Part shown: one piece after another, positions 1 through 64,000 of the stretch
Layout of the letters: every line of letters begins with the position of its first letter
Numbering within the stretch: the first letter of the stretch is position 1
Assembly: GCA_041663445.1 (NCBI GenBank)
Contig: JBAYMR010000005.1
Coordinates: forward strand, 996 to 64,995
Direction of reading: 5' to 3'
DNA from: Candidatus Micrarchaeia archaeon
GTDB lineage: Archaea > Micrarchaeota > Micrarchaeia > Anstonellales > Anstonellaceae
Length of the DNA: 64,000 nucleotides
Notes under the pieces: generated by a model
Told to the model about the DNA's origin: nothing
The model's input: only the letters and a program-made list of their open reading frames with translations
The model's database searches: none
Program-made: the position numbers and the translations under genes

Positions 1-1
1 C

Positions 2-1570
2 GCGGGCGCGACAACGCAATCCACTGTAACAGTAAAAGTGGGCACTGGAAACACCAACACCTCAAGCAACCTCCCGATAATTTCCAAGACGAGCGGCCCG
101 ACCTCGCTCTCCACGAGCCAGAGCGGCACATGGAGCATAAGCGCGTATGACCCCAACAGCAGGGCACTCACATACAGCGTAACCTGGGGCGATGGCAACA
201 ATGCGGTGCCGTCGGCATCGGATTCGGCAGCCTTGGCCCCAACGTTCCAGCACTCGTATTCGAGCGCAGGAATATACCCGATAACCTTTAGCGTGAAAAA
301 CAGCGAAGGCGTAACGGTATACAAGAGCACCGCGGTGACAGTCGGCAACCCAGGCAAGGCCATTCTCGGCAGGGTGTCCTACTGGTATGGCAAGGTGAAC
401 AGGCACAGCAACCTGAACGGCGAATGGTCTACGGACCCGGACGGGGTTTCTGGGGCAAACCTGGACATACTGACGTACTGCAAGAAATGGTTCTCCGGCA
501 CGACTGAAATCGTAGACGGCGGCACTGAAACCTCGTATGGATGGAAAGACAGGGGCAATGTCAACGACTACGTATCGTCCAAGCCGACTTACCTGTGCAT
601 TGCAGGCAAGGAAACGCAAAGCGACGGCAAGGTGAGCGTAACAGCGGACGTCACCCCGGCGGAAGTTGCCCAGTACAGCCAGGTGTACGTTACAGGCAAG
701 ATAACGTATGCGAACGCCGCGCAGGATGCCGACCAGAAGTTCAAGGTGGTCACGTCCCTCAGCAGCGCAAACGACGTGGCGTCTGACAGCAGCACAACGA
801 AAAAGACGTCCCAGGCGCAGGAGCGCGTTGATTACATAACGCTCAGCCCAGGAACGTCGAAGGAAGTGTCGGCGTACTTCACCGCGTACACGCTTGGCGC
901 AAACTACGCCGAGATAGACGTGTACCAGTACACATCGGACTGCATAACTGCAGTGGCATCGGCAAATCCGCAGTGCATAGATGGCTACAAGCTTGTGGCG
1001 TCTGCGGCGGACAAGGTGGTCGTGAAGGCGGCCGGAACCCCGCCCCAGAATGACACGGTGAAAATCGTGCTTGCGAAGGGATGGAACATGATATCCTCGC
1101 CCTCGACATCTGCAGTGAGCATCAAGGACATTGCAAGCAAATGCGACATATCCGCGAACGCATGGAGCTACGACACGTCAAAGAACCAGTATGTGGCGGC
1201 AAGCTACATCGGCGGAACCGCAGGCTTCTGGCTGCGCGCGAACGAGAAGTGCGAGTATGAGGTCGCTTCACCGTACGCAGACAGCTTCAGCGCAAACCTC
1301 AGGGCGGGCTGGAACATGATTGGAGGGATAGGCACCTCGGTGCTGCTCTCCGATTACATTGGCGACTGCAAGGTAACCTCGGGCCCGTGGAACTACTCGC
1401 CCTCGGCAAGCCAGTATGTCTACAGCTCGAAGCTCGAGCCAGGCAAGGGCTACTGGGTGAAGGTGAACGCGGACTGCACGCTTGGAGGGGACAGCATGCC
1501 TCCAAGCCCGCCGTCCAGCCAGCCATCTGCAACGAGCGCGGCGAAGGTTGCAACAACACAGGCAAATTAA
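2..1570 (+). CDS. secreted cell-surface protein with PKD-like repeat; 5' end runs off the window
   Basis: Frame is open from nt 2; the track start at 38 is an internal GTG. PKD-type motif YSVTWGDGN. Two GWNMI-containing repeats near the C-terminus. Ser/Pro-rich tail. Confidence 0.7.
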   Translation, partial: AGATTQSTVTVKVGTGNTNTSSNLPIISKTSGPTSLSTSQSGTWSISAYDPNSRALTYSVTWGDGNNAVPSASDSAALAPTFQHSYSSAGIYPITFSVKNSEGVTVYKSTAVTVGNPGKAILGRVSYWYGKVNRHSNLNGEWSTDPDGVSGANLDILTYCKKWFSGTTEIVDGGTETSYGWKDRGNVNDYVSSKPTYLCIAGKETQSDGKVSVTADVTPAEVAQYSQVYVTGKITYANAAQDADQKFKVVTSLSSANDVASDSSTTKKTSQAQERVDYITLSPGTSKEVSAYFTAYTLGANYAEIDVYQYTSDCITAVASANPQCIDGYKLVASAADKVVVKAAGTPPQNDTVKIVLAKGWNMISSPSTSAVSIKDIASKCDISANAWSYDTSKNQYVAASYIGGTAGFWLRANEKCEYEVASPYADSFSANLRAGWNMIGGIGTSVLLSDYIGDCKVTSGPWNYSPSASQYVYSSKLEPGKGYWVKVNADCTLGGDSMPPSPPSSQPSATSAAKVATTQAN

Positions 1571-1579
1571 GGTTGATGA

Positions 1580-1867
1580 TTGATGAAAACAACTTTGCTG
1601 ATGGTTGCGATTGCCGTTTCCCTTTTGTTTTTTTTCGGCTGCACGGGAAGCGGCAAGCCGTCGATAATGCCGGATAACGGCACGGTTGGCGCTGCAGGGC
1701 AGCAGGCATTGGCGCCGTCTGACATCCCGCCGCCGCCCTCTGACTCGGGCATGCCGCCAGCAGCCCCGTCCCAGCCAGCTGTAGCGGATAACGCCTCTTC
1801 GGCGCCGCTCGAAGGTGATGCCCCGCCGCCTGCGCCAGGCGGCGAGCTTCCAAGCCTTCCCGGCTAG
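1580..1867 (+). CDS. small Pro-rich putative lipoprotein
   Basis: N-terminal hydrophobic signal ending in lipobox-like FFGC, followed by a Pro/Ala/Ser-rich sequence. Lies 10 nt after the preceding surface-protein gene. Confidence 0.5.
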   Translation: MMKTTLLMVAIAVSLLFFFGCTGSGKPSIMPDNGTVGAAGQQALAPSDIPPPPSDSGMPPAAPSQPAVADNASSAPLEGDAPPPAPGGELPSLPG

Positions 1868-2008
1868 AAATAAGTGATTACATGGAAGATGATGAAGAAA
1901 ATAGCGTGAGCGCTGCCGTAGCCAAGGAGCGCCCAAAGGCGACATTGGCAGAGCTTCTGCTGGCCTCGCTTTTGTGATGCGCGCTTGAAGGGAGAGAGCT
2001 AGAGATGC

Positions 2009-2016
2009 TTTTTTAA
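2009..2016 (+). promoter_or_regulatory. TATA-like box (TTTTTTAA) upstream of the tRNA-Glu locus
   Basis: A/T box about 26-33 nt upstream of nt 2042. That is the 5' end of the upstream acceptor-mimic minihelix, not the tRNA 5' end at 2084. Confidence 0.35.
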
Positions 2017-2041
2017 CCCCTTCGCGGGCAAATGAAACCAG

Positions 2042-2078
2042 GCTCCCATCCGCTTGCCTGCTGGCAAGTCTGGGGGCA
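2042..2078 (+). repeat. tRNA-Glu acceptor-stem mimic minihelix (5' leader copy)
   Basis: GCTCCCA (2042-2048, identical to the tRNA 5' acceptor strand) pairs with TGGGGGC (2071-2077, one U.G pair). It encloses hairpin CTTGCC-TGCT-GGCAAG. Confidence 0.6.
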
Positions 2079-2083
2079 CAAGC

Positions 2084-2288
2084 GCTCCCATAGTCTAGCC
2101 CGGTAAGGACGCGGGCCTTTCATTGAACTCTTTTCGGCGTATCGAAAAGCTTTCACGGAAAGAAGAAAGCCTGTAACACGGGTTCAAAAGCGAATCTGGC
2201 AATGCCGCCAACCCCTCGCAGGGTTGACGAACCTGTCGTGCTGATGCACGGCAATTTGCCCGCTTCGCGGGCAATCCCGTTGGGAGCG
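2084..2288 (+). tRNA. tRNA-Glu(UUC) with two introns (37/38 and T-loop 59/60)
   Basis: Manual cloverleaf from three exons. Exon 1 is 2084-2122: GCTCCCA TA GTCT AGCCCGGTAA GGAC G CGGGC CTTTCA. Exon 2 is 2168-2188: A GCCTG TAAC ACGGG TTCAAA. Exon 3 is 2275-2288: T CCCGT TGGGAGC G. The mature RNA is 74 nt. Confidence 0.75.
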
Positions 2289-2298
2289 TTTTTTTTTT
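2289..2298 (+). terminator. oligo-T tract immediately after tRNA-Glu
   Basis: T10 run directly after the discriminator base. Archaeal termination typically occurs at oligo-T. Confidence 0.5.
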
Positions 2299-2312
2299 CT
2301 TTTGCCAATGGA

Positions 2313-2354
2313 GCTCACAGCAAGTTGTGCAGGAGCACAACTGCGTTGGGAGCA
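2313..2354 (+). repeat. tRNA-Glu acceptor-stem mimic minihelix (downstream copy)
   Basis: GCTCACA (2313-2319) pairs with TGGGAGC (2347-2353) with one mismatch. It encloses the 7-bp hairpin GTTGTGC-AGGA-GCACAAC and is followed by a T-rich tract. It aligns with the last ~45 nt of intron 2 plus exon 3, with compensatory stem changes. Confidence 0.6.
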
Positions 2355-2550
2355 TTTTTCTTTTTGCTTTTAACTTACTTTCATATGAAACACACCATTA
2401 ATCGCAACAAAATGACGTTTTGCGCAGCTTTTTGGGAGCCTTTGCGCAGATTAAAAAGCCTATGGGTCATATGGTGGTTGCGGCCTTGAATCGTATGAAG
2501 CTTAATCAGAATGAGATGAATTCGACCGAAGGCGCCCCGCTGCAAGCAGC

Positions 2551-2606
2551 CCACTTTTTCGCAGCAGCGAAAAAGGGGTCCCTTTTTGCCACGGGCAAAA
2601 AGTGGA
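2551..2606. repeat. two abutting related hairpins
   Basis: Hairpin 1 (2551-2578): CCACTTTTTCGC-AGCA-GCGAAAAAGGGG. Hairpin 2 (2579-2606): TCCCTTTTTGCC-ACG-GGCAAAAAGTGGA. Arm 1 also complements arm 4, and arm 2 complements arm 3. Confidence 0.55.
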
Positions 2607-2641
2607 CGGGGTATCATCACCATTCGGTCGAAATGTTGCCG

Positions 2642-2678
2642 GTTGGGCCCCGCCGCAAGCGGCGGGGTATCGCCCAAC
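2642..2678. repeat. nested double hairpin
   Basis: Outer stem is GTTGGGC/GCCCAAC (7 bp). Inner stem is CCCGCCG-CAAG-CGGCGGG (7 bp). A 5-nt 3' spacer GTATC separates them. Confidence 0.5.
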
Positions 2679-2718
2679 TGGCAATGAAGCTCAAGCATGA
2701 CGAGGCGCAGGTGGAAAA

Positions 2719-3300
2719 ATGTTCAACACGGCTTTCATAATGCAGATGTTCGCGCTGCTAAATCCGCTATCGTCGTTCCCGGTGCTTATGGCGGCATACA
2801 AGAAGAAGCTGGACGTGCGCGGGATTGCGGTGAAGGCGTCGGTCGTCGCCTACCTTGTCGCCATGTTCTGCCTGTTTTTCGGCCCGCAGTTCTTCAACCT
2901 TTACGGCGTGAGCGTGGACGCGTTCAGGCTGGCCGGAGGCGTGGTGCTGTTCCTGCTGGGGCTTGACACCGTGCGCCCCAAGCCGGTGCGCGAGGACGTG
3001 GGGGAGATGGACTCCCTCATCGCCATCATAGCCACCCCCCTCCTGACCGGCCCGGCGGTGATTTCATACCTCACCATAAAGGCTATGGAGGACGGTGCGG
3101 CGTCGCTCGTGCCGGACGTCACGGCGGCGTTTTTGGTGGTGGGCGTGATTTTCTTCGTGTTCTCGGTGCTGCTTCCGCGCATCAATGAGAAAGCGGTGGA
3201 AATCCTGTCGAAGATAATGGGGCTGTTCCTCATGGCGATTGCTGTCGAGATGATAGCGAATGGCATGAGCGTGCTGCTGTTTGCAAAGGCAGTGGCTTGA
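2719..3300 (+). CDS. MarC family (UPF0056) integral membrane protein
   Basis: N-terminal motif FALLNPLSSFPVLM plus a multi-pass hydrophobic profile typical of MarC/NAAT proteins. A paralog lies at 19961-20536. Confidence 0.8.
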   Translation: MFNTAFIMQMFALLNPLSSFPVLMAAYKKKLDVRGIAVKASVVAYLVAMFCLFFGPQFFNLYGVSVDAFRLAGGVVLFLLGLDTVRPKPVREDVGEMDSLIAIIATPLLTGPAVISYLTIKAMEDGAASLVPDVTAAFLVVGVIFFVFSVLLPRINEKAVEILSKIMGLFLMAIAVEMIANGMSVLLFAKAVA

Positions 3301-3567
3301 AAGCCGTTTCCGAGCGCAAGCCAATAACCGCCGGCATGCGGCAAGTTCAGGATGGGCTTGCCCGTAAATGGAGCCACAGCCCCCGGCGGGGCAAATTCCG
3401 CCCGCTTTTTGCGCAGCAGAACTTTGGCAGGCGTGGGGCGGCGCGCCGCCCCACCGGAACCCCACCCTGCGAATGTTTTTATATCGGCAAAAAGCCAAAC
3501 TCCAACCATGGACACGCGCGGGCAAAAGCAGTTTAAACCCATTGGTACACCAAGTGTAATAGGTGTA

Positions 3568-3816
3568 ATGATGGAATATGCCACAAAGAAAATACCCAAG
3601 GGGCTGGTGAATAGGATTGCGCGCCTCAAGGCGCGCTTGACCCTGAGCAATGACTGCAAGGTCACCGAAGGAGAAGTGATAGCACTGGCCATCTGCAGGC
3701 TCGAGGAAGACCTCAGCAGGCAATCCCGAACCCCATTCAGGGAGCTTGTCGGGATGGTTAAGGGAAAAGCGAAAAGCAACGCAGAAGAAATAGACCGCGT
3801 GGTATACGGAATATGA
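3568..3816 (+). CDS. vapB: VapB-like antitoxin
   Basis: Small ORF in frame with track ORF 3352-3816. The start is taken at MMEYATKK. Its stop overlaps the downstream PIN-domain gene start by 4 nt. Confidence 0.6.
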   Translation: MMEYATKKIPKGLVNRIARLKARLTLSNDCKVTEGEVIALAICRLEEDLSRQSRTPFRELVGMVKGKAKSNAEEIDRVVYGI

Positions 3817-4208
3817 GGCGGATTATGCTTTTTGCCGATACTTCATTCTTGGTCGCTTCCCTGCGCGTGAATGATGAAAACCATTTGAGAGCAAAAGCAA
3901 TCGCAGAGGGCATGAATGAGAAAATGATGATAAGCGACCATGTCCTCTCAGAGCTTCTGACTTTATTGGCATACAAGGAAGGGAATAAGACGGCGTACCA
4001 GGCTGGAAAGCGCCTGATTGGCAGCGATGTGCTGATTGTGTATGCCATCTCGGAAGACATCCCCCTGGCACTTGAACTGATGAAAACAACCCCAAAATTG
4101 AGCATGTGCGATGCCCTGTCTGCGACCATAATGAAAAAACTCAGGATTAAGAAAATTCTCTCGTTCGACTCTGATTTTGACGCGCTGGGCTTTGAGAGGA
4201 TTTGCTAA
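3813..4208 (+). CDS. vapC: PIN-domain ribonuclease toxin VapC
   Basis: Conserved acidic positions in FADTSFL, SELLTLL, CDALSA and SFDSDF. Size is 131 aa. Confidence 0.8.
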   Translation: MRRIMLFADTSFLVASLRVNDENHLRAKAIAEGMNEKMMISDHVLSELLTLLAYKEGNKTAYQAGKRLIGSDVLIVYAISEDIPLALELMKTTPKLSMCDALSATIMKKLRIKKILSFDSDFDALGFERIC

Positions 4209-4212
4209 TTGC

Positions 4213-5202
4213 CTAAAGGAGCGAGATGGAGTTGCCGCCTTTCTTCAGCACGACGTCCGAGCCGGGCGTGACAACGCCTATCCTTTGCGCGGCGATTCCG
4301 TGCTTTTTCGCAATGCCGATGACGGCGCTTTCCTGCGAGGCAGGGCAGGCGACCACCATGCCCACGCCGCAGTTGAACGTCCTGTACATCTCGTAGTCCG
4401 AGCCGAGCTTCTTCGAAAGTTCCGCCATCACGCCGCCCATTTCCGGCATGTTGTCAAGCAGGAAGCCCACATGCCCGTAAGAGCCTATCCTCGAGAGCTT
4501 GGAGTATGCGCCGCCCGTGATGTGCGCAAGCCCGTGGATGTCGCATCCGGCGAGCATTTCCATTATGGGCTTGACGTATATTTTCGTGGGCGCGAGCATC
4601 TGCTTGCCCCACTTTTTCGCGTCAAGCACTTTTCTCGCAAGCGTGTAGCCGTTAGAGTGTATCCCGCTGCTTTCCAGCCCTATTAATATGTCGCCCGGCT
4701 TCATTTTCGCGCCGGTGAGCGGCTCGCCTTCCACCACGCCCACGCAGGTGGCGGCAAGGTCAAAGGGCCTCTTGCCCCCTTTTATCATGTCGGGGAGGAT
4801 GGCGGTCTCGCCGCCGATGATGGCGCAGCCTGCCTGCTTTGCGCCCTCCTGGAGGCCCTTGAGCACCTGGGAAACAAGCTCGGCGTCCTCTTCGGCAAGC
4901 GCAAGGTAGTCCACCAAAACAAGCGGGCGCGCGCCCAGGCAGATGATGTCGTTCACGTTCATGGCAACCGCGTCAATGCCCACCGTGTCGAACCTGCCCA
5001 TCTCGTCTGCGACCAGCACCTTGCTTCCCACGCCGTCGCAGTGTATGGCAAGCACCTGGTTGCCTGACTTGAAAAGCCCGGCATAATGCCCCTTTATGGG
5101 AAGCACATAGTCGGGAAGCGAGGAAAATATGGCATCGTTTATCGCGCCATGTATGCCCTTCACTTTCCTGATGTCAACGCCGGATGAGGAGTAAGTTGCC
5201 AT
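4213..5202 (-). CDS. purM: phosphoribosylformylglycinamidine cyclo-ligase (AIR synthetase)
   Basis: Full-length similarity to PurM, for example DGVGSKV and GGETA motifs. 329 aa. Confidence 0.9.
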   Translation of the reverse strand: MATYSSSGVDIRKVKGIHGAINDAIFSSLPDYVLPIKGHYAGLFKSGNQVLAIHCDGVGSKVLVADEMGRFDTVGIDAVAMNVNDIICLGARPLVLVDYLALAEEDAELVSQVLKGLQEGAKQAGCAIIGGETAILPDMIKGGKRPFDLAATCVGVVEGEPLTGAKMKPGDILIGLESSGIHSNGYTLARKVLDAKKWGKQMLAPTKIYVKPIMEMLAGCDIHGLAHITGGAYSKLSRIGSYGHVGFLLDNMPEMGGVMAELSKKLGSDYEMYRTFNCGVGMVVACPASQESAVIGIAKKHGIAAQRIGVVTPGSDVVLKKGGNSISLL

Positions 5203-5402
5203 GGTGGGATTTGAAAGGGCAATTATTTAAAGCGCGCGCCGGTTGCCAATGGTGGGCGCCGGCGCATCGTTTATAAACTAGTCGGATATAACCATCCTCA
5301 GAGGGAGGCATGCTCTACTTGGAGTTTCCGGCTGCACAAGTCTGAAAATCTTTTGACAGGCATGCATACGCCCTATTTAAGCAAAGAAAGGAGTTGAGAT
5401 GA

Positions 5403-5624
5403 ATGGGATTTGGAAGAGGAGGATTCGGGAATGACATGCCAAAGCCGGTCAAGGTCGGCGACGAGCTAGACGTGACAATCGAGGCAGTGGCTGCCAAGGG
5501 CGACGGAATCGCCAAGAAGGAAGGATTCGTCATATTCGTCCCTGGGACAGCGGTCGGCGAGACGTGCAAGATCCGCATAACAGCGGTGAAGGCATCAAGC
5601 GCCGTCGCAGAGAAGGTTGTCTAA
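5403..5624 (+). CDS. TRAM-domain RNA-binding protein
   Basis: 73 aa. Contains PVKVGDELDVTIEAVAAKGDGIAKKEGFVIFVPG, typical of stand-alone archaeal TRAM proteins. Confidence 0.8.
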   Translation: MGFGRGGFGNDMPKPVKVGDELDVTIEAVAAKGDGIAKKEGFVIFVPGTAVGETCKIRITAVKASSAVAEKVV

Positions 5625-5751
5625 ACCTTCTTTTTTTCTTTTATTTTTTATTTCTTTTTAGCTGGTTTTTCTGCCTTTTAGCGCGCGCCGTGCGCATTGT
5701 TTCTCATTTTCCCGCTTTTAACCACCATCTTTATATACCCTTTGGCATATA

Positions 5752-5955
5752 ATGGCAAATAGTGGAAATATGGAAAGCAACAACGGGCCTTGGATGGAGA
5801 GGAGCATTGCGCTTGCCATGCGCGCGGGCAGGCTGCACGCCGCCAGCGAAGCCTTCATCCCGTTCGTGAGAGTGTCCGGGCAGACCTTTTACGCGAACGA
5901 GAAGCCGTGCATTGTGGTGGCTGGCAGGAAGCACATTGTGGAAGAAATCGTATAG
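5752..5955 (+). CDS. hypothetical small protein
   Basis: 67-aa ORF about 20 nt downstream of the TATA-like sequence TTTATATA (5729-5736). No recognisable family. Confidence 0.3.
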   Translation: MANSGNMESNNGPWMERSIALAMRAGRLHAASEAFIPFVRVSGQTFYANEKPCIVVAGRKHIVEEIV

Positions 5956-6000
5956 CCAGCCCTAGCGCCGTTTTTTAATTTCTCCTTCTGAAATACACCC

Positions 6001-7593
6001 ATGGCACAGCTGCAAATCACTTTATCGGACCTCAACGAGCTTGTTTCAATCGGCGAGCAGGAGGCGATTGACACCCTTACCATGCTGGGCTTCCCCACTG
6101 AGAAGATGGAAAATGGGGAGCTGAATGTGGAAGTGACCCCGAACAGGCCGGACGCGCTCTCCGTCGAGGGGATTGCGCGTGCGCTCCGCATCTACTTGAA
6201 AGGCGGGCAGGCGGCATACCCCATTGGCGAGTCGGGGGTGGAATTGACAGTCGATGCGTCCGTCACCGCGGTGCGCCCCTACTTCGGCGGCGCGGTGGTG
6301 AAGGGGATAACATTCAACGACAGCACGGTGCGCTCCATCATGCAGCTGCAGGAAAAGCTGCACGAGACCCTGGGCAGGAAAAGGCGCAAGGTGGCGATTG
6401 GCATCCATGACATGGACAAGGTGCATGCGCCTTTCCGCTATTTTGCGTGCGGAAGGGAAGGCGTGCGGTTTGTGCCGCTTGAAAGCGCCGAGAGCATGAC
6501 GCCCCTGGAAATCCTGCGCAGGCACCAAAAAGGCATGGCTTTCGAGCACCTTGTTGGCGAGCTTTGCCCGATTATCGAGGACAGCCGCCACGAGGTGCTT
6601 TCCTTCCCGCCCATCATCAACGGCGAGCTCACCAAGCTCACATCCGGCACGAAAAACGTTTTCATAGACTGCACTGGCACGAGCGAGGAAGCGGTGCGCC
6701 AGGCGGTCAACATCGTCGCATCCGCGCTTGCGGAGCGGGGAGGCGCGATTGAGAGGATTACGCTCAATGGCGCGCCATACCAGATACTTGCGGAAAAGAA
6801 GTGGCCGCTTCCCGTGAAGGAAAGCGGGCGGCTGCTTGGCGTGGCTTTTGCCCCTGAACAGGTTGGCGCCCTGCTTTCCAGGATGGGCTACAGGGTGGAG
6901 AACGGGTTTGCCTATTCCGCAGGATACAGGGCGGACGTGATGAACGAGGTTGACCTGATTGAGGACGTGGCAATCGCCTACGGATTCAACAACTTCGAGC
7001 CGACCCTCCCGTCCGTGCAGACAGTGGGAGGGCAAAAGCCGCAGGCGCCCTGCCATGAGCTGCTCGTGGGGATGGGCTTTGACGAGGCAATCACCTGGAC
7101 TTTTTCAAATGCGGCGCTTGAGAAAAAGGCGCGCGTGCCGCCAGGGGAACGGGTGGAGGTGGAAAACCCGCTCACCGAGGACTTTACGCGCTTCCGGGCT
7201 GCGATACTGCCCAATCTCCTGTCCGCGCTGGCCGAGAGCAAGAACGAGAAGCTGCCCATAAAGCTGTATGAGGCAGGGCCTGTTGCAGCGCCCGCCATTT
7301 CAGGTGGCGAGGGGCAAACGGGCCTTGTGGGGCTTTCGCAGTCGCTTTCCTTTGCCTCCATGCACTCCAAGGCGAACTTTTCGGAGATTAAGGGAGTGGT
7401 GATGGCGCTTATGGAAAACATGGGCAAGAGCGCGGATGTGAAAGCCGAAGATTACGGCGCGTTCCTGCCAGGCAGGTGCGCGGCGCTTTATGTCGGCGGG
7501 GATAAAATCGGCTACTTCGGAGAAATTGCGCCGGAAGTGCTGACTGCTTTTGGCCTGGAGCAGCCAGTCTGCGCGTGCGAAATTGCGCTGTAA
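6001..7593 (+). CDS. pheT: phenylalanine--tRNA ligase beta subunit (archaeal type)
   Basis: 530 aa with B3/4 and B5 domain-like regions. Contains NRPDALS and typical archaeal PheT sequence. Confidence 0.9.
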   Translation: MAQLQITLSDLNELVSIGEQEAIDTLTMLGFPTEKMENGELNVEVTPNRPDALSVEGIARALRIYLKGGQAAYPIGESGVELTVDASVTAVRPYFGGAVVKGITFNDSTVRSIMQLQEKLHETLGRKRRKVAIGIHDMDKVHAPFRYFACGREGVRFVPLESAESMTPLEILRRHQKGMAFEHLVGELCPIIEDSRHEVLSFPPIINGELTKLTSGTKNVFIDCTGTSEEAVRQAVNIVASALAERGGAIERITLNGAPYQILAEKKWPLPVKESGRLLGVAFAPEQVGALLSRMGYRVENGFAYSAGYRADVMNEVDLIEDVAIAYGFNNFEPTLPSVQTVGGQKPQAPCHELLVGMGFDEAITWTFSNAALEKKARVPPGERVEVENPLTEDFTRFRAAILPNLLSALAESKNEKLPIKLYEAGPVAAPAISGGEGQTGLVGLSQSLSFASMHSKANFSEIKGVVMALMENMGKSADVKAEDYGAFLPGRCAALYVGGDKIGYFGEIAPEVLTAFGLEQPVCACEIAL

Positions 7594-7618
7594 ATGGAGG
7601 CGTTGGCAGGGTGCGCCA

Positions 7619-9007
7619 TTACTTTTTTGCCGAGCTTAGAATCAGGCCGACTATGCCGCGCGCCTCGGCAGGCTTGCCGCACGTCCGCTTGCCAAGCACC
7701 AGCCGCTTCTTTTTCACGTCGTAGCGGTAGCCGAGCTTCATGAGGCACTCCTTTGTGCCGAGCTTTTTCTTTTCCTTGAGCTCGGCGAGGAGCTTTTGCG
7801 CGAATGCAAAGCTGCCTATGCTTGCAAGCTCGGCTGCGAGCCGCTCCTGCAGGAAAGTGCCGTCCTCCTCCTGGTCGGATGTCATGCCGAGCGCGGCTGC
7901 GAGCGCGACGTGGTAGTCCTTGGGGTGGAGCCTGAAATAGTAGCGGAGCATCTCGCGCACCGAGGCGAGCCGCACAACGGCCGAGTCCTGCGCGGTGCTG
8001 CGGAGCTTTTGGGGCACGAGCGCGAGCTTGGTGGCGCCGCCGTGCGGCTTGGACGACCCAACCCCGCCCTCCTCGCCGGACCACGCATCGTCCTCTATCA
8101 CGAGAAGGAGGGATGCCATCAAATCATCGGCCTGGAAGTTCGACGCCTGCAGGCTGTCGCGCAGGTCCCCGACCACTTTCCTCTCCTTTTCCGCGTTCCC
8201 GCGCGCGTAATCGCCAATCACAGGCGCCATTTGCTCGATTGCGCCTGAAACTTCGCCTGCCTTTTGCCCGTAGGCGGAAGAGAAATGAGACAATGACAGT
8301 GCGCCCTGGGCGGCATTTTGGCCCATTGACGCTTGGCTTGTTGGCAGTGATGACGCCATGCTTCGGCTTTTTGCCGCGCGGATTGTGATGGCGGCCCCGG
8401 TTGGCCCGCCGAACGCGCCGCCCTTTTTTTCCTCATCTGGCTTTTTGAAAAGCGAGCTGAATTTCCAGCCTGCAACCCCGGTTGCGCCTGTTGCCCCGTC
8501 GGCATGGGTGGCTCCGGCAGCCGCCTCGCCTGCGCTGGCAGCAATGCTCTCGCCTGCACCGGCAGCAACGCTCTCGCCCTTTTTGCCCTTTGCCTCCTCA
8601 GCCGCAGCCTGCCCCTGCTGCGCCTTCTTTTCCTCCGCCCTTTTCATCTCCACCCCAATCCAAGCCTGCCGCATCTCCTGCTCGATTGAGAATTTTTTCA
8701 TGTTCATTGCGGCGGCTGAAAGCGAGGCGGGGAGCACTATTTTCTTGCCGAGGGCCTCGGCGCGCGCGGATTGCTCCTTCCGCTGGGCGTGGAGCGACAG
8801 GAAGAGATAATCGAAGAAAAGGTTGCGCTGCCCGGTTGAAAGGTCGGAAAGGGGATTGCCCACGGGCGAGAAGGTCAGGAGGGAGAGAAGGGGAAGCGAG
8901 GCGTCCTTTGCGCTGGCGGCTGCTTTCGCGCTTGCAGGCGCCCTTGCAATTTCCTTTGCATCGGATGGCGCCTCAAGCTGGGGCATGACCTGCGAAGAGG
9001 ATGGCAT
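7619..9007 (-). CDS. hypothetical protein with Ala/Gly/Lys-rich central region
   Basis: 462-aa ORF with no recognisable domain. It is the longest frame here and other overlapping ORFs are shorter. The C-terminus is basic. Confidence 0.55.
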   Translation of the reverse strand: MPSSSQVMPQLEAPSDAKEIARAPASAKAAASAKDASLPLLSLLTFSPVGNPLSDLSTGQRNLFFDYLFLSLHAQRKEQSARAEALGKKIVLPASLSAAAMNMKKFSIEQEMRQAWIGVEMKRAEEKKAQQGQAAAEEAKGKKGESVAAGAGESIAASAGEAAAGATHADGATGATGVAGWKFSSLFKKPDEEKKGGAFGGPTGAAITIRAAKSRSMASSLPTSQASMGQNAAQGALSLSHFSSAYGQKAGEVSGAIEQMAPVIGDYARGNAEKERKVVGDLRDSLQASNFQADDLMASLLLVIEDDAWSGEEGGVGSSKPHGGATKLALVPQKLRSTAQDSAVVRLASVREMLRYYFRLHPKDYHVALAAALGMTSDQEEDGTFLQERLAAELASIGSFAFAQKLLAELKEKKKLGTKECLMKLGYRYDVKKKRLVLGKRTCGKPAEARGIVGLILSSAKK

Positions 9008-9173
9008 GGGATGAAAAAGCAGCTGAAATTTAAAACACTGCGCAACGTGGAGCCGCGCCAGTGTGTGGATACCCTATGCACTGTTCAATATTGCTCAACA
9101 TAATGCGCGCTATCAGGCATGCCAGGCGAGAAACGGCTTTTGCAGCGATGCCACCCGAGATGGCATGCCTGCG

Positions 9174-10421
9174 CTAACCGCTTCTTTCAAGCAGGAATTC
9201 CACTACGGGCTTGCGTTCCACCTTTCCGTCGCGCCCGCGCGCGTCGCGCGTGAGAATGAGCCCTCGCGGGCAGGAAAACCTGGCCATGAACTTTTCCATG
9301 CCCGATGAATCCGCTTTTTTTCCCCATTTTATCTCGACCGGTAGGGGCTTGCCGCCAGAATCGAGGACCATGTCCACCTCGTCCTTCTGCGGGGTGCGCC
9401 AGAAGAATTGCGCGCCTGAATGGAGCACGCATGCCGTTTCCACCAGCCTTGACGCGTGAAGCTCGTCCGCGGCAGGGGTGAGCGCGGAGCATGCGAATGC
9501 GGGGTAATATTTCTTCAGCTTGCGCTCGGTGGAAGTGCGGGATTTCGAGAAATTGTAAATCTTCCTCACCAGAAGCGAAGCCTCGAGTGCGTAGAGGTAT
9601 TTGGAAAGCGTCTGGCGAGAGACCCCCAGATCCTTGGACAGCGAGCTTGCCTCAACCAAAAGCCCGGGTGTTTCAATTATTATGTTCATCATTGCCTGCA
9701 TGATTGACGGCTCTTCTATGGAAAAAAGCCGCGGGACGTCCGAAAAAAGGACCTTTTCCAATATGGACTCGCGGACATACTTGCGCACCAATGCCGCGTC
9801 CTTGGCGCCCACAAGCTCAGGAAACCCGCCGGTGAGCAGGTATTCTGTAAAAAGGGCGCGGAGCTCCGCCGCATTCAGCCTTGGGTTCGCACCCAGGCCT
9901 GAGAAGGCGGCATATTCCGAAAAGGAAAGCGGTTTCAGCTGGAACTCGTATATCCTTCCGGCAAGGCTTTCGCGCGCCTTGCCTCTGATGAAGAGGGATT
10001 CCGAGCCTGAAAGGAATATCTTGTGCCGGCCGGAATCATAAAGGCGCTTGACCTTTTCCTGCCAGTTTGGCACTTTTTGTATTTCGTCGAAGAACAGGTA
10101 TTTCGGCTCAATGCCGTTTATCGCCTTTGCAATGGATGGCAGCCCGTGCGGGTCGGCATCGGCAAAGTCGTCAAATGAGAAATACATGATGGACGTCGCT
10201 TCGTTTTTTTTGAGAAGCTCGCCTATTGTCCTGTAGATGAGCATTGTCTTGCCGGTCCTGCGCAGGCCGGTGATGGCAATCATCTGGCGCTGCGGCAGGT
10301 ATTTTTCGATTTGGCCCGAAAGCTCGCGCGGAAATATGCCCTGCGCCGGCGCGCCGCCCTTCCACCATGGGTTGAGCTCCACTGCCGCGCGCTCCAATTT
10401 TATGTCATCCATAGTTAACAC
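9174..10421 (-). CDS. AAA+ ATPase (AAA_14 / DUF4143 family)
   Basis: Walker A motif GLRRTGKT, Walker B-like LFFDEIQ, and a C-terminal DUF4143-like region. Confidence 0.8.
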   Translation of the reverse strand: MLTMDDIKLERAAVELNPWWKGGAPAQGIFPRELSGQIEKYLPQRQMIAITGLRRTGKTMLIYRTIGELLKKNEATSIMYFSFDDFADADPHGLPSIAKAINGIEPKYLFFDEIQKVPNWQEKVKRLYDSGRHKIFLSGSESLFIRGKARESLAGRIYEFQLKPLSFSEYAAFSGLGANPRLNAAELRALFTEYLLTGGFPELVGAKDAALVRKYVRESILEKVLFSDVPRLFSIEEPSIMQAMMNIIIETPGLLVEASSLSKDLGVSRQTLSKYLYALEASLLVRKIYNFSKSRTSTERKLKKYYPAFACSALTPAADELHASRLVETACVLHSGAQFFWRTPQKDEVDMVLDSGGKPLPVEIKWGKKADSSGMEKFMARFSCPRGLILTRDARGRDGKVERKPVVEFLLERSG

Positions 10422-10518
10422 CGAATTAATTCTATGTTAGTTATACTTAACATAGATTTATAACGATTCTGGAAGCCCTGCCCGTGCGGAAAGGAATAAA
10501 AGTTTCGCCCCCCCCCCA

Positions 10519-11235
10519 ATGGATATGCAGCATTGTTTTCGCGGGCAGGAGGCAAATGAGTTGAGCTCTTGCTCAACTGCTCGCCCCCTACTCGGCCAAG
10601 GGGCGACTGAATATCTTGTCCTACTCGCAGTCGTACTAATCGTTGCACTTGTGTCAGTCGCGCTGCTTGGCTTTATGCCGGGAATGGCGTCGGATGCGCA
10701 GATGACACAGTCGCAGATATACTGGTCGAGCGCAAGCCCGATTGCTGTGAGCGAGATGGCGGCGAGATACAGCTCGGGTTGGGGGGCAGCTGTCATTTCA
10801 ATGAAGATGAAGAACCAGGGCGCATACCCAATAAGGATAACGAAGCTGATTGGCGGAAGCAAGTGTATGGCAACTGGAATGTACTGCGATTCAGGCAGAT
10901 GCGGCATAGATGGATACCATAATCTCAGCGACTACTACTACATTGGGGCTGGAGATGAAATAGTCATTGGCAGTTATTTTGGGGGGCAATACAAGTATGG
11001 GGCATCCCTGATTAGTTTAGATGCGCCCGGCAGCACAAGTTGCAATGCAACGGGAAGCTATCCATGGTATTTGTATGGGGCAAAAACCGTGTGCCAGAAC
11101 TCGAACTCAACACCAGGCACGCTGCAGATAGACAATTTTGGATTCGAGTACATCCAATACATGGAGGGGCAGCAAATAACGAAAAGGGAGATTGGAAACA
11201 AGCCGCTTGTCGTGAAATGCATTGAGCCGGACTAG
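10519..11235 (+). CDS. archaeal type IV pilin-like protein (class III signal peptide)
   Basis: LLGQGATEYLVLLAVVLIVALV matches the prepilin-peptidase site plus hydrophobic helix. The true start may be internal. Confidence 0.6.
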   Translation: MDMQHCFRGQEANELSSCSTARPLLGQGATEYLVLLAVVLIVALVSVALLGFMPGMASDAQMTQSQIYWSSASPIAVSEMAARYSSGWGAAVISMKMKNQGAYPIRITKLIGGSKCMATGMYCDSGRCGIDGYHNLSDYYYIGAGDEIVIGSYFGGQYKYGASLISLDAPGSTSCNATGSYPWYLYGAKTVCQNSNSTPGTLQIDNFGFEYIQYMEGQQITKREIGNKPLVVKCIEPD

Positions 11236-12806
11236 CCCATTATCTCCTGCGCGATTTTCTCCGGCTCGAACGGAATCAGGTCGGCATAAGCCTGCCCGAC
11301 GCCGAGATAGAGCACCGGGATGCCTGTTGACTTTGTGAGCGAGAGCGCGGTGCCGCCCTTGGCATCGCAGTCTATTTTCGTGAGTATGGCGCCGTCCATG
11401 CCTATCGCCTCGTCAAACGCGCGCACCTGGTCAAGAAGCGAGTTGCCGCCTATGCTCTCGCCGATGTAGATTTTGATGTCTGGCTTTGCCACGCGGCTTA
11501 TTTTCTTGAGCTCGTCCAGCAGGTTGGCGTTGGTGTCCTGCCTCCCTGCCGAGTCTATAAGGACAACGTCAATGCTGTGCGTGCGCGCGAAATTCACCGC
11601 GTCGAACGCCACCGACGCCGGGTCTGCGCCGTATTTGCTCTTCACCACCTTCACCCCGAGCTTTCCGGCATGCACCTCGGTCTGCTCGATTGCCGCCGCC
11701 CTGAAGGTGTCTGATGCCGAGAAAACGACAGTCATGCCGCTTTGCAGCAGCATGTGCGCGACCTTTGCCATCGTGGTCGTCTTGCCCGCCCCGTTGGGCC
11801 CCACGAAAAGTATCTTGGCTGGCTTTGGAAGGGAGCGCACGCGCGAGACAAGGTCGAACTTGCGCTCCGAAGTCATCACGCCCGCAAGCACTTCCTGTAT
11901 CGCCTCGCGCGTCTTCTCCTCCACCTTGCCCTTGGGCACCTTCATGCCCACCAGCCGGTTGCGGAGCTGCGAGGAGACGTCAAGCGAGACATCGTATGCG
12001 ACGTCGGCCTCGAGCAGGGAAAGCTCAAGCTCGGAAAGCAGCTCCGACACTTCGCCTTCGCCGATGGTTATTTCGTTCGAGAAAATCGATTTGAGCGCTG
12101 TGCCAATGCCTATCTTCGGCGCAATGTCCTTTTTGTCCGGTGCGGACGAGGCAGTGCGCTCCAGGCGCGAAAAATCGCGTTCCGCCTGCTTTGATATTTC
12201 CGGAAGAGCTTGCGCGGGTTCGGCAGGCACGGGAATTTTTTGGGGCAGGGCGGCTGGTTTTTGGATTTCAGCAGGCTTTGGCGCCGTTTGAATTGCTGGC
12301 TTGGGCTCTGACTTCCTAAAAAGAACGTCTATGATGGATTTTTTCTGCTCTTCTTTTTTTGGAGCGGCGTCGGCTTGCTTTGGAGGAATGGAAACGGGGG
12401 TTGGCTTTTGTTCTGGCACGGGTTCGGCTTGCCTTGTTACCTGCGGTTCGGGCTTTTTTTCCTCAACAGGCTCCGGGGCAGGCTTGGCCTCGACTGGTTT
12501 TGCATCGGCATGCCTTGATTTCCTTTCCGCTTTCAGTGTTTCTTTCTTCTCCGGCTTCGGCGCAGGCTCTTCCTTCTTTTTCATTTTTGGCGCTTCCTTC
12601 TTTTCCGGTTTTTTCACTTCGGCTGCCTTTTTTTCCCCGGCAACGACTGGCTTTGCTTCTTCAGGAGGCGCTGTTGCCGGGGTTGCCTTCGCTTTGCTTG
12701 GCAACTGCGCGCCATCCTCTGCCGAAGCTTGCGCTGCCTTTTGCTCTTCCTTGCCAGAAAGGCCCTTGATAAAACTAGCGAGCTTGTTCTTTAGAAGGCC
12801 GAACAT
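11232..12806 (-). CDS. ftsY: signal recognition particle receptor FtsY
   Basis: C-terminal NG domain with GPNGAGKTTT and DTAGR-like DSAGRQ motifs. About 220 aa of Lys/Pro/Glu/Ala-rich N-terminal extension. Confidence 0.9.
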   Translation of the reverse strand: MFGLLKNKLASFIKGLSGKEEQKAAQASAEDGAQLPSKAKATPATAPPEEAKPVVAGEKKAAEVKKPEKKEAPKMKKKEEPAPKPEKKETLKAERKSRHADAKPVEAKPAPEPVEEKKPEPQVTRQAEPVPEQKPTPVSIPPKQADAAPKKEEQKKSIIDVLFRKSEPKPAIQTAPKPAEIQKPAALPQKIPVPAEPAQALPEISKQAERDFSRLERTASSAPDKKDIAPKIGIGTALKSIFSNEITIGEGEVSELLSELELSLLEADVAYDVSLDVSSQLRNRLVGMKVPKGKVEEKTREAIQEVLAGVMTSERKFDLVSRVRSLPKPAKILFVGPNGAGKTTTMAKVAHMLLQSGMTVVFSASDTFRAAAIEQTEVHAGKLGVKVVKSKYGADPASVAFDAVNFARTHSIDVVLIDSAGRQDTNANLLDELKKISRVAKPDIKIYIGESIGGNSLLDQVRAFDEAIGMDGAILTKIDCDAKGGTALSLTKSTGIPVLYLGVGQAYADLIPFEPEKIAQEIMG

Positions 12807-13218
12807 TGCGCTCCTCCTCTACGCCTATAGCGCTTGCGCGCTTGGTGAGCGTGTCTATTGCGCTTATCACCTGCGCCATGTCCTCCTGCGCGGATTTCAT
12901 GGCGTCGGCAATCTTCTTTTGCCTCTCCACCAGGACGCCAAGCGCCTCCTCGGGCTTTTTCTGCACCATGACGCCTGCGCCGATGTTCATCACCACGTGG
13001 TCGAAATCCGGCTTCTGGCAGGAGAAGAATATGCCCGCGCCGATTGGCACCAGCGTGTCGCCCTTCACCTTCTTGATGTTCTGGAGCGCCTCCATTGCGG
13101 TGGAAATCTCAAGCGAGGAATTTTGCATTCCCTGTATCTGCTGGCGGATGGCTTCGCCGCGAGACTGCTGCATCTGAAGCTCGCCTTCTATGTTGTTAAG
13201 CTCCTCTTCATTTCCCAT
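12775..13218 (-). CDS. pfdA: prefoldin alpha subunit
   Basis: Coiled coils flank LVPIGAGIFF and NIGAGVMV beta hairpins. Start chosen at MGNEEEL; an alternative upstream start is at 13233. Confidence 0.8.
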   Translation of the reverse strand: MGNEEELNNIEGELQMQQSRGEAIRQQIQGMQNSSLEISTAMEALQNIKKVKGDTLVPIGAGIFFSCQKPDFDHVVMNIGAGVMVQKKPEEALGVLVERQKKIADAMKSAQEDMAQVISAIDTLTKRASAIGVEEERNVRPSKEQAR

Positions 13219-13253
13219 AAGCGCACCCCGCAACTTCCCGCAGCAAAGCGGAA

Positions 13254-13430
13254 TCAGATCTTGTCCACAGAGGCTATCTTGATGGCTGACCTTTTAATGC
13301 CTGCGTTGCTGCCGAAAAGCGAGTACGTCGTCTCACGCGCGAGCTTCTCGGAAGGGGCTTCGACCTGCTTTTCAAAAGGCCTTGCCACGCCGTCCGTGCT
13401 TGTCGTTCCCGTCACCAAAAATTTTGCCAT
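13254..13430 (-). CDS. rplX: 50S ribosomal protein LX (L18Ae/L20A)
   Basis: Not in the track (58 aa). Hand translation: MAKFLVTGTTSTDGVARPFEKQVEAPSEKLARETTYSLFGSNAGIKRSAIKIASVDKI. Sits in the expected operon position between aIF6 and prefoldin. Confidence 0.75.
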   Translation of the reverse strand: MAKFLVTGTTSTDGVARPFEKQVEAPSEKLARETTYSLFGSNAGIKRSAIKIASVDKI

Positions 13431-13448
13431 ATTATCACCATTTGAGCG

Positions 13449-14111
13449 TTATATCAGGTCAAGCCCCGAAACTGCGCGGCCCATCTCGAAGCCGGTGCAG
13501 GCTTCGCCGAAGAGCGCGTGCTTGGAGTTTGCCACCGCGCCAAGCGCGGGGAATGCCACGCCTGTGTTGAGCGTGCCGTTCACGCCCTGCACGTGAAGTA
13601 TTGAGTGAAGCTCTTTTAACTCTTCCTCGGAGCAGCGGTTGTGCGCCATGAAGCCCTTGTTGGTGGCCAAAATCGCGCTTCCCGACGTATTATAGCCGGC
13701 CACCGCCCTTCCCACCGCCTCGACGCCCAGGCAGTCGGATATTTTCCTTGCCATCTCCTTCGGGATTTCGGGGTTTATCACCGCGCCGAAGTCGTTTGCA
13801 GCCACGTTGTTGCCTGCCGCGCAGAACCTGCCTGGAAGGGAGAAAATATTGAGCCCGTGCGAGCGGAGGGCGGAGATTTCCGCCTTGTCGCAGAACGACG
13901 GGATGATTGCCCCTGTGGAGTTGAACGTTAGGTAGATGCCCACCAGCCCGCTGGAGCCGAATGACGCGTGCAGTATTGGGATTTCGAATGCCTCGAGCGC
14001 AGAAAGCATCTTTGGGGCGGCAGTGACGTCAGCCGCTATGAGCCTGTCTGATGCGCGCGCGAAAAGCCCTATGTGCGGGTTGCCAAAATTGCTTGTTTTC
14101 GGGAATTCCAT
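13449..14111 (-). CDS. eif6: translation initiation factor 6 (aIF6)
   Basis: 220 aa with the pentameric repeat pattern and typical aIF6 sequence. Conserved operon position. Confidence 0.9.
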   Translation of the reverse strand: MEFPKTSNFGNPHIGLFARASDRLIAADVTAAPKMLSALEAFEIPILHASFGSSGLVGIYLTFNSTGAIIPSFCDKAEISALRSHGLNIFSLPGRFCAAGNNVAANDFGAVINPEIPKEMARKISDCLGVEAVGRAVAGYNTSGSAILATNKGFMAHNRCSEEELKELHSILHVQGVNGTLNTGVAFPALGAVANSKHALFGEACTGFEMGRAVSGLDLI

Positions 14112-14172
14112 GAGAGCACCGGATTAGGATTGGCTGAAAAATAAAAAGAAAAATAAATGAGGGGAAAAGAAG

Positions 14173-14682
14173 CTACTTGGGCTTGGCAGCCCCGGGCGCC
14201 GAAGCAGCCGTTTTTGCAGGCGCGGATTGCGCCGGCTTCGCTGCTTGGGCGGATGCTGGAGCTGCTTGAGCCTTCGGCGATTGTGCGCCGCCCGCCGTTG
14301 CAGGCGCCGCCTTTGAGTCAGCCGTTTTCTTTTCCTCGGCCTTCTTCGCAGCCTCTCCACTCTTCTTCTTGTCCTCTGTTTCCTTCTTTTTCTTGTCGGC
14401 GGACGCCTTTATCGTTTCCTCTTCGCCGATAAGCCACACGCGCACGAGCGCGTCGTCGCCTTTCACCATGCGCACCTTTATCCTGCGCGGCGGCTTCTCT
14501 ATGCCGTCGCGGAGTATGGTGCTGTTCACGCCCTCGGAGACGCGCACGTCGTCAGCCTTCATGTGGCGGAGCGCGAATTCCTGTATGAGGCGGATTGCGC
14601 GCTTCCCGCGCTTGTTCCTTGGGTGCTCGAATGCATCACGAAGCGGTATTGTGTATATCCTTTCAAGATTTGCCATATCCAT
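14173..14682 (-). CDS. rpl31e: 50S ribosomal protein L31e with long Lys/Ala-rich C-terminal tail
   Basis: The N-terminal ~90 aa match L31e (ERIYTIPLR, RIKVRM). A further ~80 aa are low-complexity K/A/E/P sequence. Confidence 0.85.
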   Translation of the reverse strand: MDMANLERIYTIPLRDAFEHPRNKRGKRAIRLIQEFALRHMKADDVRVSEGVNSTILRDGIEKPPRRIKVRMVKGDDALVRVWLIGEEETIKASADKKKKETEDKKKSGEAAKKAEEKKTADSKAAPATAGGAQSPKAQAAPASAQAAKPAQSAPAKTAASAPGAAKPK

Positions 14683-14687
14683 TCACC

Positions 14688-14867
14688 TTAGTTGAGCCTG
14701 TGGCGCTTCTGCGAGCGCATTTTCAGCTTGTGGCTGCGCCACGCGCGGACCTCGCGGTTCTGCGTGACTTTCCTGTTTGTCTTTGCAATCACGAAAAGCG
14801 GGATGCGCCTGTTCCTCTTTATCATCTTGCCAAGCGTCGCTTTCGACCTGGTTGTTTTCTTGCTCAT
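14688..14867 (-). CDS. rpl39e: 50S ribosomal protein L39e
   Basis: Not in the track (59 aa). Hand translation: MSKKTTRSKATLGKMIKRNRRIPLFVIAKTNRKVTQNREVRAWRSHKLKMRSQKRHRLN. Confidence 0.85.
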   Translation of the reverse strand: MSKKTTRSKATLGKMIKRNRRIPLFVIAKTNRKVTQNREVRAWRSHKLKMRSQKRHRLN

Positions 14868-14885
14868 AAATTCACCTTTTGAACA

Positions 14886-15236
14886 TCAGCCTATGTAACT
14901 CTGCTGCGCCTGCTTCTCCTTGTTTTCGCGCTTGCTGCGCTTGTCGTGCACTTCCCTGTACTCCTGCCACATCTTCTCGGCCTGCTTGCCCTTGAGAATC
15001 TTCACTATCACGTTTCTTGGCACTGGGACGGACATGCCGCTTTCAGGGCGGTAGTCGCAAAGCACCAAGTCGCCCTCGCGCACTTTTTTCGCGAGTTTGG
15101 GCGCAACAATCATTGTGAGGACATTGTCGTCCCACATGTGGAGCGTAGCCTGCACCGACGCGTCGGCGGACGCTATTCCCTTGTCGGACGGCGACAGCAC
15201 TGCAACGATTTTTCCCGGGTGGTACATGGACATCAC
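14886..15236 (-). CDS. hypothetical protein embedded in the ribosomal superoperon
   Basis: 116-aa ORF abutting the upstream gene (15237) with no gap. No family recognised. Confidence 0.55.
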   Translation of the reverse strand: MMSMYHPGKIVAVLSPSDKGIASADASVQATLHMWDDNVLTMIVAPKLAKKVREGDLVLCDYRPESGMSVPVPRNVIVKILKGKQAEKMWQEYREVHDKRSKRENKEKQAQQSYIG

Positions 15237-15545
15237 TCATTTGGAGCGGAACTCAATCGAGGTTTCGCGCCGCTCGGTCATTTTCGCGAGCAGCGCATAA
15301 ATCTGCTCGTCGGAAATCTTTCCCATCTTCTTCCCGGACTGCGCGAGGTAGGCAAGCGAACTCACCACCTTGTTGTACAGCTCCGGGCTTGACATGCGCA
15401 CGTTTGACATGCGCTCGTACGCTTCCGGGGAAAGCATGTTCCTCAAAAGCTCCCTTTTCTGCATGTCGAGCTGAAGCGCCTGCAGCCTTTTTTGGTAAAG
15501 CTGCTGCGCAGACTCGTTTTCATCATCATCTTCTGGCAAATGCAC
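15237..15545 (-). CDS. PDCD5/TFAR19-like DNA-binding protein
   Basis: 102 aa. SPEAYERMSNVRMSSPELY matches the dsDNA_bind family. Conserved position next to S19e. Confidence 0.8.
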   Translation of the reverse strand: MHLPEDDDENESAQQLYQKRLQALQLDMQKRELLRNMLSPEAYERMSNVRMSSPELYNKVVSSLAYLAQSGKKMGKISDEQIYALLAKMTERRETSIEFRSK

Positions 15546-15549
15546 CGCC

Positions 15550-15957
15550 TCAGGAGGCCTCCTTTGCCGCGGCGTCCAGAAGCTTCTTCCCGGCTGCCGA
15601 GATTTCCCTGCCGGTCTTGCGCTTTACCATCAGGCCTGCCTTCTCCAGCGCCTGCATGCCCTTCCTTATGATTGCGCCGCCCGCCTTCCTCTTCTTCTCG
15701 GGCCTCACGCCGCGGATTTTCTTTCCGCCGAAGTGCGAGCGGAGGCTGCTTGTGCCCACCTTGCCGTTGACATAGGCATTCCTGAGGATGGCAGCGAGCC
15801 TTATGTACCAGAAGTTCTTCTGCTGGGGCATCCTTTCCCTGTGCGAGCCGGACTTCACCGTGCCCACCCAGGCGGGGGGCGCTATGCCCATGCCCTCGAG
15901 CTTTGCAGCCGTCTTTGCAACCAGCTTGTTTGGTACTACGTCGTAAACCGTCACCAT
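15550..15957 (-). CDS. rps19e: 30S ribosomal protein S19e
   Basis: 135 aa with typical S19e sequence (VKSGSHRERMPQQKNFWYIRLAAILR). Confidence 0.9.
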   Translation of the reverse strand: MVTVYDVVPNKLVAKTAAKLEGMGIAPPAWVGTVKSGSHRERMPQQKNFWYIRLAAILRNAYVNGKVGTSSLRSHFGGKKIRGVRPEKKRKAGGAIIRKGMQALEKAGLMVKRKTGREISAAGKKLLDAAAKEAS

Positions 15958-16128
15958 TCGAACACCTCATCTAGGAACATTGAAACTTTCTCATTTGCGC
16001 CGCGCTTGCAGCCGTTCAGCCGTTGCTTCCGGAAAGCCTGACAGAAGGCGAAACTCAGCCTCATCCGCTCCGGAAAAGCTGTGTTATACGGCGCGGATGG
16101 GTATATAAAACCATATCCCAGCCTGGCA

Positions 16129-17379
16129 TCAGGTAAAACCATCGCCTGATTTGCCGTCCTGCACGCCTTTCCTTTCTTTTTTGCCGCCCATTTTCTCAAC
16201 AATCTCAATGTCGTTGGCTACTGCTTCCCTCAACTCATCGTAACCCTGCTTGGCAAGAATTTTGTCCTGGGCGTCTTTTGAGAGGGGTTCGATGCTGGAA
16301 TTTCGAGCGGGTTGTGTGGGTTGCAGCGATACACCCATGCTCAACGCGAGCTTTTCATAAGCGCCAGTGCCAAAGGCGGAGTCGTATTCTTGCTTGAGTT
16401 GCTCGTCACTATAAGAGGAGATACGCTCGATAATTGTGTTATATTTTTCGGTGAGTTTGTTGGCTGACAGCGTTAAATTTACCGCAGTATCCGCGCCATA
16501 AAAAAATGAGCTGCCGTGTGCGACAATAGAACGCATTTCAGACAGGGACTCCTGCCTTGCTGGTTGGAATTCAACCAAGAACAAGTCCGCTGTGGCTTGG
16601 AGTTTAAAGATTTTGGTTCTTCGTTCATCAATATGGTCCGCCGTGGCTTGGAGGTTAAAGATTTTGGTTCGTTCATCCGTATTAATCGAAGAAATGGGCC
16701 CAAATAGCGCAGCAATTTTGGATTCAAGCAAAACGCTTACATAACTGTCCCAACTGATCATGTTGGAAACCAATGTGTTGATTTCAGCCTGTGATGGGCT
16801 TTTTCCCGTCTTTTCAAAAATCACATACTCTCCATTAGCCCCAGAAGTCAGAAGATACGCCTTGCCACTTTTGGAAATTTCGATTGACCCGATGGAGCCG
16901 TTGCCATACATTTTTAGGGATTTGTCTCCGGCAATTTGATATCCTCCATCCTTGAGCGCCTGTTGCAGTGATGAGCCATTGGGGACAGATAAAATGGAAG
17001 ATTGCCCGAGATCGTACGTTTCCTTGGCGATTTTTATATAGCGGGCCATCGCAGCGGGGTTATTGGCTGTTTTCCAGAATTTCTGTTCATAGCTTCCATG
17101 CTCAGAGGCAGTAAGCGGCCTAAAAACAAGGAACTCCTTAACAACATCGGCTTTTTGCGTTTCCTCCTGAGTGCAGATCACAACACACTTAATATTGATG
17201 TGTTTGCCAAATGAATTTGAAAGTGTTTGAAGGAGAAAATCACTAGAATTGTCTTTGAAATTGATGCCGGTGCGCGCACTCGAAGAAGCAACAATCAGTT
17301 TCCTTGCGTCATCGGCGCTCTTGATGTGAACCGGAACCAGGCCGGCTGCGTTCTCTTTGTAGACCTGGAATACAAGCAT
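16129..17379 (-). CDS. orphan protein in a visibly lower-GC segment
   Basis: 416-aa uninterrupted ORF with no TM segment, signal peptide or recognisable domain. Composition is AT-richer than the flanking genes. Contains an in-frame 51-nt tandem duplication. Confidence 0.6.
   Translation of the reverse strand: MLVFQVYKENAAGLVPVHIKSADDARKLIVASSSARTGINFKDNSSDFLLQTLSNSFGKHINIKCVVICTQEETQKADVVKEFLVFRPLTASEHGSYEQKFWKTANNPAAMARYIKIAKETYDLGQSSILSVPNGSSLQQALKDGGYQIAGDKSLKMYGNGSIGSIEISKSGKAYLLTSGANGEYVIFEKTGKSPSQAEINTLVSNMISWDSYVSVLLESKIAALFGPISSINTDERTKIFNLQATADHIDERRTKIFKLQATADLFLVEFQPARQESLSEMRSIVAHGSSFFYGADTAVNLTLSANKLTEKYNTIIERISSYSDEQLKQEYDSAFGTGAYEKLALSMGVSLQPTQPARNSSIEPLSKDAQDKILAKQGYDELREAVANDIEIVEKMGGKKERKGVQDGKSGDGFT
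16585..16677 (-). repeat. 51-nt in-frame tandem duplication inside the orphan gene
   Basis: Copy 1 is 16585-16629. Copy 2 is 16636-16677 and lacks 3 nt. They encode ERTKIFNLQATADHID / ERRTKIFKLQATADLF. Confidence 0.8.
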
Positions 17380-17411
17380 ATTTTCACCTTTCTAACCTTA
17401 TTTTACAACAT

Positions 17412-17711
17412 CTAGTATTTAAACCCCGCCGTCCTGCCGCAGGAACAGGCATATTCCGCCGTGCGCGTGCGCTTCCGAAGGCGCACGCGGGTGTTCTTCC
17501 CGATGATGCGCGGCATGCCGCAGGATTTGCAGAAGCGCGCGCGGTCATTTTTGGAAAAGCGGCAGTTGTAGCGGGTGGAGAGCTTGCGCGCGAGGAAGAC
17601 ATAGCGCTTGGCGTGCTTTTCGTCGCCTGCGCGCAATGCCTTTTCCGCAAGCGTAAGGAGTATGCCAATCCTTTCATAGACTATTTCGCGGATGCCAGTC
17701 TGCTGCGCCAT
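17412..17711 (-). CDS. rnp4: RNase P protein component 4 (Rpp21)
   Basis: The last 99 codons of track ORF 17412-18290, starting at MAQQTGIRE. Zn-ribbon CKSCG...CSCG and an Rpp21-like helical N-terminus. The upstream part of the track ORF runs through a tRNA gene. Confidence 0.8.
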   Translation of the reverse strand: MAQQTGIREIVYERIGILLTLAEKALRAGDEKHAKRYVFLARKLSTRYNCRFSKNDRARFCKSCGMPRIIGKNTRVRLRKRTRTAEYACSCGRTAGFKY

Positions 17712-17730
17712 GGGGAGGGATTTGCACCTG

Positions 17731-17743
17731 AGATTAATAAAAA
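17731..17743 (-). promoter_or_regulatory. TATA-like box (TTTTTATTAATCT) about 27 nt upstream of the rnp4 ATG
   Basis: The spacing is consistent with a leaderless transcript. Confidence 0.4.
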
Positions 17744-17795
17744 CGAGGGTAGAGGCAGCAAAAAGGGCGGGCTTGCTGCGGCTAAGATTGAAGAC

Positions 17796-17871
17796 AAGGA
17801 GAAAGTGGGCCCGACGATGGAGCGCGGCAGCGCGACAGATTTTGTGCAACAGCACAAAACAAAGGGCACAC
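17796..17871 (-). repeat. duplicate of the tRNA 3' end with acceptor-mimic fold
   Basis: The 22-mer AAGGAGAAAGTGGGCCCGACGA occurs at 17796-17817 and 17875-17896 (plus strand). On the minus strand the copy is preceded by GTGTGCCC (pairs with GGGCCCAC, one mismatch) and hairpin TTTTGTGC-TGTT-GCACAAAA. Confidence 0.6.
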
Positions 17872-17884
17872 TTTAAGGAGAAAG

Positions 17885-18110
17885 TGGGCCCGACGAGATT
17901 TTCGAGATGCCGCAAACATGGGGTTTGGGCTGTCATTCGAACTCGTGACCTACAGCTTTCCAAGACACAATCGTCTGTTCCGGAGGAACTGGCGAATTGC
18001 CGTGCGCTTGGCACGACATTTTTGCGAGAGCGTGTCATATAAGACGTGCGTCGGAGGAGACGCTTGCGCGACTCTTCCAATGCCGCTCTAACCAGCTGAG
18101 CTACGGGCCC
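17885..18110 (-). tRNA. tRNA, isotype unresolved, with a T-loop (59/60) intron and about 110 nt of further intervening sequence in the anticodon-arm region
   Basis: Minus strand reads GGGCCCG TA GCTC AGCTGGTTA GAGC G ... GCTGT AGGTC ACGAG TTCGAA [37-nt intron, 17899-17935] T CTCGT CGGGCCC A. The acceptor, D and T arms are perfect. The anticodon arm could not be assembled by eye. Confidence 0.6.
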
Positions 18111-18135
18111 ACTAAGAGGAGATTGAGTGAAAAAA

Positions 18136-18145
18136 GATTTAAACC
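18136..18145 (-). promoter_or_regulatory. TATA box (GGTTTAAATC) 26-35 nt upstream of the tRNA 5' end
   Basis: Sequence and spacing are typical of archaeal tRNA promoters. Confidence 0.5.
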
Positions 18146-18165
18146 AGCCTGCGGGAAGGCGCGCG

Positions 18166-18918
18166 CTAGTGTGCGGCGCGGTAAAGGCGCAGGAGCGCGG
18201 ACATGGAGATTGGCAGGTAAAAAAGCGGGATGTAAAACAGGCTGAAGACGGGCACGAGCGCCGGGATGGCAAGCGCGAAGGCGACAGCAAAGTAGATGGC
18301 GACCTGGAGCGGGTTGCGGACGCTTGCGGACACCGACGTCCTTATTGCGCTTATCGGCCCCTTGCTATCCACCACTACGGCGGGCATGGCGAATGCGAGA
18401 AGGAAGGCTGCAAAGGCGGCATAGAGGATGACGAGCAGGATGGCCGCCACGGAAAATATCTGCCCGAGCGACGGGGCGATGGCAACCGCGAACAGCAGGG
18501 GTGCGCCGACAAGCACGCAGCAGATTATGGAGATGAGCATGAGCGGGGTTGCGAATTTCGGCACGCAGAGGAAGAATGCGCCAAGCGATTGCTTGCGCTT
18601 GGAGATGAAGCCGTTGAGGGTGGAAAGGTAGGCGCCGTGCAGGCCGGACGACACCCAAAGGACGGCCAGGATGCCGATGGAAAGCGCAATCAGGGAAACG
18701 CTCAGCCCGACTGCCGCAACCCCGATGGTTCCGTCCGAGGCAACCAGGTTCGCCACGCTCCCGAGCGAAACGATGCCGAAGATGCCAAGGCAAAGCGCGG
18801 TGAAAAACGACAGCGCCGTGCCTATGGCGGCAACTATCACGGAATAGACCGCATAGTCCGCCACGGATTCGCGGTAGGACGAGAATGCTTCCGAAAATGC
18901 CTGTACTGCGCTTGCCAT
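18166..18918 (-). CDS. multi-pass membrane protein, unknown function
   Basis: About 6 hydrophobic helices. Start chosen at MASAVQAF; the track start at 18981 would overlap the divergent gene. Confidence 0.6.
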   Translation of the reverse strand: MASAVQAFSEAFSSYRESVADYAVYSVIVAAIGTALSFFTALCLGIFGIVSLGSVANLVASDGTIGVAAVGLSVSLIALSIGILAVLWVSSGLHGAYLSTLNGFISKRKQSLGAFFLCVPKFATPLMLISIICCVLVGAPLLFAVAIAPSLGQIFSVAAILLVILYAAFAAFLLAFAMPAVVVDSKGPISAIRTSVSASVRNPLQVAIYFAVAFALAIPALVPVFSLFYIPLFYLPISMSALLRLYRAAH

Positions 18919-18979
18919 TGCACCACCGACACGGGTTGGCAGGCAATGCATAAAACGTTTGTGCTGCAAAGCGGAGGGC

Positions 18980-19861
18980 ATGGGATTTTTCGAGGACTAT
19001 TTCATCAGCCCGATAATCGGGAGGACAGGGTACAACGCAATAAACACGCTGGCTTATGCCGCAATCGCGATTGGCGCGCTTTACCTGATATGGCGCTTCA
19101 TGAGCGGCAGGAAGTATGACTTTTCCTCTCGCGGCTTCCTTTTCGCGGTGGCGGCGTTCGTGCTTTTCGGCTCCACCTGCCGCGTGCTCACCGACCTGTC
19201 CGACGCTGGCGCGGTGGCAGGCATGGCGCTCGCACCAGGCCCGCTCGCCCCGCTCTACATGGCGCTCCACACGTCCGGCGTTTTCAAGTACGGTTTCCTC
19301 ACCGTAACGCCAGGAATATACCTCGTGACCGCGGCGCTTTTCCTGCTCTCGCTCGCCATTTCCCAGGCAATGAAAAAAGAGATGTTTGCGGCCTATGCGG
19401 GCTTTTTGCTCTGGCTGCCGATTTGCCTTCTCGTGCTGCCGTTCGCCTCGCACTGGTGGTTCGTGCTGCTCACGCTCGTTGTCGCATCAGCCGGCGCATA
19501 TGCCGCATTCTTCGCGCTTGAAAGGCTCGGGAAGATGAAGCTGTCGATTTATGAAAAGCTCGCGATAGGCGGGCAGGCGCTTGACGGCGCTGCGACGTTT
19601 GTCGTGATAGACGTTTTCTCGAAGGAGACCGGGAGGGATTATTTCGAGCAGCATGTGCTTTCCGCCGGCATCGGAGAGGCTACGCCGTTGGGTTTTTTCC
19701 TGTTCTTCCTCATAAAAATCGCGCTTGCGGGCGCGATAGTCTATTTCCTGAGGAAAGAGAAGATGGGCAAGTCCGACATTGCGCTTGTCCTCATAGTGGT
19801 TGCCATAATGGGCTTTGCGCCGGGCATCAGGGACGCGCTTAGGATGCTTTGCGGCACGTGA
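18980..19861 (+). CDS. DUF63-family archaeal membrane protein
   Basis: MGFFEDYFISPIIGRTGYNAINTLAYA resembles the DUF63 N-terminus. Multi-pass hydrophobic profile. Confidence 0.6.
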   Translation: MGFFEDYFISPIIGRTGYNAINTLAYAAIAIGALYLIWRFMSGRKYDFSSRGFLFAVAAFVLFGSTCRVLTDLSDAGAVAGMALAPGPLAPLYMALHTSGVFKYGFLTVTPGIYLVTAALFLLSLAISQAMKKEMFAAYAGFLLWLPICLLVLPFASHWWFVLLTLVVASAGAYAAFFALERLGKMKLSIYEKLAIGGQALDGAATFVVIDVFSKETGRDYFEQHVLSAGIGEATPLGFFLFFLIKIALAGAIVYFLRKEKMGKSDIALVLIVVAIMGFAPGIRDALRMLCGT

Positions 19862-19960
19862 AGAAAAGAAAAGCCGCGGCGCCAATCCGCATTGCCAAAG
19901 CCCCAAAAGCCGGGTTTTCAAATATGCCGACCATGGCTCGCCTTGGGGCACGCCGCGCGC

Positions 19961-20536
19961 CTAGAGCCCGAAGCCTTTCCTTATGTACTCCACCGCGAAT
20001 GCCGCAAGCAGCACGCCGGATACGCGCGAGAGTATCTCCAGCCCGTTCTTGCCAATCACGCGGTAGACGCGCGAGGAAAGGAGAAGGATGGCAAAGCTTG
20101 CAAGGCATGAAAGCACCCCCGCGGCAAGCACGTTCCAGAATCCGAATGAGTTTGAAAGCAGCACCGTGGTAAGCATGGTGCCGGGGCCTGAAAGCAGCGG
20201 CACGCCGATAATCACAGCCTCCACCGAGGTCTTCTGCTTGCCGCCGTAGTCTATGCCGAGCGCGAACGAGACTGCGATGAGCAGCATCAGTATGCCGCCG
20301 CCAATCTCGAAGCTTTCCATCCTTATGCCCATGACGGACAGCACCAGGGGCCCGATGAGGAGGAAACCCACAAGCACGCCGGTTGCGACAAGCGACGCGA
20401 TTTCTGCCGCTTCCCGCCGCGCAGCCGCCGGCATGCTCTTTGTAAGGGAGATGAAGACCGGCACCGATGAGAACGGGTCCATCACCACGAAGAGTGGGAT
20501 GAACGCGGAGAAGATTGCGGCAAGCGAAAGGTCCAT
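19961..20536 (-). CDS. MarC family (UPF0056) integral membrane protein
   Basis: FIPLFVVMDPFSSVPVF motif. Paralog of 2719-3300. Confidence 0.8.
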   Translation of the reverse strand: MDLSLAAIFSAFIPLFVVMDPFSSVPVFISLTKSMPAAARREAAEIASLVATGVLVGFLLIGPLVLSVMGIRMESFEIGGGILMLLIAVSFALGIDYGGKQKTSVEAVIIGVPLLSGPGTMLTTVLLSNSFGFWNVLAAGVLSCLASFAILLLSSRVYRVIGKNGLEILSRVSGVLLAAFAVEYIRKGFGL

Positions 20537-20615
20537 GCGCTGCTTTCGCGGCGAGCGCTTTTATTGCTTGGCTTGCTGGCCTGGGAAAGAAGGCGCTTGC
20601 CGGAAGGAAGGGTGC

Positions 20616-21380
20616 CTAGAGCGAGGAGAGGAACTCCTCCTCCAGGAAGTGGAGCCGGGCAGGCACGATGATGACGGCAGGCCCCTCGGAAGCGTCGTAT
20701 TTTGCAAGCTCTGATATCGCGCAGTATTTTTTTGCGGGGGCGCCCCAGCCGATTCCTTTGAGGAGCACGAGCTTTGTTTCCGGCGAAAACATTTTTTTCC
20801 CGCCTTCCTTTTCCATTGCCAGGAGCACATCCGCCGCGGAGGACGGCTTCATGGGGCCGAGCTTCTCGTCAATGTCAAGCAGGAGGAGGGTGTGGAGGTT
20901 GCGCGACAGGTTCTCGGAAATGACGTCGTAGGCTGCCATGGGCTTGTAGTTGTCGCGCCAGTAGGCGAGCGTCACCGTCTTGCCGAATTTGTATGCCTGC
21001 AGGCCGGCCTCGCCGATGGCGGCTGAAAGCACCGACGATGCGTGGATTACTTCCGTTTCAATCCCGCGCTTTTTCGCGGCAAGGAGAAGCGAGACGTGCG
21101 TGGTGGCAATCATCGGGTCGCCGGCGACAACAAGCGCCACCGCCCCGCCCTTGGCGGCATCCAAAAGCTCCTTTTCCCCCTCGACCTGCTCGCGCGAGAG
21201 GATGGCGATTTCCTTGCCGCAGAGCGCCTCGAGGCGCGTAAGCGTCCCTTCCGGCTGGAGGTTGGTGTAGCGCTCGGCGTATATTTTGCCGCACGCGCGC
21301 AGTGCCTCAAGCCCGGCAATGGAGATGTTCCTTTCATCCGCTATGCCGGTTCCGACCAGTATGAGCCTTGGTTTTGCCAT
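20616..21380 (-). CDS. dph5: diphthine synthase
   Basis: 254 aa with tetrapyrrole-methylase fold motifs (LVGTGI, VAGDPMIATTH) and typical DphB sequence. Confidence 0.9.
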   Translation of the reverse strand: MAKPRLILVGTGIADERNISIAGLEALRACGKIYAERYTNLQPEGTLTRLEALCGKEIAILSREQVEGEKELLDAAKGGAVALVVAGDPMIATTHVSLLLAAKKRGIETEVIHASSVLSAAIGEAGLQAYKFGKTVTLAYWRDNYKPMAAYDVISENLSRNLHTLLLLDIDEKLGPMKPSSAADVLLAMEKEGGKKMFSPETKLVLLKGIGWGAPAKKYCAISELAKYDASEGPAVIIVPARLHFLEEEFLSSL

Positions 21381-21442
21381 GCCTGCACCACCGGCATTTA
21401 GGCTGCGGATTTCTTATAAACCCGCGCGGGCAGAAGATTCGC

Positions 21443-22738
21443 ATGGCAAAGCTTTGCGACAACTGCAGGAGGCAGGGGAGGGTGTGGTGCCCGCACAACG
21501 CCGCATTGGAAATCAGGGCAAGGATTGCGCCCACCCTCAAGCGGGACATGTTCGGCCCCACGCCGCCGCACGTTTTCGTGGGGCACAACTTCTACCCCAA
21601 CGTGTATTGGGGCCCGCTTGTGTCAAGCGAAGCCGCAAGCGACGACCCGCGCGACATGTACGGCATGAGCCTGGAAAAAATAATCGAGAGCCGCGCCGGG
21701 ATTGTGCGGGGCATGAAGAGGGACAGCGTGAAAACAACCAGCAGGATGCTTGCCGAGGCGCAATCCGCTGTGATGAGCATAAAGCCTGTTGACGCCGAGG
21801 CGCACTTTTCGCGCGACCCCGTGTTTTCGCTGGAGATGGACGACGTAACGCACCCCATGGGCGCGTCGGCCCCGATTGAGAAGTTCAAGGTCGCGGACAA
21901 CCCGTCTGTCCCGAAGAAGGTGGATTCGCTCGCAAACGATTCCACCTTGGCAAACGATGCCATCGTGGAGCTGCTTCTTTCCGGGTTTGACGTGCATTAC
22001 CTGTCAAAGCTCCTGACGGCGGGCGTGCTGGGCAGGAAGGAGAACAAGAAGATGGTGCCAACGAAATGGGCGATTACCGCGACTGACGACATGGCTGCCA
22101 AGCACATGATGGATTCCGTGCGCGACAACCGCGAAATCGAGTGCCCGCTCGTCTACTCCAACACCTACCTCGACAACCATTTCGAGATACTTCTGCTGCC
22201 GGGCAGCTGGGAGTACGAGCAGTTCGAGGCTGCGCTTACCAGTGAGATTGAGGAGAGGAAAAGGAAGAGGGAAAAAGCGCTGGGGATTGGCGGGAAGGAT
22301 GGCAGGGGCGCGCAGGGCGGATTGGAAAAGAATTATGCGGAGGGCCTGCGGTTCGAGCATGCGCCGTGGGAAAAATGGAAAACTGACGGCACGGTGAATT
22401 TCTCCGAGGAGCACGAGCCATACGGGGGAAGAAGCGATTATGCCGAAAGCCAGGGCGGCGGCTATTATGCCGCGCGCCTGGGAGTGGTGGAGGCGCTTTA
22501 CAGGATGAGAAGGCAGGCGCGGGTGGTGCTGTTCCGCGAGATAGGCACGCAATACACCGTGCCTGTGGGCGTGTGGGAGGTGCGCGAGAACACGAGGCAT
22601 GCCCTTGCAGGCGAGCCGCAGAAATTCGCGACGAAAGACGAGGCGCTATCATGCATTGCCAGCCGGCTCGCGGTCCCGCTGGGGGAGTACATGCGGAAGA
22701 GCAAGGTGCTGCTACAGAGAAGGCTCACGGAATTTTAG
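21443..22738 (+). CDS. nreA: Nre-family DNA repair protein (DUF650/DUF651)
   Basis: N-terminal CxxC...C motif and FGPTPPHVFVGHNFYPNVYWGP. C-terminal QRRLTEF resembles a PIP box. Start taken at MAKLCDNC. Confidence 0.7.
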   Translation: MAKLCDNCRRQGRVWCPHNAALEIRARIAPTLKRDMFGPTPPHVFVGHNFYPNVYWGPLVSSEAASDDPRDMYGMSLEKIIESRAGIVRGMKRDSVKTTSRMLAEAQSAVMSIKPVDAEAHFSRDPVFSLEMDDVTHPMGASAPIEKFKVADNPSVPKKVDSLANDSTLANDAIVELLLSGFDVHYLSKLLTAGVLGRKENKKMVPTKWAITATDDMAAKHMMDSVRDNREIECPLVYSNTYLDNHFEILLLPGSWEYEQFEAALTSEIEERKRKREKALGIGGKDGRGAQGGLEKNYAEGLRFEHAPWEKWKTDGTVNFSEEHEPYGGRSDYAESQGGGYYAARLGVVEALYRMRRQARVVLFREIGTQYTVPVGVWEVRENTRHALAGEPQKFATKDEALSCIASRLAVPLGEYMRKSKVLLQRRLTEF

Positions 22739-22820
22739 GGAGAGCGCGGCAAGCGGGCATGCGCCGGGTTTTGCCCTGGATTTTCGCTCGTTTTAATAAT
22801 CTTGCACCCGAAAGTGGCGC

Positions 22821-23042
22821 ATGCAAACGCCTTCGCTTGTGGACGAGATAGAAAGCACAATCAGCGGCGCGGCAAGCGGGCAGAAAGTGACGCTCATCAT
22901 CCTGTCCGTGGGCAAGGGAGTATCCGTGGCAAAGGAGGAGATTGTGAAGCGCCTGGCCGGGAAATACCCAGGCGCAAGCATAGACATCCAGGATGGCGGC
23001 GCGGCAGGGAGCGCCACGGTGAAGGAGATTGAGGTCGAATAA
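22821..23042 (+). CDS. hypothetical small protein
   Basis: 73-aa ORF immediately upstream of rnhB. No family recognised. Confidence 0.4.
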   Translation: MQTPSLVDEIESTISGAASGQKVTLIILSVGKGVSVAKEEIVKRLAGKYPGASIDIQDGGAAGSATVKEIEVE

Positions 23043-23065
23043 CTTTTTGCAATCTGGCGGTTTTT

Positions 23066-23719
23066 ATGATTATAGGCGTGGACGAGGCCGGGAGGGGCTG
23101 CATCATCGGCCCAATGGTGATTTGCGCTGCGGCAATAAACCCGCTGGACGAGTACAAGATGAAGGAGATGGGCGTGAAAGATTCCAAGAAGCTCTCGCCT
23201 GCGCAGCGCGAGAAGCTCTACCCGAAAGTCGCGCACATGTGCAAGTACGCATGCGCAAAAGTCACCGCGCAGGAGCTCAACGTCCTCATGGACAAATATT
23301 CGCTCAACGAGATTGAGGCGATAAAGATTGCCGGGCTGATAGATTCCCTTGCGCTCCCCGGCGCAACCGTTTATGTGGACTCGCCCGACAACGTGCCCGC
23401 CAAGTTCGCGCGCAGGGTGGAAAAATACATGAAGACCAAGCACAAGATTGTGTCCGCCAACAAGGCGGACGACCTGTACCTCATCGTAGGCGCGGCGTCC
23501 ATTGTTGCGAAAGTCACGCGCGACCGCGAGATTGAGAAGATAAAGAAGGAGGTCGGCATTGACTTCAATTCCGGCTATACGTCGGACCCGGTCACGCAGA
23601 TGTACATAAAGAAACGGCACGAGTACCCGGCGCTGTTGCCCTACCTCCGCACGAAATGGTCCACGCTGCGCGTTGACACGCAGAAGAAGCTGCTTGATTT
23701 CGACGAAGCGAAATTATAG
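23066..23719 (+). CDS. rnhB: ribonuclease HII
   Basis: IGVDEAGRGCIIGPMV catalytic motif. 217 aa. Confidence 0.9.
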   Translation: MIIGVDEAGRGCIIGPMVICAAAINPLDEYKMKEMGVKDSKKLSPAQREKLYPKVAHMCKYACAKVTAQELNVLMDKYSLNEIEAIKIAGLIDSLALPGATVYVDSPDNVPAKFARRVEKYMKTKHKIVSANKADDLYLIVGAASIVAKVTRDREIEKIKKEVGIDFNSGYTSDPVTQMYIKKRHEYPALLPYLRTKWSTLRVDTQKKLLDFDEAKL

Positions 23720-23778
23720 TGCCCGACCTGCGCGCAAGCTCGCGCTAATTATCAAAAATGCCAGACGGAAAAAAGGAT

Positions 23779-23961
23779 TTACCTCATCACTACAAGCGGG
23801 ATTATGCCCGCGTCAAGCTCGTGCTTCGCCACGTCAATCGAGGACTCGCCTGCCTTGACTTCCAGGAGCGGCGGAGCGCCGTATGAAATCTGCAGCGCGC
23901 GCGCGCCTATGATGCGCGCGAGCTCGAACTTGTTGAGTGTGTTTATTGACATATGAACCAC
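23779..23961 (-). CDS. rpoK: DNA-directed RNA polymerase subunit K (Rpo6)
   Basis: NKFELARIIGARALQISYGAPPLL is the conserved RpoK core. Confidence 0.85.
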   Translation of the reverse strand: MVHMSINTLNKFELARIIGARALQISYGAPPLLEVKAGESSIDVAKHELDAGIIPLVVMR

Positions 23962-24028
23962 GTTATTTGAACTTGGGTGGGCACGGGTTTTTAATTGTGC
24001 TGGAAAACGCCCATTTTCAGGCGCGCGC

Positions 24029-24670
24029 CTATTCCTCCTCGGTTAGCGCAGAGTAGTCCCTGTCGTTGAACGAGTAGAGCGGCTTTCCGGACATGCGGAG
24101 CAGCGCCTCCTGCTCGCTTTCGCATACGGCCGGCTCGGCGCCCGAGTGCGCGGAAAGGTGGAACTTGCCGCCAAACGGGCAGAGCACGTAGGAATTCTTG
24201 GTGTTGGTGACGAAGATGCGCGCGTCCGGGGCGCCGAGGCTCCGCAGCAGGCTGCAAAGCAGGATGGACTTGTCAATCTCGTCCCCAGCCATTATGGACT
24301 GCATGTCGGAGAATGAGAGCCAGAATGCGACCGGGGGGGAGATGGTGGCAAACGAGGCGACATAAGAGCAGCACATTTTCGCGGCTGCAAGGAAATGCTC
24401 CTCGTATATGTAAGGGCGGAAGCCCTCAAGCAGCGAGTCGCGCGTCTTCGTGATTATTGGGTCGTGGGGGAGGACCATGCCTTTCAGGTCAGAGACGGAC
24501 TTGTTCTCATGCTCTTCTATGTCCTCGCGGTAGCGGTCAATTATCAGCTTGTAAAGCTTCACGCGCAGTTCGTCAGAGGGTTCGGATGGAAGTGCGGCAG
24601 GGGACGAAGCAGCAGGCGGGCTGTTGGGCTTCTCGGGTTTCTTCATCAGGTTTTCAAGAAGGGACGCCAT
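24029..24670 (-). CDS. hypothetical protein, possible transglutaminase-like fold
   Basis: 213 aa. DKSILLCSLLRSLGAPDARIF resembles the Cys-containing core of transglutaminase-like proteins. This is a weak call. Confidence 0.5.
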   Translation of the reverse strand: MASLLENLMKKPEKPNSPPAASSPAALPSEPSDELRVKLYKLIIDRYREDIEEHENKSVSDLKGMVLPHDPIITKTRDSLLEGFRPYIYEEHFLAAAKMCCSYVASFATISPPVAFWLSFSDMQSIMAGDEIDKSILLCSLLRSLGAPDARIFVTNTKNSYVLCPFGGKFHLSAHSGAEPAVCESEQEALLRMSGKPLYSFNDRDYSALTEEE

Positions 24671-24732
24671 ATTTGTTGTATTTGATGGCTGATATTATAA
24701 TAATGAGTGAAAAAGAGTGTTGTTTCGTGCAC

Positions 24733-27700
24733 TTACACAAAATACGAACAGGTGACTGGCTGCGCAGGTCCCTGGCAGATGAAAGTCTGCGTCCTGGCAT
24801 TGTTGTCATAGTCTGTTTCCCACTGCACGTGGGTTGGGTTTGCATTGACAGTGATGTTTTGCAGGCCAGCCACTTCGCATGTGCAGGCGAGGTCGGAATT
24901 GATGTCGGTTTCGTTGACGTCAAGATGCGGAAGGTCGTATTGCAGCAGACCGATAGGGGTGCAGCCGCTTGAGAAGGCTGCCTCGCTCGTGGAATCGTTG
25001 GTGGCGTTCACGTTGCCTATATTTTTCACGCTGACATTGAAATGCACCACCTGGCCCAAGCCCGCGGTTGAGTTGTCAGGGATTATTGACGTTACGGTAT
25101 AGTCAGGGCCCACTGGCCTTTCGGAAATGTCAAATCCGAGCTCGCAATGGAGGGGGATGGCAAGAAGCGTTGAAGCGACATTCACTTTCATGCCCAGCTG
25201 CTGCGGGGCGTTGTTGTGGACAAAGAGCGTGCTGTTCGGGTAGAATGATGCGCCTGTGTAAACCGGGTTCAGCTCTGTCTCGTTGGCAGTCTGGTTCCAA
25301 TAGAACGGAGGGCAAGCAGCTACCTGCCCCTTGCTTGTGCAGTTGGCGAGCACCACAACCAACTCAGATGGCTTGATGGTGCTGTTATGATTCACGAACG
25401 AGAGCGTGCAGCGGTCGGGGACCGGAGAGCAGATGATTGGCTGCTCCTGGAAATTGTCGCCCTCGATTGATTCATTTATGCTGTCCTGGAAGTCCACTCT
25501 CTCCGTGATATTGGAAGTGCCTGGGCTTGAGCAGGTGAATAGCCATGCATCATCCTGCCGGCTCCCGTTTGCAAGCGGGGCTATGCTGAAGTCGTGCACC
25601 ACAGACTGGAAAGCCGCGTGCGTGGTGGAGATGGCAGCTGCAGGCGCAAGGCCGATATTTTTAGTGGTGAAATTCGCCGCGAAAGGCACCCCCATGAAAG
25701 CGACTGGGGGCGCAGAGACGTTGGGAACATAGTTTGGCATGCTTAGGAACGGAACGCAGTGCACAGTGGTTGTGTTGATGTTGTTGTTCTCTCCTTGTTC
25801 GGAGATTGCAAAGCCTGCATCGGCATAAGACTGGAGGGTTACGTCGCCGGGCGTCCACGGGCAGCTTGCAGTGGTGATGTTTGTAACGGATGCGCCGATT
25901 GCAAGCGCTGGGACGTTGAAGTTGACCACTGATGGCTGGTTGGAGATTGACAGGTTGGTGATGGAGGAAACGGTTGCCGAAGCAGTGCCGATGTTTGTTG
26001 TGGTGACGCTTATGCTGAAGGGTATGCCAGTCAGCGCCTCTATTGGCGCGGTTATTGATGAGACATAGTCTGGCTGGTTGGCTGGCGGAATGCATTGCAC
26101 TGTGAATGTGTCGTTGTTGTCAAGCTCGTTTGATTCGCTTACATTCCCGTAGATGTCCGCTGAAGAGCCGAGTGTGATTGATGCCTGGTTGCATGCCACT
26201 GAGACATTGTCCAATCGCGAGCCGCCAACTGGGAGGGAAGGCACGTTGAAAAGCCAGCTTCCGCCGTTCGAGGCAAGGAGCTGCATCTGCGAGGCGTTTG
26301 CACCGGATGCCAGACCGATGTTGCTGGTGTTCACGGTGACGTTGAAGGAGGAGCCATACACTGCGGATGATGGCGCGGAGATTGTGGAGATGTAGTTTGG
26401 CTGGTTGGCGGGCTGGATACAGTGGACGGTGAGGTTCACGACGTTGTTGCTCTCGTTTTGCTCGCCTATCTGCCCCAGGAAATCCACAGTCTCGTTGAAG
26501 AGCATGCTGCCCTCGGATGTGCATGTGAATGATGATGAGCTGCAGACGGCAGTCGCGCCTGCTGCAAGCCCGGTCACGCTGCAGTCGCTAACCCAACCAT
26601 TGTTGCGCGCCAGGCGGGTGGTGGATGATATTGTTGTTCCGGCAGTGCCGTTGTTTTTCGTCTTGGGGGTCAGCGAAAAGCTCTGCCCGACATAAATCGG
26701 CGTGGTCGGCAAAACTTCAAGTATAGGGACGTAGTCTGGAAGGGATGATGGGCTGACAACCACGGTAAACGGGAAAGAGGTGGAACAGATTTTGGTCGCG
26801 CCCGAGCAGTCGGCAGTGGCGCTCGAGTAGTTCACTATGAGGTTGAAGTTGTATGTGCCAGGCGTGCTCGGGGCTGCAAGCGTGCCATACACTGGCGCGC
26901 TCCCCCCAATCGAGACTGTCGGCAGCCCGCTTGTCACGATGGGCTGCGAATATGCCCAGCTTGCATTCACCGCGGTGATTTTGGCAGGCTCGCCGTTTGT
27001 GGATGGATTGATGACTATAAACGAGAAGGAAAGCGGCTGCCCGGGCGGTACCGTGGCAGGCGTGAGCTGCGGGTTGGAGAACTGCACCGCGCTGCAGAGG
27101 AATGGGTTCTTGACGGTTATTGTCGTTGCTGGGCTGGTGAACGTGGTTGGCGAAGCGGAAAGGTTTTTGTAGAAGTACACCGTTGAAGCGCAAGGCGAGT
27201 TGAGGTATGTGGCTGCCGCGGCCAGGCAGCCATCAAGCGAGACTATGGTATTGAACGTGAAGGCTCCGGCTTGGTTCAGCACAATGGGATTGGAAAAAAC
27301 AGGGGATTGGCCAAGATACGGCACTGCCGCCTGATTGTAGGCCGGATTGGAGGAAGAGACGCTTGCCGTGGATTTGCAATAGATTCTAGAGGCAGCCTGG
27401 AAATACGTGTTGCCATTGATGTCCATTACGCCGCCATTGGCATTCATCAGGCGGGATTTCTCGTCTGAAAGTGTGGAAGGGACGTTAATGCCGCCCATGT
27501 AGGTTTGAAATGATGTTGGGCTTGGAAAATATGGGTTTGTGGTGGTCATGCCAGTGTATTGTGACGCAGACACCCATGTGATTGGTTGATTGGTATTCAC
27601 TGTAGTGTAAGGGATGGGGCAGCTTTCCTGGGTTGCCGCGTTTGAAAGCAGCGTGTCGTAGGTGTTGACATACCATGCAGACGATATTGACGCGGGATTG

Positions 27701-27885
27701 ATTTGCGAGCCAACGCAGTAGACCAGGCTGCCGGGCGAGAAGCTCGGGTCGGCTTTTATATCTGTGGAAATATAGCGCACCCATTGGTTCGGCGCGTATG
27801 TGAATGACTCGGTGATTGTCCCTGCAAACGATGCCGAGGCTAGGCAAAGAAGAAAGAAAATGGAAAGTTGCCTCTTGGATGCCAT
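24733..27885 (-). CDS. large secreted protein with multiple CARDB-like repeats
   Basis: Signal peptide MASKRQLSIFFLLCLASASFA. At least five units of the form P(D/N)Y...I.AP....G..F...V.T.NIG.A. The track start at 27897 is an upstream GTG overlapping the preceding stop. Confidence 0.8.
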   Translation of the reverse strand: MASKRQLSIFFLLCLASASFAGTITESFTYAPNQWVRYISTDIKADPSFSPGSLVYCVGSQINPASISSAWYVNTYDTLLSNAATQESCPIPYTTVNTNQPITWVSASQYTGMTTTNPYFPSPTSFQTYMGGINVPSTLSDEKSRLMNANGGVMDINGNTYFQAASRIYCKSTASVSSSNPAYNQAAVPYLGQSPVFSNPIVLNQAGAFTFNTIVSLDGCLAAAATYLNSPCASTVYFYKNLSASPTTFTSPATTITVKNPFLCSAVQFSNPQLTPATVPPGQPLSFSFIVINPSTNGEPAKITAVNASWAYSQPIVTSGLPTVSIGGSAPVYGTLAAPSTPGTYNFNLIVNYSSATADCSGATKICSTSFPFTVVVSPSSLPDYVPILEVLPTTPIYVGQSFSLTPKTKNNGTAGTTISSTTRLARNNGWVSDCSVTGLAAGATAVCSSSSFTCTSEGSMLFNETVDFLGQIGEQNESNNVVNLTVHCIQPANQPNYISTISAPSSAVYGSSFNVTVNTSNIGLASGANASQMQLLASNGGSWLFNVPSLPVGGSRLDNVSVACNQASITLGSSADIYGNVSESNELDNNDTFTVQCIPPANQPDYVSSITAPIEALTGIPFSISVTTTNIGTASATVSSITNLSISNQPSVVNFNVPALAIGASVTNITTASCPWTPGDVTLQSYADAGFAISEQGENNNINTTTVHCVPFLSMPNYVPNVSAPPVAFMGVPFAANFTTKNIGLAPAAAISTTHAAFQSVVHDFSIAPLANGSRQDDAWLFTCSSPGTSNITERVDFQDSINESIEGDNFQEQPIICSPVPDRCTLSFVNHNSTIKPSELVVVLANCTSKGQVAACPPFYWNQTANETELNPVYTGASFYPNSTLFVHNNAPQQLGMKVNVASTLLAIPLHCELGFDISERPVGPDYTVTSIIPDNSTAGLGQVVHFNVSVKNIGNVNATNDSTSEAAFSSGCTPIGLLQYDLPHLDVNETDINSDLACTCEVAGLQNITVNANPTHVQWETDYDNNARTQTFICQGPAQPVTCSYFV

Positions 27886-27896
27886 GGCTAAACACA

Positions 27897-30800
27897 CTAC
27901 TGCAAGTCTACGCCAAAACCTGCTTTGATGCTGAATGGATAGGCGCCTGCAATGTTTTTTTTCGTGCCCACCCCGGCACCGACATACGCGCCCAGCTGGC
28001 CATCGTGATAGCTAACCGTGCCCTGCACCTGGTCAACAGACGCCCTGTTTGGCGCAAGGTTCCTGTCAAGCAAGACCGAGACTTCCAAGCCTTTTATTGG
28101 CGTGACTTTGGTGCCTGCACGGAGGGAGCCGGTATAAGATGGATTGAATTCGCCCACGGCCATGCCAATGCCCCCGGACACTATGGCGCTGATGAACCGG
28201 TTGAAGCAATACTCCGCCACGGCGCCAGCATTTGCATTCGTCCAGAAACTTGAGTTGTTTCCCGCAGCGACCAGCCAGCTTTTGTCCTGCACACCCCTGG
28301 TGGTCTGGTATTGCTCGTTGATGTTGAGGTAAGGCTGGATGTTGAATTTGTCAAGCCCGCCCACGTCTATCCTTCCGACAAGCGTGGCTCCGGCAGAGAG
28401 CACGTTGGCCTTTTCCCCTGTGATTAGCATATAGCCGTCGTTCTGCAGGTAAAGGTAAAGTGCGGACGGGATGGCGGGGACGCTGAATACTGAATATTGC
28501 CCTTCTCCGCCTTTCACTATCGCATAGGTGCCGTCGTCGCCCTTTACATACACTTGGTCATTTTTGGCCTTGAGTTTGGCGGCCTTCTTTTGCTCCTTTG
28601 CGCTCACTCCAAGCGTGGAAAGCTCCGCCTGCAGCAATTCCTTGGTTTCAGCTTCGTTTGCCTCTTGCACAGTGACGATTTCCTTCGTCTTGCCCAGGTC
28701 TATCTGCATGCCGCCTGACACAGACCAGCTGTATTTTGACAGTTGGTACAGGTCAGCAGCATTGAATTTGGTGGAATGCCGGGTGGCGTTGGCCAAGCCA
28801 TCGAATGCCTGATAAAGCTCAGCCCGGCAGTCGGAATTCTGGTCTGAGTTCAGGTAGCCGCGGGCTTCGATGAAATTGGAGCTTTGTATCGCTTTTACAA
28901 ACGCCCCGTAGTTGGATTGGTCTGTCAGGTTGCTTAGTATGAACTCCTTGACGCCGGAAGCATCAAGCCATTCAGTGGTCGCGTTTCGGAGCCCGGTGAA
29001 AAACTCCACGGCCTGGCCGCCAGTCAGGCTCTTGGCCATCCGGTCAGGGTGGAAAAAGCCGTTGCTGTCCACCACAGGGTTGTTCTTGTCTGCCGAAAGC
29101 GAATTGTACAGCGGCTTGAGAGCACTGACGAGCACTGGAGAACCCTGCACGTCAATTGAAGAGGCAGGCATCCCGGGGATTGAGAGATCAACGGATACTC
29201 CTACCGGCTGGAACGAAGTCGGCATGTTATTAATGCGCTGCTCGACGGCTTTGCGGGTGGAAGTGATAACTTTGACTTTCGCAGGTGCCACAAGCTCTTC
29301 AACCGTGAACTTCTGCCCCACGAGCGACGTGGTTATCTTGCCGTCATCAGACTGCGCGTATGCGACTACGGAGTATTCGCCGGGCTTGAGGCCGCTTGCA
29401 GACCATTTGCCAGTCTTGTTGTTGAATGCCAATGGCGCCACTTTGCCTTCGCTGTCCACAACGTAGGCGTTGATGCGTGCGCCGATGCCGATTATGGAAG
29501 GGACGGCGACTATGCCAATCTCGATGCTTGCTCCTTCCCCTTTTTTCACTTCTATGCGGTTTTTTTCAAGCTCGTCCATGCCAACGGAAATGCTGGCTGG
29601 GAGCGAGGTGGAAATCGATGCCGAGCGGGAGCTTCCGTCCCCGCTGTTCTCAATCGCCTCGACAAGCAGGCTCTGGTTGCCGCGGTCTTCCACGCGCAGC
29701 CCTTCCTTGTTGCCAGGGGAGTAGCGCAGCCAGTACTTGTTCATGAGGGCGTAATCGTTTTTGCCAAGCGCATCTGACAGCTTCGTGTGAGCGTTGCGCA
29801 CGTCATCTTTTGGATTTTTCTCAAGGTAGGAAAGCACCGCGTCCATGTGTTCCTTGCCGTGCAGGCTTGCCTTGTTGGCCTTGAGCCAGTCCCGAAGGTC
29901 CGTAGGCAATGACTTGTCGGCCATCAGCCTGCCCATGACCTCAGGGGGCAGGTCCTGGAAAAAGTAAAGCGAAGGCTTGATGTCGGATTCCGAAATATTG
30001 ATGGTGGAAAGATTCTTGCCGGCAAGGCTGGCATTGAGGTCTTTTATGTAATTGTAGACCAGGCCCGCGCGCTCGCCGGCCAGCTTCCAGTTCTCCTTGA
30101 TGGCGTTTGCAAGCGAGCTGTAGTTCTTGCCGTCATAGAAAACCTCTATGCTCGCAGAGCCGTTGACCTGGGGGCTGTTCGCGTTGAGCTTTCCTATGAA
30201 ATTCTGGCCTTCGGGCTTTGCCAGGAAATTTTCAATGGGCTCCTGGAGCTCGGAGCCATACTTGATTGTGAGCCCTTGGAACGCAGACACTGTAAGCCGC
30301 TTGCCGATTTCCGCGTCTTTTTTCGGGTCAACCCTGTACTTTTGGCCATACCAAAGCTCGGCGTTGCCAGATATTTGGGCTATGCCTTTGCCGTTGCCTG
30401 CAAGCGACATTGCGCCTTGCGGGTAGCTGGAAATGTCATTATCGGAAAATGAATGGGACTCGCCGGTAATCTTGGAGGTGAGCCGCGTGGTCTTGCTGGT
30501 GCCGGTGAAGCCAGACTTGATGGAGGGTGCGGCGGCTTTTTGCTCTGGGAGTTCGCCTGTGTACTCGCAGGTGAACTCCACAGTATAGGAGTTTCCCGAA
30601 ATGCCCTTCCGCTCGACAAACTCTGAGCCGAAAATTTCCGAAGTCGTGCCGACCTTGGAATCGAATTTCGCAGGAAGCGACTTGAGGATGCTGTTGGCAA
30701 ACTCATCAGCCTGTTTCCTGTTCGCGAACACGAAGTAGTAGCGCTCGTTCTCGACTGTGCTTTCCGTCTGCTGTGCAGCCGCTGCATTTTGCACGGCGAT

Positions 30801-31190
30801 GTCAAGGACATTGGTGAGCTTGGCGAGTGGGACAGCTGGCAGCAGAAGCTGCCCGCCCTCTGAGCGCGAGGCGTCCAGCACCGCGAAATAATTCTGGTAG
30901 TGGACAAGGTTGCTTGCAAACTGCGCGTTTGTTTTGTTTGCATCGTACAGGTCAAGCAGGCTCTTCAGCCCGACGTCCTTGGCGCCTTTTTCCGTGAGCC
31001 AGGTGGCTGCAGCGCAGCAGAATGCCTTGCTTTTGTCATCCTTGTTTGCGGCGGCAAATGCCTGGACGTCTTTGGAAAATTCGATAAGCGACTTGGCATC
31101 CATTTTGAGGGAAATTAGCCGCGTTTCAAGGTCAGTGAGCGTTGTTGTTTTGCTGTCGGCAACGTTTTTGGATAACTGGAAAAGGAACAC
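27897..31190 (-). CDS. 1097-aa protein of unknown function with an Ig/transthyretin-like middle domain and a beta-rich C-terminus
   Basis: Uninterrupted ORF with no obvious signal peptide. The middle segment is GKVAPLAFNNKTGKWSASGLKPGEYSVVAYAQSDDGKITT. The last ~230 aa show alternating-polarity, Gly-rich strands ending in AGFGVDLQ. Confidence 0.75.
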   Translation of the reverse strand: MFLFQLSKNVADSKTTTLTDLETRLISLKMDAKSLIEFSKDVQAFAAANKDDKSKAFCCAAATWLTEKGAKDVGLKSLLDLYDANKTNAQFASNLVHYQNYFAVLDASRSEGGQLLLPAVPLAKLTNVLDIAVQNAAAAQQTESTVENERYYFVFANRKQADEFANSILKSLPAKFDSKVGTTSEIFGSEFVERKGISGNSYTVEFTCEYTGELPEQKAAAPSIKSGFTGTSKTTRLTSKITGESHSFSDNDISSYPQGAMSLAGNGKGIAQISGNAELWYGQKYRVDPKKDAEIGKRLTVSAFQGLTIKYGSELQEPIENFLAKPEGQNFIGKLNANSPQVNGSASIEVFYDGKNYSSLANAIKENWKLAGERAGLVYNYIKDLNASLAGKNLSTINISESDIKPSLYFFQDLPPEVMGRLMADKSLPTDLRDWLKANKASLHGKEHMDAVLSYLEKNPKDDVRNAHTKLSDALGKNDYALMNKYWLRYSPGNKEGLRVEDRGNQSLLVEAIENSGDGSSRSASISTSLPASISVGMDELEKNRIEVKKGEGASIEIGIVAVPSIIGIGARINAYVVDSEGKVAPLAFNNKTGKWSASGLKPGEYSVVAYAQSDDGKITTSLVGQKFTVEELVAPAKVKVITSTRKAVEQRINNMPTSFQPVGVSVDLSIPGMPASSIDVQGSPVLVSALKPLYNSLSADKNNPVVDSNGFFHPDRMAKSLTGGQAVEFFTGLRNATTEWLDASGVKEFILSNLTDQSNYGAFVKAIQSSNFIEARGYLNSDQNSDCRAELYQAFDGLANATRHSTKFNAADLYQLSKYSWSVSGGMQIDLGKTKEIVTVQEANEAETKELLQAELSTLGVSAKEQKKAAKLKAKNDQVYVKGDDGTYAIVKGGEGQYSVFSVPAIPSALYLYLQNDGYMLITGEKANVLSAGATLVGRIDVGGLDKFNIQPYLNINEQYQTTRGVQDKSWLVAAGNNSSFWTNANAGAVAEYCFNRFISAIVSGGIGMAVGEFNPSYTGSLRAGTKVTPIKGLEVSVLLDRNLAPNRASVDQVQGTVSYHDGQLGAYVGAGVGTKKNIAGAYPFSIKAGFGVDLQ

Positions 31191-31363
31191 ATGACCACCA
31201 CCAATAGATAGGCGGTTTCTCTTTAAAATGGTATTGTGCCTGAAGGGAAAGTCACGTCTATGGAAGCAGGTACATTAGTTGTAACAAATGGAATACCCCT
31301 GATTTGCTACTTCAAACCAAAGGTTTATAAAATGGATGTGCATAAATGGAAAAGCGTGGGAAT

Positions 31364-32194
31364 ATGGCAAACAAATTCAAGGCTACGGCAGTAATCGCAT
31401 CGGCAGTGCTCGTTATGGCATTTGCTGCACCAAAGATGGCAAATGCATCCAAGGCGGCATTCAGGCTGCCGGTGATGAATGAAGACACCATCCGCACGGC
31501 GTGCCAGCCGGGAAATGGCAGCAAGGCAACGCCATATGCCGATGCGCTTAAGGGGTTCGAGGCGCGACTGGCAATGGCGTATAAGGCGCTCGGTGTGGAA
31601 GCCCCAGCCAACAGCAATACCAGGGAGACAGGCATCTCTGCAAAATCGGAAGCGCAAACCGCGCTTTCGGAAGTCAAGGGGAAGATAGGCGCCATAAAAT
31701 CCGCATCGGACAGCGCGGGAATCGCAAATTTCTTCGGTCTTTTGGGCGAGTACGGCAACGTGCTTGGGAAAGATGGGATAAACGAGGCGAAAGCTGCTTT
31801 CAACGCCAAGATGGCTGAGCTGGGCGCGGCTCCTGTGAAAACGAATGTGGCAGCAGATTCCGCGCAGAAGCCGCAGGAAGTTCCGGCAGCAGTAACGGCG
31901 GATTCAGCGCCGCAGACCGGGGCACAGGCGCAGCGGACGGAAGAGGTTGCAGCGGTACAAACGGGCGCACAAGACGGTGCGCGCGCAGAGATTGCGGCGA
32001 TAAGGGCGGAGCTGGACTCGCTGAACAACGGGTTGAAGACGGCAAGCGACTCCACGTTTGCAATCGTTGAAAATAGGATAGTCACAGCTGAAGGCAAATG
32101 CGCAGGCAGCCTCGAGGCAGATGCGCCGCTTGCAGAGGAATTCACGGAATTGAAATCATACTACAACGCAGTGCGCATGAGCGCAAAGGAGTAA
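31364..32194 (+). CDS. secreted alpha-helical Ala-rich protein
   Basis: Signal peptide MANKFKATAVIASAVLVMAFAAPKMANA. Divergent from the 1097-aa gene. Confidence 0.65.
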   Translation: MANKFKATAVIASAVLVMAFAAPKMANASKAAFRLPVMNEDTIRTACQPGNGSKATPYADALKGFEARLAMAYKALGVEAPANSNTRETGISAKSEAQTALSEVKGKIGAIKSASDSAGIANFFGLLGEYGNVLGKDGINEAKAAFNAKMAELGAAPVKTNVAADSAQKPQEVPAAVTADSAPQTGAQAQRTEEVAAVQTGAQDGARAEIAAIRAELDSLNNGLKTASDSTFAIVENRIVTAEGKCAGSLEADAPLAEEFTELKSYYNAVRMSAKE

Positions 32195-32205
32195 GGGGTG
32201 GAAAC

Positions 32206-33702
32206 GTGTCAACAACAATACCATTTATTTTTGCTGCCGGAGCAGCGGCCTTGCCGGCTCCGAAGCCAGCCATCACAGTGCAGATAAAAACACAGGAAAG
32301 TGGAAAAGCCACAATCGCATGGAAGGACGCCGCCGCGCTTTTCCAGAACAAGGAGGTAACGGGCACCAGGGAAGGCGTCTCCGAAGGGACAAGGACAATC
32401 GGTTTTACCGACCCCGCAGGGAACCTCCGCGCGTTCGTGGTCAAGAAAGAGGTCATGCAGAAGTATTACGGCAAGGAAGGCGCGAAATTCGACAACGCAA
32501 ATGAGTGGATTGCGTCGCCAAAGCAGAAAATAAAGATTGGCGGTGAGGGATTTGAGATAACCGCCATTGCGAGCGAGAGGGGCGCGTTCGTCATCAAGGT
32601 CGCGGAAAAGGACAGCACCGCACAAAAAGCGCAGGTAATCTACCTGACAAACGGGATTTACAGGGGCAAGAGCGGCGATTTCGCGATGAACGTCAGCGAC
32701 CAAGGAATAGGCACTGTGGAAAAGGACGGCAACGGCGGCTACAGCGCTGTGGCGCGCCTCTGGAATGCATACGAGGGCGCAAACACATATGCTGCGGGCA
32801 TGGGATACCTTTCAGGGCAGGCGGCATCGGTTGAAATCACTAAGGAGGGCTTTTCAGCCAAGGTGGACACGCTGGCTGCGGTTGATTGCAGGTTCATAGG
32901 CATGCAGAAGGAAAGCCTCAAGGTGCGAGACAAGGCATATTCCAGCAGCAATTTCTTCGAGCAGTACGACGACGGCGGGGCGATTGTGGGGACAAACGAC
33001 TTCACCGCGGGCGCAACGCACTATGTCTGCCCGGAAAGAACGATGGAGCTGTTCGAAAGACAGGACAGCAGCTTCAGCGGCTTTGAAAGCAAGACCCGCG
33101 TGCTGAAGTATGAATACGCGGTTTCAAGCGGTGAAGGGAAGACAGCTGCCGTGGAAAAGGGAAGGGCATATGCGGTAATCGGCGCAGGCGAGGAAAGGAA
33201 GGGCGCGGCGCTTTTCATAGTGGGAAGCATGCAGGTGGATGGCTTCGCCTATGCGCTTACAGGCGAGAGCGTGGTTGCGCTTTCTCCACGCGTAAAGGGG
33301 GCGATAGGCAATTCCGGCGGGCAGGAAATAGGCTGCGCCTTCGCCAAGGGCCAGACATCCCAGTCATTTGCCCTTCTTAGCGTGGACAGCACTGATGCTT
33401 ACGCGCGCGTGGGCAGGATATATTTCCCGGACAACGGGAAGGGGATAGAAATCAGGACCGGCTCCGATGTGATGCTTGGAAGCGCGCCAGCGCCGCTTTC
33501 GGCGAAGGAGCAGAGGCGCAATGAAAGGAAGGGCATAGTTCAGCCCGAGACCGGCCCCGCAAATATCTCCGACCTGGCACTTGGAAGCAACGGGCTTTTC
33601 GTTATCCTTCCCGACAACAGCAAGACGTGCGTGCTGGGCTGGAACAGCGGCTTTGAGCAGCTGAGCCTGGCCAATGAAAACGACGCGCCAAAGCCAAAGT
33701 AA
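32206..33702 (+). CDS. hypothetical protein, probably exported
   Basis: GTG start 8 nt after a GGGGTGG Shine-Dalgarno-like site and 12 nt after the upstream stop. Short hydrophobic N-terminus TTIPFIFAAGAAALPAP. 498 aa with no family recognised. Confidence 0.6.
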   Translation: MSTTIPFIFAAGAAALPAPKPAITVQIKTQESGKATIAWKDAAALFQNKEVTGTREGVSEGTRTIGFTDPAGNLRAFVVKKEVMQKYYGKEGAKFDNANEWIASPKQKIKIGGEGFEITAIASERGAFVIKVAEKDSTAQKAQVIYLTNGIYRGKSGDFAMNVSDQGIGTVEKDGNGGYSAVARLWNAYEGANTYAAGMGYLSGQAASVEITKEGFSAKVDTLAAVDCRFIGMQKESLKVRDKAYSSSNFFEQYDDGGAIVGTNDFTAGATHYVCPERTMELFERQDSSFSGFESKTRVLKYEYAVSSGEGKTAAVEKGRAYAVIGAGEERKGAALFIVGSMQVDGFAYALTGESVVALSPRVKGAIGNSGGQEIGCAFAKGQTSQSFALLSVDSTDAYARVGRIYFPDNGKGIEIRTGSDVMLGSAPAPLSAKEQRRNERKGIVQPETGPANISDLALGSNGLFVILPDNSKTCVLGWNSGFEQLSLANENDAPKPK

Positions 33703-33802
33703 TTTTTTTCGGCAGCATGCGGATGAGGCAACGCCTATCCGCTTTGCCATTTTTCCAGGGGCAAGCGCGCGCTAGCCGCATTCTTTTCCTAGGCAGGAAG
33801 AA

Positions 33803-35029
33803 TCAACAGCAGCCGCAATCGTGCCCTTCAGGGGAATTGTCCTCCACTATTTTCACGCCTGGAAGCTCCTCGCCGGACAGGTATTCGATGAGCGCCTTGC
33901 CCGCCAGCGAAACATAGCCGAGCTTTGCTTTGCTTATCTGGAATTTGTCAAGCGCGGAGAGCGTGTGCCCGCCGCCGAACACGGAGAACGCCTTGCTGGC
34001 TTCGATGGCCTTGAGGAGCGTGCGCGTGCCGTACTCGAACTCCGGCTTTTCATAAACGCCCGCTGGCCCGTTCATCATCACCGTCTTGGCAGACGATATG
34101 CGCTTGGAGTACTCGGCTGCCGTTTTTTTGCCAATGTCCATTATGCCGCTTTTCGAAGGAAGGGAGGAGATGGGAATTTCCTTGCGCCTGCCGGCCTCGT
34201 CCACCGCAATGTCCTGCGGGAACAGTATCTTGCCAGGGTATTTTTCCAATAGCTCGCGCGCCTTTGGAAGGTAGGCAATCGCCTTCTTTTCCTTCAGGAA
34301 GTCAAGAGTCTTGCCCAGTTCCTTTCCAGATGCAAGCACGAACAGGTTGCCAAGCACGCCGCATGTGAGCGCGCAGTCTATTTTCCCCTCGGAGAGCCAG
34401 TTCTCCATTATGCCGATGGAATCGTCTGGCTTTGCCCCGCCGAAGATGAAGACGGCGGGGTGCGCTGGCTCGCGCAGCTTGTTGAGGGCGGCAAGCTCGC
34501 GCTCCATCACCCTGCCTGCGACAACCGGCTTTTTGTAAAAGCCCACTATGGATGCCTGCGCGCGGTGCGAGGCGGAGAACGCGTCCAGCACGAACACGTC
34601 GCAGTAGGGGGAAAGCTCCTTCACGAGCGTGGCGTTCGCGTTTTCCTCGATGGTCTTGTATTTTGCCTCGTCGTCAAGGAAGCGGACATTGTCAAGCAGG
34701 AGGATGCCGCCCGGCTTTAGCGCGCGGATGGCGTCCTTCGCCTTTTTCCCGCAAACGTCGTCCACGAACGCCACGGGCTTTTTCACCTCGGAGCCAAGAA
34801 GCAGCGCGTGCTGCGAAAGGGAGATGCAGTCGTAATCGCCCTTCCTTCCCTGGTGCGCAAGCACCACGACGCGCGCGCCCAAATCGGACAGCTCGCGCAC
34901 CGTCTGCGCATGCCCGGATATCCTTTCGCCTTTCTCCACCGCAAGGGTCTTTTCGTCCACGGGCGAGTTCAAATCCACGCGCACGAACGCAGTTTTTCCC
35001 TTGAAATTGTAATTGTCAAGCGTGAGCAT
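33803..35029 (-). CDS. pgk: phosphoglycerate kinase
   Basis: 408 aa. FVRVDLNSPV and GGAKPDD-type motifs typical of archaeal Pgk. Confidence 0.9.
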   Translation of the reverse strand: MLTLDNYNFKGKTAFVRVDLNSPVDEKTLAVEKGERISGHAQTVRELSDLGARVVVLAHQGRKGDYDCISLSQHALLLGSEVKKPVAFVDDVCGKKAKDAIRALKPGGILLLDNVRFLDDEAKYKTIEENANATLVKELSPYCDVFVLDAFSASHRAQASIVGFYKKPVVAGRVMERELAALNKLREPAHPAVFIFGGAKPDDSIGIMENWLSEGKIDCALTCGVLGNLFVLASGKELGKTLDFLKEKKAIAYLPKARELLEKYPGKILFPQDIAVDEAGRRKEIPISSLPSKSGIMDIGKKTAAEYSKRISSAKTVMMNGPAGVYEKPEFEYGTRTLLKAIEASKAFSVFGGGHTLSALDKFQISKAKLGYVSLAGKALIEYLSGEELPGVKIVEDNSPEGHDCGCC

Positions 35030-35083
35030 CCAACCACCGCAGGAAGAACTCGGCGAAAGTTTTAAACGCTTGAGCAGTGAAAG

Positions 35084-35872
35084 ATGCGTGTGGAGGGCGA
35101 AAACCGCATCTACACCGTTCTTTCACTCGCAGGCGGGCTGTTCTGCCTCGCTGCAAGCCTTTTTTTCGGCTCGGCACCCGCTGCCGCAGCAGGAGCGCTG
35201 TTCTTTTTCCTCTCGTTGCTTTTCTGGAAATACGGATATGCGCTTTACCCTTATTTTGCAAAGGGCGCGAAGATTGTCGAGGCCGGCAGGAACTTCGAGA
35301 TACCCCCGTCGCAGGACGTGGTGGTGGGAAAGGAGGGCGGAAGCTTCCTTGCAACCATTTTCCTTTCCGCGCGCCTGTATGAATCGGCCTCGGAAGGCAA
35401 TGCGGCTGGTGCGGGAAAGATGTTCGAGAAGGCGATTTCATCGTCGGGCTTCCCGTTCAAGGTGTGCTGTCTGGTCTGCCCGCTTTCCCTGCGCTCCGAG
35501 CTTGACGAGATGCGGGAGAAGCGGAGCCTTGCCGAGTCGCGGCGGGGGAAATTGGCCACCGGGAAAGGCAATGAGTCCGAGCGCGCGCGCCTTGAGCGCG
35601 AGATTGCCATGTGGGGCAGGCAGATAGAAAGGCTCTCGTCGGGCGAGCGCCCGCTCGAGGTCGTGTTCTATCTTTCCACCACGGCGGCGGGAAGGACGAA
35701 GGAGGAGGCCGTGTCCCGCGCGCGGGCGCAGTCGGAGGAGCTGTCCGTTGTTGTCGGGAGCGCGCTTTCCTGCGAGATAACGCCAATGAAGGGGGAGGAG
35801 ATGAAGCGCCTGTTCTGGTGGGATTTTTTCGGCCCGGTAAACAGGGAGGATTTGGCAGACCAGCTGTTCTGA
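35084..35872 (+). CDS. hypothetical membrane-anchored protein
   Basis: Two N-terminal hydrophobic helices followed by a charged, coiled-coil-like soluble domain. No family recognised. Confidence 0.5.
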   Translation: MRVEGENRIYTVLSLAGGLFCLAASLFFGSAPAAAAGALFFFLSLLFWKYGYALYPYFAKGAKIVEAGRNFEIPPSQDVVVGKEGGSFLATIFLSARLYESASEGNAAGAGKMFEKAISSSGFPFKVCCLVCPLSLRSELDEMREKRSLAESRRGKLATGKGNESERARLEREIAMWGRQIERLSSGERPLEVVFYLSTTAAGRTKEEAVSRARAQSEELSVVVGSALSCEITPMKGEEMKRLFWWDFFGPVNREDLADQLF

Positions 35873-35897
35873 TTCCGGCTTTGCCCTGGGTTTTTTT

Positions 35898-36641
35898 CTA
35901 CCGTGTTATTGCAAGCGCCAGCGAAAGCCCGCAGGCAATCGCGGCGCCTAGCAGGAACACGAGCGCCGCCTTTGCCTTGCCTCCGGCGCGGAGCGCGTCG
36001 GGCATCAGCTCGGAGAAAGTCACGAACGCCATTGCGCCCGAGGAGAATGCAAGCGCGAATGGGGTGGCAGGCGCCACCGCAGACAGGAAAAGGAAGCCGG
36101 CTATCGCGGCAAGGAACTCCACGAAGCCTGAAAATGCGCCCCAGAAAAATGAGTGGCGCGTGCCCAAGCCGTAAGCCATGAGCGGCGCGGAAACGATAAG
36201 CCCCTCGGGAAAGTCCTGGATGGCCATCGTGCCCGCCACCAGCCAGCCAAGCTGGGGCGAGGCTGCGAATGCCGATGCTATGGCAAAGCCCTCGGGAATG
36301 TTATGGAGCGTGATGGTGCCCGCCAGGAGCGCGGCTTTCCTCTTTTCATTTTCCATGGGCGCGCGCCTTACAAAGGCATGCACGTGCGGCAGCACGCGGT
36401 CAAGGGCGAGGAACGCGCACAGGCCGAGAGCAAGCCCTGCAAGCGCGACTATGTCGCCGGAGACCGCATGCGACTGCAGGAGCATCTCAAGCGCGGAAAA
36501 AGCCATTACACCCCCTGAAAATGCAGCAAGGAGCGCGAAGAGCTTTCCGCGCACGCCCTTCAGGGGAAGCACCAGCGCGGCGCCCGCAGTGGTGGCGGCA
36601 AACGCGAGCGATGCGCCTAGGAAGAGGTTGAAAAAAGCCAT
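35898..36641 (-). CDS. ZIP family metal transporter
   Basis: LHNIPEGFAIA and QDFPEGL motifs. Start chosen at MAFFNLFLG. Confidence 0.85.
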   Translation of the reverse strand: MAFFNLFLGASLAFAATTAGAALVLPLKGVRGKLFALLAAFSGGVMAFSALEMLLQSHAVSGDIVALAGLALGLCAFLALDRVLPHVHAFVRRAPMENEKRKAALLAGTITLHNIPEGFAIASAFAASPQLGWLVAGTMAIQDFPEGLIVSAPLMAYGLGTRHSFFWGAFSGFVEFLAAIAGFLFLSAVAPATPFALAFSSGAMAFVTFSELMPDALRAGGKAKAALVFLLGAAIACGLSLALAITR

Positions 36642-36684
36642 AAGAGCGCCTTGGGATTGGATTGGTTGGGGTGCCGCTTGCGGA

Positions 36685-37281
36685 CTAGCCAGCCTTGGCA
36701 TACATGTTGCAAAGGTCAAAGTCAGCGCTGCCGGAAAGCGGGGCGCACACATCAGGCGCCTTCACCTGCTGGGCCACCTGCACGATGCAGCTTGAGCGCG
36801 TCGAGGTGTCGCCTATTGTCGTGCACTGCGCCATGTTGTTTGCAGCCACTGCCTGCGTGTAGGCCTGGGAATCGGCTTCGGACACTCCGGCTGGCGGGTT
36901 CACGGTTGCAGCTTCGGGCTCGGTGCCGGAGTCCGGCTGCCCGCCCACGATGGAAATTGCGTTGGTGCCGTTTATGCCGTAAGCATCAATCGCCCCGGAG
37001 ATTGCCGCGAATACCTTTGCGCGCTCTTCGGGGGTCATCTGCTCAAGCAGCTTCTTTGCCGAGGAGTCTGACGAGTCGCGCAGGCACTTCTCCTTCTGCA
37101 CGCTGTTGTTGAGGGAATAGCAGTCATACGGGTTTTGCTCAAGCACGGCATTCGTGTAGACGCAGTTTGCAATCGTGCTCATGGTCGAGTTTGCGCAGGC
37201 CGCCGGGATGCCGCCCTGGGTGCAGCCAAAAAGGGCGAGCAGCAGCGCGAGCGACAGGACGGGAAGGGTAAAATGCCTCAT
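36685..37281 (-). CDS. putative lipoprotein, Cys-rich
   Basis: MRHFTLPVLSLALLLALFGC signal plus lipobox. Several paired Cys residues. Confidence 0.6.
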   Translation of the reverse strand: MRHFTLPVLSLALLLALFGCTQGGIPAACANSTMSTIANCVYTNAVLEQNPYDCYSLNNSVQKEKCLRDSSDSSAKKLLEQMTPEERAKVFAAISGAIDAYGINGTNAISIVGGQPDSGTEPEAATVNPPAGVSEADSQAYTQAVAANNMAQCTTIGDTSTRSSCIVQVAQQVKAPDVCAPLSGSADFDLCNMYAKAG

Positions 37282-37335
37282 GCATGCATTGTCGCTGCGA
37301 GAGTTTAAATTAATTCTCGACAAAAATGCGGCTTT

Positions 37336-37911
37336 ATGTTCAAAGACCTGTTTTACCCAAGGCAGGCGGTGCTTGTCACCGCGGCCTCAAGCGAGAAATC
37401 GAACGTCACTGCGGTGGAGTGGATTACGCCCATCGGCGAAAAGCCGCCCATGCTTGCCCTGTCGCTCCACAACACCTCGCTCACGCTGGACCTGCTTTCC
37501 ACGTCGATGGAGTTCGTGGTGGCAATCCCGACTGAAAAATTGCGCGACGCAGTATTGTTGTGCGGGGCGACTTCAGGGAAGTTCATAGACAAATTCTCCG
37601 AGGCGAACCTCACCCAGGTGAAGGCGAAGAGGGTGGCTGCGCCGCTCATCATGGAGGCGGCGGCAAACGTCGAGTGCAAGGTGCTCAATTACACGAGCGC
37701 GGGCGACCACACGCTGGTCGTCGGCGAGGTCGTGGAAGTCACGCTGTCGAAGGAGAACGGGGAATTCGCGCCTGTCATGTTCGGGGTTGCTGAAAGGAAG
37801 GCCAAGGGGCAGGAAAAGCCAGCTGAGAGGGTTTTGGAAAAGTCTGAAAAGCAGCCAGACAGGGGGCAGGAAAAGCAGGCTGAGAAAGGTGCTCCTGAAA
37901 AAACGGCCTAA
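37336..37911 (+). CDS. flavin reductase-like (FMN-binding split-barrel) protein
   Basis: Typical flavin_reduct sequence over about 140 aa, followed by a Lys/Glu/Gln-rich tail. Confidence 0.8.
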   Translation: MFKDLFYPRQAVLVTAASSEKSNVTAVEWITPIGEKPPMLALSLHNTSLTLDLLSTSMEFVVAIPTEKLRDAVLLCGATSGKFIDKFSEANLTQVKAKRVAAPLIMEAAANVECKVLNYTSAGDHTLVVGEVVEVTLSKENGEFAPVMFGVAERKAKGQEKPAERVLEKSEKQPDRGQEKQAEKGAPEKTA

Positions 37912-37930
37912 GCCTTGGTTCCCTGATTGA

Positions 37931-39958
37931 TTAATTGTAGCCGCATTCGAAGTAGTCATAGCTCCGGCTGTATTCGTTATAGGGCCCGTTGATGCAGCAG
38001 GGAATCGCGGTGCAGCCAGTTGCAATGTAGTCGCTGAAGTTCGCATACCCTTCCTTGGGCTTTGGCACGTTGCAGTTGCCACCGAAATATTCTTGCCAGT
38101 GCATCCTATAGAACTCGGTGTCGCGGTCGGTGCAGAACCAGACCAGGTGCTCCGGAAAATATGTCGTGTATTTGTGGAAGTACTTGAAAGTGATTGCAGC
38201 AGTGGAGTTGTTTGCCGCGCTTGTCGCGTTGGTCGTGTTTTTTGCAGTGGTGTTGTTGGTTGCATTTGTGGAGTTTGTCGTGTTGGCATGAGTGGTGTTG
38301 GTTTTTACCGTAGTGTTTGTTTTCACAGTTGTGTTTGTAGTGTTGGTTTTCACGGTGCTGTTTGTTGTGTTGGTTGGCAGGGTTGTGTTGGCAGCAGAGG
38401 CAGGATTCAGAAGCGTGAGGTTTGCCGAAATGTTGCTCGGGAGCATGGCCAAGTACATCTTTCCACTGCAGTCTGCCCCGGACAGGTCGTTTGAAGAATA
38501 GTCGCCCGCCTTCCAATTGGAAAGCAGCGCGGGCAGGCGGCTGGCGTCGAATGCGCAGGTTCCGCTCGCACCGATTGCCGCCTTTGCCTGCGCAGTGGAT
38601 GCCGCTTCCTGCGCCCGTATTTCAGTAATGGTCACCCCTCTTGCAAGCGCGGAGGCGAGCGTGGAGTCGCTAAGCTTGACGGATGAATCCAACGTCAGCG
38701 AGTAAAGCGAGCATTTGCCTGTCTTGGATGCATTTTTTATTTCCATGTACGAGGTGCTGGAGATGAGCAGGCCCGAAACGTCCACGACGGAGCTGTGGGT
38801 CACGTTTGCAGGCTGGCATGTGCCTGATGCCCGGATGAAGCAATCCATGTCAGTGCCGCAATCAATCGGGCTGGCTGCCAGCGGAACAGGAGTGGAAGGA
38901 GTGGCATTCTGGACCGGGGTGATGGGCTGGCTTGGCACCAAAGGCGCGCTGTTTGCAGGCGCTATCACAAAAACGTAATATGCCCCGGCTGCAACCAGGA
39001 TGAGGGCAAGCGCGATGATTGGCAGAAACTTCATTATTCCTGCCGCGGGTTTTGCTGGTGCGGCAGGCTGGGAGGGCGCCTGGGGTGCCGCTGGCGCTTG
39101 CTGGGCAGAGATGGGTTGCGTTTGCTGCGCCAAGGGGGATGCCGTGCCAGCAGGCATGGCGCTCGCACCCGGCCGGGAAGGGGCGCCTACAAATGTTGGA
39201 AGTGTTGATTGCCCCTGCGCAGCAGGCTGTGAGGAAGAGACTGGCGGCTGATTGGCAGGTGGGCGCGGGAAAATAGGCGGCCTTGCAACTGGCACGGATG
39301 GCGGTTGTACAGGCGCGCCCTGTTGCTGCGCAGGCGGAACTGGCTGCGAGGGCAGTGGCGAAGCAGGCTGCGCGCTTGCCGCTTGCGGCTGAAGCTGTTT
39401 TTTGCCAAATAAAGACGAGAAGAATGACTTTTTCTGGGCTGGAAGCTGGATTGGGCTTGCAGGCGGAATGGGGGATTGTTGGGCGGGCTGAAGAGGAGGC
39501 ATGACAGGCGGCATTTGAGCCTGCGGCATTGCCGGCGCCTGCTGCGCGGGAGAGGCTGCGGATGGCGGCTGGGTGGTTTGCACGGCTTCAGGAGATGCAG
39601 ACGAGGATTGCTGCTGGGTGGAAGAAACAGGTGCAGTTTGCTGCTGCGATGCCGCTGTCTGTGCAGATGATTGCGTTGCAGGCAGGGCAGGCGGGGCTGT
39701 TGCGGCAGGCTTTACCCAGGGGGGCGCAGTCTGGGCGGGCTGGGTTGCTGCTTGGGCTTGCGCCGCCTTGGCAGCTTGCGCGGCAGTGGGGGCAGCCAGC
39801 TTTTGGGATTTTATCGCTGAAAATGCGTCGGATACCGCTTCCTGCTTCCAGCCAACCGAGAGCAGCTGCTGGGTTATCTGGTCGTCATTCCTCTTGTTCT
39901 GGCGCGCTTTGAGGATGAATGCGATTAGTTTTTCGCTGACCATCAGACCACAGGGCAA
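37931..39958 (-). CDS. single-pass membrane protein with Pro/Ala/Gln-rich cytoplasmic region, N-x-T-rich stalk and Cys-rich C-terminal module
   Basis: TM helix FLPIIALALILVAAGAYYVFVIA. Run of NTT/NST sequons. The C-terminal ~75 aa carry several Cys, including a CC pair. The start may be MVSEKL at 39943. Confidence 0.65.
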   Translation of the reverse strand: MPCGLMVSEKLIAFILKARQNKRNDDQITQQLLSVGWKQEAVSDAFSAIKSQKLAAPTAAQAAKAAQAQAATQPAQTAPPWVKPAATAPPALPATQSSAQTAASQQQTAPVSSTQQQSSSASPEAVQTTQPPSAASPAQQAPAMPQAQMPPVMPPLQPAQQSPIPPASPIQLPAQKKSFFSSLFGKKQLQPQAASAQPASPLPSQPVPPAQQQGAPVQPPSVPVARPPIFPRPPANQPPVSSSQPAAQGQSTLPTFVGAPSRPGASAMPAGTASPLAQQTQPISAQQAPAAPQAPSQPAAPAKPAAGIMKFLPIIALALILVAAGAYYVFVIAPANSAPLVPSQPITPVQNATPSTPVPLAASPIDCGTDMDCFIRASGTCQPANVTHSSVVDVSGLLISSTSYMEIKNASKTGKCSLYSLTLDSSVKLSDSTLASALARGVTITEIRAQEAASTAQAKAAIGASGTCAFDASRLPALLSNWKAGDYSSNDLSGADCSGKMYLAMLPSNISANLTLLNPASAANTTLPTNTTNSTVKTNTTNTTVKTNTTVKTNTTHANTTNSTNATNNTTAKNTTNATSAANNSTAAITFKYFHKYTTYFPEHLVWFCTDRDTEFYRMHWQEYFGGNCNVPKPKEGYANFSDYIATGCTAIPCCINGPYNEYSRSYDYFECGYN

Positions 39959-40001
39959 ATACGATATCCCAACTTATAAATTTGCCTGAGGAAAGAAAAA
40001 C

Positions 40002-40790
40002 ATGCGCCCGCTCGTAGTGATTGCCACTGAAAACCAGGCAAGCCTGAACATAAAAAATGCGCTTCTTTCCCTTGTGCCGGCTCTTCGGCAGCAGGGGACC
40101 GGCTTTTGGTCATCGCCTGAGTTTGACATGGCAGAGTACCCGGGCAGGATAATTGACATTGTGCCAACGCATGAGGCAGAATGCTATATTTTTGCAAGCA
40201 CGCACAGGAGCGAAAGCGCAAAGCCGTGCTTTACCGCGCACACCCCGGGCAATTGGGGCGCGGCGGCCATGGGCGGCGAGCCGCGCACGCTGAACATCGC
40301 ATCCGCTTCGCGCCTGTCTGCGGCAGTGCGCAGGATGAAGGAACTTTCAGATGCATCCTCCCTGAAATGGGAGGTTGCCGTGGAAGTGGACCACCACGGC
40401 CCGAGCCTGGGAAAGCCGGTGCTGTTCGTGGAGATTGGCAGCTCTGAAAAGGAATGGGGCATCCTGGAAGCGGGCATCATCTGCGCACAGGGAATAATCG
40501 CAGCCGCCACCGCCGAGCCTGTTTCCGAGGCGTGCGTGGGGTTCGGCGGCACGCATTACTGCCCGAAGTTCACGCGCACCATACTGTCAGGAGTTCCGCT
40601 GGGGAATATCGTTTCAGGCTACTCGCTGGAGAGGGACGGGGCGGATGGGGCAATGGTGCGCCAGGCAATCGAGAAAAACGACTGCAAAATCTCGCGCGCC
40701 CTGCTTGACTGGAAAGGGATAAAGGGGGAAAAGAGGCGCGAGCTTGTCGCCTGCCTGGATGCGCTTGGCGTGAAGTGGGAGAAGGCGTAG
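40002..40790 (+). CDS. dtdA: D-aminoacyl-tRNA deacylase (archaeal DtdA type)
   Basis: 262 aa. GGTHYCPKFT and the overall tRNA_deacylase family pattern. Confidence 0.8.
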   Translation: MRPLVVIATENQASLNIKNALLSLVPALRQQGTGFWSSPEFDMAEYPGRIIDIVPTHEAECYIFASTHRSESAKPCFTAHTPGNWGAAAMGGEPRTLNIASASRLSAAVRRMKELSDASSLKWEVAVEVDHHGPSLGKPVLFVEIGSSEKEWGILEAGIICAQGIIAAATAEPVSEACVGFGGTHYCPKFTRTILSGVPLGNIVSGYSLERDGADGAMVRQAIEKNDCKISRALLDWKGIKGEKRRELVACLDALGVKWEKA

Positions 40791-40874
40791 CAGCCGCCAG
40801 CACTCAAGCACGGAGAGCGCACCGGCATCCTGCCTCCGCACTGATTTTAAACCCTAGAATGCATATTTGGCGGC

Positions 40875-41846
40875 ATGGCGGACTTGCTCTTCTGCTCGCA
40901 CTACCCATTTTCTTCTGCTGCCAAGGCATACGTGAGCGAGCGCGGAATGGAAATCGTCTCCTCCTACGTTGAGAAGTCCGAGGAGCGCGTGCGCGAGGCG
41001 ATAATGTCGGGCAAGGTGGGAAAGGTGCCCGCCATTTCGGATGCGCAGGAGGAGGAGCTGGCGCTCTACGCGATTGCGCGCATGATAGTTTCGTGCGCGA
41101 ACAACAGGTACCTCATCAACAGGTATGCTGTCGCGGAGGCGAAGAAAACAAGCGACTACCTGTCGTCCGATTCTTCCGCGCACCCGGAGTATGTTGATGC
41201 TGTTGCCGCGGAATTCGGGATAAAATTCGAGAAGGCTGGCGCGCAGTTCCTGGTGCCGCTCGGCAAGTATCTTGCCTACACCCCGCGCTCAACCGACTAC
41301 AAGCTGGCGAACAGGGAAGTCCTTGCGGGAAAGGTGAGGGTGAGCAGCCATGAGCGCGTGCGCATGCTTGAGGAGGCGGTGAAAAAGAAAATCGAGCGCG
41401 AGCTTCCCATCCGCGCGGCTTTCCCCGACGAGGTGAAAGCGTCCGGCGCGCGGGCGCTTGCGCTCCTCCCCAAGCTAGAGGCGAACGTGGTGAAGGTGGG
41501 GCAGGAGAATTACCCGCCCTGCGTGAGAAGGATGATTGAGGAATTGGCGCTCAACGTGAATTTGCCGCACACCGCGCGCGTGGCGCTTGGCATCTACCTG
41601 GTGAAGGCCGGCTTGCCGACAGACAAGATAATGGACATTTTCAGGGGCGCGCCTGACTTTTCCGAGAAAACGACGCGCTACCAGGTGGAATACCTGCGCA
41701 CCAAGGGGTATTCCATGCCCTCGTGCGCCACCATGGACAGCTATGGCGTGTGCGTGGCTGAGTGCAGGTGCGGCACGCCCCTGAATTACCGCGCCAGCAT
41801 CCACGGAAGATGGCTGAAGCAGGCGGAAGACGAAGGCAAGAAATAA
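40875..41846 (+). CDS. priL: DNA primase large subunit
   Basis: PPCVRRMI, Fe-S cluster Cys residues near the C-terminus, and typical PriL sequence. Confidence 0.85.
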   Translation: MADLLFCSHYPFSSAAKAYVSERGMEIVSSYVEKSEERVREAIMSGKVGKVPAISDAQEEELALYAIARMIVSCANNRYLINRYAVAEAKKTSDYLSSDSSAHPEYVDAVAAEFGIKFEKAGAQFLVPLGKYLAYTPRSTDYKLANREVLAGKVRVSSHERVRMLEEAVKKKIERELPIRAAFPDEVKASGARALALLPKLEANVVKVGQENYPPCVRRMIEELALNVNLPHTARVALGIYLVKAGLPTDKIMDIFRGAPDFSEKTTRYQVEYLRTKGYSMPSCATMDSYGVCVAECRCGTPLNYRASIHGRWLKQAEDEGKK

Positions 41847-41852
41847 GATGGA

Positions 41853-42986
41853 TTGGAGAGAGGCAAGACAATGAGTTCGCTCGTGCAGACACCGGAGGAA
41901 AAGTTCCTGAGGAAAAAGTTTTCCGATTACTATGGCGGCAGCACAGTCGCTGTGCGCGGGCTTGAGAAGCGCGAGTTCGGCTTTGGCGGCTGGGAGAAGA
42001 AAATAGAGTTCAGGCACCTCGCCTTCAAGAACGAGGGGGAGCTTCGCGCGCGGCTGGTTGCCGAGGCGCCGCTCTACATTTCCCATTCCGTCGCATACTA
42101 CGAGTTCCCGGACGCGCGCCCCATGCCGCGCAAGAACTGGCTCGGCTCCGACCTGATATTCGACCTGGATGCGGAGGGGCACTCGTGCGGGAAGTTCACC
42201 TGCCAAAAATGCCTGGACGAAGTGAAGGCGGACGCGATAAAGCTCATCGAGGAATTTTTGCTGCCGGACTTTGGCTTTTCAAAAAGCGAATTGGCGGTGA
42301 ATTTCTCGGGAAGCCGAGGCTACCACGTGCACGTGGTGTCCGATGCGGTTTATGACCTGGACAGGGAGGCGCGGCGCGAGATTGCGGATTACGTTTCCGG
42401 CACCGGGCTGTCGTTTGAAAGGCTGTTCTGGAACGACGGCAAGAAGTTCTTCGGCCCGACGCCGTCGCAGGGCGGGTTTGGCGGGAAGTTCGCGCGCGCG
42501 TTTGCCGCAAAGCTGTCCGATGATTCGTTTGCATTGTCAATTGCGCGCAAGCTGAAGAAGCCCGAGGAGAAAGAGAAATTGAAAAGCGCGATTGCGAACG
42601 GCAACTGGGACAACATCGGCATAACCAACCGCGAGAAAAAGCTGGGGGAAAAGTTTGACGGGATGAAGCTCACGATGGCGGGAAGGATTGACGCCAATGT
42701 CACCGCAGACACCAGCAAGCTGATTCGCATGCCGGATTCCATACACGGGGGGAGCGGGTTTGCCGCCAAGCGCCTATCCTCGCCGGATGCCATAACGGAG
42801 TTTGAGCCCATGCGAAGCGCGCCAGTGTTTGGCAGCGCGCCGCTGCGCGTGAAGGCTACTGAGGCCGTGCCTGCGCTTTCCATCCGCGACTTTTCATTCG
42901 GCCCGATTCCCGCAGGCGAGGCGCGCGAGCTTCCGGAGGCGTGCGCCATCTACCTTCTTTGCAAAAAAGCCGCAGTGCTTGCCTAG
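41853..42986 (+). CDS. priS: DNA primase small (catalytic) subunit
   Basis: DLIFDLDAE and SGSRGYHVHV catalytic motifs. The start may be MSSLVQ at 41871. Confidence 0.9.
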   Translation: MERGKTMSSLVQTPEEKFLRKKFSDYYGGSTVAVRGLEKREFGFGGWEKKIEFRHLAFKNEGELRARLVAEAPLYISHSVAYYEFPDARPMPRKNWLGSDLIFDLDAEGHSCGKFTCQKCLDEVKADAIKLIEEFLLPDFGFSKSELAVNFSGSRGYHVHVVSDAVYDLDREARREIADYVSGTGLSFERLFWNDGKKFFGPTPSQGGFGGKFARAFAAKLSDDSFALSIARKLKKPEEKEKLKSAIANGNWDNIGITNREKKLGEKFDGMKLTMAGRIDANVTADTSKLIRMPDSIHGGSGFAAKRLSSPDAITEFEPMRSAPVFGSAPLRVKATEAVPALSIRDFSFGPIPAGEARELPEACAIYLLCKKAAVLA

Positions 42987-44216
42987 TTACGCCCCAAAAA
43001 GCCCGCCCTTGAGCACTTCTTCCATGCCGCCTTTTCCGCCGGGGCGCGGCTGGCTCCCCCTCTTGCCTTTTTTCCTGAAGACAAGCGCCGTGGAAATCGC
43101 GTTCGTGAAAAATATCGTGAAGAGCGCGAGGAGCTGAAGGTCCATGGGAAGCGAGGCTGCGGGAAGCTCGCCTGCCGCGATGACTGCGATGACCGCGCAA
43201 GTCAGCCCCCTGCCCGAGAAAGTCTCGAGCAGCCTGTCCTCCTTCGCGGAGCTGTCAACGAGGCGCACCAGCTTTCCCGAGAGGAGGCGCGCGGCTGCGA
43301 GCAGGAGCGAAAGGGCGAGCGCGAAGAGCGCGACATCGGCAGGCTTTGCCGAGTGGAACAGGAGCGCGCCCAGGTACACGAAGAAAAAGGTGCGGAGGAA
43401 AAAGCCTATTTCCGACTGGAAGCGGCGCACCTCGGCAATTGATGAGTGCGACGTGTTGCCAAGCAGGAAGGCGAATGCGAAAACCGCTATTACCCCGTTT
43501 GCCCCGACTGCCCCGGAGAGCGCATAGAGGAGCGCGGCCAGCCCGATGACAAGCAGGTGCGTGTTCTCGTGCTCCATCTTGGAGAAGATGGCTTTCCATA
43601 TCGCCGCAAAGATGCCGCCGAGCGCAAGCGAAAGCAGGAAGATGAACGCGAGCTGGAGGGGAAGGTCGGAGACTGGAAAGGCCGCCTTCACAAGCATTGC
43701 GGAGATTATGGTAAGCGAGAGGATTACCGAGAGCGCCTCTGAAAAGACGGTTTCAAGCTCGCCGATGCCCTTCACGCTTTCGGATGTCCCGATGCCGGAC
43801 AGGAAGCCCGAGAGGAGCTCGGGCGCGACGGAGGCGAACATGGCGCCGATGAGAATGGAGAACAGCAGGGGGAAGCCGGCTATGAAATAGAACAGGCCTG
43901 CGCCAAGCGAGAATGACAGGAGGAAGGAAACCGCGCCGAAAATGAATGCCTTGTGCACGTGCTTGTGGAGGTTCTCGAAGGGGATGAGCATGCCTTCTTC
44001 CAGCATTATCATGAGGAGCGCGACAGCGCCGAGCGGGAGCATGATGCCCTGCATGCCCGCAACCGCGCCACCAGGAAGCACGGCGCCGGCGGCGACGCCC
44101 AGGAGCATGAGGAGGAATACGTCTGATATCCCGGTCATCTTGAGAAACGCGCGCGAGAACACCCCTGCAAGTATGAGCACCCCAAGCGCGCCTATTGCTG
44201 CTTCCTGCCCTGCCAT
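42987..44216 (-). CDS. cation:proton antiporter (Na+/H+ exchanger family)
   Basis: 409 aa with about 11 TM helices and a CPA-type sequence pattern. Confidence 0.8.
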   Translation of the reverse strand: MAGQEAAIGALGVLILAGVFSRAFLKMTGISDVFLLMLLGVAAGAVLPGGAVAGMQGIMLPLGAVALLMIMLEEGMLIPFENLHKHVHKAFIFGAVSFLLSFSLGAGLFYFIAGFPLLFSILIGAMFASVAPELLSGFLSGIGTSESVKGIGELETVFSEALSVILSLTIISAMLVKAAFPVSDLPLQLAFIFLLSLALGGIFAAIWKAIFSKMEHENTHLLVIGLAALLYALSGAVGANGVIAVFAFAFLLGNTSHSSIAEVRRFQSEIGFFLRTFFFVYLGALLFHSAKPADVALFALALSLLLAAARLLSGKLVRLVDSSAKEDRLLETFSGRGLTCAVIAVIAAGELPAASLPMDLQLLALFTIFFTNAISTALVFRKKGKRGSQPRPGGKGGMEEVLKGGLFGA

Positions 44217-44238
44217 GATGGCAATGCGGAAAGCACTG

Positions 44239-44246
44239 ATTTAAAA
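44239..44246 (+). promoter_or_regulatory. TATA box (ATTTAAAA) 27-34 nt upstream of tRNA-Gln
   Basis: Sequence and spacing fit an archaeal tRNA promoter. Confidence 0.5.
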
Positions 44247-44272
44247 CCATACTGCATACAAAAAAACCTGGT

Positions 44273-44380
44273 AGCCCCATCGTCCAGTGGTCAAGGATAC
44301 GAGGCTCTGACGAACCGGATCTTGCCCGCCTTTCGGGGCGGAGATACCTCGGGACATCGGTTCGAATCCGATTGGGGCTA
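44273..44380 (+). tRNA. tRNA-Gln(CUG) with a 35-nt canonical intron
   Basis: AGCCCCA TC GTCC AGTGGTCAA GGAT A CGAGG CTCTGA [intron] A CCTCG GGAC ATCGG TTCGAAT CCGAT TGGGGCT A. Has the A1:U72 pair typical of archaeal tRNA-Gln. Bulge-helix-bulge geometry: CTCT pairs with GGAG, flanked by 3-nt bulges. Confidence 0.85.
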
Positions 44381-44403
44381 CTCTTTTCTTTACATTAGGT
44401 TTC

Positions 44404-44449
44404 GCCCCAATTCTCGCCACCCTTCGGGTGACGATCCGATTGGGGCTAC
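44404..44449 (+). repeat. tRNA-Gln 3'-end copy folded as a minihelix (unit 1)
   Basis: GCCCCAAT (44404-44411) pairs with ATTGGGGC (44439-44446). It encloses hairpin GCCACCC-TTC-GGGTGAC. ATCCGATTGGGGCTAC is identical to the tRNA from T-loop position 59 to 2 nt past the discriminator base. Confidence 0.6.
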
Positions 44450-44477
44450 TTTATCTTTCCTCTTTCCATTAGCTGCC

Positions 44478-44515
44478 GCCCCAATTCCCGCGGGGCTCGG
44501 CTGGATTGGGGCTAT
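44478..44515 (+). repeat. tRNA-Gln 3'-end copy folded as a minihelix (unit 2)
   Basis: GCCCCAAT (44478-44485) pairs with ATTGGGGC (44505-44512) and is followed by a T-rich tract. A collapsed third unit, GCCCAAATCGGGGC, lies at 44534-44547. Confidence 0.55.
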
Positions 44516-44547
44516 TCATTTTTTTACTTTCTTGCCCAAATCGGGGC

Positions 44548-44739
44548 ATGGCAAGGCACCACCCCCGGCGCTCAAGGACAAGCGGGAAAAAAATCGTCTA
44601 CATCACGCCGTACCGGAACCTTGCGGTGGAAATGAAGCAGATGTACGAGAAGAAAGGGGAGCATGCCGAAGTCGGGTCAGAGACGGACCGGGGCGGCACC
44701 ACGCTGTTCATGGTTTATGTATTCGAGAAAGGATATTGA
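44548..44739 (+). CDS. hypothetical small basic protein
   Basis: 63-aa ORF starting at MARHHPRRSR, directly after the third repeat remnant. No family recognised. Confidence 0.35.
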   Translation: MARHHPRRSRTSGKKIVYITPYRNLAVEMKQMYEKKGEHAEVGSETDRGGTTLFMVYVFEKGY

Positions 44740-44745
44740 GATGAT

Positions 44746-45012
44746 TTGATGGAAAATGGCAGGCGCGCGGCGGTTTTGAGGAAGGGCGAGGTGGACATAC
44801 GCCTCAAGCGGATGGGAATGTACCAGGTGCTGCCCTTCAAGATAGAACGGGTTGACACTCCGACAGGCAAGGTGCCTTACCTGTGCAGCGACCGCGCGAT
44901 TGAGATGCCCGAGCTTTTGAGGATTGCGACGGAATTTGACCTTCCCGTCTGCGCGCAGAAGAACAGGGTAGTCCCGCGCGGGAAGATGGAAAAGGATTTT
45001 GTAGGGCTGTAG
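44746..45012 (+). CDS. hypothetical small protein
   Basis: 88-aa ORF 6 nt after the previous one. No family recognised. Confidence 0.4.
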   Translation: MMENGRRAAVLRKGEVDIRLKRMGMYQVLPFKIERVDTPTGKVPYLCSDRAIEMPELLRIATEFDLPVCAQKNRVVPRGKMEKDFVGL

Positions 45013-45600
45013 TCAGCCGGAAAGAGCCTTGCGTATCTTCTCGCCCGTGATTGCCTCGCGCATGAGCGCGTCCGGGAACGACACGCGCGCGTGTTTCTTG
45101 GTCTTCCCCGAGATGATTGCCTCCGCCTCCTTCTGCACCTGCGCAAGCGTTTTTCCAGTCGTGTCAATTTCCCACACCTTGCGTGCGCCAAAATTCTTCT
45201 CGGACTGCACGGTGCAGTAGTCAAGGGCCTCGGAAAGAGCATTCTGCGAAAGCTTGGAGGGGGAATAGCTGCGCGGCGACAGGCGCTGCCGGAGCTCCTT
45301 GGGGTCGCAGCGGAGCACCAGCACCTTCTGCACGGGAAGCTTCATCTCGCAGCCAAGGTGCCCCTCGGCGACAATGCTTTTCTTTTCGGATTTTATCGCC
45401 TCGGCCAACTCGCGCGAAAGGGCGGGAAGCTTCACCACCTTTGCCCCGTCGCTCTCGTCGGTGTGCGAGTAAAGCCCGAGCAGCTCCGCAAGCTCGTTTA
45501 TCTCAAGAAGGGAGGCGCCCGATTTTTTGCAGATGGAATGCGCGAGCGTGGTCTTGCCCGTGCCCGGAACGCCGGTGATTAGTGTTGCGGTGCGCGCCAT
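45013..45600 (-). CDS. Fap7-like adenylate kinase / nucleoside-triphosphatase
   Basis: P-loop GVPGTGKTT, followed by sequence typical of archaeal AK6/Fap7 homologs. Confidence 0.75.
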   Translation of the reverse strand: MARTATLITGVPGTGKTTLAHSICKKSGASLLEINELAELLGLYSHTDESDGAKVVKLPALSRELAEAIKSEKKSIVAEGHLGCEMKLPVQKVLVLRCDPKELRQRLSPRSYSPSKLSQNALSEALDYCTVQSEKNFGARKVWEIDTTGKTLAQVQKEAEAIISGKTKKHARVSFPDALMREAITGEKIRKALSG

Positions 45601-45604
45601 GGAA

Positions 45605-46042
45605 TCACAGCTTCTTGGCAAGCGAGGACAGCAGCTTCTTGCCCTCGGACAGCGCTTTTTTGCCCGCCGGCGTGAGCGCGTAGTACTTGCGCCTGCCTTC
45701 GAATTTCGAGGAAATCAGTTTTTCCTCCTCAAGCTTGTAAAGCACGAAATAGGCCATGAGCTTGGATGGCTTGTAGCCGAATGCGCGCGAAATCTCGCCG
45801 GGAAGGGCATAGGCGTATGCCTTGCGCCTGTGCATGAGCGAAAGCGCGGCAAGCCATATGTTCCCGTGCGTAAGCGAATAGTTGAGGCGGTTCATCGGCT
45901 TGCTTTCGTTTGCTGGCATAGGATTGCCCCGTTTGCGCGCGGGTTTGGCATGCTTGCCGGCGCGCTCGTATTTGTCAGTGCACTCTCCATTGCTGGCGCG
46001 CCAGCGCTTTGCGGCTGCGCCCGTGCTGGCTGGTGCGCTCAT
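45605..46042 (-). CDS. PadR-family transcriptional regulator
   Basis: Winged-helix core YALPGEISRAFGYKPSKLMAYFVLYKLEEEKLISS...RRKYYALTPAGKKAL. The start overlaps the purF stop as ATGA. An internal start at 45919 is possible. Confidence 0.7.
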   Translation of the reverse strand: MSAPASTGAAAKRWRASNGECTDKYERAGKHAKPARKRGNPMPANESKPMNRLNYSLTHGNIWLAALSLMHRRKAYAYALPGEISRAFGYKPSKLMAYFVLYKLEEEKLISSKFEGRRKYYALTPAGKKALSEGKKLLSSLAKKL

Positions 46043-47508
46043 TCCTGCTCTTCCCAGGCGCGGATTCCACTCTTGTTGCCTGCGGATTTCATTTTCCTGG
46101 CAATGTCAATGCCGATTTGCGTCGGATACGCCTCGTCAAGGCACCCAGTGCAAAGCTCCTCCTTTTTCATGCCGATTGCCTGCACAAGGCCATCCATTGC
46201 CTGGTAGACGAGCGAGTCCGCGCCCACTGCCTTGCGGATTTCCTCCACGCTTTTCCTCGTGGCGATAAGCTCCTTGTAGGTGGGCATGTCCACTCCGTAG
46301 AAGCAGGGCGCCATGATGGGCGGGCTCGTGATTCTCAAGTGTATTTCCTTTGCGCCCGCCTCGCGCACGAGCTTCACGATAGGGCCCATGGTGGTGCCGC
46401 GCACGATGGAATCGTCAATGAGCACCACGCGCTTGCCGTCCAGCACGTGCCGCACCGCGTTGAGCTTGAGGCGTATCGCGTCCTCGCGCTTTTTCTGCGA
46501 CGGCATGATGAATGTCCTGCCGATGTAGCGGTTCTTTATCAGCCCTTCGGCGACAGGTATGCCGCTTTCCTGCGAATAGCCCTCCACTGCGGAGCGCGCG
46601 GTGTCCGGCACCGCGACAACCACGTCCGCCTTCACCGGCGCCGCCCGCGCGAGCGCGCGCCCAAGGCTGTGGCGCACCTCGTATACCCATTTGCCGTCGA
46701 TTTTCGAGTCGGGGCGCGCGAAATAAACGTACTCGAACATGCAGTGGCGCGGGTTGCTGCCGCCCACTGTTTTGCGCTTCACAACGCCGTTTGAGACGAC
46801 CACCACTTCGCCGGGCGCAACGTCGCCCTTCAGCGGGCATTTGATGATGTCGAGCGCCACCGACTCCGAGGCGAAGACAATCTTGTCGTCGTCCCTGCCC
46901 CAGCAGAGCGGGCGGATGGAATGCGGGTCGCGGAAGGCGACCAGGTCGCCATCGTCGGTTATGAAAACCACGGAATATGAGCCGTCAAGCGTCTTCATGA
47001 GCGCCGCGGCGGCCTCGAAATAGTCCGGCTTCTTGTTGTATTGGGCGACATACTCGGCGAGTATGAGCTCGGCGTCGCAGGTGGAGCAGAATTTCGCCCC
47101 CGCATCCTCCATTGCCTTGCGCGCCCTGCCGTAGTTTGAGATGTTGCCGTTGTGCGCAAGCGCGAATTTCTTCCCGTTAATCTCAGCCATGAATGGCTGC
47201 GCGTCCTCCGCGCCGCCTGCGCCGATGGTGGGATAGCGCACATGCCCGATGCCCACGTGCCCTGGGAGCGACTCGATTGCCTTTGGGCTGAGCACGTCCG
47301 GAACAAAGCCCAGGCCGCGCACCGTGGTTATTTTCTTGCCGTCCGATGTGGAGGCGCCTGCGGAGTCCTGGCCGCGGTGCTGGAGGTTCATGAGGCCGAA
47401 ATAGATGTCGCCTGCAACGTCCTTGCCTGAAAAGGAATAGATGCCGAAGGCGCCGCAGTATTCGCGCTTGTCCGCGTCCGAGTGGATAGGCTGGGAGGAG
47501 GTTACCAT
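46039..47508 (-). CDS. purF: amidophosphoribosyltransferase
   Basis: Ntn Cys in CGAFGIY after a short propeptide, plus a PRTase motif VLIDDSIVRGTT. Confidence 0.9.
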   Translation of the reverse strand: MVTSSQPIHSDADKREYCGAFGIYSFSGKDVAGDIYFGLMNLQHRGQDSAGASTSDGKKITTVRGLGFVPDVLSPKAIESLPGHVGIGHVRYPTIGAGGAEDAQPFMAEINGKKFALAHNGNISNYGRARKAMEDAGAKFCSTCDAELILAEYVAQYNKKPDYFEAAAALMKTLDGSYSVVFITDDGDLVAFRDPHSIRPLCWGRDDDKIVFASESVALDIIKCPLKGDVAPGEVVVVSNGVVKRKTVGGSNPRHCMFEYVYFARPDSKIDGKWVYEVRHSLGRALARAAPVKADVVVAVPDTARSAVEGYSQESGIPVAEGLIKNRYIGRTFIMPSQKKREDAIRLKLNAVRHVLDGKRVVLIDDSIVRGTTMGPIVKLVREAGAKEIHLRITSPPIMAPCFYGVDMPTYKELIATRKSVEEIRKAVGADSLVYQAMDGLVQAIGMKKEELCTGCLDEAYPTQIGIDIARKMKSAGNKSGIRAWEEQE

Positions 47509-47552
47509 ACGGATAATTGGAAGGAAAAGCTTTTGAAGCTAGTTTCCCAACG

Positions 47553-48362
47553 ATGGACATGGACAAACTTCTTTGCATGCCGCGCCCGAAAAGGGGGAGC
47601 CACAAGGGGCAGAACGGCGTGGTGCTCATAATCGGCGGGAGCGGGACATACCATGGCGCGCCCGTGCTGGCTGCGCGCGCAGCCGTCAGGTTTTGCGACC
47701 TGGTTTACTTCTTTTCCAGCCCTGAAAACCAGTCCGTGGTCAGGAAAATGAAATTCTCCACGGCAAACGTCATCTGCGTGCCGAAAAGCAAATTCAGTTT
47801 CGCGCTTGCGCACGCCACTTGCGTGCTGGTGGGGAACGGGATGGACACGGGCGCTGCCACGCGCGCAATGGCATCCCGCGTGCTGAAAAGCGGCAAGCGC
47901 TGCGTAATTGATGCTGCAGCCTTGCGCGTGCTGCCAGTGAAACTTCTGCACAAGGGCGTAATTTTGACGCCGCACATGCGGGAGTTTGCGGCTGCATTCG
48001 GCTGCGAGGCAGATGAGGGGAATGTGAAAAGGATGGCGGAAAAATACGGCTGCACCATACTTCTCAAAGGGGAGCGCGATTCCGTTGCCGCGCCGGGAAA
48101 GTTTGCAAGGGTGAAGGGCGGCAATGCGGGCATGACAAAAGGCGGCACGGGAGACGTGCTTGCAGGCCTGTGCGCTGCGCTGTTTTCGCGATGCGATGAC
48201 CCGATGCGCGCGGCATACACGGCTTCGGCGCTGAACAAGCGGGCGGGGGAGCTGCTTTTCAAGCGATACAAATACAACTTCTCATCCGAGGATTTGGCGG
48301 ACGGGCTTGCCTGCGCAGCCATCTTTTTGCAGGGCAAAAAGCGGGCGGCCCGTGCGCCTTAG
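47553..48362 (+). CDS. nnrD: ADP-dependent NAD(P)H-hydrate dehydratase (YjeF C-terminal type)
   Basis: GSHKGQNGVVLIIGGS...YHGAPVLAA and GGTGDVLAG motifs. Confidence 0.85.
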   Translation: MDMDKLLCMPRPKRGSHKGQNGVVLIIGGSGTYHGAPVLAARAAVRFCDLVYFFSSPENQSVVRKMKFSTANVICVPKSKFSFALAHATCVLVGNGMDTGAATRAMASRVLKSGKRCVIDAAALRVLPVKLLHKGVILTPHMREFAAAFGCEADEGNVKRMAEKYGCTILLKGERDSVAAPGKFARVKGGNAGMTKGGTGDVLAGLCAALFSRCDDPMRAAYTASALNKRAGELLFKRYKYNFSSEDLADGLACAAIFLQGKKRAARAP

Positions 48363-48808
48363 CCGAGTTTCATTGCGGTTGCGCGATGGAAAAGCCCTTC
48401 CGCAAATTCAAGCGCGCCTTCAACGTCCTTTTCCTCGAATGAGCCATACCTGTAGCCCGCTTGGTGCAGCTTTGCAGCATAGGAAAAATATTTGTCGTAG
48501 TCGGGCCTCGTTATCAGTTTCCTATTCAGCAAATTGTCCCGGACCAAAAACTGCAATGCCATCCTCCCGGTGAATTCCTTTTCCCTGCCAGGGTAGGCAA
48601 TCTTATCCACCCCTTGGAGATAAAGCATCGCCTCGAGTGAATTTTCTATTGCGCGAAATGCCTCTTCGGCAGCGACGAACATGTGGTCTTCCCCTAAATT
48701 ATATCTTGATGATTGCAGGTATTGCTCGGCTTTTTGCAGCGCCCAGCCAGCCATTGCCGCCCTGTCAGGCTTGGCGGGCGGCTGCGAACCTTCTTGGTTT
48801 TTTGCCAT
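48359..48808 (-). CDS. HEPN-domain protein (partner of the upstream nucleotidyltransferase)
   Basis: Four-helix HEPN-like pattern (AEQYLQSSRYNL...AAEEAFRAIENSLEAML). I could not see a clear Rx4-6H motif. Overlaps the MNT gene by 44 nt. Confidence 0.65.
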   Translation of the reverse strand: MAKNQEGSQPPAKPDRAAMAGWALQKAEQYLQSSRYNLGEDHMFVAAEEAFRAIENSLEAMLYLQGVDKIAYPGREKEFTGRMALQFLVRDNLLNRKLITRPDYDKYFSYAAKLHQAGYRYGSFEEKDVEGALEFAEGLFHRATAMKLG

Positions 48809-49370
48809 AAAGCTCCACCCCCTCTGCTTGAACGCTTACCGCAAATCGCTCCTGCTTTTTCAGGTCAGCCAGGTATTCGTCCTGCGTGAACACCACAGGA
48901 TAGCACGAAATGCCGTATTTGGCTGCCACTTCCCCATCCACGTATGGAACCAGCGCGTTGAAAAGTTGCTCTTTTTCCTTTTCAGCCTTCACTATAAAGA
49001 CCATGTCTATGTCGCTTGGCGCGCCCACCAAATCCTGGCGCACCTGTTGCCTTGCCGCACTTCCAGCAAGGAGGACTGCCTTGATGCCGGGTGTTGATGA
49101 AACTGCGAACTTGCATATTTCATCAGCCGCTTCCCGATAAGCCGCATTCAGGCTCATAAAAAGCTTTTTGAGTGCCGGCGTGAGGAAGTGCCTTTCATTG
49201 ATTTGGTATAGCTTGCCCTTTCCAACACGCTCCATTTTTACAAGCCCGGCCTGGACAAGGGAGGGCATTTGCCTGTTCACTTCCGACACCGCCATGTTTG
49301 CTTTCGATGCCAGTGCAGACTCGAGGAATCGCTGGCCCGGGTTGTTCAGGAGCACGTCCAGCGCAGCCAC
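48765..49370 (-). CDS. wHTH plus minimal nucleotidyltransferase (MNT) domain protein
   Basis: GSAARQQ...SDIDMVFIV matches the GS-x-x-R...DxD nucleotidyltransferase motif. N-terminal winged-helix-like segment. Confidence 0.7.
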   Translation of the reverse strand: MAALDVLLNNPGQRFLESALASKANMAVSEVNRQMPSLVQAGLVKMERVGKGKLYQINERHFLTPALKKLFMSLNAAYREAADEICKFAVSSTPGIKAVLLAGSAARQQVRQDLVGAPSDIDMVFIVKAEKEKEQLFNALVPYVDGEVAAKYGISCYPVVFTQDEYLADLKKQERFAVSVQAEGVELYGKKPRRFAAARQA

Positions 49371-49513
49371 CCTGGTGCGCGTACCGATTATTCGTTCAAG
49401 ATACAGACACTCACCTTTTGGTTTTCAGAAAACGTTTTCGGAAAAAGGAAATATAAAGGTTTCCCTTGCGGGAATGGCACGCTTTTATACCCCTATCAAG
49501 CCTAATCCGCCAT

Positions 49514-50500
49514 ATGGACAAAAACGTGTCTTTCAAGAGGAAGATAAGCTCGCGCGCCATCAGGGGCTCGGCGCTGATGCCAATCAAGGGCTTTGCGCTC
49601 AGCCCGGGCATCACGGCAGAAGAGCTGCTCGCGGCCTATTCGTCCATAGGCTTCCAGGCAAGCCACCTTGGGAAAGCCGCAAAAATCGTGCGCAGGATGC
49701 AGGACGACAAGACCACCATTTTCCTTTCCTTTACCTCGAACATGGTGTCGTCCGGCCTGCGCGAGATAATAGCCCAGCTTTGCGAGAGGAAGCTGGTGCA
49801 GGCCATCATCACATCCACCGGCTCAATCGAGGAGGACGTGATGAAGTGCTCGGAGCTTTTCACGCTGGGAAGCTTCACTGCCGACGACACGCAGGTGAAG
49901 GCGAACGGCATGAACAGGATTGGCAACATTTTCGTAAAGGACGAGCAGTATGCCAACTTCGAAAAATTCCACCTCGCATTCATGGACGAGATGCACAAGA
50001 AACACAACGGGAAGATGTGCATGAGCGAATACGTTGCAGAGCTTGGCGCGCGCCTTGACGACAGGAACTCCTTCCTTTACTGGTGCTCGAAAAACAGGAT
50101 ACCCGTCTTCCTGCCAGGCCCGCTGGACGGGGCGATGGGCGACCATTTCTATTTCTTCAACAAGTCGCATTCCAGCCAGCCGTTCGTCATTGACGCCGCC
50201 GAGGAAATCCGCCGCTTCTACGACATCATGCTCCTTGCGGACAAGACGTCGGGCATAATACTTGGCGGCGGGATTGCGAAGCACCACCTCATCGGCGCGG
50301 CAATATTGAGGAACGGGCTGGACTATGCGGTTTACCTCTCCACCGGCACCGAGGGGGACGGCTCGCTTTCCGGCGCGCGCCCGCGCGAGGCGGTGTCCTG
50401 GAACAAGCTCAAGCGCGAGGAGGATTCGGCGTTCGTGGAAGGCGACGCCACGCTCACTTTCCCGCTTTTGGCGTGCTCCATGCTTCCGAGGGAAAAGTAG
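49514..50500 (+). CDS. dys: deoxyhypusine synthase
   Basis: Typical Dys sequence including GGGIAKHH. Start taken at MDKNVSF. Confidence 0.9.
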   Translation: MDKNVSFKRKISSRAIRGSALMPIKGFALSPGITAEELLAAYSSIGFQASHLGKAAKIVRRMQDDKTTIFLSFTSNMVSSGLREIIAQLCERKLVQAIITSTGSIEEDVMKCSELFTLGSFTADDTQVKANGMNRIGNIFVKDEQYANFEKFHLAFMDEMHKKHNGKMCMSEYVAELGARLDDRNSFLYWCSKNRIPVFLPGPLDGAMGDHFYFFNKSHSSQPFVIDAAEEIRRFYDIMLLADKTSGIILGGGIAKHHLIGAAILRNGLDYAVYLSTGTEGDGSLSGARPREAVSWNKLKREEDSAFVEGDATLTFPLLACSMLPREK

Positions 50501-50590
50501 CATTCTGCCGGCGTGGCGCCAGAGGGCGAATGTGAAGCTTTTTAAATTTGAATAGGCTACTTATGCCAGACAGCTAACAAAGGTGAGCTC

Positions 50591-50845
50591 ATGGTGAAAA
50601 TAGTTATCGCAAAACAGCTTGCAGGCAAGAAGATAATCACGAATGACGGCGAGGACCTGGGAAGGCTCATTGACCTTGAGATTTCCGAAGGCTCAGGCAA
50701 GATTGAGAACCTCCTTTTGGAGCCCAACCTCGACAACCCGACTGCAAGGCGCCTCAACAAGGAGGACGGCCTGCTCGTGGTGCCCTACTCATCCGTGCTT
50801 GCGGCTTCCGACCACATCATCGTGGACAAGAAGACGATTGGCTGA
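50591..50845 (+). CDS. PRC-barrel domain protein
   Basis: 84 aa. GKKIITNDGEDLGRLIDLEI...LLVVPYSSV is typical of PRC-barrel proteins. Confidence 0.75.
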   Translation: MVKIVIAKQLAGKKIITNDGEDLGRLIDLEISEGSGKIENLLLEPNLDNPTARRLNKEDGLLVVPYSSVLAASDHIIVDKKTIG

Positions 50846-50950
50846 TTTCCTGCTTTTTGGTTATTTTTTCCGCCCCTTAGCGTGCGCGCTGCGGCGTTTT
50901 CAAGCCGGTTTTTAATCCTAGCCCCCATAAATGCACCGGGAGGTAATGCT

Positions 50951-51511
50951 ATGGCCCTTGAAATTGCCCTGATGATAATCGGCGCGGTGATTTTGCTTCT
51001 GGCGCTCTTCTTCGTGCTCGCCTACAATTCGCTCGTCACGATGCGCAACAGGATTGACAATGCCTGGTCGCAGATTGACGTGCAGCTGAAGAAGAGGCAC
51101 GACCTCATACCCAACCTCGTGGAGACCGTGAAGGGATATACCAAGCACGAGAAGACGGTGTTCGAGGGCGTGACAAAGGCGCGCGCGGCTGCGCTTGGCG
51201 CGCAGTCGGTTTCCGAGAAGGCAAGGGCTGAAGGGCAGCTTTCCCAGGCGCTCAAGAGCGTTTTCGCGGTTGCCGAGGCATACCCGAAGCTCGAGGCAAG
51301 CGCAAACTTCAAGATGCTCCAGGAGGAGCTGTCGGGCATCGAGGGGAAAATCGCCTACGCGCGCCAGTTCTACAACGACACCGTGATGTCCTACAACACT
51401 TCCATCCAGACCGTGCCCACCAACATGGTGGCAGGCATGTTCAACTTCAGCGCGCGCGACTTCTTCAAGGCCGACGAGGGCGAGCGCGAGAACGTGAAAG
51501 TGAAGTTCTAG
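50951..51511 (+). CDS. LemA family protein
   Basis: N-terminal TM helix followed by [33 protein letters not shown]-type LemA sequence. Confidence 0.85.
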
Positions 51512-51626
51512 CGTTCCGCTTTTTGTTTTTCTTTTACCGGTTCAGCGTGCGCCGGTTCTTTTTTTTTAGGGCGAAAGCAATGCCTGGCGCGCGCTAGCTT
51601 TTCTTTTTTCAAGCCAGCATCCATTT

Positions 51627-52394
51627 TCAGCGGATGTAGGAAAGGTCGTGCTTGTGCGGCTCGGCCTGGGGCGCCATTCCCTTCGCCGCGAGGGCTTCCT
51701 TTTCCATCTTCTTCGCGAACGCCTCGCTTTCGCGCGCGCGCTGGTCAAGCTTCTTCAGGTCCAGCTTGATGTCGAGTATCTTGCAGAGCACTTCGAGCTG
51801 CGCCTGCGCGCTCTTCGGGTCCACGAAGCTGCCGTGCGTCTCGCCCATGAGGCAGATGCCCTGCATGCCGCGTATCTTGCCCAAGCCGAGCAGCAGGCCT
51901 GCCGCGCCGATTATGGAGCCGCGGCACTCGCCGAAAATCACGCCGTATTTTTTGTATGGCTCCACCATCTTCTTGTGGCTGGCTATCCCGAACACGCGCG
52001 GCTTGTCATGCACTTTTCCCGTGCCATAGCCGCCGAGCGTGATTATGAGCTTGACGCCTTTTTTCTGGCAGTAGTCCAGCATCTTGCCCGTCGCCTCGTA
52101 CTGCGCCTCGGACGTGACGGCCTGGACGTCGCCCGCAAGGATAAGGAGGTCGTGCTTCTTCCCCTTCACGACGTAGAATCGGTTCTTTATCATGCGCATT
52201 ACGCCGTTCTTCTGCATGATTACCTGGTGCGGGAAGTGCGGCGAGTAAAGCTCCGCCACCTTCTCGGCCTTCAGCTCGGCAATCATGTGCGCGGCGGCGA
52301 TTTTCCCCACCAGGCCGATGCCCGGCAGGCCCTCAATCAGGATGGGGTCGCGCAGCTTCACCTTGCCTTTCTCCACGATGGTTGTTTCAATCAT
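51627..52394 (-). CDS. proteasome assembly chaperone (PAC2) family protein
   Basis: LIEGLPGIGLVGKIAAAHMI motif. Conserved position after nop10. Confidence 0.8.
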   Translation of the reverse strand: MIETTIVEKGKVKLRDPILIEGLPGIGLVGKIAAAHMIAELKAEKVAELYSPHFPHQVIMQKNGVMRMIKNRFYVVKGKKHDLLILAGDVQAVTSEAQYEATGKMLDYCQKKGVKLIITLGGYGTGKVHDKPRVFGIASHKKMVEPYKKYGVIFGECRGSIIGAAGLLLGLGKIRGMQGICLMGETHGSFVDPKSAQAQLEVLCKILDIKLDLKKLDQRARESEAFAKKMEKEALAAKGMAPQAEPHKHDLSYIR

Positions 52395-52398
52395 GCAA

Positions 52399-52551
52399 TC
52401 AGTTCCCTTCCTGGAAATTCATGCGGCGGTATGCGGCGTATTTGTCCTCTATCGAGAATTTTGGCGGGTGCGGGCTGCTTGTGGGCACGCCGCAGTGCAG
52501 CGCATCGAGCGTGTAGGCCTTGCAGATTCCGCACTTCCTCATCCGCTTCAT
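52399..52551 (-). CDS. nop10: H/ACA RNP protein Nop10
   Basis: Not in the track (50 aa). Hand translation: MKRMRKCGICKAYTLDALHCGVPTSSPHPPKFSIEDKYAAYRRMNFQEGN. Sits in the expected position between eif2a and PAC2. Confidence 0.8.
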   Translation of the reverse strand: MKRMRKCGICKAYTLDALHCGVPTSSPHPPKFSIEDKYAAYRRMNFQEGN

Positions 52552-52654
52552 TTTTCGCCTCTTGACTGCGTCTAATTTGAGTGAGGGGTTTAAATAGGCT
52601 GCTCATTTCGTGCAGCGGGAAAAAATGCGCATTTTGCAGTGCCAGCGCCGTGCC

Positions 52655-53428
52655 TTAAGCTTCAATCTTCGCGAATTCAAGCGAGGACGGGAACGGCTTT
52701 GCAGCTGCGGTAAGCATTGCGACAATGTCCTCAAGCACCTTGTCCGCAGACTTGAAGTCGTCGGCCACCACGCGTATCTGGTAGCGGGGCGCGCCAAGGT
52801 AGAGGAATTCGACATCCGCGCCCGCCGGCTTTTTTACGGAGGAGAAAATCTTGCCGATGGCTTCCACGCCGTCGGATGAGAAAACGGTGAGCGAGAGGAT
52901 GCCATTGACTTCCGCGCGCGCCTTCTTCATGCTCTTGGACGCGACTTCAAGGAGCGCCTTGCCAAGCCCCTTCTCGATTTTCAGGCCGGCTATTGCGGAT
53001 TCTCCCTGGTCGGACAGCGCCTCTATCGCATCAATCAGGCTGCCGTGCTTTTCAATGAGGGCGGAGCGCGCCGCGATTTCCTCGCCCTTCGTGGATTTTG
53101 CAATCTTGAGCGCGACCTCGAAGAGCTTGTCCGCGCGCTTCTCGCGGCGGTTGCCCTCGACCTTCGCCTTCTTCTCGCTTTCGGTGACGCGCTTGAGCGA
53201 CAGGTCAATCTGGCTTTTCTCCAGGTCAACGTGGTAGACTTTCGCGACGAGCTTCTGCCCCTCGCGCAGGAATTCGTGGATGTTCTTTATCCAGCGCGGC
53301 GCGACCTCGGAGATGTGGACGAATGATTCCTTGGCGCCGTACTCGTCAAGCGAGCAGAACGCGCCGTAGGGCATGATTTTCTTTACTGTTACCAGCACCA
53401 GTTCGTCCTGCTCGGGCATATCGGCCAT
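52655..53428 (-). CDS. eif2a: translation initiation factor 2 alpha subunit
   Basis: S1 domain (LVLVTVKKIMPYGAFCSLDEY...HISEV) plus the full aIF2-alpha architecture. Confidence 0.9.
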   Translation of the reverse strand: MADMPEQDELVLVTVKKIMPYGAFCSLDEYGAKESFVHISEVAPRWIKNIHEFLREGQKLVAKVYHVDLEKSQIDLSLKRVTESEKKAKVEGNRREKRADKLFEVALKIAKSTKGEEIAARSALIEKHGSLIDAIEALSDQGESAIAGLKIEKGLGKALLEVASKSMKKARAEVNGILSLTVFSSDGVEAIGKIFSSVKKPAGADVEFLYLGAPRYQIRVVADDFKSADKVLEDIVAMLTAAAKPFPSSLEFAKIEA

Positions 53429-53450
53429 GTTTAATCAACCTTTCAAAGAT

Positions 53451-53615
53451 TCAAAGCACTTTGAGGACTTTGCAGCCTTCGGCGACCTCGACGCGCGAGC
53501 CAGACGGCCTGGCAAGGACTTCGTTGCACACCAGGCAGGAGACCGCGGTTGCGGCATTGCCGAAAACGTTCTGCTCGTTCCCGCACTTGCATTTTACCCT
53601 TAGGAATTTGCTCAT
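53451..53615 (-). CDS. rps27e: 30S ribosomal protein S27e
   Basis: Not in the track (54 aa). Hand translation: [54 protein letters not shown]. Has the C4 zinc ribbon. Confidence 0.85.
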
Positions 53616-53624
53616 CAAAACACC

Positions 53625-53903
53625 TTAGTTGAATTCGAGTTTCTTCTTCGTGCGCGTGCCAATCACGCGTTCCTGCTTCTTCTTGCACACCGAGCATTCA
53701 AGCGTTATCTTCTGGCGCTTGCCCTGCTTCTTCACGGTCTTTTCTCCCGCGCGCTTTCCGCCGTGGCCGAACAGGCTGGCTTCGTGCTTGCGGTTGCCGA
53801 TTGCCATCGGGCGCGCCTTGCCCTTCCCTGCAAGCTTCGCCTTGTGCGGCGTGTGCTTGCGGCATTTGGGGCAGTATGCATTCACTTCCTTCGGATACTT
53901 CAT
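53625..53903 (-). CDS. rpl44e: 50S ribosomal protein L44e
   Basis: MKYPKEVNAYCPKCRKHTPHK...CSVCKKK zinc-ribbon L44e sequence. The track start at 53936 is probably too far upstream. Confidence 0.85.
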   Translation of the reverse strand: MKYPKEVNAYCPKCRKHTPHKAKLAGKGKARPMAIGNRKHEASLFGHGGKRAGEKTVKKQGKRQKITLECSVCKKKQERVIGTRTKKKLEFN

Positions 53904-53936
53904 GGTAACACCTGTCGTTCGTGGCCTTGACGCCAC

Positions 53937-54512
53937 CTATATCGTTTCCGCGATTTTCTGGCGCAAGAGAAGCTCAGCCTCCTGCGAGGGCATGTCGGAT
54001 TCCTGCCCGGCCTTGAAGGGGCCGAACCTTTCCCTGTTCATGCCGACGTATTCCTGCACTTCCTTCGTGAACCTCACGCGCTGGACATCTGGCTTTTCCG
54101 GCGCGGCGGCGGCTTTCTGCCCGTCGCCGGCATTCTCCTTTTTCCTGGACTCGAAGCGGGAAAGCAGGGAATCCAGCTTCCCGTTCTCCTCCTGCACGAT
54201 GCCCCGGAAGCGGTCGTACACGTCGTACTCCTCCCGCGTCATTTCCTCCACCTTGGCATCCTGCCCGCCGCTCCGAATCACGCGGAACAGCAGCTTCTGC
54301 TGCCGTATGAGCACGATTTCGCGGATTGTTGCAGCCGCGTTCTCGAACTCGCGCATCTGGAGCACGGAGCGGTTGGACTCCATCTCCGAGAATTTCGAAG
54401 ACAGGAATGCCTGCACAGACGGATAGAAATCATCGGGGAGCTTCCCAAGCCCTGGCTGCGCCTTCTCTTCCCGCGCAAAATCGCGCAGGCTCTTGTAGGT
54501 CAAATCAGCCAT
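53937..54512 (-). CDS. GINS subunit (Gins51/Psf-like)
   Basis: YKSLRDFAREEK...LPDDFY...IREIVLIRQQKLL follows the archaeal GINS A-domain pattern. This is a moderate call. Confidence 0.55.
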   Translation of the reverse strand: MADLTYKSLRDFAREEKAQPGLGKLPDDFYPSVQAFLSSKFSEMESNRSVLQMREFENAAATIREIVLIRQQKLLFRVIRSGGQDAKVEEMTREEYDVYDRFRGIVQEENGKLDSLLSRFESRKKENAGDGQKAAAAPEKPDVQRVRFTKEVQEYVGMNRERFGPFKAGQESDMPSQEAELLLRQKIAETI

Positions 54513-54578
54513 GCTCGCATCCCGTTGCAGTTGCAGCCGTCTAGGGAGGCTGCGCTACAGTTCCAGTTCAAAAGGTAT

Positions 54579-54939
54579 AAAAAACAACCTCTTGTGTTGT
54601 TTTTTAGATTTGGAAGTGGAGGCGCACTTCCAAACAGAGGACAAATTTCCAGAGAAATTTGTCCGCATATGGAAATCCGATAGGATTTACATATACAATG
54701 AAAAACTTCCAGAGAAGTTTTTCAGCAGTGGAATTATAGAAATTCCACTACAATAAAAACCAGAGCGTAGCGATGGTTTTTAGAAGCCGGGCGAAGTTCA
54801 GCCGTGATGCCCCCACGCATGAGGCGCGGTTTTTTAGCATTGGAACGGGTGGATTCCATTCCAACCGGAAAAATGCGCGCCAACGCGCATTTTATAAACA
54901 ATTGGGGTCATTAAAAGCCAGCTCTATTCTGAGCTTGGC
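54579..54939. repeat. array of about ten consecutive, sequence-diverse, near-perfect hairpins in an AT-rich intergenic region
   Basis: Stems are 9-12 bp and loops 4-7 nt, except one 11-nt loop. Hairpin spans: 54579-605, 54609-634, 54639-664, 54667-694, 54699-724, 54727-749, 54754-782, 54813-829, 54840-864, 54870-893, 54917-939. Confidence 0.8.
54891..54898 (+). promoter_or_regulatory. TATA box (TTTATAAA) upstream of aIF5A
   Basis: Lies about 60 nt upstream of the TTG start at 54957. The GGTGAT Shine-Dalgarno-like site is at 54948-54953. Confidence 0.4.
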
Positions 54940-54956
54940 ATTGGAAAGGTGATTTC

Positions 54957-55346
54957 TTGAGCAAGATATTCTCATCAGCAAAGGAACTGAAGGAAGGAAA
55001 GTACGTCATAATAGAGGACATCCCTTGCAGGATTGTCAACATAGACTCGTCAAAGCCCGGGAAGCACGGCGCCGCGAAGATGCGCGTGACCGGCATCGGC
55101 GTGTTCGACAGCCAGAAAAAGATGCTTCTCGTCCCGTCCGACGCAGACGTGGAAGTGCCAATCATCGAGAGGCAGACAGCGCAGGTGGTGGCAGTGAACG
55201 GCAACACCGCGCAGCTCATGGACACCACGACTTACGAGGTGTTCGAGCTCTCCATCCCGGAGGAGATAATGAAGGACGCTGCAGCCGGGAAAGAGGCGGA
55301 CCTCATGTGCGCCATGGACCGCAAGGTAATTACAAGAATACACTAA
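54957..55346 (+). CDS. eif5a: translation initiation factor 5A
   Basis: The hypusine loop STSKPGKHG is present as DSSKPGKHGAAK. 129 aa. TTG start preceded by AGGTGAT. Confidence 0.9.
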   Translation: MSKIFSSAKELKEGKYVIIEDIPCRIVNIDSSKPGKHGAAKMRVTGIGVFDSQKKMLLVPSDADVEVPIIERQTAQVVAVNGNTAQLMDTTTYEVFELSIPEEIMKDAAAGKEADLMCAMDRKVITRIH

Positions 55347-55357
55347 GGGTTGATTGC

Positions 55358-55678
55358 ATGCAGGTAAACGTGAAGGACAAGAAGGAAAACAAGTCGCTCT
55401 CAAGGCAGGAAATCACCTGCGAGATATCGTTCGAGAAGGCAATGCCTTCGAGAAAGGATCTCCGCGAGGCAATATGCACGGCAACGGGCATCGCGCCCGA
55501 GCTGCTGGTCATCGTTTCCTCGAAAGGGAGCTTTGGGCAGAAGTGCGGGACAGTGCTCGCGCACGCATATGCCAGCAAGGAAGCGCTTGCCGTCGAGAAG
55601 AAACACCTGCTTGTGCGCGACGGGCTGATGGAGAAGAAAAAGAAAGAGGGCAAGAAAGCCGCGGCAAAGAAAAAGTAA
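55358..55678 (+). CDS. rps24e: 30S ribosomal protein S24e
   Basis: MQVNVKDKKENKSLSRQEITCEISF... is typical S24e sequence with a Lys-rich tail. It is the in-frame internal part of track ORF 55025-55678. Confidence 0.85.
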   Translation: MQVNVKDKKENKSLSRQEITCEISFEKAMPSRKDLREAICTATGIAPELLVIVSSKGSFGQKCGTVLAHAYASKEALAVEKKHLLVRDGLMEKKKKEGKKAAAKKK

Positions 55679-55692
55679 CGTAGGGTGAAAAT

Positions 55693-55839
55693 ATGGCTGA
55701 CGCAAAACCAAAACCTGCAAAGAAAATCAAGCCCTACAAGGCAACAAAGCCCTGCCCGAAGTGCGGCTCAAGCGTAAGGCTCGCAGAGCACAAGGACAGG
55801 CGTGCATGCGGCAAGTGCGGCTATTTCGAAAAGAAGTAG
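55693..55839 (+). CDS. rps27ae: 30S ribosomal protein S27ae
   Basis: Not in the track (48 aa). Hand translation: [48 protein letters not shown]. Has the C4 zinc ribbon. Confidence 0.8.
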
Positions 55840-55855
55840 CTGCGGCAACGGGGGC

Positions 55856-56515
55856 ATGAGGGAAGTGGAAAGGCTTGCTGCAGTTTCCATCCTAATCCTG
55901 CTCATCCTCTCAGTTTTTATCTTTCCCATAGGCAACGCCAGCTCAAGCGTATTTTACACCTCCATTGCGTTTGCAGCCTGCGCGCTTTTCCTCGCATCCT
56001 GGAACACTGACATTAAGCGCGGGCTCGCGTATTTGCGCCTCGCGCCAAAGTGGAAAGACGCGCCGCCCCTTGCTTGGCAGTCGCTGCTGCTTTTTGCCGC
56101 CTGCGCAATCGTGACCGTCGCCATTACGGGAATTTTCATGCTCGCAGGCGCGCTTGACACGGACAAGGTCTATGGCAAGATGGTCCTCCTTCCCTTGCCG
56201 GTGCTTGTGCTTGCATTCACGCTTGCCCCGCTGGGCGAGGAGATGTTCTTCAGGGGCTTTCTCTTCAGGAAGGCAGGCGAGTGGGCGGGCGCAAGGCTTG
56301 GGGGCGCGCCGGCATGGGCAGTGGGGGCGCTGTTTTCCTCGCTCCTGTTTTCGCTCATGCATGCGGCCTATGGCTCGCTTGCAGAGCTTGCGGTTGCGTT
56401 TGCAGTGGGCGTGGTGCTATGCATCGGCGTGAAAAGGACAGGCTCGCTCGTGCCCGCCGTGCTTGCACACGCTGCTTTTAACCTTGTCTCCGTTTTCATG
56501 GCGGTGTTCCTTTGA
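55856..56515 (+). CDS. CPBP-family intramembrane metalloprotease (CAAX protease/Abi)
   Basis: EEMFFRGFLF, FSLMHA and AHAAFN motifs. Confidence 0.85.
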   Translation: MREVERLAAVSILILLILSVFIFPIGNASSSVFYTSIAFAACALFLASWNTDIKRGLAYLRLAPKWKDAPPLAWQSLLLFAACAIVTVAITGIFMLAGALDTDKVYGKMVLLPLPVLVLAFTLAPLGEEMFFRGFLFRKAGEWAGARLGGAPAWAVGALFSSLLFSLMHAAYGSLAELAVAFAVGVVLCIGVKRTGSLVPAVLAHAAFNLVSVFMAVFL

Positions 56516-57549
56516 TTTGCCTGGGGATTGAAAGCACTGCGCACACGCTTGGTGTGGGGATTTGCGAGCTGCAAGGCGGCAAGCGAACAAGGGGCGGCGG
56601 CATCCGTGTTCTTGCAAACGAGAAAAGCATGTACAGGCCGCCCGCGGGGCAGGGCATACTGCCGCGCGCTGCAGCAGACCACCACGGCGAAAATTTTTTG
56701 CCGGTCCTTGCCAGGGCGATGGCGAGCGCGGGGATAGCGCTTCGCGACGTGGACTTGTTTTCCTTTTCGCAGGGGCCAGGCATCGGGCAGTGCCTCCGCG
56801 TGTCGTGCACCGGCGCAAAATACCTTGCCTTGAAATGCGGCAAGCCCATCGTCGGCGTGAACCACTGCGCAGCGCACCTTGAGATTTCGCGCGGGCTTCT
56901 GGGCATGCGCGACCCGCTTTATGTTTACGTGAGCGGGGCGAACACGCAGCTCATCGCAGGAAACAGCGCAGGCGCGCGGAAAGGGCGCGCGGATGGCTTG
57001 GCGCGTGGCGCCCGCGGTTATTCCGTGCTTGGCGAAACGATGGATATGGGGCTGGGCAACCTGTTCGATGTTTTCGCGCGCGAGGCGGGCTTTGCCTACC
57101 CCCATGGAAGCGAGGTCGCAAGGCTCGCCGAAAAGGGGAGATATTTCCCGCTCCCTTACACCGTGAAGGGGATGAATTTCGCATTTGCAGGCCTGCTCAC
57201 CTCGGCAGTGCGGGAAGTGGGCAGGAAAAGGGCAGAGGACATCTGCCATTCGCTCATGGAAACCGCCTTCGCGGAGATTTGCGAGGCGTCCGAGCGCGCA
57301 TTATGCCTCACCGGCAAGAAAGAGATGGCGGTGTGCGGGGGCGTGGCGCAGAATGCGCGCTTCTGCGAAATGCTTTCCATTGTCGCGTCCGAGCACGGCG
57401 CGAGGTTCGGGGTGGCGGCGCCGGAGTACAATGCAGACAACGGCGCGATGATTGCCTACCTCGGGATAGTGCAGCAGGCGCGCGGAAGGAAAAAAGGCAT
57501 AAGCTCGCTTGCGCCAAACGGGTATTGGAGGATAGACGAAGTGGCTTAG
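56512..57549 (+). CDS. kae1: tRNA N6-adenosine threonylcarbamoyltransferase Kae1
   Basis: MICLGIESTAHTLGVGI plus the full-length Kae1 pattern, with no fused Bud32 domain. The start overlaps the upstream stop by 4 nt. Confidence 0.9.
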   Translation: MICLGIESTAHTLGVGICELQGGKRTRGGGIRVLANEKSMYRPPAGQGILPRAAADHHGENFLPVLARAMASAGIALRDVDLFSFSQGPGIGQCLRVSCTGAKYLALKCGKPIVGVNHCAAHLEISRGLLGMRDPLYVYVSGANTQLIAGNSAGARKGRADGLARGARGYSVLGETMDMGLGNLFDVFAREAGFAYPHGSEVARLAEKGRYFPLPYTVKGMNFAFAGLLTSAVREVGRKRAEDICHSLMETAFAEICEASERALCLTGKKEMAVCGGVAQNARFCEMLSIVASEHGARFGVAAPEYNADNGAMIAYLGIVQQARGRKKGISSLAPNGYWRIDEVA

Positions 57550-57600
57550 GCGGAAAGTTGGATGGGAAACGCGGAAATGGCGCATGGCTGGGAGATATTG

Positions 57601-58479
57601 ATGGCAAATTTCTATGACAGGATGGAGGAGAACAGGCGCAACTCATACATCCTGGTTGCGCTTGTGTTTTGCGTGTGCCTTGCTGCGGTGTGGGGCATTT
57701 CGGTGCTGTTTTTCGGCGACAGCGGGCTCGGCTTTGCCCTGGGCGCGCTTTTCTCCGGGGGCTATGTCGCCGCCACTTATTTCGCTGCGGACGGAATGAT
57801 TCTCGGGGTGTCCGGCGCGCGCGAGGCGAAAAAGGAGGAGTTCCCCTATCTCGTCAATGTTGTCGAGGGGCTTTCCATTGCGGCGGGCGTGCCCATGCCG
57901 AAAATATATGTGATTGACGACCCTGCGCCAAATGCGTTCGCAGTCGGCACGTCGCCCGAGAAAGCGTCGGTTGCATTCACCACGGGGCTGCTTTCCATGA
58001 TGGGCCGCGCGGAGCTGGAAGGCGTTGCAGCGCATGAGCTGTCGCACATCAGGAATCTGGATTCGAGGATGGCGACCATGGCGGTTGCAATGGTTGGCTT
58101 GATTGCCATACTTTCCGACCTTGGCCTGCGCTCCATGTTCTGGGGGGGAAGGGGGAACAGCAGGGGCGGGCGGGGAGGAAGCGGGCTTGCCATTGTCGGC
58201 CTGATAATAATCATTCTCGCGCCAATAGCATCCCAGCTCGTGAGGCTGGCGCTCTCGCGCCAGAGGGAATATTTGGCAGATGCAAGCGGCGCGGAGCTCA
58301 CGCGCTACCCGGAAGGATTGGCATCCGCGCTTGGGAAGATGGAAAAATCCGGCACCATGGTGCGGAAAGCCACCGACGCCACGGCATCGCTTTATTTCGC
58401 CAATCCACTTTCCATGGGCGGCTTGCTCTCCACCCACCCGCCAATCAAGGAAAGGATAAGGCGGCTGAAGGAGATGTAG
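57601..58479 (+). CDS. htpX: HtpX-like M48 zinc metalloprotease
   Basis: HELSHIRNLD zinc motif and a 4-TM topology. Confidence 0.9.
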   Translation: MANFYDRMEENRRNSYILVALVFCVCLAAVWGISVLFFGDSGLGFALGALFSGGYVAATYFAADGMILGVSGAREAKKEEFPYLVNVVEGLSIAAGVPMPKIYVIDDPAPNAFAVGTSPEKASVAFTTGLLSMMGRAELEGVAAHELSHIRNLDSRMATMAVAMVGLIAILSDLGLRSMFWGGRGNSRGGRGGSGLAIVGLIIIILAPIASQLVRLALSRQREYLADASGAELTRYPEGLASALGKMEKSGTMVRKATDATASLYFANPLSMGGLLSTHPPIKERIRRLKEM

Positions 58480-58497
58480 CTATTTCTGCAGCAGAAG

Positions 58498-59502
58498 CTA
58501 AACCGAAGAAAAGTAGGGAAGGAAAATCGGCGCGGAGAGCAGCCTGTAAAGCTCGAACGCCGCCACCATGGAAACCGCGAGCGCGAGCAGGGGATAGATG
58601 GCAAGGTCGGCAATGGAAAGCGCAAGCGCGCGCATCGCGGAGGGGAGGAGCGGCTGCGCCTCGCCGCCAAAATCGCCGGATGAAAGCTCGTCTATTTTGT
58701 CCTTGACAGCGGATGTTTCGTCAAGCTCGAGCAGCGGGAGGGATGCGAACTTGCCATCGAACTCCGACGCAAGCTGGGAGGCCGCGGCAAGCTCCTTTTG
58801 CGTGCCGCTCACCGAGAAGGTGTAGGTGAAAAGCAGCGGATAGACGGCATACGCCGCGATTGCAATCGCCATCGCAGCTGCGCCAAGCTTGCGCGTGGCG
58901 AAAAAGGTGCGGAGCAACAGGCCGGCTGGAAGGAAGACGGCAAGCGCGGATGACTGGATGAAGCCTGCCAGCTCAAGCTCAAGGAAGGAGAGGGCTGATG
59001 AGATATAGAGCATGTTGGAGGCGCCTGAGAGCTGCTGCGAAAGAGATTGGAGCGCGAAAAAAGGCTGGGCGGACACCACGCCCAATGAAAGCTGGAGGGA
59101 GGAGGCGAACCCGGTGATGTCTGAGGCGCGGAAAAGCAGGGAGGCGAGAGAGCGCTGCGAAAGCTCGAGCGCGGCAAGATTGCAGGCAAGATAGGCGTGC
59201 GGCGATGATTGGGGGTTGGCAATTTGCGGGCAGGAAGGCGGCACGGGAATCGGAAGGGACGAGAAAGTGGCCTGCAAAAGGAGCGCAAATGACATCACGC
59301 AGCCGAGCATTGCGGCGGAGATTATGCCCTGCCCGAGTTCCTCGGCGCCAAGCAGGCGCAGCCTGCGCACGGAAAAGCCCAGCCCCACGCCGAACAATAT
59401 CCCGCCGATGAGTATGGATATGGTGGCGGCAGTTATCGCTAAGTCAAAGTTGGCAGAAGACGCGGACATGTCAAATGTCTGCTGCATAAGCTTGCAAGCC
59501 AA
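58498..59502 (-). CDS. multi-pass membrane protein, unknown function
   Basis: 334 aa with about 8 hydrophobic helices. No family recognised. Confidence 0.6.
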   Translation of the reverse strand: MACKLMQQTFDMSASSANFDLAITAATISILIGGILFGVGLGFSVRRLRLLGAEELGQGIISAAMLGCVMSFALLLQATFSSLPIPVPPSCPQIANPQSSPHAYLACNLAALELSQRSLASLLFRASDITGFASSLQLSLGVVSAQPFFALQSLSQQLSGASNMLYISSALSFLELELAGFIQSSALAVFLPAGLLLRTFFATRKLGAAAMAIAIAAYAVYPLLFTYTFSVSGTQKELAAASQLASEFDGKFASLPLLELDETSAVKDKIDELSSGDFGGEAQPLLPSAMRALALSIADLAIYPLLALAVSMVAAFELYRLLSAPIFLPYFSSV

Positions 59503-59572
59503 TCAACTGCCAGGGCTGCGTGCCGGGCAGGTCGGGCCATAAGGCGCGGCGGCATGCGTTGACTTTAGCGCC

Positions 59573-59932
59573 TTAGGAAGTGAACTTGACCACAAGAGCG
59601 CCGCCGAGCGCGGCGAGCAGTGTGTCAAGGCCGATGGTTACGAACAGCACCACTGCCACCATCAGGGTGGAGGAGACCGCATCGCCCAGCGGGTTCTTGT
59701 TGAGCAGGGCGAGTATGAGAAGGACGATGGATGACGTGAATGCGCCGAAGAACCCGGCAAGCGCGCCCACCAGCGCGCCCCGCTTTATGCCCATTGGCGC
59801 CTTGCGCAGCTTCTCAAACACTATCGCCGCAAGCGCGCCTGCGAGCAGGGGAAGCAGGCAGATTACGGGCACGAAAGTTATTGACATTAGGGGCGTGTCC
59901 GTCATGAAAAGCACTGCGGCTTCGGACGCCAT
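59573..59932 (-). CDS. small membrane protein; the N-terminus may lie upstream
   Basis: 119 aa with 3-4 TM helices. The same frame stays open for 106 further codons up to the stop of the upstream hydrolase gene. Confidence 0.5.
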   Translation of the reverse strand: MASEAAVLFMTDTPLMSITFVPVICLLPLLAGALAAIVFEKLRKAPMGIKRGALVGALAGFFGAFTSSIVLLILALLNKNPLGDAVSSTLMVAVVLFVTIGLDTLLAALGGALVVKFTS

Positions 59933-60250
59933 GAAAAAGAGGAAAAGCAGCAGTCCGCCCGCAATGGCGGCAACTAGGTGCTCTGCAACGCTCCTTATCC
60001 TGCCAGCAGGCAGGAAGGAAAGCAGGGGCTTTTCAGGCGCGGACGATTTCCGCGGCTCTGAGATGATTGGCTTTTGCTGCTCTGATGCCTTGTGAACGTC
60101 AATGGCTGGCTGCTTGTAAGATGGAACGGGCAGAATATCACCAGGCTGACTTTTGGATGCAAGGTATAAAGGCTTATCGGCAGGCAGGATGGCGATAGTA
60201 TGGCTTTGGTTGTTATGGCAGGCGGGAGTGCGGCACGGAAAACTGCGGCG

Positions 60251-60877
60251 TTACTGCGTGAGTATCCTCACGTCCGTCCTGTTGCCCGGGGTTGCATCCA
60301 CCGCCGCCTTGAACGCGAGCGGGTCTGCGCGCGTGTCGGACAGGTAGTTGTAGTGTATCGGGATTGCCACCTTCGGCTTTATGCGCGCGACGGCCTCCGC
60401 CGCCTCCTTCACATCCATGGTGTAGGTGCCGCCGATGGGAAGGAGCGCGATGTCGCAGTCAATGCCGGACATTTCAGGAATCAGGTCGGTGTCGCCTGCG
60501 AAATAGACGCGCGCGGACTTGAAGCGGATGATGAAGCCCGCCCCCTTGTCGCGCGGGTGGAATGGCTTGCCGATGTTGTAGGCGTGCACGGCCTCGATTG
60601 CCACGTGCCCCACCATTTCCTTTCCGCCGATTTCTATTATGCGGACCGGGAGCTTGCAGTTGTTGCCGATGAGGATGGTGCGCGGCGTGGTGACGGAAGG
60701 CGCTGCAACCGCGTGGTCGGTGTGCCCGTGGGAGTAGAGTATGGCGTCCGCCGCGGGGTAGCCGCGCGGAAGCACGAACGGGTCTATGTATATCCTCAGC
60801 CCGTCAGCCTCGAGCATCACGCTGGAGTGGCCGAACCATACCACGCGTACGCCTGAAAAAACCGTGCTGTTTGCCAT
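60251..60877 (-). CDS. metallo-beta-lactamase-fold hydrolase (UPF0173 type)
   Basis: HSHGHTDH motif. Start taken at MANSTVF. Confidence 0.8.
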   Translation of the reverse strand: MANSTVFSGVRVVWFGHSSVMLEADGLRIYIDPFVLPRGYPAADAILYSHGHTDHAVAAPSVTTPRTILIGNNCKLPVRIIEIGGKEMVGHVAIEAVHAYNIGKPFHPRDKGAGFIIRFKSARVYFAGDTDLIPEMSGIDCDIALLPIGGTYTMDVKEAAEAVARIKPKVAIPIHYNYLSDTRADPLAFKAAVDATPGNRTDVRILTQ

Positions 60878-60946
60878 GCGCTTAACTTGGGGGCGTGCGT
60901 TTTTATTAGTTATGAAGAGAAATGGCTCCACGGTGCTGGTGATTTG

Positions 60947-62173
60947 ATGTCAGAGAACATTTTCTACGATTGCATAGTTGTCGGGGCTGGCCCCGGCGGC
61001 TCCACGGCAGCCTCGCTGCTCTCAAAAAAGGGGAAGCGCGTGCTTCTCATTGACAAGGAGAAGTTCCCGCGCGACAAGACGTGCGGCGACGCGATTTCCG
61101 GCAAGGCGCTCTCCATCCTCGAGGAGCTGGGGCTGGTCGGCGCAGTAGAGAAATCCGACCACGGCGAGATTGACGGCGTGCTTTTCTCCTCGCCCAACGG
61201 CACTGTCGCGTCCATCCCGTTCGGCAGGAGCGGGGAGCAAATCTCCAAGGGCTACACGTGCAGGCGCCAGGTGTACGACAACCTGCTTTTCCAGAACGCG
61301 AAGAAAGGCTGCGACGCGCTGGAAGGCATGGCGGCAACCGCGCTTGTGAAGGAGAACGGCACCGTCGCCGGAGTGAAGGCGAAGGGCGCTGACGGGAAGG
61401 AATACGAGTTCCGCGGGAAGATGGTGATTGGCGCGGACGGCGTGAATTCCATGGTGGCGCGCGAAATCCGCGGCAGCGAGGTGGACCCCAAGCACACCTG
61501 CATCGCGTACCGCGCGTATTACTCGGGCATTTCGGGCATGAGCGGCAAATTGGAAATCCATTTCGTGAAGTCCATAATGCCGGGCTACTTCTGGATATTC
61601 CCCATGGAAAACGGGCTGGCAAACGTCGGCGTGGGAATGGTGATGGACGACATGAAGAAGCATGGCACCGACCTCGGCAGGGCGATGGAGGCGATGCTCA
61701 AGGAGAACCCGCTTTTCAAGGAGAGGTTTGCAAACGCGAAGATGGTGTCGCCGCTGAAGGCATGGCAATTGCCGTTCGGCTCGAAAAAGAGGAAGCTGCA
61801 CGCGCAGAACGCGCTTCTTGTTGGCGACGCGGCAGGCCTTGTGGACCCGTTCTCCGGGGAGGGCATTGGGAATGCCATGCTGTCCGGCAAGCTCGCGGCA
61901 GAGGTTGCATACGAGGCGCTGGCAACAGGCGACACGAGCGAGGCGTTCCTTTCGCGCTATGATGAAAGGGTCTGGAACACGGTGTGGAACGAGCTTGAGC
62001 TGAGCTACAAGATGCAACGGCTCGGCAAGGTGGAGTTCCTGCTGAATTTCGTGGTGGGCAAGGCGGCGAAAAGCCCCAAGGCGCGCGAGGCGATTTGCGG
62101 GACGATGTCAAACAAGGAGGCGAAGAGCGGGTATGCCTCGCCCCTGTTCTACCTGAAGCTCCTGTTCGAGTAG
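60947..62173 (+). CDS. geranylgeranyl reductase family protein
   Basis: DCIVVGAGPGGSTAA FAD-binding motif, GDAAGLVDPFSGEGI, and about 400 aa length. Confidence 0.85.
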   Translation: MSENIFYDCIVVGAGPGGSTAASLLSKKGKRVLLIDKEKFPRDKTCGDAISGKALSILEELGLVGAVEKSDHGEIDGVLFSSPNGTVASIPFGRSGEQISKGYTCRRQVYDNLLFQNAKKGCDALEGMAATALVKENGTVAGVKAKGADGKEYEFRGKMVIGADGVNSMVAREIRGSEVDPKHTCIAYRAYYSGISGMSGKLEIHFVKSIMPGYFWIFPMENGLANVGVGMVMDDMKKHGTDLGRAMEAMLKENPLFKERFANAKMVSPLKAWQLPFGSKKRKLHAQNALLVGDAAGLVDPFSGEGIGNAMLSGKLAAEVAYEALATGDTSEAFLSRYDERVWNTVWNELELSYKMQRLGKVEFLLNFVVGKAAKSPKAREAICGTMSNKEAKSGYASPLFYLKLLFE

Positions 62174-62177
62174 GCAT

Positions 62178-63269
62178 ATGGAAACCAACATACTTGGCGC
62201 CGGCCCCGCAGGGCTTTGCGCTGCGATAAACCTTGCGCGCGCTGGGAAAAGCGTCAAAGTGCATGAAAAGCGCGAAGGGGCGGGGATGCGCTTTTGCCCC
62301 AACCTGCAGGGGTTGCGCTATCTTTACATGCCGCCAGGGGAATTCCTGCGGCAGGTGGGCGTGGAAGCTGGCGTGGAATTCCGCTACTTTTCGCGCGCGG
62401 TCATTTGCACAAGAGGCAGGAAAATGGAGCTGGACTGCTCGGGCGGAAGCCAGATGCCCTTTGTGCTGCGTGGCAGCGGCGGGAAGCTGGGGGATGGAAC
62501 GCTTGATGCCGCGCTCTTTTCGGAAGCAAGAAGGCTCGGCGTGGAATTCGAGTTCAATTCGCGCGCAACCGAGCGCGACGCGCAGATAGTGGCGACGGGC
62601 AGCAGGGGCGAGCCGGACCAGGCCGCGCTTGGAAGCGTGTTTGAGAACAGCGATTTCCCGCGCGACTGCCAGCTTGTCATGTTTGACGACAGGTATTCGC
62701 CGCGAGGCTGGTACTCTTACATATTGCCCTTGGGCAAGGACGAAATCGAGTTTGTCACCTGCGTGTCAAAGCCGCACATCCCGTTGCTTTCGCAACTGCA
62801 TGCAAAGGCGATGGAAGGGAGGAAGGAAATTTCCGATGCTGTTGGCGGCAGGAAAAAAATCGCTTCCTTCGGAGGCTCGGCGTCCTCGCGCATCCCGAAA
62901 AGCGCGTTTGTTGGCGGCAAATATTTTGTCGGCGAGGCAGCCGGCTTCCAGGACCCGTACATGGGCTTCGGGATTGCCTACGCGCTGCGGAGCGGGCATC
63001 TTGCGGCGCGCGCAATGATTGAGGGAGAGGATTATGATGCGCTTTGGAAGCGCGAGTTCGGCTATTACCTGAGGAAGGACGCCGCCTACAGGTTTACGAT
63101 GTGGCTGGCGGGCGATTCGGCTGCATCGCTCGTGATGTCAAAGTACAAGGACCATCAGCGCGCGAACCTGTCCGCCGCGCTCCCTGAAAAAAATCCCGCT
63201 TACCGCGCGCTCGTCGAGGGAGTGTCGCTGCTCGCGCGGGCAAAAAAAAGAGCGAGCGGAAGCTGGTAG
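62178..63269 (+). CDS. FAD-dependent oxidoreductase (geranylgeranyl reductase-like)
   Basis: ILGAGPAGLCAA dinucleotide-binding motif and GEAAGFQDPYMGFGI. Confidence 0.75.
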   Translation: METNILGAGPAGLCAAINLARAGKSVKVHEKREGAGMRFCPNLQGLRYLYMPPGEFLRQVGVEAGVEFRYFSRAVICTRGRKMELDCSGGSQMPFVLRGSGGKLGDGTLDAALFSEARRLGVEFEFNSRATERDAQIVATGSRGEPDQAALGSVFENSDFPRDCQLVMFDDRYSPRGWYSYILPLGKDEIEFVTCVSKPHIPLLSQLHAKAMEGRKEISDAVGGRKKIASFGGSASSRIPKSAFVGGKYFVGEAAGFQDPYMGFGIAYALRSGHLAARAMIEGEDYDALWKREFGYYLRKDAAYRFTMWLAGDSAASLVMSKYKDHQRANLSAALPEKNPAYRALVEGVSLLARAKKRASGSW

Positions 63270-63409
63270 GTTCGCAGCAAGCCGCCCTATTTTTCGGCGC
63301 ACCGAAAAATGGACATCTTGTGCGTTGCGACGCACAAGACCGTCCGCTGGGACGGGATTCGCCCGCCCTGAACACTACACACTGGCCATTTTCGCGTGGC
63401 AGATTCTCC

Positions 63410-64000
63410 CTATAGTGGTTTTTTTGTTTGCTGCGGAGCACTGGCGCCACCGGCTTGAATGGTGGTTTTCTGTTTCCGGGCCATTGCAGTCCGCTCCTTC
63501 AAGTCGCCTCGTTGCCTTTCGGGATCCATTGAATAATTCAAGTAGTCCATCTGTTTTTGTATCGTCTTGCGGATGTCCTCGCCTGCGATTTTCTCGCAGA
63601 TGTAAAGCCCCAAGTCAATCGAAGACGTCACCCCGCGCGCGGTTATGACGTTCCCATCATCTACAATCCTCTCATTAGACACTTCTTTTGCAAATTTACG
63701 CAGATAATCTATGAGGGCAGGGTGAGTGGTGGCTTTTTTGCCATCCAAACCCCCTGCCACGCCAAGCAGTATGCTCCCGCCGCAAACAGCAGCTATTTTC
63801 GCGTCCTTGTCCGTGTTTTTGAGCCAGAGTATGAACTTCGCGTCCTTTACGAGTGTCCCTATCGAGTTCCCGCCTGGCACTATCACATAATCGTAGCCTG
63901 AAAGATTGTTTTTCACTCTGGATGGGAGAATCTCGAGCCCCTCCCATGATTTTACCTTTTCGCTGAACGCGCACACGTCCCATTCCAAGTCAGGAACAAA
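63410..64000 (-). CDS. DJ-1/PfpI family protein; N-terminus beyond the window end
   Basis: AAVCGGSILLG nucleophile elbow. The frame is open to nt 64000. Carries a basic C-terminal tail. Confidence 0.8.
   Translation of the reverse strand, partial: FVPDLEWDVCAFSEKVKSWEGLEILPSRVKNNLSGYDYVIVPGGNSIGTLVKDAKFILWLKNTDKDAKIAAVCGGSILLGVAGGLDGKKATTHPALIDYLRKFAKEVSNERIVDDGNVITARGVTSSIDLGLYICEKIAGEDIRKTIQKQMDYLNYSMDPERQRGDLKERTAMARKQKTTIQAGGASAPQQTKKPL

Follow-up and report, generated by a model that had tools for sequence, protein, structure and literature searches.

tRNA genes of the window and the units beside them

The DNA analysed here, called the window throughout, is a stretch of 64,000 nucleotides from a MAG of Candidatus Micrarchaeia (DPANN), an uncultured, tiny archaeon. 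It carries three tRNA genes, Glu-UUC, Gln-CUG and Ile-UAU, all of them multi-intron:

2009-2016, plus strand: TTTTTTAA, the TATA-like box for tRNA-Glu; the first GCTCCCA copy follows at a distance of 33 nt.
2084-2288, plus strand: tRNA-Glu(UUC) gene, with exons 2084-2122, 2168-2188 and 2275-2288; the spliced form is called tRNA-Glu(ttc) by ARAGORN.
2123-2167 and 2189-2274, plus strand: the canonical and the T-loop (59/60) intron of tRNA-Glu, respectively.
17885-18110, minus strand: tRNA-Ile(UAU) gene with three introns, the T-loop intron at 17935-17899; ARAGORN calls the spliced form.
44273-44380, plus strand: tRNA-Gln(CUG) gene with a canonical intron at 44311-44345; Rfam tRNA score 50.2 bits, and ARAGORN calls the spliced form.

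With default settings, ARAGORN found none of the three genes in the window, and the Rfam search of the window (RF00005) recovered tRNA-Gln alone. After in-silico splicing all three were called by ARAGORN, the units described below not being needed for this. The tRNA complements of DPANN archaea are therefore probably under-called, since standard tRNA finders miss such genes. No fourth tRNA locus could be recognised within 9 kb past the end of the window (L069; loci of relatives are given L numbers in the following). The RNase P subunit Rpp21 is encoded at 17711-17412 on the minus strand.

Downstream of each of the three tRNAs there are one or two units, in each of which a G+C-rich hairpin is combined with 10-22 nt copied exactly from the tRNA 3' end and with a T-tract. 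A unit upstream of the gene is found at tRNA-Glu only. The features are:

2042-2083, plus strand: 5' leader unit, composed of GCTCCCA(T), a TCC bulge, a hairpin, C, the pseudo-3' strand TGGGGGC and the spacer ACAAGC; -24.5 kcal/mol, z -3.9.
2278-2298, plus strand: first copy of the direct repeat, that is, the tRNA-Glu 3' end CGTTGGGAGCG and 10 consecutive T.
2313-2354, plus strand: Glu downstream unit, composed of GCTCACA, GCAA, the hairpin GTTGTGC-AGGA-GCACAAC, TGCG and TTGGGAGC-A; -23.3 kcal/mol, z -4.2.
2432-2440, plus strand: third, partial 3'-end copy TTGGGAGCC, with the direct repeat TTTGCGCAG on either side (2419-2430, 2441-2452).
17796-17872, minus strand: Ile downstream unit, with the inverted strand AGTGTGCCC (17872-17864), the hairpins hp1 and hp2, and a 22-nt copy.
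17859-17840, minus strand: hp1 of the Ile unit, TTTTGTGC-TGTT-GCACAAAA.
17836-17820, minus strand: hp2 of the Ile unit.
17817-17796, minus strand: the 22-nt copy TCGTCGGGCCCACTTTCTCCTT, which repeats 17896-17875.
44404-44448, plus strand: Gln unit 1 (cassette type A), composed of GCCCCAAT, TCT, a hairpin and ATCCGATTGGGGCTA; -26 kcal/mol, z -5.3.
44478-44514, plus strand: Gln unit 2 (cassette type E), composed of GCCCCAATTCC, a loop and GGATTGGGGCTA, with 7 consecutive T behind it.

An earlier note on this DNA had described the tRNA-Glu gene as bracketed by minihelices that mimic the acceptor stem, and its literal sequence statements are all correct. Its further claim, that the same pattern occurs at the other two tRNA loci, holds for the downstream units of tRNA-Gln and tRNA-Ile but not for the upstream unit, which is absent at both.

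The sequence features are genuine and lie far above chance, the expectation for the recurrence of a 10-mer inside 200 nt being ca 2e-4 per locus. Every unit folds as proposed (z -3.9 to -5.3, with 0/200 shuffles folding equally well), and in the minimum-free-energy fold of each whole locus every unit forms a separate domain. Rfam covariance models gave no match to any unit, even at E<=10.

Some individual features are less secure. In the Glu downstream unit, the hairpin, the 3' copy and the T-tract are all confirmed, but the 5' strand GCTCACA, taken alone, falls short of significance (p=0.22). The downstream hairpin had also been aligned with the hairpin of intron 2, and compensatory substitutions between the two had been taken to argue for selection on structure; the local alignment is not significant (p=0.25), and the argument from that pair is therefore unproven. 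These two results are what can be said in favour of reading the repeats as chance matches within G+C-rich intergenic DNA. Against it stand the exact copies of 10-22 nt 3' of all three tRNAs, the same pattern in many relatives and the fold z-scores of -4 to -5. We give this reading virtually no credence, and it can be regarded as already refuted by the recurrence over loci and genomes.

Units at orthologous loci

We now consider the tRNA-Glu leader unit. It is a 42-nt insertion with the 8-nt direct repeat GCTCCCAT on both sides, in line with the previously noted recurrence of GCTCCCA; with the following T, the two copies of GCTCCCA(T) lie at 2042-2049 and 2084-2091. The hairpin of the unit, GCTTGCC-TGCT-GGCAAGT, is located at 2052-2069 and TGGGGGC at 2071-2077. 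The suggestion that the TATA-like box is spaced for a start at the first GCTCCCA copy is likewise borne out: in the insertion-free orthologue, the position of that copy is taken by the tRNA 5' end. The spacing from TATA-like box to mature 5' end is equal at the other two tRNAs of the window and at the insertion-free L003 orthologue, and the same box at the same spacing is found in L003, L050 and L056. The upstream unit is therefore a 42-nt leader and, since no BHB motif can be drawn for it, we infer that it would be removed by RNase P. It is present in four tRNA-Glu lineages (window, L052, L053/54 and L056) and missing from two (L003 and L050/51). In L052 the inner hairpin is replaced, with the architecture kept.

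On the downstream side of tRNA-Glu, CGTTGGGAGC and its T-tract are duplicated at 2278-2298 and 2344-2364 (21 nt, 90% identity). The further TTGGGAGC copy that had been reported is confirmed at 2432-2439, and this third copy of the 3' end sits in ca 180 nt that are missing from insertion-free orthologues. The Glu downstream unit is lineage-specific, being absent at five other distinct tRNA-Glu loci (L003, L050/51, L052, L053/54 and L056), and it is probably seldom transcribed, because the run of 10 T precedes it and it lacks a separate TATA box. Conservation in relatives, which the earlier note had made a check on its proposal, thus gives a divided answer: this unit is absent at the five other loci, while the leader, Ile and Gln units are shared by several lineages.

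The tRNA-Gln loci vary in the number of units. One or two units are present at 14 of the 23 distinct Micrarchaeia-type loci and none at the remaining 9, the gene neighbourhood being the same. In Gln unit 1 of the window, of a type also found in L012, L023 and L025, the final 17 nt repeat exactly the tRNA end plus CT. The Gln arrays are built from five unrelated hairpin cassettes (A-E) between constant linkers, in differing orders and in some cases nested, with cassette C lying inside cassette B in L034 and L033. All unit types have a common left junction, GCCCCAAT plus 2-3 nt, and the complementarity of the 5' strand is kept across the unrelated cassettes. At the unit-bearing loci the T-run directly after the tRNA has a mean length of 4.1, compared to 5.1 after the last copy (p=0.03) and to 5.3 after the tRNA at unit-less loci (p=0.02), the loci in these comparisons being phylogenetically non-independent. 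The shorter first T-run therefore suggests that the Gln units are co-transcribed with the tRNA.

At the tRNA-Ile loci all combinations of T-loop intron and unit are seen, with orthologous units in L005, L059/60 and L062. Among these, hp1 shows double (compensatory) changes in 5 of 9 pairs, and all 8 core pairs stay intact, which we regard as real covariation between orthologous units. The exact motif TTGTGC-N4-GCACAA occurs within the window only in the Glu downstream unit and the Ile unit, and the 7-bp stem GTTGTGC/GCACAAC of the window Glu unit recurs without change in the L005 Ile unit. The hp1 covariation together with this identical stem indicates that some constraint or self-correcting process acts on the hairpins.

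In their general layout the units agree: between the closing helix and the hairpin lies an internal loop, from 3 x 1 to 3 x 5 nt in size. The register of the closing helix differs from tRNA to tRNA: for Gln it corresponds to tRNA positions 64-71, without the 1:72 pair, and for Ile it pairs across the discriminator plus 2-3 trailer bases. The 5' strand does not repeat tRNA positions 1-8; it reads as the 3' copy in reverse complement, bases of the T-stem and trailer included. Where present, this inverted strand matches the 3' end of its own tRNA; it is significant for Gln and for two Ile units, and it is lost in L005, whose Ile unit has no 5' strand at all, in L022 and in unit 2 of L023. The closing helices are therefore best described as inverted copies of the local 3' end rather than as strict mimics of the acceptor stem, a term that applies only loosely. 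A 7-bp acceptor-like helix with unpaired discriminator and T-arm-like stack, as in t-elements or minihelices, was not found in the units, and their inner hairpins have loops of 3-4 nt that are not T-loops. The units thus appear to be poor mimics of substrates of RNase P, tRNase Z and the CCA-adding enzyme.

A broader functional alternative is that the units are RNA modules co-transcribed with the tRNA, serving as RNase P/tRNase Z punctuation or insulators, as back-up terminators or as decoys. The very stable folds and independent domains would be expected of such modules, as would the T-tract after every 3' copy, the hp1 covariation, the 5' strand that stays complementary throughout unrelated cassettes, and the leader conserved in four lineages, one of them with a swapped hairpin. 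The T-run lengths at the Gln loci also suggest co-transcription, but that test is made on phylogenetically non-independent loci. Furthermore, units are missing from orthologous loci of close relatives, with 0 to 2 per locus, the Glu downstream unit follows a 10-T run and lacks its own TATA box, the helix register is unlike that of an acceptor stem, the 5' strand is lost in L005, L022 and L023 unit 2, and no Rfam family corresponds to the units. On balance, we consider this explanation possible but rather unlikely. A promoter belonging to the units themselves was considered and rejected, the T-rich linkers lying 22-23 nt before the unit compared to 32-33 nt for the real tRNA promoters.

T-loop introns, mobile elements and proposed recombination at tRNA ends

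The units have to be compared with the T-loop introns of the same genes. A BHB intron interrupts the mature tRNA, whose cloverleaf is restored by excision, and at its boundaries 4 bp separate two bulges of 3 nt. Neither the leader (2042-2083) nor any downstream unit is part of a spliced tRNA, and no staggered 3-nt bulges could be drawn for these units by hand, so that they are not introns. In contrast, 2189-2274 and 17935-17899 are genuine T-loop introns. The T-loop intron of the window tRNA-Ile has a perfect BHB motif (TTCG AA| ... CGAA AA|T), as do those of L066 and L053. These introns are themselves polymorphic. The 37-nt Ile T-loop insertion is missing from L005 and L065, and the Glu T-loop intron is absent from L003 and L050/51, two loci that also have neither leader nor downstream unit; L052, L053 and L056 have the leader and the T-loop intron without the downstream unit.

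One T-loop intron family is found in both tRNA-Glu (L053) and tRNA-Ile (L059, L062, L064 and the window), with 0/3000 shuffles scoring as well. The Glu T-loop intron of the window is related to that of L056 (0/3000 shuffles) and to the Ile family (p=0.002). In addition, the Ile T-loop intron of L066 aligns with the 3' part of the downstream unit of L005 (score 32, 0/5000 shuffles); the alignment takes in half of hp1, and both sequences end at ATCTCGTCGGGCCCA. The significant link is this one, as homology of the window Ile T-loop intron to the L005 unit is not significant (p=0.29). In a neighbour-joining tree the unit-bearing taxa are scattered and L066 is the sister of the unit-bearing L062, which favours the direction from unit to intron.

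Sharing of an intron family between two tRNAs raises the question of whether the hairpin cassettes are small mobile elements, intron- or MITE-like, that insert into tRNA-like sequences, namely loops, termini and pseudo-ends already present, and duplicate their target. The 7-bp stem common to the window Glu unit and the L005 Ile unit, the nested insertions in L034 and L033, and the direct repeats of 8-22 nt flanking the insertions would all fit, and intron transposition between tRNAs is known for Thermoproteales, according to work cited in PMC4390854. However, no further copies of the cassettes exist in the 64-kb window or in ca 400 kb of related loci, each being confined to its own tRNA locus. 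There is no transposase nearby, and terminal inverted repeats and target-site duplication length are inconsistent. The inverted strand, where present, matches the 3' end of its own tRNA; it is tRNA-specific and therefore would be templated locally and not element-borne. This explanation is accordingly a doubtful one.

Two more specific readings were rejected. As core sites of an integrase, with inverted binding sites and a 6-8-bp overlap, the units have spacers that are too long (12-25 nt). As casposon- or CRISPR-like arrays, the Gln loci with their 15-17-nt duplications have no terminal inverted repeats inside the duplications and no Cas1, and their "spacers" are self-complementary and common to several genomes.

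Archaeal integrases prefer tRNA 3' ends, some using the 5' half (PMC8371274), and integration of mobile elements has been proposed as a cause of tRNA intron gain and of the scattering of tRNA fragments (Sugahara et al. 2012, PMC3293823). The direct repeats found here are, like att duplications, identical to the tRNA terminus over 10-22 nt. In L005 a 3' fragment of tRNA-Glu, CCCGTTGGGAGCG plus T9, adjoins a conjugative-type island (TraG-like ATPase, AbiEii/AbiEi pair), the other border of which lies beyond the contig. The "scars of recombination at tRNA 3' ends" are, among the possible roles listed in the earlier note, the one supported by the comparative data, namely by the presence/absence polymorphism, the modular arrays and the mobile-island border at the same 3' fragment.

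The units might also be what is left of tandem duplicates of whole tRNA genes, decayed by an internal deletion to mini-pseudogenes that keep only the two acceptor strands and one internal hairpin. The order of 5' strand, hairpin and 3' strand would agree with this, and type C Gln units, GCCCCA-A-TTCGAATCCGAT..., have positions 2-7 running straight into the T-loop and the T-stem 3' strand. The window leader weakly resembles an intron hairpin plus 3' strand (p=0.04), but a collapsed-intron origin of the leader was rejected, this similarity being non-significant in the three other lineages. Moreover, the 5' strand repeats the 3' copy in reverse complement and not tRNA positions 1-8, and an identical deletion junction would be needed in five cassette types. 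We consider such an origin very unlikely.

The reading that we favour, with evenly balanced confidence, is that the units are pseudo-terminal exons, that is, duplicates of tRNA termini together with intron-like hairpins that would have arisen by recombination at gene ends, and not a dedicated class of RNA genes. On this best reading, they are dispensable and would provide raw material for introns at 59/60. It builds on what is observed at the loci, namely duplications, hairpins, polymorphism, modular arrays, unit-intron homology and the border of a mobile island. The 3' duplicate would span the T-loop or T-stem to the discriminator and T-tract, and the 5' duplicate positions 1-8.

The proposed course of events is as follows. 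Recombination at a tRNA terminus, either att-type site-specific recombination by integrative elements or local duplication/unequal exchange, would leave a second copy of 10-22 nt some tens of bases away. In a deletion-prone small genome just short, hairpin-bearing remnants would be kept between the copies. The copies and linkers would then recombine mutually, and arrays would thereby gain, lose and swap cassettes. In the transcript, RNase P would cut off the structured 42-nt 5' leader, and the 3' units, which are mostly beyond or between weak T-tracts, would form a trailer cut by tRNase Z. The local inverted strand would hold the pseudo-3' end in its own hairpin, which would prevent it from competing for the 5' acceptor strand of the tRNA. 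Finally, deletion of the proximal 3' end would turn the remnant into a BHB intron at 59/60, with the distal copy as the working 3' exon.

It is important to point out that several observations count against this recombination reading. The shared left junction of the Gln units cannot be produced by random deletion of integrated elements, the significant inverted 5' strand would have no ready explanation if the units were pure scars, and the leader architecture is kept in four lineages despite one differing hairpin. No integrase or cargo lies between any of the copies, which are separated by 45-165 nt of hairpins only, and no distant copies were found. Among viral and plasmid contigs of IMG/VR, where plasmids of this lineage are hardly sampled, searches with the Gln constant linker or with the 3' ends of Glu and Gln and their trailers gave no or only chance matches. 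Since the hairpins covary, a dedicated RNA function is also conceivable.

A related but improbable alternative is that the units are maintained as spare 3' (and 5') exons, co-transcribed and with hairpins selected for structure. They could then act as tRNA-like trailer RNAs with a processing or termination role of their own, or as a reservoir of 3' exons, splicing switching to the distal one after damage to the proximal end or integration of an element there. If true, this would be an undescribed route to protect and renew tRNA gene ends as well as a direct source of 59/60 introns.

Comparison with known systems

Like the att repeats of integrative plasmids, viruses and islands, the units contain an exact copy of the tRNA terminus beside an intact gene, downstream or upstream of it. 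As in att repeats, the repeat begins in the T-loop/T-stem region and extends past the 3' end, and the tRNA-Glu fragment of L005 borders a conjugative-type island. Unlike in att scars, the copies are only 45-165 nt apart, with no integrase or cargo, and the DNA between them consists of hairpin cassettes that are conserved and modular, have a fixed junction and include an inverted copy of the att-like segment.

Known tRNA-like processing signals include the t-elements of plant mitochondrial transcripts and, in haloarchaea, the tRNA-like structure upstream of 5S rRNA. The units resemble them in being hairpins with an acceptor-like closing helix beside a real RNA gene, and thus putative targets of RNase P or tRNase Z. 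Unlike them, however, the units have no T-arm mimic, are variable in register and are dispensable in relatives.

Split and tri-split tRNA genes occur in Nanoarchaeum and Caldivirga. As in these, the units are short stand-alone tRNA pieces flanked by complementary leader sequence. In contrast to split genes, which are treated in PMC4390854, the adjacent tRNA is complete and the units are redundant copies that pair with themselves, with no partner half.

The non-canonical BHB introns of archaea are likewise G+C-rich, variable hairpins in or next to tRNA genes, and here one intron family is common to two tRNAs and a unit is homologous to a T-loop intron. For ARMAN-2, which belongs to this lineage, a splicing endonuclease of broad specificity is reported (PMC3239211). 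The units differ from such introns in lying outside the mature tRNA and having no BHB motif, and are therefore not spliceable as they stand. The origin of non-canonical archaeal tRNA introns is an old open question, for which published models had few intermediate states. The orthologous loci of this clade appear to capture the states of intron birth, namely an intact tRNA, a tRNA with a downstream pseudo-3' exon and hairpin, and, in a different lineage, this sequence acting as a perfect 59/60 BHB intron. This series of loci, together with the T-loop intron family in tRNA-Glu and tRNA-Ile, makes the intron-birth hypothesis testable. An intron transposition model was put forward by Fujishima et al. 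2010, as cited in PMC4390854. Compared with the published model of intron gain, the route proposed here, in which the 3' exon is duplicated locally and a deletion follows, would be a variant and not the model itself.

tRNA genes of the window and their flanking units

The window is archaeal, and by its PheRS-beta gene the closest genomes (84-85% identity) are Candidatus Micrarchaeia/Micrarchaeota MAGs; its first 8.1 kb are 100% identical to an ENA contig. ARAGORN at default settings finds no tRNA in the window, and Rfam finds a single one (44273-44380). Three genes were obtained by reading the sequence and splicing it in silico, and ARAGORN accepts all three spliced forms.

tRNA genes of the window
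2084-2122, 2168-2188 and 2275-2288: exons of tRNA-Glu(UUC)
44273-44380: tRNA-Gln(CUG), the Rfam match, with an intron at 44311-44345
18110-17885, minus strand: tRNA-Ile(UAU), three introns and a 9-nt anticodon micro-exon

The unspliced tRNA-Ile(UAU) gene, missed by both ARAGORN and Rfam, apparently has four exons, with the anticodon in the micro-exon CTTATATGA at 18043-18035. Enumeration of splicings and conservation in L005, a corresponding contig of a relative, point to this choice of exons; between the two sequences the introns are conserved nearly as well as the exons.

The earlier note had described acceptor-stem mimic minihelices, here called units, around tRNA-Glu, and every element that it listed was recovered in place. 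On the 5' side the 8-mer GCTCCCAT occurs twice, 42 nt apart (2042 and 2084), with a 7-bp tetraloop hairpin and TGGGGGC between the copies. On the 3' side a 21-nt stretch, CGTTGGGAGC plus T-tract, is present in two copies of 90% identity at a distance of 66 nt, the downstream one preceded by the hairpin GTTGTGC-AGGA-GCACAAC, and TTGGGAGC recurs further downstream at 2432. Two units lie 3' of tRNA-Gln, each running from GCCCCAAT through a hairpin to (ATCC)GATTGGGGCTA and a T-tract, and the first copy matches the tRNA end exactly over 17 nt. tRNA-Ile is followed, 79 nt downstream and behind two hairpins, by a 22-nt copy of its 3' end and trailer.

The units adopt the folds drawn for them (z-scores of -3.9 to -5.3), and they form separate domains when the Glu locus is folded as a whole. 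In the 64 kb there are two exact TTGTGC-N4-GCACAA motifs, each within a tRNA-downstream unit. The GCTCACA strand of the Glu downstream unit is not significant (p=0.22), and neither is the alignment of this unit's hairpin with the intron 2 hairpin (p=0.25), from which selection on structure had been argued.

Perfect 8-bp hairpins are about four times as frequent in the window (1-64000) as in shuffled sequence (23 vs 5.65) and are concentrated in intergenic DNA, so hairpin-rich spacers are a general trait of the genome, beyond its tRNA loci. An AT-rich intergenic stretch of ~440 nt (54513-54956), between a Gins51-like gene (minus strand) and the genes for eIF5A/S24e, contains six or more such hairpins in a row and the motif TTCCAGAGAA repeated 60 nt apart; it has no Rfam match and resembles a repeat region of the origin-of-replication type or a small hairpin RNA cluster. 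Some 0.4-0.7 kb past the right end of the window (contig L069, 6440-6680), a ~50-nt unit, TTTCCTAGGAA to ACTTGCTCT, occurs in two copies ~100 nt apart inside a 436-nt intergenic region with several hairpins, with no Rfam match and no recognisable tRNA. Right after an ORF ending at 63269, two adjoining perfect 8-bp hairpins (63289-63339; ATTTTTCG...CGAAAAAT and TCTTGTGC...GCACAAGA) overlap a sub-threshold Rfam match to ncS025 (31 bits vs a gathering score of 46), which is probably due to chance.

Corresponding tRNA loci in relatives

Orthologous tRNA-Glu loci were retrieved through the adjacent MarC gene and a PheRS scan. Loci L003 and L050/51 share the TATA box and its spacing with the window, but their tRNA begins at the position of the window's first GCTCCCA; only the canonical intron is present, and MarC follows within ~45 nt. 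In L052, L056 and the inverted locus L053/54 there is a leader unit, composed of GCTCCCA, TCC/TCT, a hairpin, TGGAAGC and a 6-8-nt spacer, then GCTCCCATAG; the inner hairpin of L052 is wholly different (AGGGG-ATTCG-CCCCT). The upstream minihelix is thus a lineage-specific 42-nt insertion with an 8-nt direct repeat on its two sides, and the promoter now aims at the first GCTCCCA, as had been proposed from the spacing of the TATA-like box. Since no bulge-helix-bulge (BHB) splice motif could be drawn in it, the leader unit would have to be cut off by RNase P, of which the genome encodes the subunit Rpp21. A T-loop intron is also present in the tRNA-Glu of L052, L056 and L053/54, and these loci have no downstream unit; that of the window lies within ~180 nt of extra DNA, and the other Glu loci are without it.

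Just 5' of MarC, the window has a hairpin-rich insertion of ~200 nt (2518-2709) that is missing from L003, L050 and L052. Its hairpins include CTTTTTCG-CAGCAG-CGAAAAAG, CTTTTTGC-CACGG-GCAAAAAG and CCCCGCCG-CAAG-CGGCGGGG, and an 84/106-aa ORF call overlapping it is probably spurious.

Of tRNA-Glu, L005 has only CCCGTTGGGAGCG+T9, a 13-nt 3' fragment followed by nine T's. It directly adjoins an AT-rich island encoding a TraG/VirB4-like ATPase, an AbiEii toxin and an AbiEi antitoxin. This mobile or defence island (1-4144; the contig stops within it) takes the place of the tRNA-Glu-MarC-PIN segment and ends exactly at the Glu fragment.

A metagenome scan with a 20-mer of the tRNA-Gln 3' end gave 38 loci. 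Among 23 distinct Micrarchaeia-type loci, many of which have the same downstream gene, 14 carry one or two units and nine carry none. The constant part runs from (ATCC)GATTGGGGCTA through one of two variant T-rich linkers, CTTTATCTTTTCATTAGCTGCC or CTCTTTTCTTTACATTAGGTTTC, to GCCCCAAT. For the variable part there are at least five hairpin cassettes (A-E), unrelated to one another, which vary in order and combination and are at times nested (L034, L033). The close relatives L012 and L032 have the distal unit and flank in common and differ in the proximal unit. The Gln loci show no distant copy and no cargo, and the cassettes were found nowhere else in the sampled DNA. In several units the 5' strand reaches GCCCCAATCG(G); this sequence is reverse-complementary to the 3' copy, T-stem bases included, and does not duplicate tRNA positions 1-8. 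With the loci not independent, the T-run directly after tRNA-Gln in unit-bearing loci averages 4.1, vs 5.1 after the last copy (p=0.03) and 5.3 in unit-less loci (p=0.02), a weak trend in favour of co-transcription of the Gln units. The Glu downstream unit differs in sitting after ten T's.

The tRNA-Ile loci, retrieved through the Rpp21 gene, show every combination of T-loop intron and downstream unit.

T-loop intron and downstream unit at tRNA-Ile loci
L065: no intron, no unit
L064: family 1 intron, no unit
Window, L059/60, L062: family 1 intron, unit present
L005: no intron, unit present
L066/67: family 2 intron, no unit

The strand that pairs with the unit's own pseudo-3' end, the inverted strand, reads AGTGTGCCC in the window and ATGTGCCCGACG in L062; its partner is GGGCCCACT or CGTCGGGCCCAT, with pairing that crosses the discriminator and takes in trailer bases (p<0.0005 and p=0.0025). 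The L005 unit has no such strand. The arms of the first hairpin, hp1, in four Ile units are TTTTGTGC/GCACAAAA, TGTTGTGC/GCACAACA, TTTTGCGC/GCGCAAAA and TTTCGCCC/GGGCGAAA, with AGTTGTGC/GCACAACT as the Glu-unit counterpart. Double compensatory changes are found in five of nine pairs, and all eight core pairs are intact. Self-correction of palindromes via template switching could imitate compensatory change without selection.

Units and T-loop introns

The T-loop intron of the window tRNA-Ile has a textbook BHB at position 59/60 (TTCG AA|T...CGAA AA|T), and that of L066 (...TGCGGAGAACGTTCCCGGATGCTTTGCATCCGAAC|ATCTCGTCGGGCCCA) a perfect one. The latter can be aligned to the downstream unit of L005 in its 3' part (TGCGCACAACAATTCGCCAGATGCTTTGCATCTGTCG|ATCTCGTCGGGCCCA), at a score that 0/5000 shuffles reach. 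Because L066 has only the 3' arm of hp1, which is complete in four scattered lineages, and is the sister of the unit-bearing L062 in a neighbour-joining tree, the parsimonious direction would be from unit to intron. A deletion from the T-loop into the unit would remove the proximal 3' end; what remained would become the intron, and the distal copy would take over as functional 3' exon.

The long T-loop intron in tRNA-Glu of L053 and the Ile family 1 intron are members of one family (0/3000 shuffles), to which intron 2 of the window tRNA-Glu is also related (p=0.002), so T-loop introns move between tRNA genes in this clade. The 59/60 family of L053 (2636-2855) and L059 (1770-1850), TGMCAGCCCAAG...CCCCTTAGTCCG...ACCGCCCAAACCCC...GGTTTG...GAAAA, lies in tRNA-Glu in one genome and in tRNA-Ile in several others, and its last bases fit the T-loop in each case (TGAA pairs with TTCA, CGAA with TTCG).

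Proposed origin and known systems

The analysis shows duplicated termini that are polymorphic among relatives, modular arrays, an island border and homology between a unit and an intron, and from these we infer terminal recombination and RNA trimming. The termini of tRNA genes would recombine such that the terminal segment is duplicated again and again, small hairpin-bearing remnants would stay between the copies, and the copies would exchange among themselves; at the RNA level, units would be trimmed off as leader or trailer. Four features do not fit a pure-scar model and keep a functional or mobile-cassette reading alive: the left junction, fixed across all Gln unit types, the locally templated inverted strand, the covarying hairpin common to Glu and Ile units, and the conserved leader-unit architecture.

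For the recombinational origin there are precedents. tRNA 3' ends are the preferred sites of archaeal integrases, some of which use the 5' half (PMC8371274); Sugahara et al. proposed that element integration leads to intron gain and scattered tRNA fragments (PMC3293823; PMC4390854).

The units match no Rfam family, and a full-text literature search found no description of their layout. They differ from BHB introns in lying outside the tRNA and having no BHB motif, from classical integration scars in having fixed junctions and no cargo, from MITEs in not being dispersed, and from tRNA-like processing elements in the wrong helix register and the missing T-arm, and belong to none of these classes. 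They do behave like att-site duplications, and act like precursors or relics of BHB introns. The feature is real, and can be classed as a variant of two known kinds, recombinational duplication of tRNA termini and the gain of introns in archaea; its chief value lies in offering, as a natural series, intermediate stages in the birth of 59/60 introns.

Follow-up and report, generated by a model that had tools for sequence, protein, structure and literature searches.

The closest described relatives of the locus reported here are the tRNA genes of ARMAN-2, 56% of which are disrupted (Fujishima et al. 2011, PMC3239211). In that archaeon, pre-tRNA-Cys carries a 59/60 intron of the hBH type, pre-tRNA-Pro carries introns at 53/54 and 59/60, and the ε2 endonuclease cuts relaxed motifs (PMC3239211), an activity whose structural basis has also been described (PMC12397907). 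The gene that we describe shares with those of ARMAN-2 the phylum, the ε2 endonuclease, the 59/60 site, relaxed bulge–helix–bulge (BHB) motifs and the occurrence of several introns in one gene (PMC3239211); it differs in that the tRNA is Glu-UUC and the pair of sites is 37/38 and 59/60, and in that its genus shows within-genus presence and absence of both introns. Given that 59/60 introns, multi-intron tRNAs and ε2 cleavage have been published for ARMAN-2, the tRNA-Glu(UUC) gene is of a known kind and its processing enzyme is already on record; the locus is a clean new example. Two further bodies of work are relevant. Thermoproteales tRNA genes, as far as they are summarized in PMC3239211 (Sugahara et al. 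2008 and Fujishima et al. 2010, cited therein), likewise have non-canonical introns and a broad-specificity endonuclease, and near-identical introns at the same position of different tRNA genes; they belong, however, to Crenarchaeota with an (αβ)2 enzyme, whereas the present genome is from a DPANN archaeon with an ε2 enzyme. A model in which tRNA introns are gained when mobile elements integrate and recombine at tRNA genes (Sugahara et al. 2012, PMC3293823) also has points of contact with the present genus, in which tRNA fragments are duplicated beside interrupted genes and intron content differs among close relatives. By contrast with that model, the pieces here are 10–17-nt tRNA ends separated by hairpin modules of 55–90 nt, and no recombinase gene lies between the duplicated tRNA ends.

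We analysed a 64,000-nt stretch of DNA (the window) from Candidatus Micrarchaeia archaeon (assembly GCA_041663445.1, contig JBAYMR010000005.1, positions 996–64,995 of the forward strand); G000 denotes the genome analysed, and G001 and so on its relatives. Window positions 2084–2288 read GCTCCCATAGTCTAGCCCGGTAAGGACGCGGGCCTTTCA, 45 nt, AGCCTGTAACACGGGTTCAAA, 86 nt and TCCCGTTGGGAGCG, followed by ten T residues (Table 1). An earlier note, made from the letters alone, had proposed that a 74-nt tRNA-Glu(UUC) cloverleaf emerges when two segments are removed, and re-reading the window bore out its exon and intron coordinates, its boundaries and its anticodon. ARAGORN calls the 74-mer of the three joined exons tRNA-Glu(ttc), and, in agreement with this call, the unconstrained minimum-energy fold of the 74-mer is a cloverleaf (−29.9 kcal/mol) with U8, A14, the D-loop GG, the T-loop TTCAAAT and a 7-nt anticodon loop all in place. 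CCA is not encoded in exon 3. The unspliced sequence returned no tRNA with ARAGORN (default or intron mode) or with the Rfam tRNA model (gathering or E-value thresholds), as expected with a T-loop intron, a limitation of the tools that does not count against the gene. Taken together with the comparative data below, we put at about 90% the probability that 2084–2288 is a real tRNA-Glu(UUC) gene with two protein-spliced introns of the BHB type, at 37/38 and 59/60. Standard annotation would list this genome as being without tRNA-Glu(UUC), and genome-wide the assembly yields only 27 tRNA matches with Rfam and 29 with ARAGORN; recognizing the gene corrects the tRNA complement of a DPANN archaeon. 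The PurM gene that neighbours the tRNA locus has its closest sequences in Candidatus Micrarchaeota metagenome-assembled genomes.

Table 1 Features of the tRNA-Glu(UUC) locus, in window coordinates, and of five further tRNA genes with T-loop inserts
Feature	Position	Strand	Content
Promoter-like box (putative)	2009–2020	+	TTTTTTAACCCC
Leader insert	2042–2083 (42 nt)	+	tRNA 5′-end copy (GCTCCCAT), hairpin TTGCC/GGCAA, acceptor 3′-strand look-alike TGGGGGC
Exon 1	2084–2122 (39 nt)	+	Positions 1–37: acceptor 5′ strand, D arm, anticodon stem 5′ strand, CTTTCA
Intron 1	2123–2167 (45 nt)	+	Canonical 37/38 site
Exon 2	2168–2188 (21 nt)	+	Positions 38–59: A38, anticodon stem 3′ strand, variable loop, T-stem 5′ strand, TTCAAA
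Intron 2	2189–2274 (86 nt)	+	T-loop, 59/60
Intron 2 internal hairpins	2209–2226, 2238–2251, 2256–2274	+	
Exon 3	2275–2288 (14 nt)	+	Positions 60–73: T60, T-stem 3′ strand, acceptor 3′ strand, discriminator G
Oligo-T run (likely archaeal terminator)	2289–2303	+	T10 C T4
Downstream hairpin module	2313–2359	+	GCTCACA, hairpin GTTGTGC/GCACAAC, CGTTGGGAGCA (partial tRNA 3′-end copy), T5
Five T-loop-insert genes in G000	C1(−)49036, C1(−)135097, C10(−)54887, C11(+)51792, C15(+)11478	as bracketed	Coordinates of each gene's own strand

In support of the proposed exon structure, BLAST of window positions 2000–2400 against 40 related genomes gave matches that break exactly at the predicted exon borders, and the same exons recur in more than 30 of the relatives. 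Within the genus (11 genomes), the exons are identical in 10 and differ in G001 at three positions, including a G28U/U42G swap, of which G28U is the single change in exon 1. The inserts vary: the lengths of intron 1 and intron 2 in the 11 genomes are 45/86, 43/42, 0/42, 50/42, 18/0, 27/0, 19/35, 76/69, 0/44, 74/0 and 102/44 nt, that is, 0–102 nt for intron 1 and 0–86 nt for intron 2. Among relatives at large, the combinations include 0/42, 0/44, 0/68, 18/0, 27/0, 74/0, 45/86 and 0/0. Fetching additional loci allowed 38 Glu genes to be parsed, one of which (L126) is a mis-parse. Intron 1 is absent in G021, G011 and G020 and elsewhere measures 14–102 nt; of the 27 parsed UUC orthologues, 18 lack intron 2, which measures 35–107 nt in the others; and five UUC orthologues (G008, G023, G024, G026 and G031) have neither. 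The existence of intronless orthologues with these exons means that the spliced window sequence has the layout of an uninterrupted gene. Each intron is thus dispensable, being missing at exactly its site in several genomes of the genus while the exons are conserved. Presence and absence at both sites, like the exon structure itself, can be read directly from the alignments, and the locus is a well-controlled comparative example of tRNA intron gain and loss inside one genus.

The spliced product is also conserved as a structure. Across 13 distinct UUC orthologue sequences, 99.6% of stem cells are paired, and seven pairs, in the acceptor, anticodon and T stems, have changed on both sides, a number reached in none of 500 shuffles and approached by none of the slid controls, which are near zero. 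These three covarying stems are the ones that bridge the two introns. Consistent with this, the Rfam tRNA model (RF00005) matches orthologues whose exons are identical to those of the window with 55.6 and 54.8 bits (model positions 1–71), and an intronless orthologue with 64.7 bits.

The genome encodes the enzymes that such introns would need, both of them directly found. The earlier note had mentioned broad-specificity endonucleases in some ultrasmall archaea and had left the type of EndA to be looked up in the full genome; the remark holds for this Micrarchaeota genome, in which we found an EndA of 396 amino acids (L013:889–2079) that is a full-length orthologue of ARMAN-2 ε2 EndA (PDB 4FZ2, E = 2e-129). 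Residues 3–396 align with 4FZ2 residues 3–387, both Pfam endonuclease domains (catalytic and N-terminal) are present, and the Tyr-Lys of the ARMAN-specific loop (Y160 K161) and the equivalents of the bulge-binding R275 and W384 are conserved. Judged by its sequence, the protein is of the ε2 type, a single polypeptide of three units (αN–α–βC) with the ARMAN-specific loop. It shares with the ARMAN-2 enzyme (PDB 4FZ2 and 9W2K; Hirata et al. 2012, PMC3488258; PMC12397907) the end-to-end alignment and the Tyr-Lys, Arg and Trp residues; it differs in being an orthologue from another genus, with a predicted activity. The RtcB ligase is encoded as well. Its match is split in G000:C3:64108–66837 (L129) into model positions 1–50 and 49–426, about 1.4 kb apart in one 954-aa frame, which suggests an intein in the ligase gene. 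Separately, a 167-aa protein (G000:C2:28502–29005; L015:1270–1773) matches both tRNA-intron endonuclease domains weakly and below threshold (E = 0.016 and 0.037) and may be a degenerate second EndA-like subunit.

What we infer from these elements is splicing itself, above all that of the weak intron 2, along the following route. Transcription would begin from the T/A-rich box upstream of the gene and proceed as far as the oligo-T run, the ends would be trimmed by RNase P and a 3′ nuclease, and the ε2-type endonuclease of the genome would excise each intron by cutting in the 3-nt bulges at its two junctions. In intron 1, the outer helix would be provided by the anticodon stem, and a 4-bp central helix by CUUU (residues 32–35) pairing with GAAG of the intron. 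For intron 2, the outer helix would be the T stem, residues 54–57 would form a weak central helix with the 3′ end of the intron, and GCGAA/UUCGC may act as the inner helix. RtcB would then join the three exons, with CCA added afterwards.

We compared both junction pairs with the standard BHB geometry, in which the splice sites lie in 3-nt bulges that separate a 4-bp central helix (H) from an outer helix (h) on one side and an inner helix (h′) on the other. In intron 1, h is 5/5 and H 4/4, with CTTT (2117–2120) pairing with GAAG (2162–2165) and with the bulges CA|T and AA|A, but h′ amounts to about 1 bp, so that the motif is hBH-like and relaxed rather than strict. The good geometry that the earlier note had ascribed to this intron thus stands for the outer helix, for the CTTT:GAAG helix and for both flanking bulges, and does not extend to the inner helix. 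A 36/37 register was rejected; it breaks the outer helix, and 37/38 alone keeps h intact. The repetitive GAAAGAAGAAAG of intron 1 permits another register in the minimum-energy fold. Among 22 distinct 37/38 introns, 18 have H 4/4, and the central helix tracks the anticodon: GAAG or AAAG faces CTTT in UUC genes, and CTCT:GGAG is found in CUC genes.

T-loop introns follow a rule of the same kind, in which the T stem is h and T-loop residues 54–57 pair with the four intron bases that precede the last two; at least three of the four pairs with TTCA or TTCG form in 14 of 18 distinct introns, compared with 0.14 expected by chance. Intron 2 of the window has a relaxed and not a strict motif. Its T stem gives h 5/5, its central helix, UUCA against GGGC (2269–2272), has only 2/4 pairs, and a 5-bp h′ forms between GCGAA (2190–2194) and TTCGC (2264–2268), with the bulges AA|A and AA|T, so that its description as relaxed, with a weak central helix and A-rich 3-nt bulges, was accurate. 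The inner helix proposed along with it does exist as a pairing, but it competes with the terminal hairpin 2256–2274, and the compensatory changes in the only homologue found (in G022) preserve this hairpin rather than the inner helix.

Intron 2 has the poorest motif among all orthologues, and this raises the alternative that cleavage of the T-loop insert is inefficient or absent in G000, the locus being a decaying or leaky copy, with a functional tRNA-Glu(UUC) encoded in the 11% of the genome that is unassembled. The central helix is the weakest, and forcing the BHB conformation costs 7.8 kcal/mol, the highest value, compared with 0–4.9 kcal/mol in the orthologues. We attribute this cost to the competing terminal hairpin, which is stable and sequesters the 3′ splice-site strand. 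The assembly (1.2 Mb in 23 contigs) is moreover 89% complete. The conservation of the locus argues the other way. Its exons are the same in every one of the 11 same-genus genomes apart from G001, which differs at three positions, and its promoter-like box and terminator run are intact. No second tRNA-Glu(UUC) gene was found in the assembly, yet GAA codons are abundant (8,909 in long open frames); an ARAGORN 'tRNA-Glu(ttc)' at G000:C4 c47023–47227 is actually tRNA-Gln(UUG) with a 131-nt intron. Finally, cleavage of relaxed motifs by an ε2 enzyme is on record, and the substrates include a 59/60 intron of the hBH type (PMC3239211). We therefore regard a leaky copy as improbable.

A second alternative accepts the tRNA gene and disputes its joints, placing the T-loop splice at 57/58, 58/59 or 60/61, or taking the downstream copy at 2344–2354 as the 3′ exon. 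The AAA|A and CAA|T runs make 57/58, 58/59 and 59/60 indistinguishable by the mature sequence alone, and there is indeed a second 3′-end copy 56 nt downstream. Geometry nevertheless separates the registers. The 57/58, 58/59 and 60/61 registers break the outer helix; only 59/60 keeps the T stem intact as an outer helix flanked by 3-nt bulges, and only 59/60 fits every intron across genomes and yields the TTCAAAT T-loop of the intronless orthologues. The downstream copy was rejected as an alternative exon 3, as it lacks a T-stem strand able to pair with ACGGG (2178–2182). A different exon structure is thus very unlikely. The further possibility that the locus is an assembly artefact, or a look-alike that arises by chance once two segments may be deleted at will, would agree with the failure of standard tools on the unspliced sequence but is ruled out by the comparative data: the same exons, with stems that covary, occur in more than 30 independent genomes, and a tRNA covariance model matches orthologues.

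With the gene read as a tRNA-Glu(UUC) gene that has introns at 37/38 and 59/60, we turn to the relationships of the introns. A 32-nt stretch of intron 1 is identical at 30 of 32 positions to the 37/38 intron of tRNA-Glu(CUC) (G000:C1:98017–98048), and a motif of intron 1 is common to introns of Tyr and Ala genes. The 86-nt intron 2 has a homologue at 59/60 of tRNA-Lys(UUU) in G022, approximately 76% identical by BLAST and with compensatory changes in all three hairpins; no further copies were found in the 40 relatives beyond G022. A weak BLAST match of its last hairpin at G000:C7:60486–60511 falls in apparent coding sequence and was taken as chance. A 42-nt intron sits at 59/60 in Arg-UCU (G000 and G009), Thr-CGU (G009) and Glu-UUC (G003, G018 and G021), each copy having 0–1 mismatches to a degenerate search pattern with six variable positions; the G021 Glu-UUC copy is identical at 42/42 positions to the G000 tRNA-Arg(UCU) copy. 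Near-identical introns at the same position of different tRNA genes are the pattern by which mobile BHB introns are recognized, and the membership of both introns in families that occupy other tRNA genes of the genus suggests, from sequence comparison, that they have been mobile. The patterns resemble the intron transposition of Thermoproteales in so far as it is cited in PMC3239211, except that the evidence for mobility is here our own comparison of sequences and not a published survey.

A stronger version of this idea is that the 59/60 and 37/38 introns of the genus constitute an actively mobile family moving between tRNA genes that share a GGGTTCAAA|TCCC T arm. It is founded on the identical 42-nt copies in Arg, Thr and Glu genes of sister species, and we offer it tentatively, as a possibility that we hold to be somewhat less probable than its opposite. 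If it is true, the genus would offer a natural setting in which to work out how BHB introns are gained and lost; introns common to different tRNA genes in any case bear on how archaeal tRNA introns spread.

The flanks of the gene carry copies of the tRNA ends. The 5′ end of the tRNA is preceded, in most same-genus orthologues, by a TTTTTAAC(C/T) box at a distance of approximately 21–24 nt; applied to the window, this spacing leads to 2042, where the leader insert begins. This insert, which begins with the 5′-end copy and ends with the acceptor look-alike (TGGGAGC in G021 and G022), is present in G000, G021 and G022 and absent from most orthologues, including G003, G006, G012 and G018; in orthologues without it, the tRNA directly adjoins the promoter-proximal leader. 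The insert is presumably cleaved off with the leader by RNase P. T-rich runs follow exon 3 in most orthologues, and the downstream hairpin module is kept 3′ of the G012 orthologue with a compensatory hairpin change (GTCGTGC/GCACGAC). Such 3′-end copies are not peculiar to this gene. Among 39 tRNA genes in G000, 12 have one to three downstream copies of their own last 12 nt within 300 nt, at distances of 57–285 nt from the gene end (in the window, at 44381–44560), and no gene has a 3′-end copy on its upstream side. The copies begin at tRNA position 59/60, and conserved hairpins, for example, TTTTG...CAAAATC, lie in front of them. This shared starting point raises the prospect of a mechanistic connection between the introns and the hairpin modules that carry duplicates of both tRNA ends next to these genes.

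Interrupted tRNA genes are found elsewhere in the same genome. The second one of the window, on the minus strand at approximately 17885–18110 (G000:C5:18880–19105), does carry a T-loop insert, where the earlier note had reported a T-loop intron; the insert is 37 nt long and ends in CGAAaa|T, and the anticodon arm of this gene is heavily interrupted. Five further G000 genes have T-loop inserts (Ser-GCU, Gly-GCC, Lys-UUU, Arg-UCU and Tyr-GUA; Table 1). The Ser-GCU and Tyr-GUA inserts do not fit the rule for the central helix with residues 54–57, and the Gly-GCC and Lys-UUU genes also carry 37/38 introns. The only Rfam tRNA match in the window is tRNA-Gln(CUG) at 44273–44380, which has a canonical intron and is miscalled Ala(tgc) by ARAGORN in intron mode. 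The tRNA-Glu(CUC) gene at G000:C1:97928–98097, which ARAGORN miscalls Lys(ttt), carries a D-loop intron and, at 37/38, a homologue of UUC intron 1.

Follow-up and report, generated by a model that had tools for sequence, protein, structure and literature searches.

The window, a 64-kb stretch of Micrarchaeia DNA (64,000 nt), carries on its minus strand a tRNA-Ile(UAU) gene that is interrupted by three introns and, downstream of it on the same strand, the neighbouring gene rnp4. We reconstructed the tRNA gene manually, and ARAGORN accepted the 74-mer obtained by in-silico splicing as tRNA-Ile(tat). Because three introns interrupt the gene, the unspliced form was missed by both ARAGORN and Rfam, and an Rfam search with permissive thresholds over positions 17600-18250 and over the whole window returned no relevant known RNA family. 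The features of this locus are the following:

17885-18110, minus strand: tRNA-Ile(UAU) gene with three introns (manual reconstruction; ARAGORN on the spliced form)
18110-18081, 18045-18038, 17957-17936 and 17898-17885, minus strand: tRNA-Ile exons
18080-18046, minus strand: intron at position 29/30
18037-17958, minus strand: intron at position 37/38
17935-17899, minus strand: intron at position 59/60 (T-loop), with a BHB-like fold
17875-17896, minus strand: repeat copy 1, the live tRNA 3' end T62-A73 (17896-17885) plus the 10-nt trailer CTTTCTCCTT (17884-17875)
17864-17874, minus strand: X', AAAGTGTGCCC, which copies GGGCCCACTTT in inverted orientation apart from a single conserved mismatch opposite C71
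17840-17859, minus strand: hairpin 1 (folding; 5 homologous modules)
17822-17833, minus strand: hairpin 2, GCGC-TGCC-GCGC (folding and orthologous modules)
17796-17817, minus strand: repeat copy 2, a putative displaced (fossil) 3'-exon end plus trailer
17412-17711, minus strand: rnp4 (Rpp21/Rpr2; Pfam PF04032 (Rpr2), E = 1.2e-11), a neighbour that is not part of the feature

The first-pass annotation had reported the 22-mer AAGGAGAAAGTGGGCCCGACGA as an exact duplicate, and we found exactly two occurrences on the plus strand, at 17796-17817 and 17875-17896, 79 nt apart, with no third copy in the window even when up to 3 mismatches were allowed. This pair is the longest short-range direct repeat of the window; no such pair arose in 100 dinucleotide-preserving shuffles and 0 are expected by chance. 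The anatomy proposed for the 22-mer is correct as well: read on the minus strand, it consists of TCGT (T-stem 3' strand, 62-65), CGGGCCC (acceptor 3' strand), A (discriminator) and the trailer CTTTCTCCTT. Copy 1 is preceded by C61, leaving the T-stem intact, and by the BHB-like fold of the T-loop intron, whereas copy 2 is unable to complete a T-stem because an A, not C61, precedes it.

The 57 nt ahead of copy 2 comprise X', an inverted copy of the 3' end, and two hairpins, and copy 2 closes the resulting module. The pairing noted earlier between GTGTGCCC, which lies inside AAAGTGTGCCC at 17874-17864, and GGGCCCAC is borne out at 7 of 8 positions, and X' with an identically placed mismatch recurs in three related loci (L003, L004 and L135). 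Hairpin 1 is the perfect 8-bp hairpin TTTTGTGC-TGTT-GCACAAAA that had been described at this place (17859-17840); it is 100% paired in 5 homologous modules, 3 of its pairs being altered on both sides (compensatory changes), and its stem matches hairpin 1 of a T-loop intron, type II, from L001 and L007. Hairpin 2 is wholly different in sequence among orthologous modules, with the hairpin kept in each (one mismatch in L003). The TTGTGC..GCACAA core said to be shared with the hairpin downstream of tRNA-Glu is indeed common to both (2325-2340 at the latter), and the window holds 3 matches to it versus 0.06 expected.

For the isolated Ile module, the predicted structure (-29.2 kcal/mol, z = -6.2) has two hairpins enclosed by an acceptor-like stem; this stem comprises 11 pairs with one mismatch and has a free 3' tail. 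When six complete modules were folded, the closing stem and hairpins were predicted in 5 (z from -2.8 to -6.5), and the sixth, the second tRNA-Gln module of the window, adopted another predicted fold (z = -1.7). Each of the five aligned Ile modules of types A and B has its mismatch close to the stem top, and the Gln and Glu modules have one mismatch elsewhere. Searches of the module for a tRNA gave no hit with the Rfam tRNA model at E <= 10 and none with ARAGORN; a T-arm with a 7-nt T-loop is absent, the inner hairpins having 4-nt loops. A manual search of the Ile and Gln sequences and folds for an in-phase BHB in the module found none, whereas the real 59/60 intron shows one. The module is placed after the discriminator and outside the mature tRNA, which copy 1 already completes.

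Each of the three tRNA genes that could be detected in the window (Ile, Gln and Glu) is followed within about 70-135 nt by one or two copies of its own 3' end, compared with none of 15 control tRNAs from unrelated contigs, and no distant copy of a tRNA 3' end was found anywhere in the window. The features of the two further loci are:

44273-44514, plus strand: tRNA-Gln(CUG) (44273-44380; Rfam tRNA, 50.2 bits) followed by two modules
44404-44411 and 44478-44485, plus strand: X' of the Gln modules, GCCCCAAT
44438-44448 and 44504-44514, plus strand: Gln 3'-end copies, GATTGGGGCTA
2042-2353, plus strand: tRNA-Glu-like gene with a T-loop intron (2084-2288), the locus including flanking copies
2042-2049 and 2071-2077, plus strand: upstream of tRNA-Glu, a 5'-end copy, GCTCCCAT, and its inverted partner, TGGGGGC
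2313-2321, 2324-2341 and 2344-2353, plus strand: downstream module of tRNA-Glu, with X' (GCTCACAGC), hairpin and 3'-end copy (CGTTGGGAGC)

At the Gln locus the module has undergone a lineage-specific tandem duplication, and a T7 run is found only after the last 3'-end copy. The orthologous Gln loci L150 and L151 retain the bracket formed by X' and the 3'-end copy (X), and three lineages (antiporter 79-100% identical) share it with interiors that vary between 55 and 176 nt. In L151, X still pairs with X' although its T-stem portion is degraded. At the tRNA-Glu locus of L007, GG in X has become AA, and X' has TT where CC stood.

Comparison of the window with about 20 short loci revealed that the tRNA-Ile gene is conserved in L001-L010 and L133-L146, and that the 3' end occurs in 1, 2 or 3 copies, with a patchy distribution, across 16 distinct related Micrarchaeia tRNA-Ile loci. 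Conservation of the duplicate in relatives, a check that the first-pass annotation had proposed, gave a divided answer and went half of the way to the refutation that the annotation had set out: under the same tRNA-Ile/rnp4 arrangement the extra copy is absent from six loci (L001, L005, L006, L133, L138 and L146) and present in others, with 2 copies in L002, L004, L007 and L135 and 3 in L003. Modules A and B are paralogues (74% mean column identity). The last copy has the trailer and T-run of the single-copy relatives, and at the Ile loci with modules A, B or C, as at the Gln loci, a strong T-run follows the last copy only, the T-runs of inner copies being 3 or shorter; in L002 and at the tRNA-Glu locus of the window, a T6 or T10 run comes directly after the first copy. 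A metagenome scan with the 14-mer TCGTCGGGCCCACT returned unrelated chance matches only, a tRNA-Ile T-arm being found in 0 of 120 loci. Separately, the IMG/VR contig L131, an unrelated contig of 64% GC, contains a partial tRNA with an identical 3' half.

By sequence comparison, the modules are related to genuine T-loop (59/60) introns of the lineage. Module B (from the window, L003 and L135) is similar to the T-loop intron of type II (from L001 and L007) in 6 comparisons (p = 0.002-0.042), with no similarity to intron types I, III and IV; for the window's own module the matches to intron II are modest and the alignments short (p = 0.04 for L001 and 0.002 for L007). For module D of L002, intron III of L140 scored 30 (p = 0.001) and intron II of L007 gave z = 7; the module also aligns with a hairpin of the T-loop intron of L003 and, along 56 nt, with the T-loop intron in tRNA-Glu of the window (p = 0.001). 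Its matches to introns II and III and to the Glu intron all have p <= 0.002. Modules A and C had no direct similarity to any intron compared. In L002 and at the Gln locus of the window the repeated segment begins at position 59, the site of the 59/60 T-loop intron. Relative to genes that have intron II only (L001), the genes with module B contain an added block made up of intron I, the 3' exon and 25 nt, located between TTCGAA and the hairpin that resembles intron II. Collinear similarity to the parent gene beyond its 3' end was detected for the module of L002 (z = 6.2) and module B of L003 (z = 4.1); that of the module in the window did not reach significance (z = 1.1). Related intron sequences also occupy different positions and different tRNAs (Ile 37/38, Ile 59/60 and Glu 59/60). 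Many non-canonical introns, including ones at 59/60, are known from the tRNAs of Micrarchaeum (ARMAN-2), which has an epsilon2 endonuclease of broad specificity (PMC3239211), and intron gain has been found together with scattered tRNA fragments in a Caldiarchaeum population (PMC3293823).

We give an even chance to the reading that the modules are displaced cassettes, each a T-loop intron with its 3' exon, that were stacked downstream as the 3' part of the gene was renewed. In this Micrarchaeia lineage, each of the tRNA genes is interrupted by several BHB introns that evolve fast and are rich in hairpins, frequently at 59/60. Copy 2 of tRNA-Ile would then be a retired 3' end and, together with the preceding 57 nt, a former T-loop intron plus its 3' exon. 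Renewal of the 3' part would have occurred more than once, each time placing a new T-loop intron, a 3' exon and a few trailer bases after the T-loop, whether through partial duplication at the locus or through recombination between alleles, and the older intron and 3' exon would have been pushed downstream to yield one to two stacked modules. Concerning the direction of these events (ex-intron or proto-intron), Rpp21 identity served as a rough proxy in place of a species tree. The presence of 1-3 copies in relatives would follow, because direct repeats ease the gain and loss of modules. Because no strong T-run follows the inner copies, transcription probably extends through the module as part of the pre-tRNA trailer. 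There the module would fold on itself through X' and the copied acceptor strand, with the two inner hairpins in between; such self-folding may prevent competition between the spare and the real acceptor strand, and the module would be removed on 3'-end maturation after A73. In this reading the module would probably be an inert, self-folding, transcribed trailer.

Taken by itself, the window's own module makes a weak case for an intron origin, given its modest match to intron II and its z of 1.1 to its own gene. Nor does an ex-intron origin explain X', which needs an extra assumption: X' might be the 5' acceptor strand left over from a duplicated gene, or the product of fold-back copying. We also considered whether the module could be the entire gene in degenerate form; a collinear alignment with long deletions supports this for the module of L002 and module B of L003 and does not support it for the window's module, and the idea is therefore retained just as a subordinate hypothesis on how X' arose.

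The persistence of X'...X at tRNA-Gln and the joint change of X and X' at tRNA-Glu of L007 would be signs of selection and would favour a function. A more tentative proposal, which we hold possible and would not call probable, is that the stacked modules are snapshots of the birth and death of T-loop introns, combined with a selected, co-transcribed X'/X minihelix that guards the folding or the 3' processing of multi-intron pre-tRNAs. At birth, the proximal 3' end would be deleted, so that the spacer becomes a new 59/60 intron and the spare 3' exon is used; at death, a fresh 3' end would be inserted and the old intron retired.

A functional account appears unlikely to us. Here the module would be a co-transcribed, tRNA-like trailer element, with the stem of X' and the acceptor strand ahead of the terminator T-run. 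The stem would offer RNase P or tRNase Z a handle for processing, provide a structure for termination or insulation, or act as a chaperone in the folding of the multi-intron pre-tRNA. The strong predicted folds of 5 of the 6 complete modules (z down to -6.5) and the compensatory changes in hairpin 1 speak for it; however, hairpin conservation is seen just as well in introns, which are discarded. The X'/X stem is kept in the Gln orthologues though their interior is not alignable, the pairing stays in L151 in spite of the decay of X, X and X' have changed jointly at the L007 Glu locus, and the mismatch near the stem top is common to 5/5 aligned Ile A/B modules; yet the element has no T-loop and no tRNA-model hit, and a processing signal needs no sequence copy of the neighbouring tRNA. 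The restriction of strong T-runs to the last copy at the Ile A/B/C and Gln loci also counts in its favour, but in L002 and at the window's tRNA-Glu the module should rarely be transcribed because the T6 or T10 run lies directly after the first copy. Micrarchaeota genomes are generally reported to be compact, and retention of the sequence would be notable if this genome is compact; still, modules are dispensable, as none occurs in the six relatives named above, which have the same gene order.

We regard it as improbable that the repeats are scars of the attL/attR type, in which an element with an attP site supplied a new tRNA 3' end and was later mostly deleted, repeated events giving stacked copies, and in which attP may have carried an intron, as in the Caldiarchaeum model. 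The repeat does cover exactly the typical target region of integrases, which begins in the T-loop or T-stem and ends a few bases beyond the discriminator; the most distal trailer is the oldest, in keeping with serial integration, and an IMG/VR contig has a partial tRNA with an identical 3' half; precedents exist in the literature (PMC3293823, PMC9897764). Against such scars, the spacers measure just 55-176 nt and contain no integrase or ORF (in the window, 16 tRNA-Ile loci and 2 tRNA-Gln loci), and the window has no distant copies. Three independent integrations, each followed by near-total deletion, would be needed and would each have to leave a similar small structured remnant. Moreover, the spacer DNA resembles resident tRNA introns, among them the intron of another tRNA of the same genome, and not foreign DNA, and att sites have no counterpart of the inverted copy X'.

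The first-pass annotation had suggested, as a speculation, that the module mimics an RNase P substrate and gives feedback control; by titrating or sensing RNase P, such a mimic would feed back on expression of rnp4. The distance of about 85 nt given there holds (rnp4 starts at 17711, 85 nt from copy 2 and on the same strand), the module has a predicted acceptor-like stem, and the tRNA-Ile/rnp4 arrangement is kept in many relatives. The mimic is nonetheless unsupported, as like modules accompany tRNA-Gln and tRNA-Glu, neither of which adjoins an RNase P gene and both of which are distant from any, and six close relatives with the tRNA-Ile/rnp4 arrangement have no module. The TATA-like box of its own that had been ascribed to rnp4 is present (TTTTTATTAAT at 17743-17733), and this box and a short leader are conserved in all related loci regardless of module content; rnp4 has a conserved promoter of its own. 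In L148/L149 (Rpp21 87% identical) rnp4 lacks any upstream tRNA, in L008/L009 another gene sits between tRNA-Ile and rnp4, and the module has neither a T-arm nor a tRNA-model hit. A role of the 22-mer copy or the module as a control element of rnp4 is not supported, and the RNase P feedback reading, which is largely refuted, retains very little probability.

Equally far-fetched is the idea that copy 2 is a live alternative 3' exon and that the 79 nt between like points form a further intron cut by the splicing endonuclease. In-phase removal would restore the same mature sequence, a broad-specificity endonuclease is known in the lineage (PMC3239211) and the modules are related to introns; however, the central helix of a BHB would need a palindromic 4-mer inside the repeat, for which GGCC alone qualifies, and GGCC puts the cut after A73 without an outer helix, while the Gln repeat has no such palindrome. 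Splicing out the 79-nt unit in phase was rejected, since it allows no BHB motif; besides, copy 1 already completes the tRNA, and copy 2 by itself has neither U60 nor C61. An origin of the module as a mobile element bounded by terminal inverted repeats was dismissed, as the inverted ends differ per tRNA (Ile, Gln, Glu) and were therefore made locally, as was a primer-binding site for tRNA-primed reverse transcription, X' being complementary to the genomic trailer (CTTT) and not to CCA.

How introns are gained and lost at non-canonical positions of archaeal tRNAs is debated, with transposition, integration of mobile elements and ancient origin all proposed (PMC3239211, PMC4390854). At these loci, closely related genomes are found in different states, with no T-loop intron, with one of four T-loop intron types, or with one to two intron-like modules behind the gene, each with a spare 3' exon and with sequence shared between introns and modules. 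This series of states offers a concrete case on which intron turnover via 3'-end renewal can be tested. Should the combination of birth and death snapshots with a selected minihelix be true, it would constitute a route of BHB-intron turnover not described before and traceable at the population level in Micrarchaeia. In practical terms, the heavily interrupted tRNA genes of these loci escape standard tRNA finders, and copies of tRNA ends in such genomes should be compared among relatives before they are called regulatory mimics or integration sites.

Transcripts can contain tRNA-like processing elements, such as the t-elements of plant mitochondria and the mascRNA of MALAT1. By analogy, the Micrarchaeia module has an acceptor-like stem and inner hairpins beside a real processing site, and cleavage by RNase P or tRNase Z could occur; unlike those elements, it has no T-loop, cloverleaf or tRNA-model hit, is dispensable in close relatives and is a candidate for processing only. 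In both archaea and bacteria, integrated mobile elements leave behind partial tRNA copies in the form of att direct repeats (Reiter 1989 and Williams 2002, cited in PMC9897764), and tRNA-Thr of Caldiarchaeum offers a case of a partial tRNA copy (PMC3293823). The resemblance consists in one intact tRNA gene with a direct repeat of its 3' part, extending from the T-arm to just past the discriminator, and in a tie to intron gain or turnover. In contrast to att repeats, the Micrarchaeia copies are 66-176 nt and not kilobases apart, with no integrase or foreign gene between them, the feature is present at all three detected tRNA genes of the window, and the spacer is kin to resident tRNA introns and includes an inverted 3'-end copy. 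For archaeal BHB introns, 'transposition' of non-canonical introns has been described in Thermoproteales (Fujishima 2010, as cited in PMC3239211 and PMC4390854). ARMAN-2 belongs to the same organism group as the window, whose live tRNA-Ile gene has introns at 29/30, 37/38 and 59/60, and the module sequences are homologous to genuine T-loop introns; unlike BHB introns, the modules are located past the discriminator and not within the mature tRNA, have no BHB motif and end in a duplicated exon segment.

The exact 22-nt duplication noticed in the first-pass annotation, AAGGAGAAAGTGGGCCCGACGA, occurs at precisely two places in the window, 17875-17896 (copy 1) and 17796-17817 (copy 2), with no third copy in the window even at three mismatches. 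It is the longest short-range direct repeat of the window and was seen in 0 of 100 shuffles; the repeat is real and non-random. On the minus strand it reads TCGT-CGGGCCC-A-CTTTCTCCTT and has the anatomy of a tRNA 3' end as proposed, with the T-stem 3' strand from position 62 (TCGT), the acceptor 3' strand (CGGGCCC), the discriminator (A) and ten trailer bases (CTTTCTCCTT). We also recovered the inverted partner AAAGTGTGCCC (17874-17864, one mismatch), the perfect hairpin (17859-17840) with the TTGTGC..GCACAA core that it has in common with 2325-2340 (three matches in the window versus 0.06 expected), the start of the Rpr2-family RNase P subunit gene rnp4 (17711) and its TATA-like box (17743-17733). 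An extra hairpin, GCAGCAA...TTGCTGC, which contains a run of five T, is located between copy 2 and the promoter of rnp4 (17755-17779, minus strand); it is specific to the window and not found in related loci.

Copy 1 belongs to a tRNA-Ile gene that was missed by ARAGORN and by Rfam (at gathering thresholds) because three introns interrupt it:

The tRNA-Ile gene and its introns (coordinates, strand, feature)
18110-17885, minus strand: tRNA-Ile gene with three introns
18080-18046, minus strand: intron 1, at tRNA position 29/30, 35 nt
18037-17958, minus strand: intron 2, at tRNA position 37/38, 80 nt
17935-17899, minus strand: intron 3, at tRNA position 59/60 (T-loop), 37 nt

ARAGORN reported no tRNA in the whole window, and the sole Rfam tRNA match in the window is at 44273-44380. 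The T-loop intron is predicted to fold into a bulge-helix-bulge-like structure (ACGAG/CUCGU, UUCGA/UCGAA, AAU bulge), and ARAGORN accepts the 74-mer spliced in silico as tRNA-Ile(tat), so that copy 1 is the live 3' end; copy 2 has an A in place of C61 and thus cannot complete a T-stem alone. The UAU anticodon of the spliced product denotes a tRNA-Ile reading AUA without a modified CAU, which is known from few archaeal lineages only.

A heuristic search (5' acceptor strand, D-arm, T-stem with TTCRA and matching 3' acceptor strand, introns allowed) that may miss other genes detected three tRNA genes in the window, Ile, Gln (44273-44380) and Glu (2084-2288), and all three have copies of their own 3' end downstream. 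Distant 3'-end copies were not found within the window, and none of 15 ARAGORN-detected control tRNAs on unrelated metagenome contigs had a 10-nt 3'-end copy within 350 nt. The tRNA-Gln 3' end, GATTGGGGCTA, recurs at 44438 and 44504, each time preceded by inverted GCCCCAAT and, before the first copy, also by a hairpin, while a T7 run follows the last copy only. The tRNA-Glu 3' end, CGTTGGGAGC, recurs at 2344 after inverted GCTCACAGC and a hairpin (2324-2341). The 5' end of this gene, GCTCCCAT, is itself duplicated upstream (2042 and 2084), and a hairpin and the inverted partner TGGGGGC (2071-2077) lie between the copies (2010-2091, plus strand). The first 5'-end copy sits approximately at the expected transcription start, downstream of TATA-like TTTTTTAA, and a 12-nt end piece of the Glu T-loop intron (CTTCGCGGGCAA, 2263) is found again at 2020, within the promoter region; modules, as we call the stretches leading to displaced copies, can therefore sit upstream of genes too. 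Three perfect hairpins also cluster between an ORF end and a T7 run (63270-63430, plus strand), one of which, TCTTGTGCG-TTGCGA-CGCACAAGA, has the same TTGTGC..GCACAA core; Rfam gives this cluster a weak sub-threshold match only (ncS025, 31 bits), and it may represent a further gene for a structured RNA, or a tRNA with several introns that escaped the heuristic.

An Rpp21 protein search of genomes and assemblies yielded 16 distinct related loci with tRNA-Ile (matched loci carry L numbers). The window is from a Candidatus Micrarchaeia MAG, and its Rpp21 shows 100% identity to an annotated protein of a MAG of this kind. The 3' end is present once in L001, L005, L006, L008, L009, L010, L133, L138, L140 and L146, twice in the window, L002, L004, L007 and L135, and three times in L003, and L139 has short GGGCCCATT repeats. 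L002, L006, L133, L139, L008 and L009 have no T-loop intron, and the T-loop introns of the remaining loci are of four unrelated types (I to IV). Type I measures 37 nt in the window (17899-17935), 73 nt in L004, L005, L135, L138 and L146, and 124 nt in L003 (2619-2768). These differences correspond to whole inserted hairpins, one of which is found again in the downstream module of L002, and introns seem to grow and shrink by hairpin units. A lineage-specific insert of ~400 nt with a small ORF (~75 codons) separates tRNA-Ile from the rnp4 promoter in L140/L141, with no second 3'-end copy seen on its far side. On an IMG/VR contig of 64% GC, L131 (10230-10310) holds a partial tRNA-like sequence whose 3' half is that of this tRNA-Ile (GGTCACGAGTTCGAATCTCGTCGGGCCCA); on a viral-predicted contig of an unrelated organism, it may be an att-type fragment.

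The Ile modules are of type A (L003, L004 and probably L132), B (window, L003 and L135-137), C (L007) and D (L002), A and B being paralogues (mean column identity 74%). They follow a common plan of trailer, inverted copy of the tRNA 3' end (X'), hairpin 1, AT-rich linker, hairpin 2 and copied 3' end (X). X' has a mismatch opposite C71 in types A and B, is reduced to a short GGTCCC in type C and is missing from type D. When complete modules were folded alone, five of six were predicted to form the closing X'/X stem and inner hairpins (z -2.8 to -6.5); the second Gln module of the window (z = -1.7) has a different predicted fold. Hairpin 1 is paired in every cell of the five A and B modules, with three of its eight pairs changed on both sides, and hairpin 2 is retained in each lineage with a different sequence. 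In L004 a T follows the copy 1 discriminator and X' begins with A (GGGCCCAT ... ATGTGCCC), the L003 equivalents being C and G. The tRNA-Glu of L007 has a degenerate second copy (GG to AA), and its candidate inverted partner has TT for CC. In the L004/L003 co-variation, the partner of X' is the upstream copy, whereas L007 Glu and L151 Gln favour the downstream copy, and both pairings may be relevant.

Modules resemble T-loop introns. Module B matched intron type II (L001, L007) in all six comparisons (p = 0.002-0.042), the likeness of the window module being based on short alignments, and did not match types I, III or IV. Module D matched intron III of L140 (score 30, p = 0.001), intron II of L007 (z = 7), part of the tRNA-Ile 37/38 intron (GCGCAC..CAATTCGCCAG), a hairpin within the L003 T-loop intron and, over 56 nt, the T-loop intron of the window's tRNA-Glu (p = 0.001). 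For modules A and C no intron relative was detected, and the window module shows no significant collinear likeness to its own gene (z = 1.1). Compared with L001, which has intron II only, module-B genes contain an extra intron I, 3' exon and ~25 nt, placed between TTCGAA and the intron-II-like hairpin. The repeated segment of L002, like that at Gln, starts from position 59, which is where 59/60 T-loop introns are sited. The last copy has the trailer and T-run of single-copy relatives, and T-runs of inner copies do not exceed three.

The most economical reading, to which we give even weight for and against, is that module and copy are a retired cassette of T-loop intron plus 3' exon. Renewal of the gene's 3' part, either through local partial duplication or through recombination, anchored in the conserved tRNA body, with a different allele, would have displaced the cassette downstream. 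Direct repeats would make modules easy to lose and duplicate, which fits the patchy one to three copies and the window-specific Gln duplication. Judged without a species tree, the opposite course is just as possible: were the proximal 3' end deleted, a module would become a new 59/60 intron. Since inner copies lack terminators, transcription of the tRNA probably runs on through the module, which would be discarded with the trailer. Self-pairing of X' with X and the hairpins may keep the spare acceptor strand from disturbing folding of the real tRNA, and such shielding could suffice alone to explain why pairing is conserved. X' is not accounted for by an intron origin.

A functional tRNA-like trailer element would account for the Gln X'...X bracket, kept in three lineages around an interior of 55 to 176 nt, and for the co-variation in L007 Glu; we nonetheless find it doubtful, as close relatives do without modules and modules lie behind strong T-runs in L002 and at Glu. 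Integration scars, with precedents (PMC3293823, PMC9897764), would explain which tRNA part is repeated and the order of copies, but neither an element nor an integrase lies between copies at any locus examined, the spacers resemble resident introns and copies occur at every one of the three tRNA genes detected, making this origin quite improbable. The proposal that the module mimics an RNase P substrate and exerts feedback on rnp4 lost its specific basis through the modules at Gln and Glu and the variable 3'-end copy number of relatives. Moreover, the module lacks a T-loop and does not match the tRNA model, rnp4 keeps an identical TATA-like block ~30 nt upstream of its ATG in all loci, no tRNA lies upstream of it in L148/L149 and another gene separates it from tRNA-Ile in L008/L009; regulation of rnp4 by the repeat is not supported. 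In-phase splicing of the 79-nt unit was ruled out, as it has no BHB motif.

From one window and short loci, we consider with middling confidence that the repeat belongs to a lineage-wide and hitherto undescribed variant of fragment duplication in tRNA genes, one linked to the turnover of T-loop introns. Micrarchaeia have tRNAs disrupted at many positions, 59/60 included, and a broad-specificity epsilon2 splicing endonuclease (PMC3239211), and the modules offer a concrete view on the turnover of archaeal tRNA introns.
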